Shown one piece after another: positions 1 through 64,000 of a stretch of DNA of 64,000 nt (position 1 is its first letter; each line of letters starts with the position of its first letter). Position numbers and translations under genes: made by a program. The notes below the pieces were generated by a model. The model was not told the DNA's origin, did not search any database, and worked only from the letters and a program-made list of their open reading frames with translations. This DNA is from Bispira polyomma (taxonomy: Eukaryota): assembly GCA_965649765.1 (NCBI GenBank), contig OZ287758.1:6758001-6822000 (forward strand). The letters run 5' to 3'.

Positions 1-134
1 ATGCAATTTTGTGAAGAGTTAGTTGCATGGGCCAAGGCATGGCATGGCATGGGTCAAATAATCCCAAGATTTGGGTGTATTCTTAATGTTGTTTTCACTT
101 TTTAACACTGCAGCACTTTGGCGGAGTTTAGCAT

Positions 135-365
135 GAATGAATAAATGAAATAGTACATTTGTTATAGCACACTCACAGAATACAGTGTCCTTCCAAATGT
201 GCTTCGCCATGGGCAGCCTTTATGGATGCCGAGGCTTGCTTAAGGGTGACAAATTATCAACATCCCAAAGGATGACAGAGGACCACCATTTTAATTGGTT
301 AACCAAGCCACTAGGCAAACTGGTGTTCACATCTTGCACAAGAATGTTATCCCACCAAATGAAAC
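135..365 (-). mobile_element. SINE family C, 5'-truncated copy
   Basis: Reverse-complement similarity to 15010-15265. Confidence 0.8.
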
Positions 366-1249
366 AAGTCCAATTTAAGATTTCATATACAGGAACATAA
401 TAAAAAGGAACATGAAAACCATTTACATTTTATTAATAGCATTCAGTGACCATACTCTGGTCTACTTAAACTATCTACGGAATTTACATACCATCACATA
501 AATTAATTTTTATGTTCATATAAACAAACATAAAAAGGAATATATCAAGATATTATTATGATATATTAATTCATTACAAATATTGTAGATATATTAGCAA
601 TATTTAGCATTCAGTCACCCTTCAATTGTTGGACATGATTACCAACAATAAAGCCAGTTAAGCTGCTTAATCACACATCTTAAGTAGATTAAACAAATCA
701 ACTTAGAGCTGTGTTTCTTATTCAATTTTGTTTATCAAAGGGTGATCATGCCTTCCAATTCTATCAAGGTGTCTTAAATTAATTTGTGAAAAGGCATAGT
801 GAAAGGATAAGTTTATTGTGAACTTACAGCAATTTAGGGCAGTTTTTAATAGAGAATTACAATCACAGAAACATACATTATAAATGTATTTAATGAAAGT
901 TTATCTTTAAAACGAGCAGTATATTTATAGAGTAAAGCATTTTTAGAACAGAAGCAACAATTGAATTGCTTGGTTGCAATTAAATCCTTATTTTTGTTTA
1001 GCTTTGTACACTATCTCATAATACATGTCTTGATTGACCTATCTAATATACCTATATTGGTGTATAGTATTATCACATGTTAAATTCAAGTAACTTTCTT
1101 AGTTGCAATCACCTTTGTATACAGGGGTAACTTAAAAAAATACCTAAGAATATCATATCTCTAGATATAATTGGTCCTTAACACATACATGATTTTTATT
1201 TTTTTTTTAATGATATACATATATGTACACAGACTTATATTTTAATTCC

Positions 1250-1385
1250 CCACCCTACCCAATACCCCCCCCACTACACCCTACCCCCCATAATCCTATT
1301 GTCACGGATTTGCTCCACCCTAACCTACCCAATACCCCCCACTACACCCTACCCACCCTGATCCTATTGTCACTGATTTGCTTCA
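1250..1385 (+). repeat. ~70-bp C-rich tandem duplication
   Basis: CCTACCCAATACCCCC..ACTACACCCTACCC..ATCCTATTGTCAC.GATTTGCT x2. Confidence 0.8.
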
Positions 1386-4300
1386 GGGGAGTCAGTATTT
1401 TGCAGAGGAGTCAGAATATATAGCAAGCCCCCTTGCAAAATACTGGCTCCCTAGTGACAAATATAGGGAGTCAGTATCTTGCGCTGCACCGGAATAGAAC
1501 CAGGGATTTTAACCAACACCCTAACCACTAGACCACGGGGGATCACATGGGAGGTATCACTCTCAACTAAGTTGCTAGTTAGATATATCTCTCTTTTGGT
1601 TTAGTAAGTAAGACAACATCATCAGTTTGTTATTTACAGTAGCTTTATCTTAGTCAGTTAGTTCTATCCGATGCTGTTGTTCTCATATAAACGATGCCAG
1701 GATGGTGTATTTAGAAAATCAATAGTTTTAATCATCTAGTAAATGCGATTTCCCCCATTCGAAAAGTGGACTTTGCACATCAGAAGTCGCCAATCACAGT
1801 AGCATACATGAAAACCAAAAAAAAAAGACAATTTATAAATCGTGCTTCCTTGTATGCAAATCACGCACATGAGAACGTAGGTTTAGACCTAAAGGTACAT
1901 ACTTGTAGGAGGTTATGCCTGTGCCCATTTATTCATTAATTTGTTTGTGGCTCACTAAAGTGGTGATCACACCATGACGGAAAACAGAGGCAGTTAGAGA
2001 TGCAGATTCCCTATGTTTAACTTCCATCCGGACTATCTACAGTCGTCCATGACCCAACACAGAACTACCGCCCGTTTCTGAGTATAGTGGATTCACGAAT
2101 GTATCTCTTCCGTCCTAATAATGAGCTGTTTCTGTCTGTTCCCGTCTGTAAAAACACAAATCTTGGCATATGTCATGGGTATATATTTTGGCCTAGGTGG
2201 AACAGTCGATTTAATAGGTGGAAAGACCAGCTATAGTAACTTCTGCTTACTTCTGATATATCTTCTGCCTACCATACCGCTGATAGGTGAACAGGCCTTA
2301 AAATTACACAACTAACTGAACCAAGTTACATGAAATCTAGTGGAGGGGTTTGGGAGGTATTATCTTAGGAAAGGAACCATGAAATTTTCGATTGTATCTC
2401 TTAATAGATAAATTTGTCTAGTATTAGTTTGTTGTCATTTTTTTTGGCACCTTGGCACAGGTATACACTACACAGAGTGTCATTATAGCTTAATATGGAC
2501 TAAAACCTATCTATATATATTTGGTTTAAACGAGTCAAAAAGCGAGCAATGTCGTATTTAACTTGACAACTTTTGTCTTAAAGTTATCTGGTGGCCAAAA
2601 AGGTACATACCGAAAAGATTAGGGTTTTTTTTGCTTTTGTGTGTCAGTGTTTTTGGTGGTTGGTTTTAGTGGACTTTTTGTGAATATTGCACCACCACCA
2701 ATTTACAGGAATATAAATAAATCTTATGTGAATGTTTTTACTTCTCTAGTACCACAATCGGTGAACAGGCGTCGAGTAGAATAGTCCGATAGGAGGAAAG
2801 GTTTACTTTTTTCGAACCTTTCTATCTATGTCCAAAGACTATTCCATTCAGCAGGTGCTGCAACTTTAAATTATTTTGAATATGCTAGAATTTTTTAGAT
2901 AAGAAGTCACAGAGGTGGAGAGACGATTTACTCTGTCTGGTGAGATTGCAGATAGACAACATAGATCATCAGTAGGCTGGCTGATGAACATAGACTATCT
3001 TCAAAAAAATAGGACATTTAAATAGAGGGATGGTTTACAGGACAAGAAAGTAGCCATTAAAATTTTAGTCTAAATATGAAACTGATTAAACACCCCCCCC
3101 ATTTGCCTGGAACCCCAAAGGAGCTGGGTTCAATCCCCAACTTAGGAAGCTCCTATGTCAGACAGATATACACATACCTACTATATGAAAAACACTATTT
3201 TTTTTCACTGTTAAACACATAAGAAGCACTGTAGTCATATTTCATTACCAATGGCACCCAATAGAGCACATACCTGCGCCTGAAGAGATTGGTTTTTGAG
3301 GATGACACCATGTGTATATGTTATATATATCAACATTCTAAAGATTCTGTAGCATGACCACTGGGGACAGGGCCCTGATAATGAGAGTAGAAAACATCAC
3401 GACACCCTAACATCATGGATCCTTACTGCCTTGGCTATGCTTCTTTTTACTTCTCTGTTGGTTAAATAATTCTGTTGTCATGGTTTAGAAGATGCCTTGC
3501 ACCAACAAGGCATGTAAGAAATGCATAACATAATAAAACACAATTTTAGATGGAGATACAAATCATCCTTGCACTTGGCAACCCTTAAACTGGGATTTGA
3601 ACCTATGGTATTCTGCATTCCTACTTGAGCGTGCTATCCACTGAGCCACAGTGGCAATAAAAGATAAATAAAGGGTCAACAAAGGTTAAATTGTATTATT
3701 ATTATTATCTGTTGTGCAATAACTAGCAATATCTATATACTCTTAATAATTCACTATCATCACCACATTCTCCAAAATTAGCCAACTATCTGCTCTGACT
3801 AAACAGACAAATCAACTAGTAAATACTGCATGATAATAAGAAAAGGGGTTACAAGATTGGGAAAAAGATCTGTATATAAATCAGCACACTGTGTATTGTA
3901 TGCAGTATCTTTTTACTGCAACCAACACATAGAAAGTGTGAACACAAGTTATCTGGGCTGGTAATCCCTTATTATCGCCCATATCAGTGGGCTGTGACAG
4001 ATAGGAAAACCTGGGGTGGAGGCGGTGGGGGGGGGGGAGCTATCTACAATAATTGTAAGCTGATGTTTCCATGTACCAGACAGTCGAGTGTCAACGGATG
4101 GTCGATGTGGCGCAAAATAGTAACTATACTATATGGTGCCAAATATTGACACCACTCCTAAAATTATTTGTCAATAAATGTTAAACATTTACTGTTTCAA
4201 TTAGGTTGATCCAGTGACTCTCCTGCCCAATACTGATTCACTTGTTTTACAGTTTACACATAGCTGTTTGATTATCTGTAAAGTGTTTTTTTTTAATTAT

Positions 4301-4435
4301 GATGATTATAGCGGCAGGTGATTTTACTGTTTTTTCCATATATTGTCAATTTGATAGGCATATTTTATGATATTAAAACTCATGGAAAACCAGGATTTTA
4401 GGAAAACTATGAATTTCATAGAGTGTGTTTTACAT

Positions 4436-4668
4436 GAGAATCTGAGGGTCCTGGTTCGATCCTCGCTGCAGGCATGGAGATTGGATCCTTGGACAAGGCA
4501 CTTCAAACAAAGTCGTCCCTCTCTATCCGGGTGTATAAATAAGTGCTTCCTGAGGGAGCTGAGACTGAACAATTGGTTGACAAATGAAAGAACCTAGGCT
4601 GATGGGTGTAAACTGTAACAATGCCTGAGACCTCAATAATATCAGACTATAAACCTACACCCACATTT
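4436..4668 (+). mobile_element. tRNA-derived CORE-like SINE (family A), internally deleted
   Basis: B-box GGTTCGATCC; CCTTGGACAAGGCACTT..CCCTCTCTATCCGGGTGTATAAAT core; shared 3' part with other copies. Confidence 0.8.
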
Positions 4669-5481
4669 ACAGGGCGACAGCCAGCAATGACCAATATTTC
4701 TCGTTCCTAGTAGCAAAACAAAATCAACCAGTATCCAGCTGCAGACCATCGACATCTGTATTGTATTAAATACTTTAACGCACTTTGGTAATGCGAAGCA
4801 TCCTCTAAAGCACAGTAGGCAAATGGTGTGACCACATCTTGCTGAAGGATATAATATCCTACTAATGAACCCGGCAACATTTGCAGGAGTCGAACCAGTG
4901 ACCTTGCGATCACCAGCTCACCAATTTCACTGATCACTAGGGGTTTGAACCAGGGACCTTCTGCTCACCAGACCTTAAACTCACTTAAACAATAGGCCAC
5001 TGGTAAAACCACATGGAAACATGTGTAAGATACATTAAATATAAGAAGTGATCAAATCAGTATCGGTCATCGGCGGTCGGTTAACATGTATATATGGAGG
5101 CTTGTTATCACCCATATCACTCAGTTGTGACAGATTAAAGAAGAACCAAGTGGGGGTGAGGGGGGGATCTAATCTACAATCTACAACTACTGTAACAGTA
5201 CACCACATTTGTTCACATCTCAATCTATGAATCAAGCCTCTCTCCCCCCCCCCCCCCCTGCCATTTATACCCCCCCCCCCTCAATTTCTTCCTTGCAGAA
5301 GTAAACAAAGAGAAAACAACGGATGTTGCAAATAATTAGAAGTACATGTATTATACATTGTGTTGAATAGGAAAGTAGGGACGTGGTTATCAAGATACCT
5401 GAAGAGATTGCCGATAATGGAGGAAGCTGGTCTTTGCCTTCTCTGTGTATTTTTTTGGGTTAAAGGAAGACATACTTTTTA

Positions 5482-5695
5482 TTTTATCAGGCCCAGACGG
5501 ATATTGATTTCGTTCTGAAAAGGGCTCCGCCATCTTAGAAATAATATGTAAGGCCTTCATGGATTGGTTGAAAGAGATTGACCCGTCCAAATTGAGGGGG
5601 TGTCAGAATTGTCTGAGTATAATATAGTGGCAATATCAACGTTAGTGTATTTCACACTGTGTGCCTGGGGTTTTCTAAAATATGAGTCTTGTTTC
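5482..5695 (+). mobile_element. DINE-1/HINE-like (Helentron-associated) short element, copy 1
   Basis: Starts TTTTATCAGGC, ends CTTGTTT; five copies in the window. Confidence 0.6.
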
Positions 5696-5952
5696 TTCCA
5701 CAGAAAGGGATGTGTACATAACTTCATGTTTGAAAACGTTACAATATGAAGTACTGCGTAAGTGCAAATGTTTCAATAAAAAAAAAAATCAACCTTATGT
5801 GGGGTTCACACTATCATGATATGGAGAGGCGGTAAGAAACCTTATGAAAACCCTGTCCATAACTTCCATTAATTTTAGTTGGCTTCCCAAACCTTTTCCA
5901 GTCTGTGGTCGCGGCAGACAGAAGTTTTGGGCATGGTGTAAATAATATAAAT

Positions 5953-6273
5953 GCCAGGTTTATAATCTGATATCACCTCTGTTGAGGTCTCAGCCGACTT
6001 TACAGTTTACACCCCGCAGCCTGGGTTCTTTCACTTGTCAACCAATTGTTCAGTCTCAGCTCCCTCAGCAAGCATACTAGTCGTGCTGCCACATGCGGCG
6101 AACAAAGACTAACACCCATTAGCGGGACCAGGTACCTCTCTGGGTAGAGAGGGACAACTTTGTGTAAAGCAACTTGTCCAAGGGTACAATCTCCAGGCCT
6201 GCACGGGAGGATCAAACCCTGGCTCTCAAGATATCTGAGATCCAACGACCGACACTCTCACTATTAGGCCACA
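5953..6273 (-). mobile_element. CORE-like SINE family A, near full length
   Basis: Reverse-complement match to the other copies, including the tRNA head TGGCCTAATAG. Confidence 0.85.
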
Positions 6274-9200
6274 GATAATGGTGAAAAAATGTTTGATTCA
6301 ACAATGTGGAAAAAAGTTAGAAAAATCTGAGTATTTTCTCGTATTACCGAATCACTAGTGTAACTATTTCCATTATATTTACAATTCTTGGTAATCATCA
6401 TTTACTATACTATACAATCCTTACTCAACAGGCAGACTAAAATCGGGAAACAATTTTTTCGCCACTGTACCGGGTATTTCCGAGGTTTCTGCAAGTGTTT
6501 CTCTTAAAATTACACGTTTTGGTAATCACCATTTACTATATAACAAAAAATAATCCTTTTTTTTTTTGCAAGATTACTCTGTCCAGCCATTTTATACCTA
6601 TATATGTATCTATCTCTCCGGAAGTAAAATAATTAATTACAGCACAAAAACCTGTGAGTAAATTGTCGTCTGGTAAGCCACCATTTTTTTATGTTAGACA
6701 TGTGACGCAAAACGTGACGTCGGCACTTTTTTTAGCGCGGGGTGGGGGGGTGGGGAGAAAGACGTTGAAAGCTCGAACAATCTATTATTGCTGCAAAAAC
6801 AATTAGTGTTTTGTTTATCTATGTATTTATATTGGATGAGAGGGGCGAGGGGTGGGGGGGAGTGGTACTTCCTGATGGGTTTTTTTTCTTTCTCAGATAT
6901 CCCTCAGCCAAACTTAATCTGTACACTACATACATAGACTGACGGATGGACAGTTTAGGTAGAAGATTTGTTTCTCAATCCAGGAGATAATTTGCTTTCG
7001 TTTCTTTTGTATCCTGATCTATATATCTATATAAATCCGGGCCAGAACAATATTGTTGTATATGTAAGCCCTCCGTTTCCATTTAGCCGACAAGCGACTG
7101 CCGATGGCCAATTTTAGAACTTCTTAAGGCCTTTAAAAGACCGTGCAGTACAGCGGACGACACAATACGGAATGACGTGTACTACGTACATCCAACACGA
7201 CATGACAATATCAAAAAGAAATAAGCCCAATACAGATGGAGTACACAATGTATTTTTTTAAATGTATTATTCTTAAATATTTCTTGGTTATATTTTGTAT
7301 TGTATTTTTCTATATTTAATGCACTTTTTTTGTGACAGGCACCGTCAAGGATAACCAGGGGACCTTCTGATCACCAGACCGACTCCTATAACTGGAAATC
7401 TAACTGGGGACTTTCTGATCACCATAACAACTCCTATAAGTTGGAGTCAAACTGGGAACATTCTGATCATCAGAGAAACTCCCTAACCACTAGATCCACG
7501 AAAGACCAATATTATACTAGAAATTCCAACGCTTCGTACAGACCCTCATAGGTGTGGATGGTGTTAATTGATTTTGCGACACTTGATTTTGTCACAGGGC
7601 CATTTTTGTTGCCACAGGGCAAACCAAAATGTGTGTGGCAAATTGAATACCATAGACATATGGATCTGGGTAGGGCAATCTCCCACCAAGTGGGTAGTTC
7701 TTGGTGAGGCTACTGCTATTGGGTAGCTCCCACCCCACCGCTACCTAGAGAACATCCCAGCCATCCACCCGGCCACCCTCTAGGTAGGTGATAGATGGAC
7801 CCACCCACCCATTCCAGTCAGTTATAATAATTGCACAGGTACAATCTTTTAAAAACTGATATACACCCACAACAGTGACCACAAAATATTGAATATCAAT
7901 TTTTTTGTATATATATAAATACGTTAATCTTGCAAAAGGCATATGTGAATTAAAACAGATTTGGAACCAGAAACTTTTATAGGCATCAATTTTGCCAACT
8001 TTAATAAGTAGCAGAATTTGCCAACAATATTTTACACACATATATTGTTATATAAAAATGGAATTAAAAAAATTATTATTACCTTTTTAATACAAAACTT
8101 TTTTGGAGCCAGTTGCAAGTTTGATGTACCTCTCCAGTCTCATGTGGCCTAGCTGTTAGGAAACTACTCTGATGACCAGAAATTCCCAGGTTCCAGTCTT
8201 AGTTAGAGAGTTGTGTCTGGGTGATCAGAAGGGTATACCTCCCTGGTAATATGTTTAAGAAATCAAATATTCAGAATAAACAGAAGTTTGAATAATAGAT
8301 ACATAAAAACTTAATATATAAAACATGATAACTAAACACTATTTCCTAATGGCCCTCCCCGCCTCTACCCCCCCTCCCTGCTCCGACCCCCCCACGAAGA
8401 AACTGCCTATGCCTCAAACTTACATACCAGATCTCATTTAACCTTCCTACACTCCTTCCTCACAACCTCCCCCACCGCCCACCCTAGTGGGGATTTGATT
8501 AAAACACAAGGTCTATCCCCCAAGAGAATGGATTAACAATCTGGCATGCTATCCCTCTCCCGGAGTGAGAGGTTGGAGGGATTAAATTGAAAGGGGAAGG
8601 GGAGGGAGGGAGATTTATGGGCTAATATCCCTGCCTGCTTCTTTTTGGCAGGGCTGGTGGGAGGGGGATATTATCTGTCATATAATGGCTACCCAACCTA
8701 CATGCAAAGTTAACATGACGTCTAGGGATACAGTCCGAATACTGTTATTTATACATGTTGGAAGTCCAATCTAGGATTTTGCCTATCTTATTTAGCTATA
8801 GGTCTCATTTTCACAAATGGCCGTTATATGAACGCACCACGAATTTGTTCGTATGGATCAGTGACTATACGTTTCAACTTCGATCTAGGTACGCCTACAT
8901 TGGGAGTGCTTCTGAACTCTTCGTTGAATTCCATGAGCATTAGTCACACCGCCACCTAAGTTTTAAAATGTTTAAAACATAAGTAGATGGCAGAAAGTTT
9001 GTTCGAGGAGGTTTTTGTAGGGGGTATGGTCCAGTGGATTCGTATATGTGTACAGAGATGAGTTGTATAACGTTTATAAGGTAGCAAACAAAATTGCACA
9101 AAATTGTATATTGTACAGCGAAAAAATGGTACTTGCGGAGATGTGGACAGAGTCTGATAATACTCTTGGTTAGTCCACACAATAACTTACGTTCTCCATT

Positions 9201-9929
9201 GGGCAATGAAAAAAAACAACAGTTTTTAGGCACAATTAATCTTAGATTTGAAAAGCTTATTGCCTTCTAGAATCATGTTTATTGTGGCAAACTTGATTTT
9301 TTTTTTATCTGGAACTAAATGTCGCTACAAGTTTCACATTTTGTCTTGCTTGTTTATCCCCCTCAAACCCATAGCTAATTGACACACCCCCCCCCCCCCC
9401 CCCCCCGTAACTTCCAGATAAACTGCTTTCTATCGTTTCTTTTTGACACGGACATATTCATATTATTATGATATTACAGCTCTATTACAACAACAAAAAT
9501 GGTTGTTTACCATTACAAAGTACAAATACAATGTATTTAGCAACTTTGATAGCAGATTACTGACATTACCCTAAACTATGTGGTGGAACTGCAGCATCCT
9601 AAGGTTCATTTTAGCCAGTACAGTGAGTAGTTCCTGTTCACAGTACATTTGTTTCAGAGAATACAGGAAATCTCTTAACACTGGGGTAAATACTTCCTTT
9701 TGAAATGCAATAGAACTCGTATATTTACGATATCCAATAAGTGATGATTCGTCTCATTTGTCAGTACATATAGCCTAAAAGGACATTATTTTTAAAGATA
9801 TTAATCTCTAAATCTGCACTTTTGGCAAATATAGTCTTGTCTTTTTACGTCCCTTAGAAATTTGAACGTTGTGTCACATATTCAACAAAGAGATGGTTAA
9901 TAGATTAAAAAAATTATTTCCTCCTATTC

Positions 9930-10981
9930 TTCTCTGAAGTATCACTTCTATGCATATGATACACAGATTTACGTGCACCTTACTCCTAACACATCAATCG
10001 GTGCCTTGGAAGTCCTTCAGAAATGCTTAGCAGATGTTCAAAATTGGATGGCACTAAATAAGCTCAAGCTGAATCCTGCTAAAACTGAATTCATATTGTT
10101 TGGGTCGGGCACTCAATGTGCTGAACTGTAAAATTCTTTTCCTGCAAACATTCTTGGAACACTGTTATCCCCAACTGATAAAGTGAGGAACCTGCAAGTT
10201 TTGTTTGATAGTGATTTTTCATTTTCCAGTTATATCCAATCAGTGTGTAAGTCATGCTTCATGGGTCTCAGAGACCTCAGGAGAATCAGGAGGTACCTTC
10301 CAAAATCGGTTGCAATAACTGCAGTAAATGCTCTGGTTGGTAGCAGACTGGACTACTGCTATTCACTGTATCGCAGCTTGACCAAAAAGGATCTAAAGAA
10401 ATTGCAATGCATCCAGAACTCATTGGCACGTCTGGTCAGTTGTTCTGCTCAGCTTTTAAATGCTTCACCGATTCTGAAGTCACTCCACTGGCTCCCTGTT
10501 AGGTATCGGTGTGTTTTTAAAACTGCTACAATAGTATATAAGTTTCTTGATTCAGGTTTGCCTAAATACTTTGAACCACACTTGAGTTACTACAAGTGCA
10601 ATGTCAACACCAGGAGAGCCGCTCCCAAAAATAGATTCCTTCTTGTTCCAAAATATAAGTCCAAAGTACACAGGTCAAAGGTTCACTTTGATAAAAGTTT
10701 TGCAAATGATGCCCCTACCCTATGGAATAGTTTGCCCCAACACATTAGGACAGCTCCGTCCCTGTATTCTTTCCGGCGCAGTTTAAAGACCTATCTGTTC
10801 AATGATGTAATCCCTCCATAGTCTCTTTCCCATTCTCAGTGGACGCATTGATGACAACTTCCTTCTGTCTATCACCTGTGTTTTTTGACTCTGGCTGTGG
10901 TTTTTTTGCGCCTTAGAATTCGTTACAACGAAAATAAGCGCTAAAAAAGTCTGATATATTATTATTAGTATTATTATTACT
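9930..10981 (+). mobile_element. 5'-truncated L2/CR1-group LINE (RT C-terminal half, 3'UTR, (TAT)n tail)
   Basis: Frame reads HFYAYDTQIY (degenerate YADD), WMALNKLKLNPAKTEF, SRLDYC, LHWLPV, APTLWNSLP, FRRSLKTYLF; in-frame stop at 10129; GCGCCTTAGAA..AAGCGCT tail followed by (TAT)n. Confidence 0.92.
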
Positions 10982-11045
10982 AAAGTTGCTTTAAGTAGTG
11001 CAGAGGTTACAGTGTATGGCATATTATAACTCACACATATTCAAT

Positions 11046-11290
11046 AGGCCTAGTGGTTACCAAGCATTGCGCTTCACAATCACTGGTCTCTCACCTCTGG
11101 GCGGCGTGAGTTCGAATCCCGTCGATGCCTATGTGGGAAAGGTGGTAGTTCCTTACTGTGGGCCGCTGGTTACAGTGCAGAACCTTGATCAACTGTATGC
11201 AGTGTTTCCTCCAGCGTTTTCCAACTACCCGTCCCAACATAACCTAAACAGGTACTAGAGTGGACGTTTAATATCCAAATAAAAAAAAAA
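11046..11290 (+). mobile_element. tRNA-derived SINE family B (V-SINE-like), full length
   Basis: GGCCTAGTGG A-box, GAGTTCGAATCC B-box, TTTCCTCCA motif, A-rich tail; close copy at 17517-17775. Confidence 0.85.
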
Positions 11291-12844
11291 ATTTTAAAAA
11301 ACCACAGATATTCAATAAAACTGAACACAGGCTACTTAGTAGGATTGGGCTGAATGGAAATGTCTCAATAGACTAAGCGTTAAGATCCGGTGTTGGCCGC
11401 TCAAAAGTGACACTTACGAAATGGTGATACCTAAACACCCAAAGATTTGACATGGAACACTGTTGGAGCAAAATGCCAAGCTGAAGAACTTGCACAATAC
11501 AATAACAGAGCTGAAGACTGTGTTCAGCTATATGGCTGAAACACAACATATAGCTTGTGTGTGTGTGTGTGTGTGGACACAATAAGAAAAAAGAAAAGAC
11601 TTAGTAGGGCGCATACCTCTGCTAAACCACGTACAACAATGAGAAGCAGATTAATGGATTCGAGCAATAACATATCATTTGTAACCCTTCTGACGTCATT
11701 GGTTACTAATCTAGGTATGGTTATATTGTCACCGGAATATAGCATCCGACAACACTTAATACTCACAGAACCTATATGAGCAGTTTACACCCCTAAATTT
11801 ATTATTTACTTTTTTTTTTTGTTTCAGTTCCTCTTAATAGGAAATTGTTAGACTTATGTGAGGCCGTTAACGACTGCTGAAAGTAGTCTGTGGTGTGTGT
11901 TTTAGTGACTCCAGCTATCTGTAACCTAAAATCCGAAAAAAATCCTTAACTGCTGGGCAAAAAATTTCTTTTTCTGGGTTGTTACTAGAACTATTTTGAA
12001 ATACTATAAAAAAAATTATGAAGTTGATCACATCACTGCTACTTCGTGTCAATTTTATGGATTTTAAATTTAAAAAAATTATAAATTAGTCCAATATAAA
12101 TAAACTAAATATTTCATACCTTTAGCAGTAAGTAACTTGCTTTAAGGCCAAAATTTGTTACATTTTTACATTTGATTTGAAACCAATTCAATATATGTAA
12201 CAATTTAACTTATCATCAACTACCAGTTATAAGTAACCATTATTTTTCACAGGTTTTCTGAAAATCAGAATTAAATATATGTACATATACAGATAGAAGT
12301 TGGATCCCAATTTAGGATTTCGCCAATCTTGTACATACAAAATTCTTAAGTCGAGCTGGCCAATATCTACTTAAGATGGGCTAGTTTTGTTGGTCAATCA
12401 TAAGAACAGATTGTATTTGAATTTTGTTTGGTTTTACGTCACTTGCAAGTACCTGACAAACTTTCCCACATAAAGGAAGGAAATAAACAAGATTCAAACC
12501 CACATAGGTGAGAGTGGCCAGTGAATATTAGCAAGCGATTCTAACCACTGGGTCACCTCGGCCCCTTTAAACCAAGAATAAAAAAAAACTGTGCATTTTA
12601 GAATAATTCAGTTGTCCACCCTTTTTAACAATATTATTTAAACTGTGCACTGGCGCCTTCTAGGGAGGTTAATATAGCAATAGTTTTATTTTGATCCAGA
12701 TTCACAGTTAAAGCTTTACCCCAAGAAATCAACCTATCTGGATGGGAAGTGCTTGTATAATACATGTGTGCAGATGAGAAGCTTATACCATCCTACCATT
12801 ACATAGCTCCCCTCTCGTCCCCCTCCCCCCTCCTTCCCCTACAC

Positions 12845-13350
12845 CTCCTCGCAAATAGCTCCCGTTTGATCCGGCCGACCTCTCGCACTCAATCACGTGT
12901 TCACAGCGTGTGACGACACTCATTACTACGTCATCAGTCAGTGTGTGTGTTATTATATATCGACGAGGAGGTGAGGGAAACCCGAGACGGGAATTAATGA
13001 GCCGGCAACGCGCCGAGCATTAAACGAAACAAACGAAAATACCGCTTTCTGGGTCAAAAGGTGGGGGGGGGGGGGGGGGTTCTTTCTGGGTCAAAGGTCA
13101 TATCCGCTCAAATGACCAAGGGAGCACGTTTGTTTTAGTTTACACTTTGAAGCATGTGATGGTATTTCAACAGTACAGCCAATTTATATTGCCGAAAAAA
13201 ATACCATCAGAGAAAAACAGGAATTATGGCAAACTATAAAAGCGTGTGTGCTTGTTTGTTTTTTATTTCACACCCTCGCGCCATTGCCTCTGAGGTAATT
13301 GGGATAGATTAGCCAGACGACATTTGAGCTGGGCCTGAAATATATCCCCT
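12845..13350. promoter_or_regulatory. Candidate downstream enhancer (CpG-rich island with DR1, Fox, E-box motifs)
   Basis: Perfect DR1 GGGTCAAAGGTCA at 13088-13100, CACGTG ~12894, several TGTTT(G/A) Fox-like sites, high CpG density. Confidence 0.35.
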
Positions 13351-13504
13351 TTTTCGCCCAGTAAATAAATTTGGAAAATGGGAGGCTGGGTTGAGGGGGG
13401 GGGAGGGGGGATTCTTTTTGAAACTTAATATAGTTCTGCTCGATTTCAAACCCAGCACATAACTCTTTGGGGATTTGTTATAATGAATGGTCCTTTCATT
13501 TTTT

Positions 13505-13815
13505 TTTATCAGGCGCTGCCATATAAAAAATGAAAAAGGGCGTCACCGTGTTGATAATATGTAAGGCCTTCAAAGATTAGTTGGAAGCTATGGACCCAGA
13601 CAAACTGGGGGGGGGGGGGGGGGGATGTCAGAAGAAAACTATCAGGCGTGGGCTTTTATTGTTATAAAAAGACCGGAAGTGCACATCGAACGCAGTACCC
13701 ATACTCTATCTGGGAGAATAAAGTAGTATGCTCTCTCAGACTTTATTTCTCCAGTGGCCAATATATCAATGTCATATCAACGCCTATGTCTATTTTAAAA
13801 AGACAACTCTTGTTT
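13505..13815 (+). mobile_element. HINE-like element copy 2
   Basis: TTTTATCAGGCGC...GTCTATTTTAAAAAGACAACTCTTGTTT. Confidence 0.6.
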
Positions 13816-14927
13816 ACATATGGGGTGACCCATAGGTTGTTCTTTAAACTTTGGCACTGTTTTATATAATATGAAAGAGAAAGAAAAAAAACCTAAGCAA
13901 ACAACATTAAATCTTAAGCTACAGACACACACAGACACATTAAATAATTTACAGTTATAACTTTTTTGATAGTATTTCTTGTTGTTGTTTTTTTTTAATG
14001 CTGTGTTGTAAAACATGCCAGTGTACTTACTACCAAACCAAACACCTGTTTCTAGTCACATGCATTTGGAATTCAAAAGCAATTATGTCACCCATAACAC
14101 ACACATACACACAAGAGCTTGTAATAAGATGAAATACACTAGATACACTAACTTTAAACCTGATTTAAACGTAATGCTTTTCCATAGGTGACTATTTTTA
14201 GTTCAAATCTATTTTTAGTTGTTTTACTTGTAGTTTTAGCTAAAAGCTAAAACTTTATTGCATGTCTATAATTAACTAGTCCTTAAACTGAACTTGTTGA
14301 CTTACAGTTCAAACTTAAACTATCTTAATATAATCTTAGGGTCACATTGCTCTAGCAATAACCCAAGAGCTAAAGGAACTGTGACGGTGCAGGTCCAACA
14401 TCTTTATAACCGCTAGAATAAGGGTGACCCTAATTTAGGGGAACCTTAAGTCCTACTGATTAAATAAATTGAAAAACTTCATTATGTATGGTGACCTTAA
14501 GCCACCATACAATGCTATGTAGAATTAAAATGTAGTTTAACAAAAAAGTTTTGACAGCATCTTTGTACTATGTATACCAGCCTATCACCTTAATCTCAAT
14601 CCCTGACCTCTCCTTGCTAATCCTCGCCATTAGGCTACGATCATTTTGCAATGTTGGAAACTGTCACCATCATTCTTCCTAGTTGGTAGCCAAGTCCTCC
14701 TAGTTGGTAGCCAAGTCTTCATGATTCTTCACCATTCTTCCATATTCTCCGCCCCTTCTCCATCCATTGAAGCCTACTATTATTCAACCCCCTGTGGTGG
14801 AGTCAACTCTTGCATCGTAATATGCGTCAACAAATTTTAAATAAAAGACCCATCCCCCTTTCACCGAGAATGATGAAGAATCGCAGTTCTCTCTTATTCT
14901 CCAACATTCTCCATCATACTTATAGGA

Positions 14928-15265
14928 TCCTGGTGGTCTAGTGGTTAGGGTGTTGGTCTCATGATCAGAAGGTCCACAGTTCTATTCCCGGTACCAGCTG
15001 TTAGTTTTATTTGGTGGGATGACATTCTTGAGCAAGATGTGAACACAAGTTTACCTAGTGGCTTGGATGACCGCTTAAAATGGCGGTCCTCTGTCACTGA
15101 GTAATATCTCCAGTGGCAGATTAAAGATCCTTGGGGTCGTTGATAAATGGTCATCCTCAAGCAAGCCTCGACACCCACAGTGGCTGCCCATGAGAAAGCG
15201 CATTTGAAACGGCCCCGTGCTGTATAAGTGCGCTGTAACAAATGTCCTATTTCATGTCATTTCAC
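14928..15265 (+). mobile_element. tRNA-derived SINE family C with Nin/Deu-like central domain and L2-type tail
   Basis: TGGTCTAGTGG head; GGATGACCGCTTAAAATGGCGGTCCT..TTAAAGATCC; AAGCGCATTTGA..AAGTGCGCT tail. Confidence 0.8.
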
Positions 15266-17166
15266 CCTCTCCAAAGTGTGACCTAAGCATAAGAGAAAGG
15301 TTGTAGACTGCACGAAATCGGAAACCAGTAAACTTTGTAAGCACCAGATTTTATTGCTGGTGTACCATGACTTTTACAGGAGGCCAAAGAGGTTCTTAAC
15401 CTGAAGCTGTAAACAGGGAAAAAGGAAAACAAATCTGTGAAATCCATTCTGAGTTTAAAGGCGGTTAGTCAACTTCCTTTGTGAAAAAGCAGGGGCTACA
15501 ATAAATGTGAACTTTTGCTACTTTTGGCATCTCACATAGACATGTGCACTACACACAGAAAAAAACACAGAAAAGTCCAGATATATTGCAGGAAATCACA
15601 CAATATTCTCTTACATTAACGGAAACACATTCCATTACTTCGTAGAAAAAGAGAATTTTGTCATTTAAAAAAAACACACGAAAATACATGACAAGGCTAT
15701 GTCAAAATTATATAAGAAAATTAAACTATAAAATGGATTTTTTTACAAAAAAACACGGTTACATATTTCCAAACTCACTTCCAGGTACATAATTTAATAC
15801 TCTGGATTCCAGAAAAAAAAGAGAATTAATTTTTGTATATTTTATTCCTTTATTGCTGAAATAAATTACATCTGTAAAAAAATATACTGGCAATTATGAA
15901 ATTAGTCCTTTTGAAGACCCAGGGTTTTATATCAGCATATATACATTGTATTTGAAATTATTGAAAAAAATATTTGGGCATAATATCTGTGTATATTATA
16001 CAAAGATTTTTATAGTGTACTAATTGTATGTGAACCCGGTTTTTAATATTAAAACTAAATTTCGAAAATAGGTCGCTCACAGTAGGGAAGGTGCTGTTAG
16101 AATAGCCAGCAGTCAAGTTGACCATGCATTGCCATCGCAAGGATTCCCACAGTAATTGAGCAAAGACCACCCCCTTTGTGTCAGCCATGTGTCTCGGTCG
16201 CCACTGTGATCACCTTATTAGAGTCCTTCCGTTCTTCCCCTTCACCATTGTTTTTTTTTTTATAGAGAATGTGATGCGTTCTCAACCCAACCCTCTCAAC
16301 TGGCACCAGGCAGGCCAAAGTCGCCCCTAAATGGAGTACGACCAGTGCAAATGGTGGGACACTTTCCATCACCTACAATCACCCTCAAAGTCACTAGCAA
16401 AATCGTGGAGATCAGGTCTAATATTTATTAAATTAGTAAAACAGTAGATAAACAGGTCCCAATATACACATCCACACAATTCAAAAGAAAGGAAAGTTCC
16501 TTTTACAGTTTAAATTATGTTTACATTTTCACTGTTCTAACGAATTTAACTTCTTCCAGGGGATATCAAATTGCGGCCTTAAAATCAAATATTTATGGAC
16601 AATAGACGGTCGGATAAGAGAAGTTCTACTATATATATTTACTGGAACTAGTTTTGCTTATTTCTCCGATTTATTCCCACTAGTATCTGTGTCAGGGTTT
16701 TATTGTGTTTCGGCCAGCAAAAACAGGGACCAACATAGTGCATATAATGGACCCATGGGGAATGTGAGTTTTTCCCCAGAAGTAAATGCCTGATGTCTTC
16801 CCTGTGTCTAGAAAACACAATGAAGGGGGTTTTCTTCATGCCAAACACCAGAAACACTCAGTACATTAACTTTTGGATCATGTCAGAGATAACATTCAGT
16901 TTTCTCTTGAGAGGGGTGAGGGTGAGGGTGTGGGGGTGGTGGTTAGGAGTTTACATTAACCCCTCCACCCTTATGCTGTTACCCCCCCTCCTCCCTCCCA
17001 TTTTACATTAACACAGGTATATCCCCTGGGTTAGGGCTACCCCTACCATCTCCTTCAGCCACTGGAATGGCCCTACTCCCCATTCTACCTGTTTAACCCT
17101 CTCTCTCTCTGTTTTTTCTACACATCCACATGACCTTATAGAGAGGTTTTGATTACCAGATCGTTC

Positions 17167-17869
17167 CCACAAAATACTGTTCGCACAACGTGTTTTTTTT
17201 TTCAAATTATTCGCACAACAATAATACTTTTTGTTCCATTGAAATCCGTTGAGAAATGGCTAAAATATTTATATATGTTGGCGGTTCTTCCCGAGTCAAA
17301 GGTCAGAGACAGTTAATTATTCTTATATAAAAGTTGTACTTCTGGGTGCTCTCCACGATTGCCTAATTTCCATAAAATTCTTTCATTGTCGCTCGTTTTT
17401 TGTGCTTCACGTCCCCGACAAATAAAAAATATAAGAATAAAATTAACGCTTTAACATAAAATAAATAAAACGTAGTGGGTTATTTGCACAGTGAACGATA
17501 TTTGTTGTTTCTGGAATTTGAATTTGGATATTTAACGTCCACTTTAGTACCTTCAGTTTGGTTATATTGGGACAGATAGTTGGAATGCTGGAGGAAACAC
17601 TGCATACAGTTGATCAAGATTCTGCACTGAAACCAGCGGCCTACAGTAAGGAACTACCACCTTTCCCACATAGACATCGACGGGAGGCAAACTCGCGACC
17701 ATTCGATCTCTAGAGGTGAGAGACCAGTGATTGTGAGGCGCAATGCTTGCTAACCACTAGGCCACTGCGGCCCCTGATATTTCTGGAATTATCTATATAT
17801 GCAATTATAGAAAATTAAATTGTTGTGCAAATAATCTGAAAAAATCATTGTGCGAACTGCATTTTGTGA
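17167..17869. mobile_element. Inverted-repeat element (MITE-like) containing a SINE B insertion
   Basis: CACAAAAT..GTTCGCACAA..TTATT(C/T)GCACAACA at 17167-17222, inverted at 17820-17869. Confidence 0.6.
17517..17775 (-). mobile_element. SINE family B copy
   Basis: Reverse complement of 11046-11290. Confidence 0.85.
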
Positions 17870-18184
17870 AAAAAAACTCATACTCTTGTAACTGACTGTT
17901 ATATTGGACCTGTGGTCACATGATCACTTTGTTGTTGCTGTTTTGTTTTCATTTAAGTGGAATTCTTATTATAGGTGAGTTAAGGTATTACAGCCTTGCT
18001 CAACTTTGAGCTTGAGTTGAGCACAAAAATCTCATCTTAAAATATTGGAGAATACACAATGAGTTGAGATTTAAATCAAATTGGAGTGTTGTCACCATAG
18101 CAACTGAGCAAAAACTCGGAGTTGAGTGTACACATATTCCCTGTATATTACACTATGGACTGATTTTCTGTACTCGAAAATATT

Positions 18185-18440
18185 GTATGGTATGGTATTT
18201 TTCATCTTTAACGCGCCTTATTGATGCGAGGCATCTTCTAAAATGCAACAAACAGAATCAATTAACCAATCGAGAAGTCCCCCAAAAACCTTCCCGGTTC
18301 GTAAGGAAGGATGGAGAGGGTGTACAGGAAGGGAGCTATGGGGAGGGGGGGGGAGGGGGGGGGGGAGGGAGGCAGTGGGTTGGTAAGCAAGTTTGAAGAG
18401 ATAGGTTTTAAGTTTTTTTCTTAAATCCACAGGTAGCTCT
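18185..18440 (-). mobile_element. L2-type LINE 3' end (same tail family as 20727)
   Basis: LRKKLKTYLFKLAY plus TAGAAGATGCCTCGCATCAATAAGGCGCGT tail. Confidence 0.75.
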
Positions 18441-18599
18441 ACATACAGTCCACTTGGTGGGTTTGTATAAATATATATAATGCAGGAATTAAGTACAAAT
18501 AACTTTAGCTTGTAAGCACCTGGCAGTACTTTGGTTCATGTTCCTATAGTTATTACAATATATACTGCAGGATTAGGGACCCTTGGCTGAGGAGATAAG

Positions 18600-18680
18600 A
18601 ATTATTATTATAAAAGATTTTTTGACGCGCTTTATTGATGCTGGGCATCTTCTAAAGCGCAACAGCAAAATCATTAGTCC
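18600..18680 (-). mobile_element. Short L2 3'-tail fragment (others at ~3470-3535+, ~4770-4830-, ~27385-27450-, ~61630-61735+)
   Basis: Shared TTAGAAGATGCC..GCATCAATAAAGCGCGT motif with (TAA)n-like end. Confidence 0.65.
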
Positions 18681-19689
18681 AATCATTAAGTCCATGGAAA
18701 TTGCAAAAAGCAAGTGTAAAGAGTAAAATTTTTATAGTGCTGAATATTGCGCTTTGAAATCATATTGCAGTGTTTGGCAATATTACAGTTGTACGTATCA
18801 CGATATGTATTTCAGTAAATTGAATTTAAAATTTGTTGCAAATACTAAAGCAAATTTTCAAGTAAAATGTGTTTCTCTACCCATGCACTATAGTTTGCAC
18901 AGCAAAGAACGGAAGTAGTCATTTTAAAAGAACGTTCAGAAACATTGTAAAAGTGATGAAATCCAAGAGTAATATTTAAATCGCTTCGTATTTCATTTAT
19001 TCATCCTTGACTGCATTGATTGCTTTATGTATGCTTCTGTTGCTAACAAATATCTTGTACTGTCGAGAACCTAGTTCATATGTTCCTCTTCATATGTATA
19101 GTTGTTACATATAGTGTAGGATTTAGGAACATTGTTTGAGATACGATAGTGCAAGTGTTGGCAGAATATATATGTCATGACAGAAATTTCAATCCTACAA
19201 GATTTGACATAAATCTAAATTGGAATTTCTGCGGACAGAAATTTAAATCTTCAGTACCATTAAGTTCTCTCTTAATATCGATTGGTAAACGTCAACGAAT
19301 ATTGCTATTTACTGAATAAATGAGTATCATTTTTTTTTTTTGGGCAGTTATAAGGCATTATTTCAGTGGAACAATTTTTAAAGATTATTTGTAAAAAAAA
19401 ATAAATTAAAAAATAAATTTAAAAAAAGGGTAAATTTCATGAAGATTACTTGTTCTAAGGTATATACAGCAGAAATTCAGGTGTTTATGGTAATAGGACA
19501 AACCAATCTATCACTTCTATATATCTTAATTATTGAAAAAAGGGATAATACACTCACAGACAAAGGGAACCTTCAAAACTAAGTCATAAACATTTTTGTA
19601 AGCTGTTAAAAAAACGGTTACAGCTTCATATTTCACTCTTTTTGTAATACAACAATAATAAATGGCTTTATTGTTTGTAATTTTAGTGA

Positions 19690-19903
19690 TTTTATCAGGC
19701 GGAGCCAGATATTGTTTTCATTCTAAAAAGGGCGCCGCCTATTTTAGAAATAATATGTAAGCCTTCATGGATTAAGTGGAAAGCAATGGACCCGTCCAAA
19801 TAAAAGGAGTGTCACATTAGCTTGAGTATATATAGTGGCCAAATCAATGTTAATGTATTTCACACTGTGTGCCTGTGTCTTTTTTTAAAGACAACTCTTC
19901 TTT
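19690..19903 (+). mobile_element. HINE-like element copy 3
   Basis: Colinear with copy 1; 3' stem-loop GTCTTT..AAAGAC. Confidence 0.65.
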
Positions 19904-20726
19904 CAGTCTGTCTGCACGTGTGTCCCATTCGTTTGTGTCTTAATTTTTAAAAACTAGTTTTACTACGTTCATAATCTGATGTGTGTAAAGAATTCTTTCA
20001 TAGCAGTTTACATTTAAGCGGCTATATATTTTAATTATGATGAAAAAAGATGGGATGAAAAAAGACGTGTAGTGGTTGTATGTCATTAAATTCAACTTTT
20101 CCTTGATGTAAAATAATTATTATTTATTATTACATGAGTTTTATTTGTGATGTATTGGCCAACATTTGACTAAGAATTGTGATTAATATATGAAAAACAA
20201 ACAAATTTGCTGCGAAATGTCCCTAATTTTAAAAAATGTTAAAAGCCCCCCAAAAAATATGTTTTCCAATTTCCTTGTGTTTTAAAATGGTTATCAATTC
20301 TTTGTAACATTATACCACACTAACAATATACTTTGTCTATCTTGTTTTGAGAACAAAATAAAACCCTTATCTAGATTTAACCCTTTCTATCCCAAAAGGA
20401 AACTGTTTCCCAATGCCCAATACAATTTTTTTGACTGTCGACTTCTTGCAGACAGACATAGCTTTTCTGAGTCACTAATGCTGTCAGCTTCTAGCTAAAA
20501 CATTGGGTTTGAAGGGGTTAGTTGAAATGAAATTTAACAGAAATGCATAGCCTATTGTAGATGTGATTACTCTTAATTTAGAATTTATTTGGCTTTTACA
20601 TCACTTTCAACAGCTTAGGTCATATCATGATTGCCAGATTTAATGGTGGAAGAAACCAATGCTAAAGCACTGTAAACCACCAGCCCGACAAACTTTCCAA
20701 TATAAAGGAACAAACAGGATTTGAAC

Positions 20727-21040
20727 TAGTGAGAGACTCTCTGTTTCTTCTGTTAAACCCTCCAGGAAGGCTGGATCTAGAGCTTTCTCCATTGCAGCTC
20801 CCTTGTTATGGAACAGTCTCCCAGTCGACCTCAGATCACCAGACACACTTACCAGTTTTAGGAAAAAACTTAATACCCATCTTTTTACCCTGGCCTTTCC
20901 ACCATAGTTTCCCTCCTGTACACCCCCACATCCTTCGCTACGACCTTGCTATGCCCATGCATCACACGCCTGCTGTTGCACTTTAGAAGATGCCTAGCAT
21001 CAATAAAGTGCATAAAAAAATGCATAATAATAATAATATG
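20727..21040 (+). mobile_element. L2-type LINE 3' end
   Basis: Encodes GSRAFSIAAPLLWNSLPVDLR...FRKKLNTHLFTLAFPP*; tail TAGAAGATGCC..CAATAAAG followed by (TAA)n. Confidence 0.85.
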
Positions 21041-22896
21041 TATGGCTACAACGAATGTTATCCATTGCGTGCAGTAAAAACGTTCAAATTGCAAATTGAA
21101 CACCAAAGTTCCACTATGGAGGTTGAATTTTTGTTAAAACCTGGTCCAATTTTTTGCGATTTATAAAAGAGATTCCCGTGTAAGTGCTGTGAGAAACCAG
21201 TCGCACATGTTTGCCCTGTGCTGGAGTTTAGAAGGAATTGAAATTGCATATGACACAAGTGAGGTCACAAAGGGCATAATTTACCTCTCTGCCGTAACTA
21301 TGCATAGCACTAGTGGGGCGAGCCATTGCGAAAATAGTATCACAATATGTACAGCAGTGTCAACAACGTAGATATGTCCTTCGACTCAGACTAAAAATTA
21401 AAATCAATCCCCTCATTTCCCCATACTCCCATTCAATCAATCAATGGACACTGTCAAAAACTATAATTTTCTACTAGGTGCAGGTAAGTCAAGGAATATA
21501 TATATGTGAGGTGTGAATATTGTGTGCCTCAATATTGCCAGCTTAACATTATTTTGATAGATATTGATTTTCGATTTTTCATATTCTGTCCACATACAGT
21601 GACATTTATACTTTCAGCGGATTTCTGAGAATATATACAATCAACCAACCAATTTTCCAGATCCGAGAAAAGATGTGGCAGTCAATTGCAGTAATGCACC
21701 TTATCCAAAGCGAACAGCAATGCTATCAATTTTCTAGGTCCTTGTAACTAGCAAATATACCAAAGTACACAGTTTTTTTTTGCACAACCCAGCTTGTACA
21801 TAAAACCTTAGTGCACATGTCATTTACTTTAAAAAACATGGCACTGAAAACAATTGGCCATCAACTGCTGTTAAAAATGTGATTAGCTTGCAGAAAAAGA
21901 ACAGATGTTTTGTTTGGCTTAGGTCATGTTTAATGATATTAAAAAATATATATATAACATAAATGCCTCATGTTGGTTGTTTTGGAAATTTGAGCCATTT
22001 TTTGTTGCACTATTTATCATGGAAACATATTTCATATCATTATGGCTGTAGATTGTTTATAATTCAATTGTCTAACTTTATCTCCATTACCCTGTTAGGA
22101 CTGAAAGCACTAATTGACCTCTCTATCCTTAAAGTAGACAGACAATTAGCACCAGTCAATGGATGTGGCAGTGGTTTACAGTGCTGCAGCAACTGGTGTT
22201 TTCCATCATTGGATCTGGGTGTTGTGAAATGACCTAAGCTGTAGAAAGCGACGTAAAAGCCAATCAAATTTCAAGTAAATCGTGGGCATTTCAAATATCA
22301 ATTGCATAATTTTGCACCAATGTTTTAGGTCACAGAGACAGATGTCTATAATTACACCAAAAATATCTCTATCTTTTTCTCATTTGTGTGTGTAGGTGAT
22401 ACTGTGACAAACTTAACCAGTCGAACCATATCAATATTTTAGTGCAGATCTGGATAATGCCAAGCGAGTACTGAGTAGTTATACTTGTAAATGAGTACAC
22501 CAACCCTTTAAATACTGAGACCCTGGAACACAGCAATAAATTCATTAATTTTCACAGGACCATAATGTATTTCAATTTAAGTCCACTTGTACTTTACTCT
22601 TTCTTGTACAAACTGCCACTGAAAACAATAGACTCGGGAATGCTGTGAACAATTTATCTTCCTCTCCAAAAACCCAGTTGTTTTTGGGTTTTTTTGCTGT
22701 AGTTTATGAAATGTTTGTTTAGTTAAAAAACTGTACCTATTCATGTAGATTATTTGGACATTGAAGTCATTATTTATGTTAGTGATAAACCTGTTTCATA
22801 TGCTGTGTTAGTAGCATTCAAATATCTGCTTGTTTACCTACTACTTTTAGGACAAAACTACACTAATAATAATGACTGTGGTAGTATAGAATGAGT

Positions 22897-23692
22897 AAAA
22901 CACAACGCCCAGTCTGAAGTTCCCGCGATGAAATGCGAAAAAGTTACAATGTGAAAAGTTGCAAAACCCATTGGAAATTATGGGTAATCTTAAAATGTTG
23001 ACCAATGTCTGAGAGATGACTGGAAGTCCCATCACCGGAGGCGCACCACAGGAACTGCTAGTATGGGGGTGTACTACTAACTATATACTACTATCAGTAA
23101 GTGAGCATTTCCATGCAAGCAACTTTCTAAGACGACCAGCCAAAGGCTGACAGCAATTCTGACACTTTCATTGATTTATAAGCAAGTGTTTCCATGTGAG
23201 CAACGCCTACGGGCGGCGGGCAATGCCAGGCAATTTTTTCTGTACCAGGAGCAAAAACAACGCCTAGCATCGCCTGTTGCCATGTAAACATTGCTAATTT
23301 TTTATTAATAACTCAGGAATTAGAGAATGTAATTTGTCAAAATATGGTAATGAAGCTTATTGTATTTGGTTTATTGTGCTTTTTGTTGTATCAAAATCGG
23401 TTGAGAAAAGGCTAAAATAGGTTTATTCATTTTTCTTAAATAATTCAATGGACAAATCAAAACTGCCGATTGCGGACATGGAAAGGTACACTTAAACAAA
23501 TCGCCCAGTCTGAAGTTCCAGTGATCAAATGCGAAAAAGTTACAGAAACCATCGCAAATTATGGGTAATTTTAAAATGTCTGAGAGGTGACTGGAAGTCC
23601 CATCATTGGAGGTGCACCCCAGGAACTGCTAGTATGGGGGGGGGGGGGGGGAGGTGTGTGTGCTTTACTCACTATATACTACTATCAGTAAC
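22897..23692 (+). repeat. Diverged ~200-bp direct repeats (22897-23100, 23494-23692) flanking MITE M1
   Basis: CGCCCAGTCTGAAGTTCC...CTATATACTACTATCAGTAA in both copies. Confidence 0.85.
23100..23492. mobile_element. Diverged MITE family M1 copy, opposite orientation
   Basis: Left TIR AGTGAGCATTTCCATGCAAGCAACTTTCT; degenerate right TIR CATGGAAAGGTACACT. Confidence 0.8.
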
Positions 23693-23844
23693 TGATTTTT
23701 TCCTCTCACTAACTATATACATAGGCTGGGATGAGACACAAACCATTTATATCGATGTTGCCCAAAAGGTTCTGCAGCAGCCTGCCAAAAGCACACAGGA
23801 ACTAGTGGCAGAGAGGGCAACTGATCATCGATCAAGCGAAGTAT

Positions 23845-24040
23845 TTGATTATACCCTTGGACAAGGTACTTTACACAAAGTTGTCCCTCTCTACCCAGGT
23901 GTATAAAATGGGTACCCGGCCGCTAATGGGTGTTAGTCTTTGTGCGCTGTATGTGGCAGCATGGCTAGTATGCTTTCTGAGGGAGCTGAGACCGAAACAA
24001 TTTGTTGAAAAGTGAAAGAAACCAGGCTGGGGCAATAATT
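23845..24040 (+). mobile_element. CORE-like SINE family A fragment
   Basis: CCTTGGACAAGGTACTTTACAC..CCCAGGTGTATAAAATGGGTACC. Confidence 0.85.
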
Positions 24041-24519
24041 TGTCAAAGAGCATTTTCAACATCACTGTTATCAAATATACAATAATAATATTATTAGTTT
24101 CCACCATCAATAAACCTGGCCACCATCAATAAATCTGGCCACCACAATATGACCAAAGATGTTGTTGGAAGTGACATAAAAATCTCACCTAAACACAAAT
24201 TAAAGATGCTGTTGAGATACAGGAAAGACACTGCTCTGTTTGCTCTGTAAAACCCACCAAGAGGGCTGGATATAATCATTTCTCCATCGTTGTCACCTAT
24301 ATAAAAAAACATTCTCTCAGTTGAGCTTTCATCACTAGAAACACTTTCTTGGTTTGGGAATATTTTTTTAAAAACAATCTTTTCAAACACGATTACGCCC
24401 CTCAGTTCCCATCCTGTACACCCCCACATCCTTCCTCACGACCTGGCTATGTCATTAGACTTTTTAATTAGTTAACTGATTCTGTTGGGGTTTTTTTTTT
24501 CATTTGAGAAGAAGCTGGA

Positions 24520-26528
24520 TATTTTATTAATAGAACAAAAAGCCATTATATTTATTTCTTGTTTTATTATAAATATTTATTAGACTGATTTATTATGGCT
24601 AAACACTCTATATAATATGTCAACAGGTTTAATAAAATATATATAGATATATTTAAAGACAATTTACAAAACAAGATAGAAAATATATAATATAATATAT
24701 AAGCTACAAGCATATCAATTTAGATTTTATCAGATTAAACAGATTTGCAGCAACGTAATTATTCATTCTACATGTACATCTACATAAATATATGTGTGTG
24801 TATTAGAATACAAATTTACTTCAGAAAACTATATAACAACTGTCTAGCACCATTTGAAATCAGCATCTTTATATATAAATTATATACAAATAAAATATAT
24901 ACTCTAAATACAGTCATTTCAGAACGAAAACTGCTGGATTTTACGTTTTTAGTTTTCAAACTGTCATGGATGAAAAACCATTAAGTCCTTAAAGAAAAGG
25001 TATTTTATTACATGATACACAATATAATATAAGAAATTTGCTTATGCAAAAGATCCACTTACTATATTGCTTGACCACAGCAAGGTATTTGACACTGCCA
25101 CTACATTAAAAACATTGTAATTTTCTAAATTGGTTTTAAAAATTAATGAAACTTAATTAAACAAAATAAACAATACTGTCATTTATTTCAACCAATAAAA
25201 GAAATGGAAATAAAATTGTTTCTTGAAGGTTGAAGTTAATTGAAATTTGGTGATTTCATTGTATTGATTGTAATATGCAGTGATAATTAAAATACCATAT
25301 GGTTAACCCTTTTTAGGAAGAAAAACATCTTCATCTATAAATGACGTTATATAAAAATTTATAAGTAAAAAATGTAAGTTATAAATACAATACCAAAACA
25401 AAAAACCCGCTTGATTTCATTGGGGTTTACGTTTTTTTGGGGTTCAAGCATTTCACAAAAAGCCACAAAACAAAAAATGTAGTACATTTCGCATTATCTT
25501 ATCAAGGACCCCGATAACTTTATCGCTGCACACTTCATTTATTACGTGATAATTTTCAGCTCGTAATATATAGCATTGGAGCCCATTGTTACCAGCAAGC
25601 AGCTAAGTTTAAAAAACAAAGAAACAAAAAAAAAAAATATTTTTCCCATAATCACAGGTACCCCACAGTATATAAAAGGCAAATTAGTGTATATTTTGTA
25701 TTTACAAATTGCTATGTCTAAAACACCCTCTCATGGAGCCGAAACTCTTTTGCATTAAATCATTTTTAACCAACACCTATTTTTTCTTTGGAATCGCGAT
25801 TAACTATAAAGTTATATAAATATATATATAACACATATACACTTTATATATATAAGTTATAAATAATATTAGATATTAAGAGTGATTAATGTGATTACAA
25901 TATATCATATGATACAATGTATAGCTAACTGTGTATAAAAACAAATACAAAATGGTAATGTCATGATACAAACGTTTTAGTACTTGCGCGCGTGCACACA
26001 AACCAAGGAATATCAGTGTTCGTCTCTTGTGTCGAATTTGAATGCGTTAAAAAATTACACCTGTACATCTGAATGTTCAACCAGGTGATCATAGGCCACC
26101 ATTCACAGTAAAAACACCAACACAATATGGCAAAGGTTCTTCCATATATATATATATATATATATATTTAACCCCTCAATCCATCTTTAAAAAAAAACAT
26201 TTTAGCTTGTATCTCATACCACCACAACCTTTTTACCAACACAGCATACTCCAATGTGTATCCAGTTGTGTCACACTCAAAAATCTTAACACAATCTCCT
26301 TTCACCTTAAGTGAAGACTTTCCACCATCAGTAAGAGAGAGCAGGTCAGCACAAGTACCAATGTTAATCAAAATGAGGAATGAGGTTCCAAAGCAACCCA
26401 TATCAATGCAAATATCAGACTGATTGCAGACCAATGTGTCTTGGTGCACACCAGTATCCTCTGATTCCAACTCGGGAGGTAAGTCACCAGTTTTACTTAG
26501 CGCATTTCTTGTTTTGCTATGCTCCTAC
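24520..26528 (-). other. Predicted GATA456 3'UTR (~2 kb)
   Basis: Very AT-rich, transposon-free stretch after the stop. Minus-strand AATAAA cluster at ~24523-24594, plus proximal AATAAA at 25538-43, 25182-87 and 25004-09. Confidence 0.6.
24845..24864 (-). promoter_or_regulatory. Near-perfectly complementary miR-29 target site in the GATA456 3'UTR
   Basis: The + strand reads TAGCACCATTTGAAATCAGc, matching miR-29(b) nt 1-19 (UAGCACCAUUUGAAAUCAG, recalled). No complementary 5p arm nearby. Confidence 0.75.
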
Positions 26529-39200: not shown

Positions 39201-39660
39201 TGACCGGCCAAGTACCCGGGTAACTGGCCGTGGAAGGCAGGTGATGGTTCATTCCGGCGGTGTAAGAGGGCAGGTCGTAGCTGAAGCTTGCCGAGAGGGT
39301 GCTGGGTGTGGAGGGGGTGGTGATCACGGGCCCGTTGCTGCTGGTGCTGCCACCAATGCCATTCTGTAACATACTAGAGGAAGGGTGGGTGGTTGGCGGC
39401 ATATAGAGAGGGGCGCTGGCCCCTAGGGTTGGCGAGGTCTGCTGATGTTGTGGTGGTGACGAATCTGATGAAGCAGTTGATGTAATTGAGGGCAGGCTGC
39501 TGCTCGCTGGGGGTGATCCGGATGTAGTATTAAGGATTGCACCAGATCCCACGGAGTTGTAAGGGCTGAAGCTACTTTTCCATGTTGGGCCTCCGAGAGC
39601 AGAGCCTCCAAATAGACTAGTACCCGTCTGAGCCCCTCCGGTCACCAGTTGCATGGCCAT
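26529..39660 (-). CDS. GATA456: GATA4/5/6-class (pannier-like) GATA zinc-finger transcription factor, spliced CDS join(complement 39660-39036, 28716-28553, 28193-27959, 27049-26529), 514 aa
   Basis: Two CX2CX17CX2C fingers ([25 protein letters not shown]; [25 protein letters not shown]). Linker [21 protein letters not shown] and IQTRKRKPK are GATA4/5/6-type; GATA1/2/3 would read SAARRAGT, GDPVC, KLHN, TRNRK. All three introns are GT-AG with matching phases (1,0,1). Exon sum 625+164+235+521=1545 nt. Confidence 0.95.
27959..28193 (-). CDS. GATA456: GATA456 exon: C-terminal zinc finger plus basic region
   Basis: TTTGCAG|TCG TCG TCC ... ACT TCT G|GTAAGA; encodes [13 protein letters not shown]...[25 protein letters not shown]. 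Confidence 0.97.
28553..28716 (-). CDS. GATA456: GATA456 exon: N-terminal zinc finger
   Basis: TTACAG|AG GAT GCC (phase 1) ... AGA CTG|GTGAGT (phase 0); encodes [55 protein letters not shown]. Confidence 0.97.
28840..29160 (+). mobile_element. Degenerate L2-type LINE 3' fragment in the GATA456 intron (antisense to the gene)
   Basis: [22 protein letters not shown]-like remnants with frameshifts; AAGCGCTTT..AAGGCGTTTTAT tail. Confidence 0.7.
32112..32126 (-). promoter_or_regulatory. BMP-responsive Smad1/5-Smad4 element GGCGCC-N5-GTCT
   Basis: Minus strand reads GGCGCC ATGTG GTCT, inside a GC-rich unique patch (32090-32160) of the large GATA456 intron. Confidence 0.5.
32470..32712 (-). mobile_element. 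CORE-like SINE family A
   Basis: A-box TGGCCTAGTGG, B-box GGTTCTATCC, core. Confidence 0.85.
32770..32972 (+). mobile_element. V-SINE-like tRNA SINE (related copies ~12410-12566-, 20580-20725-, 22160-22272+, 35590-35915+, 46175-46320+, 58890-59410+, 63230-63455-)
   Basis: tRNA head, AAAGTTTGTCAGGTACTT, 3' GAAAG(T/C)GACGTAAAA and an AAATT-type tail shared across copies. Confidence 0.75.
33339..33783. mobile_element. MITE family M1 (445 bp), preceded by a partial tandem copy at 33136-33331
   Basis: Same TIRs, TA flanks, internal hairpin 33601-33671. Confidence 0.92.
34944..35405. mobile_element. hAT-type non-autonomous element (462 bp) with 8-bp TSD ACTTAATG, inserted in a SINE
   Basis: TAGGGTTGAG...CTCAACCCTG termini; TSD at 34936-43 and 35406-13; internal GTATT(G/A)CCCAC repeats. 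Confidence 0.9.
36215..36257. repeat. (TA)n microsatellite (others at 26144-26167, 27060-27090, 37473-37495, 49037-49080, 51653-51673)
   Basis: Directly visible. Confidence 0.95.
36912..36991 (+). repeat. 40-bp tandem duplication
   Basis: AAACCAG(T/C)ATCAATGTCCCTAATACCAAAATTTAGAAAT x2. Confidence 0.9.
37947..38009 (+). repeat. 32-bp tandem duplication
   Basis: CATTTAGATACACCAGGCTGGTATTCTGAAA x2. Confidence 0.9.
39036..39660 (-). CDS. GATA456: GATA456 first coding exon (S/P/T-rich N-terminal activation region); the exon itself starts at the acceptor at 39680
   Basis: ORF 39016-39660. Acceptor TTTTTCAG ends at 39681; donor G|GTGAGT at 39035 (phase 1). APLYMPPTT and PTYMNKW resemble the GATA4/5/6 N-terminal motifs SPVYVPT and YPAYM..W. 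Confidence 0.85.
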
Positions 39661-40521
39661 GGATGTGGTTGGATTCCAGGCTGAAAAACAAAAGTAAAGA
39701 GGGTAAAAATCGGTGTCATTTATCAGTCCGATAAAGCAATGTAGTAAGTTGTATGTGTTGTTTAATCATATACTACATGTAAGTTACAATGGGCTACATA
39801 TAAGTCAACTGCCCTACATGCGAACAATTTACTGGGGCATTGAGAACCTGCAAACTATAGCTGCCATAAATTACAACTAACATCAGAAAGTGTTTGACCT
39901 TGAAGTCAATTTTTTTCAAGAATTTCGAAGTCATACAATCACATATGTATTCGTATGCCAAATATAAACGACTAAATTCAACAGAAAAGACCATGCAACA
40001 TATCTATTTTGTTGTTCACAGACGGACGGACAGACAGACAAACAGACCAAAATCATATTGCATATTTATATAGCTCATAGTTTATATATATGCAGATGGC
40101 ACTATAATAAGTCAATTCTCTCTCTGTCTCTCTGTACATTATTATAGTAAGACATGAAGCAAATTTGAATTTTAAAAAAATCAATATTTTAATATTGATA
40201 AAATCCAATTAATTTCGAATTAGTTTTATATATATATATATAAAATATATATATATATGTATTTAGAATCTCAATATGTTCATTATCTCTGGTGTGATAC
40301 AAAATAATTAAAATATGGATTCAGCATGCAAAACAAAAATCAAAATGTGACATTTCTGAATGCTAAGATATGTTTAATTTCTGTTCACAATGACTCATGC
40401 TTTTATATTTTTATGTGTAATGGCATAAACAAGCTACTTCTAAAAACCTCTTAAAAGTACAAATTCCACATTCACAGAACAACAACAGTTGTGACTCCTG
40501 AAACTTTCCCTCCAATAAATT

Positions 40522-40744
40522 TAAAACAAGAGTTCTTTTTATAAAGACATAGGCGCCCCAATGTGTGAAATACACTAACGTTGGATGATATATGTTCACT
40601 ATATACTCTGCATCTGACCATACACCGCTCAGTTTGGAACAAATCCCATTCCATCCAGCCAATCCATGAAGGCCTTATATATTATTTCAAAAATGGCGTG
40701 CACCCTTTTTAGAAAACAATATCAGGCATGCGCCTGATAAAAAA
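40522..40744 (-). mobile_element. HINE-like element copy 4
   Basis: Reverse complement; 5' palindrome ATCAGGC..GCCTGAT; ends ACTCTTGTTTT. Confidence 0.65.
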
Positions 40745-41998
40745 GACACCCCCCCCCATCCCCCCCTCCCCTAGAAAACTAACTTGTCACTTAACAAATA
40801 ACACATTCACTCCACTATAAACAAAGGATGCAATTCATCCTAATGTTGTCAAAATAAATCAATAAAAACATCTTCCAATCACTGGTTCTTTTACTTGCTG
40901 TTTTTTTTTTTTCTTGGGGGGGGGGGGGGGGGGGGGGGATTTGTCACTGTTTTACTATTTGCCATATATTTGCATAAAAAGGCACATTTTTGGACAAAGT
41001 TTTCAAGCACCCAGTATTTTAAACATGATCGCTTTCGGAAATGGTGTAAAATGTGTTTATTATATCCGCCCCTCCACCTAGTTCCAGAGTCGAAAAGACT
41101 ATATGTTTTACTGTTGACTAATTGTATTTCTGGGTGGGTTTTTTATTTTATTGTTTTTTCTCCATCAAAATTACTTCCTGCTTTGCTGGAGAATGGGCCA
41201 TCATTTAGAAGGAAACACACACACATAGATAGATATATAATGTATGTATGGATATGTATGTGTGTATAATCAACTTATATATTACTCATGGTGAAATAAT
41301 TCAACCTTTTATATTGTTTTTAAAAAAAGATGGAGGTGTAAAAGAAAATAGGTGAAGGGTTTTACGAGGAGAGTGATTTATATATGATTTATTATTAGTC
41401 AATAAACAGGATTCTAGTATGTTAACTACAACACAAATCGCCATTATATTTATAATATAGAAACAGATGGTATGACTCACATGGCAAGCATGCAGTGATT
41501 CATGAATTTCCCCCAACAGTATTCAATTACTTTTTTGTGTGTATTTTTAAACTAAAAAAAACCTAAACTGTAACGATATTGTTTTATATGATATTTCTCA
41601 GATAGCTAAATACAACTTTGGTTAAAATGGGACTTTAAGAACTGATTTTTCAAGGAAACTAATCTATGGCATTTGAATAATAACAGTGGGCAGTTAGTTC
41701 TCCATCGATGTTTTAGTAACATTTATCCAAGCATACTATATTTTGTTTATCTTCTATTGAAGAGAGTAAATCTATGTCAATCTATATTGTTATTTTTGGA
41801 AAAGAGTTTCTGTTCACCTGATTTTTATAGTCGAATCCCATTATATGTTGCAACAATGCACTTTGTTTGTCATTGTGCTGGTTTTTTTCTATTTATTTGA
41901 TTTATTATTTCTTTAAAATTGTATTACAATTTCTAGTATTATGTTAACTTGTAACCTACAAACAATCGAGCCTACACAATCTGAACATGTTAGGATAG

Positions 41999-42539
41999 TA
42001 ACATTTTGTTTACTGTTCTGATAATAGAATGTTTGATTTGGAAATAAAACCAGCCAGAAAATGTTGGGTTTTTTTCTGCATAAAAACAATAGTGAAAGAC
42101 TCAATTTGGGATAGTAAAATTTATTTAAAAAAAAAGGTTAATACAATAAAATATTTTGAGATAACAGAAGTTCCACCAATAGAAATAGAGGGTTTTTTTT
42201 TTAAAATGTAATTAAAACCATTGGATTGATCCGTAACACATACCTCCAACCCCCCCCCCCCCCCTAACATTTTGTTTACTGTTCTGATAATAGAATGTTT
42301 GATTTGGAAATAAAACCAGCCAGAAAATGTTGGGTTTTTTTCTGCATAAAAACAATAGTGAAAGACTCAATTTGGGATAGTAAAATTTATTTTAAAAAAA
42401 AGGTTAATACAATAAAATATTTTGAGATAACAGAAGTTCCACCAATAGAAATAGAGGGTTTTTTTTTTAAAATGTAATTAAAACCATTGGATTGATCCGT
42501 AACACATACCTCCAACCCCACCCCCCCCCCCCCCCCCCC
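41999..42539 (+). repeat. Near-identical 266-bp tandem duplication, each unit ending in poly-C
   Basis: 41999-42264 versus 42265-~42539; one substitution outside the C run. Confidence 0.95.
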
Positions 42540-42669
42540 TACACCCCTCCCCAAAACCCTTCTGAAAATCTATGACAAAAATCTCCTCAGGGTTTACGAA
42601 ATGCACTCCCCCCCACCCCCTCCTACCCACCTTAAATTAAGGGGTGGTGTCAGGAAATCACCCATCCAG

Positions 42670-42790
42670 AGCCAGCCCTTATCTCCTCCCTCTCTCCCTT
42701 ATCTATATCATGTCAGATTTCACGGCCAGGCGTGCAGATAAGCACATTCCCTCGCAGGCGTGTCAAAGATCCATTATTAGACCATTATGC
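42670..42790. promoter_or_regulatory. Candidate enhancer with three WGATAA sites
   Basis: CCTTATCT twice (~42677, ~42697) and AGATAAG (~42736) within 70 bp of unique CpG-bearing sequence. Confidence 0.35.
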
Positions 42791-44719
42791 ACAATATATA
42801 TTCTTGCTGTACAGGGGAAAACTTTGCAGAGGAAGATTTCGTATTTTAAAACCCACAACCGTGGGCCATTTTCTTATTGCAGTTTTTTGAGTCCTTAGGG
42901 GACCATGGGTGCTGACATGGAAGTTAGGTTAATTTGGGGGCGAGGGGGGTCGGGGTATGTAAATTCGTTAATGATCCTTATCCCCAAGGGGGTAGATTGT
43001 GGACAGAAGAGGAGGGGGGAGGGAAGTTCGGTGGTTCCAGGAATATTTGAATTTTTTTGGGTCATATTACTGTACATGTACATTTTGGTGTGTAGTAAAG
43101 TTGTCAGGAGCTTTTTTTAGGTGATTCGTCGTGTTTTTTCAAACCCAAGGAAGAATTTATTTTTATTATTTTTCTTTTACGAACACCTGTTTATTTTACA
43201 TATATGAACACTAAAAGTATTGTTTAATTCTTACAATTCTAAACGTTATCTGTGTGGGGTTGTTTTCAACTGCAAATACCATGCCCGCCTTAAGGACAGT
43301 ATATATCGTAATTTATTTTCCACTGTGAATGTTTTAGTGACATTTTTACATAATAATTTAGTCAGAAAGTTCATAAAATGTGTAGAGCATGTAACATAAA
43401 ACAGAAAACTTAAACTACATAATAGTAAATATTAAACTTGATATTTGTTTGCGTACTTTATAAATACGAATTTGAAGTTAATTTTATAAGGTACTAACTA
43501 AATTGACACTTCTTGGCTTTCAGGTTTGCATTGTGACGTCATAATGGAAGGTTTTTGAAACGTTAACAAAGAATATATCAGTTTAGGGGTTGTTTTAACA
43601 TTGGCACAGTTAACACATTTATCCATAAAACTGGATAAAACTTTTCACCACAATATGCACTGAATTTTTAATGTTTTAGGGCTGCTTTTTCTGACTAATT
43701 TGTCCTTTATTTTGACCAAGATATATTTTATCAGTGGATACCAAACGTAATACCGGGCTCGTATTGTACTGTTTATCTTCTTTCATCATATATTTTTTGA
43801 CGATGTTTTAATGTACACCACTGGGGGGTAGTTTTACTGTTATATTGCACATTTAAAAAACAACTTCCAGGGCTCTTTGATATAACAAGTGACAGCCAGT
43901 CATGCCATCTTTTTGGAATTTACGAGGTGTGGATTTATGTTCTACGGGAGTATAGTTTCTCCACCCCACCCTCCACCCCCCGCCCCTACATAATGATCTG
44001 GATTTCACACCCCAGCTACACTTGCAAAAAAATAACATCTAGATCAGTTTCATATGGAAGTAACAACCCACACCCCTCCATCTCCCCCCTCTGTCCCTCC
44101 CATCCAGCTCAAGCTCAAGGCGAGAGGGAATGTTCCAGTTCATTACCCTGTCTAAACAATTATTTCAAGCTGTAGTTAGTTAGTTTAAAAAAGCTACATG
44201 AGAAAAAAAACAACATCTCCCCAACCCCACACAGAAAGAAAATAATACAAACATACTTAAACAAAAAGAAATCCCAAATGGAAAACATTTTTCCAGAGAG
44301 TGTGTGTGTGGACAGGCGAGAAAATGCGCGAGTTTGTTAACGAGAGTTGGTTTTCCACTTCATTACCACGTCAGGGGTAATTTCTGTCACTTTTTCCTTT
44401 CACCATCCACAGTCCAGGAGTAAGGCTGTTGGCAATGTTATAACAGTGGATATATACCCTGGGTCGACATATACATAACAGCCCCCCCCTAGGTCCCCAT
44501 GACACCCAAAACTTCCAGGGAGCCTGGGTGGTTGTGTGAAAGTGTGTATGAGTGTGTGTATATATATGGTTGGTAGCTTTTAGGAATCTGGATGCATCTA
44601 TGTTATCCGTGGGAGGGTTTTAGACACAGAAACTTGCTGTCTGGCTCTAAACAAGTAAAAAAATTATAAAAAATAAACAAATTGCAGGGAGTAAATGGGG
44701 CATTACTATTTAGTGGAAA

Positions 44720-44875
44720 GATGTGTGTGACTGTTTGTGTGTGTGTGACTGTGTATCTGACTGTGTATGATTATGTGTGTGTGTATGTCTGTGTAAGTGT
44801 CTATGTTTGTGACTGTGTGTCTGTGTGGTTGCATGCGTGTGTGAGTGTCTGGCTATGTGTCTGTCTGACTGTGTT
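44720..44875. repeat. Degenerate (TG)n low-complexity tract
   Basis: Directly visible. Confidence 0.85.
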
Positions 44876-45410
44876 TATTTGGGGGGGGCTAATGTTGGGT
44901 GAACACTTCTGAAGAATGTCAACAGTTTTGGTGGAAGCAGAACATAAACAGTGATGGTTCTGTTTGTGTTAGGGTAGGGCCAACAAGCCAACTGGAATAA
45001 CAGACACAACTTTAAACATAGTATACACCCCCTCGGTCAAACTCCCTTGGGGGTAGGGGGGAAATGTATTTGTGCTTAGATAAGGACTGGATTTTTTTTT
45101 AGCTTTTTTTCGTGGATATCTATGTATCTCAGTATATAGTTTTAGATATGTTATAGATAAGAAAATAATGTTACCCTCAGCTGGGGGTGAACTTTGTAGG
45201 TAGTGAATACAAATACTGACATTTGCTGTAGTTAATGTAGCATGTAAAAGCTTGTGTTGCCCAGCCGTTACAGTCTTGGACATTGGATCTTAGTGATCTT
45301 AGGGATCATTTTATAAAAAATATTAACGTTTTTTTGTAATTACATTACAGTAACTCTTAAACCTGTTAAAAATTGTTATAATAGGGTCTCTACCTAGATG
45401 AATTTGCTAC

Positions 45411-46125
45411 ACCGGTTCGATCCTAGCTGCTGGACTGGAGATTGTACTCTTAAACAAGGTGCTTTACATAAAGTCGTCCCTCTCTACCCAGGTGTATAAA
45501 ATGGGTACCTGGCTGCCAAAATGGGTGTAAGTGAGCGTTTCCATGCAGGCAATTTTCTGAGGCGACCAACCAACGTCTAACAAGCAATTTTTCAATTTTT
45601 GTTTTTATACAATTATTTGAGAAAAATAGATACCAATATTTAAACCTGAATACCGATTTTGATGCAGCAAAAAGCACAATATACCCAATAAAATAAGCTT
45701 TCTCGTAATATTTTTATTAAATTTATACGTTTAGTAATTTTTGAGTTATTTAAAAAACGGCAATGTTTACAAGGCGACGGGCAATGCCAGGCGATTTTTT
45801 TCGCTCCTAGTACCGAAAAAATCGCCTAGCATTGCCTGTCGCCTATCGGCGTTGCTCACATGCAAACACTTGGTTATAAATCAATGAAACTGATAGAATC
45901 GCCGTCGCCTGATCGCCTCAGAAAGTTGCCTGCATGGAAACGCTCACTTAGTCTTTGTGCATCGTATTTGTGGCAGCATGGCTAGTACGCTCTCCCTGAG
46001 GGAACTAAGACTGAATAATTGGTTGGCATACAAGTGGAACAACCCAGGGCTGGGGTGTGTAAACTGTAAAAGTCAGATGATACCTCAATAGAGGTGTTAT
46101 CAGACTATAAACCTACACACTTTTT
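45411..46125 (+). mobile_element. CORE-like SINE family A interrupted by a MITE
   Basis: SINE halves 45411-45529 and 45949-46125 rejoin as AATGGGTG/TAGTCTTTGTG, as in the uninterrupted copy near 23930. Confidence 0.85.
45530..45948. mobile_element. MITE family M1 (419 bp), TA target duplication
   Basis: TIR AGTGAGCGTTTCCATGCAGGCAA(T/C)TTTCTGAGGCGA at both ends, flanked by TA..TA. Confidence 0.92.
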
Positions 46126-47959
46126 ACTTTTACATGACAAAATAGTCACTTTTAATTTTCAATATATAGAAAGGGGTGGTCATGGTGGCATATTTAAGTG
46201 TCAGAAGTGCTGGCTTCACAATCACTGGCATTTTCACCAATTTGTGGGTTCGAAATCTTATCTATTGCTTCATGTGTGAAAAGTTTGTCAGGTATTTGCT
46301 GTAGGTCGGTTGTTTTGGATACTGAATATAATGGATAATGAATAAAGGTATTGTTTGTCAATATTTGGTGACTTTATGCAAGGTTGTTTTTAAATCTGGT
46401 AATAGTAAAAAAGATGTATGATGAACAAAATTAAGTAATTTAAAACAATAGTCACCTGGCGGCAAATTTTACAGTGGATCCAATAACTCTACTTTAATTA
46501 GCAAGAATTGGTTAGTTGGTTCATGGAATTGTTTATGGCCATACTTGGATTTTTTTGCAAGCAGTTCCATCCTTATGATGATTATATAATTGCAAAGACT
46601 TGCACCTGTACAGAGCTATCATCTAACACCCCCCTCCCCCCCCTCCCCCCCCCCCCCCCCTCAACAATCTACACACACGCCTTATCTAAAAAAAAAATGA
46701 AATTGCATGACAAATATGGGTCACATTTTACAACGGCGCATGCACACTGCTCTGCCTATAGTAAGACAACAACATCACAGTCTCTATCATAAAACACTTG
46801 GGTTGACCACATATAAATCAGACACACCCCCCCCCCCCCCCCCCAACCAACCAATAAATTACTGGCTTTTACTACAGTCCTGCTTTTTATGCCTAATGTT
46901 GCAAAATCAAAAGTTGGTTTGGTGACTAGCCTCATCTTTTATAATAAGACAGGGTTGTCAACCTTGGGATCTGTAATTCAGCTGGCCTAGAATAGCCCAT
47001 TTTAAAAGAAAAGCCAAACTAAATCCTAAGTTGGACTCCAAAATGTGTATGTGAACGAATGTAAACCCCCAGTCACCACCAGAAATATTTTTTTACCAAA
47101 AAGTAGGCCACCCAAAATGGTGTGTGTCACTGGTATAGTGTTTTTATTGAACAAGTGTTGTATTTATAATAAGAAAACATTATTCTCATTAAATCATATG
47201 AAGTATTGTTGTATCCTTATACCTGTAGAAATGTGTCTCTTTATATATAATAAGATTATGTAGTAAATACTTTTTGATATTTTTAAAATAACTAATAAGC
47301 CCATATTTGGGCTGGGCATGAATGTTGCTGGTTCATTTATTTGTTAAATGAACTTGTCACTATAATAAAGGCTTTTAATTATCTATTTCCCTTTTACATA
47401 TCCCTAAAACTAAGTTGTTTGTAATCTATTTGCCTACATTTAAAGATGACAATAGTTCTGCTTCCCAATAACTTTGATTCTTTTTTTAGAAGCTAATTCA
47501 TAGACCACAATATACATGATATTAGTCTGTTCTGTAATTGGAAAATTGTTATCGAAAAACATTTCAAATCCATTCATACCTGCAAAAATAATAAGTTAAA
47601 ATATGTGTCCAGGTACATGTTATCTTCTTATCTTTCTTTACTAAAACTCATGGTCCAAGGTGACATGACCCCCCACCCACCCCACCCCCACTCCCCACCA
47701 GAGCTACTTATCCACGTGCGGCGGTCAAATATGCCCCCCCCCCCCCCCCAATCCTTGTTTAAAAATCATTCAATATATTTATACCTCCCCCCCTCCCCCC
47801 CTCATATCCATAGCCTCTCCACTAGTACTTACCTATGACATACCTTTGTTTTATATACCACACAATACTATACACAAGTCACAATATCTTTATCATCTCA
47901 TAGCAGAAAGCCTTGGCATTTATATGGAAGTGATGCAGTTAATGTCATTCTGAAGTACC

Positions 47960-48095
47960 NNNNNNNNNNNNNNNNNNNNNNNNNNNNNNNNNNNNNNNNN
48001 NNNNNNNNNNNNNNNNNNNNNNNNNNNNNNNNNNNNNNNNNNNNNNNNNNNNNNNNNNNNNNNNNNNNNNNNNNNNNNNNNNNNNNNNNNNNNNN
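47960..48095. other. Assembly gap (136 N)
   Basis: Run of N. Confidence 1.
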
Positions 48096-49034
48096 TTAAG
48101 AGATATTACTATATACACTCAAAGTCAGTATACAAAATGTAATTTGTTTTAATTGGTTTTTAAAGTATAACAATAATTTTTGTTTAAATCAATTGATTTA
48201 TAATGTTTAAAATAATGATGTCAAATTGTAAATCAATTTAACAAATACTTCGTATCTTTTTTAATAAAGAAAGTTGATTGTCGATAACAAACAACATTAG
48301 TTTTATGACAGTTTAGATAGATACATTCATTTGTAGGAAAATTAGTGCTGCAGCCCAAATTGGCTTATTTAGTCACTTTAAAAATTAATAAACCTAAAAC
48401 ATTGTGGGTTAAATAACCTTAGCATAGAGTGACACAAACAATACACACAAGAACTTGACTCCATCTCTAGTGAGACATTATCTACATGAGTAAAGAAACA
48501 TTACCTCATTTTATGTAATGACGTTAATTGGGGGTTTTTAATCATGAAATCAACATTTTTCTCTTTAGAGATATATCATAACATAAATATTAATGTCAGA
48601 CACAAAAGAACAGATAGAGTCACACAATTTGAAACAACTGATTCACGACATCCCTAATAAATACCTACTTGACCAACAAGATATGGACATTTTTCTGTCT
48701 TTACAGCCATAAAAAGTAGACCAAGTATATCTATTGACACACATATATAATATACTGTATCATTTGAATATTTCACCAAAGAATTTATTTTGGGTGAGTT
48801 TTTCGGCTAACGAGTTCGGGTAGTTGGAAAAATTTTAAATGGCCATTTAAAATTTGAACTTAAAACAAGGCAAGCATAAAAATTAATTCCAATGAATTTC
48901 CCACTAAAAAAAAAAATTACTTTTTTTTTGTAAATAAATTAGTGAAATCATCTTGCAGCCTAAATGTTCCATTTTTACAGGACTATTTAAACTATTGTAT
49001 ATATAGTTAGTTCACCTGTAGCAATCCTTTTGAG

Positions 49035-49085
<51 letters not shown>

Positions 49086-51172
49086 TTAATAATACTAATA
49101 TAATATAATAAGTCATATACTTGTATTTTTTTTCTTTATAGCCCCACTCAGCCCCACTAAAATCAAGGTTAAGGACATGACTTGTAATAAACGGCTATTT
49201 CATTAAGTGACATTATTATGATCGACACATGACTTGTAAAACAAATAAACCACTGTTCAATTAAGTGTCATATTATTACACATCAAAGTGTATATCTATG
49301 TCACCATACAGTCTTATATATAAATGTGTAAATAGATCATTAATATGTGATAGTTTAACTTGTAACATGAATCAGGTTTTCTACATATTTTAATGTTGAC
49401 ACATTTTTGAGTGATTCAACGCATAATTCAGTAAACAAACTGATTGGAATGATGAACCTGAATTAAGTTATTGAACTACTATATATTTCTATTATTAATA
49501 AACAAATGTTTCCTAACACTACTGAGATTTTCTTTGACAAATGAAATGGGATTTTACCTTCAATATAAAAAGTTCACACACACACAAAAAACCATAAATC
49601 TATCTTTTATAAGCTAAATCTAAAGCTATATGCATTCATTCCATTTCAAGTGGTACACTATCAACATACCAGGTTCTTTAATTTACACCAAAAGTACTGT
49701 TTTTTTTTCAGTTTTTTAGATTAGGTGTTTTGCTTTTAGTTATATAAAAGATATAAAGCTCACAATTCGAGGTTTAAAATATGGATATTTTATTGTTCTA
49801 CAGACCAAAGCTTTGGAATTCTGATTTGTGGCCAAAGTCTAATTTTGCCCATATAAGGAATCATTCCCTTCCATTGGTTTAAAGCTACCACCTACTGTTT
49901 TAGGCTGCTTTAAAAATTGAACCAATGGAAGGAACCTGTGTAAATTGAGCTTAAAAGTACCACAAGCCATTGATTATTTCCCAATGCAGTTTTTGAGGGT
50001 TGGAATTTTGATGAGAAAGTTTGTCTCAATAAATAAAAGAGGACTTAAAAATATAACAATACTTTAGTGTGTGCTTTTTATGAAAATAGAATACCTGTCA
50101 ATTACATAAGACAGAAAAAAAAACAATCTATATGAATAGACAAATCCATATACACGTTGTTTTAAAAGGGAATTAATTTTAAGATCATTGTGCAATTTGT
50201 AACTTTATAGATTATATAAAAACAAATGTCAATATTTTTTTTCAATGGGGAAATAAAGTTTACTATCCAAGTCTGATTAAGAAAAAGTTGAAATTCCCCG
50301 CCTTCTTGTATATCAGACATACATATCTATTTAAAAAGAACAGATAACTTAGCATAAACACTTGCAGATAATAAGGAATTTGCAAAGAGAAACATCTATC
50401 TTAGTTCCTGCCGAGGGGGCTTTCTGTAACTTTCGGTCGCACTCGTCAATTTTCATCATTTCTAACTAACTAACTAACTGACCACAATAAATCTATTAAT
50501 AAAAGTATTATTAAGTTTGATAAAGTTTTAAAGTGTTTATTGTTGAAAAGTGGCATATAATACTTGGTGACAATTGAAGAGGTGACGTCCTCGCAAAAGA
50601 TTTGAAATGTAACAAAAAGACACCTCTTCCATTAATTAATGTTAAAACTTCTGAAAGATTAAAATACTATTGCAGACAATACATGTGTTACACTAGAAAG
50701 GGGCACTCAGTGGATCAAGGTGCATCTGTTGGATCCAAAAATCTGAAAACTAATCCATCTAATCTAACTTTTATAGTGCTTATCTCTGTGTTAGCAGATT
50801 CTAAGGCGCATGAGACAGAAAATCATTTTGACAATTTAAGATAGACATTCGAGTCGTGACCATGGAGACGCTGGAAAAAGGTAAGGAGGTTAAGGTAAAA
50901 CAAGGCTTGCTGAATAGGTAGATCAAAAGGTCAAAGACCAAAAGTTTAGACGGATTCTTAGCATGCAGAAAAATTACACAGGTAAGCTACATAGATATCT
51001 TCAATACTGCTTTTAAAAATAACCTGTTTTGCTGAGAGAACATCATTGGTTATCGTAAGATATAATAAAACCTTTTGACAAATCTCGTCCGGAAAGAAAT
51101 ATACATGTAGTATAGTTAGAAAAGAATAACATCCATATAGTTACTAAAGAAAAACAGTTTTTAAAAACCTAC

Positions 51173-51794
51173 CTGGAATATAGTTTGCCCCTTGGTTTCT
51201 GTTTCACTTTCCCTAAAAGCCGTCCTTCAAAACTTCTCCGGCATGCAGATTTTTCAGAATTTATACTAAAACAACCAAACAAGAAACGTCACAGAATCTA
51301 CGTCACACACTCGGACACTTCCGTCCCAGCCCTTCGTTCGCGTCCGTACATAAAGAACAATACCTCATGTGCAATATGTGACTTTGATGTAGTTTATCAA
51401 TTATTATATATATCTTTCTTTAATACCACTTAGTAGATATTCTTTAAACAGTACAATTCATACATATAGATACATCCCTTTTCGTTGGGTCCTGGTTTAT
51501 TGTTGTTTACTGATATATAATAAGTTGCTTATCCAAAAGCCGTTTTGTCACATCAACTGTAAAGATAGATATAAGAGATAGCGGTGTAACAGTTATATAC
51601 TAGTGCAGTTAAATGATATATTTATATGTATATAAGCTTATCAGTCCAACCTTTATATATATATATATATATACACGCAGGCAGAGACGCATTACAGACG
51701 ATAAATCCAGATAACTTCAGGAGAAACGAGTCTCAACGAATCAAGACGATTGCTGGAGTAAAGTGGCACTCGGATCTTTTCCGCGAACGTGACT
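51173..51794 (-). other. Candidate non-coding first exon of GATA456
   Basis: Strong donor CAG|GTAGGT at 51173/51172; CpG-richer than its surroundings; begins at an Inr-like TCAGTC; in-frame stop relative to the 39680 exon, so non-coding. Confidence 0.4.
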
Positions 51795-51875
51795 GACGGC
51801 TCGCTTGAGCCAATGGTGTTAAGGGAGGGCGGGATCAGTGGGCGTGGCTTAACGGGTATGGGGGGGGGGGGGGGA
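51690..51875 (-). promoter_or_regulatory. Candidate GATA456 core/proximal promoter
   Basis: CpG-rich patch with Inr-like TCAGTC (51796-51791, minus), CCAAT 51810-14, GC boxes GGGCGGG 51827-33 and GGGCGTGGC 51840-48, and GATA sites near 51700-51715. Confidence 0.5.

Positions 51876-64000: not shown

Follow-up and report, generated by a model that had tools for sequence, protein, structure and literature searches.

The window, a 64-kb stretch of the Bispira polyomma genome, carries on its minus strand a gene that is placed by its sequence in the GATA456 class. Searched exon by exon, the gene encodes two zinc fingers of the GATA type that carry class-456 residues, and the best protein matches of its exons are GATA4/5/6, pannier-like proteins, and the GATA456 proteins of Lottia and Capitella. 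A probable N-terminal coding exon is contained in an ORF at 39016..39660 (59% identical to P0002, splice ends predicted), and the two zinc fingers are encoded by exons at 28553..28716 (first finger) and 27959..28193 (second finger, PF00320). The last coding exon (26529..27049) is 47% identical to the related ORF P0001 and ends with ISTAIGATV followed by the stop codon at 26531-26529, a C-terminus that resembles a motif at the end of the Capitella ortholog. Elsewhere in the window, two ORFs (10183-10821 on the plus strand and 54383-55141 on the minus strand) resemble, by eye, the C-terminal portion of reverse transcriptases from non-LTR retrotransposons.

The coding region is followed by a block of ~2.0 kb (24520..26528, minus strand) with 29% GC and essentially no interspersed repeats that probably represents a long 3′UTR. 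High-copy interspersed repeats at 22990-24540 and 27060-27640 of the window lie on either side of the last exon and UTR, which are unique, and the contig depth in these repeats rises up to several thousand times above background. Past ~24540 they start just beyond a distal cluster of five AATAAA signals (24594, 24581, 24568, 24556, and 24528; cluster 24523..24594, minus strand). The AT-rich, repeat-poor block ending past this cluster is compatible with a 2-kb 3′UTR, which would then contain the miR-29 site described below. Three proximal AATAAA signals (25543, 25187, and 25009, within 25004..25543, minus strand) lie between the stop codon and the site, and the one at 25187 has a U-rich downstream stretch. 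Use of the distal cluster would include the site in the mRNA, whereas use of a proximal signal would exclude it. The original prediction correctly placed the site upstream of the distal cluster but underplayed the three proximal signals.

The predicted miR-29 target site occupies 24845..24864 of the minus strand and begins 1,665 nt after the stop codon of GATA456, in line with the ~1.7 kb given in the original prediction. Re-reading of the plus strand agrees with the miR-29-like letters reported there, and the first 19 nt are identical to the 3p arms of the two genomic mir-29 hairpins. The minus strand forms Watson-Crick pairs with nt 1-19 of the miR-29-3p that is common to both hairpins, and since both mature forms have a U at nt 20, the minus-strand G forms a G:U pair at this position; the pairing proposed earlier thus holds for the animal's own microRNAs. 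The duplex comprises 20 contiguous pairs, with an 8mer seed match (24845-24852, minus strand) and pairing that is unbroken through nt 9-12 and continues past nt 16-17. Nucleotides 10/11 of miR-29 lie opposite the junction between 24854 and 24855, the same predicted cut position as given before. The duplex energies of the site with the two mature forms are -32.1 and -32.4 kcal/mol, compared to -32.3 and -36.5 kcal/mol for a perfect complement. The flanks of the site are 83% AU, and in the local fold the site is predicted to be mostly paired in weak AU structure (mean unpaired 0.16). Independent short-read contigs from three DNA runs of one study carry 24845-24864 unchanged, which rules out an assembly error. 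A repeat origin was also considered and is ruled out, as the 141-nt region around the site is unique in the genome and the few repeat matches in the GATA456 3′ region are short, weak, and located away from the site.

In the 1.035-Gb assembly, the 19-mer occurs exactly three times, at the site and at two loci on contig C4 (C4:68890333 and C4:68902456), which lie 12 kb apart on the minus strand. These two loci represent the mir-29 genes of the animal itself. They both fold into hairpins (-28.5 and -33.7 kcal/mol) in which the 19-mer forms the 3p arm; the hairpin at C4:68890333 passes the Rfam RF00074 mir-29 threshold with 59.4 bits, and the one at C4:68902456 folds well and scores under the Rfam gathering score. 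The two mature forms differ only at nt 21-22, and the site is unable to discriminate between them.

The original prediction considered this pairing improbable by chance, which is borne out at 0.01-0.025 per genome for miR-29. Extrapolation from 284 three-mismatch and 13 two-mismatch matches gives ~0.011 exact 19-mers per genome, and with Markov models the value is 0.014-0.025 for orders 0-3; orders above 3 are biased because the pattern itself is part of the loci used for training. In 596 Gb of prokaryote genomes the 20-mer is found a single time, and viral contigs have no match to it. A broader expectation considers every conserved microRNA, using estimates of ~60-100 conserved mature forms and of ~1.5% of the genome as sense-strand 3′UTR. 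With that number of mature forms, an estimated 1-2 chance 19-mer matches are expected somewhere in each genome, and for a perfect site of any conserved microRNA in any 3′UTR the expectation is ~0.02-0.04 per genome, a value that rests on the same estimates. Such a value is small, but in a very large scan it has to be reckoned with.

Linked GATA456 paralogs have been described for annelids and molluscs (PMC2383905), and here, too, a second GATA456 gene is found, at a distance of 125 kb and in the same orientation. Its putative 3′UTR of 2.5 kb is AT-rich and contains a 7mer-m8 and an 8mer miR-29 site (C11 ~6657150-6657620, minus strand), where shuffled sequences have a mean expectation of 0.10 (two sites, P=0.006; ~0.03 over five paralogs). 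In the 3′ regions of six distant GATA456 genes, from Capitella (two), Lottia (two), Helobdella (one), and Elysia (one), neither an extended miR-29 site nor a miR-29 seed near the stop codon or in the 3′UTR is present; the 3′UTR of the Capitella ortholog is seemingly only ~150 nt long. The site is hence not pan-lophotrochozoan, as the distant annelid and mollusc loci do not have it, and for the originally proposed miR-29 "switch" on an endomesoderm regulator, conservation is unsupported beyond this lineage. The close relatives found are P0001, P0002, and P0123, the contig of the latter ending at the stop codon, and a profile search for further close GATA456 orthologs returned nothing more. A Tegillarca locus (L077) taken up for comparison proved to be GATA123-like and was uninformative.

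Perfect miR-29 sites are found in a second mRNA family. A metagenome scan for the 20-mer returned six matches, four of which are prokaryote- or phage-like and ascribed to chance, and two of which are animal mRNAs (L047 and L049). Both mRNAs encode members of the IGFBP-Kazal-Ig (IGFBP7-like) family that are only 43% identical in their proteins, and both carry the site on the mRNA strand shortly after the stop codon (L047:350-369, 49 nt; L049:649-668, 122 nt). Including their relatives, the marine metatranscriptome contigs with a perfect site (L047, L049, L079-L082, and L083-L084) come from at least three other animals. Their sites, 49-122 nt after the stop codon, are the full complement of miR-29 nt 1-19/20, and U20 faces either G or A, each of which can pair with it; in the relatives of the second mRNA the site is kept within a diverged UTR, in one of them with A instead of G at this position. 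Because the IGFBP7-like mRNAs of several animals share such a site, perfect miR-29 sites appear to be kept by selection in invertebrate mRNAs. This is not conservation of the GATA456 site itself, and the IGFBP7-like mRNAs would, judged by sequence, be the better-conserved candidate for slicing or for triggering microRNA decay. The IGFBP7-like gene of Bispira polyomma (C5:38.99-39.01 Mb, L058) contains neither a miR-29 7mer seed nor an extended site in the ~7.8 kb that follow its last coding exon.

The best explanation for the GATA456 site, to which we give slightly more credence than doubt, is a selected, lineage-restricted, fully paired, and sliceable miR-29 target in a long-3′UTR isoform of GATA456, of the miR-196/HOXB8 kind. 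Provided that the UTR reaches the site and that microRNA and message are co-expressed, miR-29-3p from either C4 gene would be loaded into a DEDH-type Argonaute and bind the GATA456 mRNA through the 8mer seed, with pairing extending through nt 19-20. In addition to the usual repression through the seed, the Argonaute would then be able to cut the mRNA opposite nt 10/11, and GATA456 mRNA would be cleared from cells that express miR-29. The choice of a proximal poly(A) signal would allow the message to escape. A single AGO-clade gene was found (C11:37.697-37.703 Mb; L068, L070), and its D-E-D-H tetrad reads as intact in the exons; several PIWI-clade genes are located on C3, C6, and C8.

The rate of slicing by human AGO2 has been shown to depend on three features (PMC11100590). 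miR-29 has U10, C7, and C17, which is the unfavorable state of all three, and the slicing of GATA456 mRNA is therefore probably slow. Slow cutting may in consequence coexist with seed-type repression or with some decay of the microRNA. Annelids express GATA456 genes in midgut endoderm and in mesoderm (PMC2938726), and miR-29 is seen in the apical crescent and in mechanosensory cells of Platynereis larvae (PMC3939940). With these expression sites, the target site may plausibly serve to remove stray GATA456 message from cells that are positive for miR-29. The siRNA-like miR-29 control of the original prediction is in keeping with the full pairing geometry, its improbability, and the catalytic tetrad of the Argonaute; its conservation is unsupported beyond this lineage.

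The slicing of HOXB8 mRNA by miR-196 in vertebrates, cited in PMC3975064, likewise involves a conserved microRNA, the 3′UTR of a developmental transcription factor, and near-full pairing that covers nt 10-11. The microRNA, the target, and the phylum are different here, and the mir-29 genes reside on a different chromosome rather than in the cluster of their target. For miR-196/HOXB8 both cleavage and conservation have been demonstrated, whereas the GATA456 site is known here from DNA sequence. Features of sliced targets that are present here are the unbroken pairing, a cognate microRNA in the same genome (the two C4 hairpins), and a DEDH Argonaute. If it works at all, the GATA456 site would work in the miR-196/HOXB8 manner, which makes it a candidate member of this group. 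Cnidarian microRNAs also direct cleavage, e.g., miR-2026 and HoxD in Nematostella (PMC3975064), where near-perfect complementarity to a transcription-factor mRNA is found as well. Cleavage is common in cnidarians and rare in bilaterians, however, and miR-29 is a bilaterian family. The third comparison is with Nrep/libra, the vertebrate trigger of miR-29b decay (PMC10899785), which shares with the GATA456 site the miR-29 family and extensive pairing in a 3′ region, with an 8mer seed and extensive 3′ pairing. In contrast, the GATA456 site is paired throughout, while validated triggers are usually, but not always, unpaired at their center (PMC10899785). Furthermore, the host genes are not homologous, and the two mature forms of the worm cannot be separated by the site.

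Two of the rival readings trace the site to a microRNA gene. The mature sequence is present on the plus strand, as it would be in an active, noncanonical mir-29 gene antisense to GATA456, similar to miR-127/RTL1, and nt 1-19 of the 3p mature form are identical to those of the precursor family RF00074. Unlike members of this family, the site locus has no 5p arm, stem, or model match: folding of both strands gives no hairpin (z +0.3 to +1.8) and only -3 to -9 kcal/mol compared to -28 and -34 kcal/mol for the true mir-29 genes, the Rfam mir-29 model returns only noise at the site even at E<=10, and Rfam has no matches over the whole 64-kb window. The site failed the hairpin test and is not a mir-29 gene, as was originally stated, and the antisense-gene reading is highly improbable. 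A relic or a short copied fragment of a plus-strand mir-29 precursor, in which the 5p arm has decayed and no function is left, would explain why the two upstream bases match both precursors and why the first precursor agrees with the locus at 24 of 25 positions. Extended to ten positions, however, the upstream flank matches the two precursors at 5/10 and 2/10, which is no more than random near-matches reach (1-7/10) and leaves the relic unsupported. No trace of a 5p arm is seen, the mir-29 genes lie on another chromosome, and neutral decay would not spare exactly the mature arm while losing the rest. This origin, already ranked as less likely in the original prediction, is improbable.

The remaining two readings accept the site as a complement of miR-29 and differ in what it does. 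It may be nonfunctional, either as a chance 19-mer or as a sequence beyond the poly(A) site in use that never enters the RNA. The three AATAAA signals between stop codon and site and the missing conservation across the six distant GATA456 loci point in this direction, as does the chance expectation over many microRNAs, which predicts a few perfect matches in 3′ regions (~0.02-0.04 per genome) in a very large scan. Against it, the chance per genome is small, strand and position are correct, the linked paralog carries miR-29 seeds, and the same site is conserved in mRNAs of other animals; we regard this reading as unlikely, if still a serious contender. Alternatively, the site could mainly destroy or soak up miR-29 through target-directed microRNA degradation via ZSWIM8, the host mRNA being incidental and the site being free to move between host genes. 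miR-29b is known to be degraded through this pathway, and centrally paired triggers sometimes work (PMC10899785). The predicted slow slicing of miR-29 targets would leave time for decay, and the distribution of sites, with the worm's IGFBP7-like gene devoid of the site that other animals' copies carry and its GATA456 gene provided with one, would fit a change of host. Validated triggers usually have a central loop, however, and the conformation that has been solved does not accommodate a paired center (PMC10899785). The genome holds no centrally mismatched variant of the site, and pairing stops at nt 20. The host is moreover the mRNA of a transcription factor, and such mRNAs are usually scarce. 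Given the absence of a central bulge, a decay trigger is less likely than slicing, and we consider it distinctly unlikely.

Slicing by microRNAs is rare in bilaterians, with 24 transcripts for 20 microRNAs in mammals (PMC11100590). The original prediction knew of no description of this site, and the literature search likewise found none of miR-29 with GATA456 or IGFBP7, of microRNA cleavage in lophotrochozoans, or of microRNA slicing in annelids or molluscs. For a sliceable target, a fully matching miR-29 site on a GATA factor of gut and mesoderm yields one precise prediction, the cut at 24854/24855. The perfect sites in IGFBP7-like mRNAs of other invertebrates further suggest that siRNA-like miR-29 pairing is recurrent outside vertebrates. 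In its widest form, this idea holds that invertebrate miR-29 has recurrently been paired with a fully complementary endogenous site, located in IGFBP7-like 3′UTRs in several lineages and in GATA456 in this worm, as an old, undescribed slicing or decay circuit of bilaterians whose host gene can change. We consider this speculative and rather doubtful. Recurrent siRNA-like pairing by miR-29 outside vertebrates would be relevant to the extent to which the "ancestral" slicing mode persists among bilaterians and to how miR-29 came to be susceptible to target-directed decay.

Further near-matches to miR-29 are located on C8. The minus strand at C8:22837842-22837860 is a near-perfect miR-29 complement with an 8mer seed and 19 pairs, one of which is a G:U at nt 11 (-30.3 kcal/mol); 0.6 one-mismatch matches to the 19-mer are expected by chance. 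An inverted duplication of ~600 nt with 87% identity is found at C8:10877251 and C8:10880003, and both copies hold a one-mismatch miR-29-like 19-mer with the mismatch at seed nt 2.
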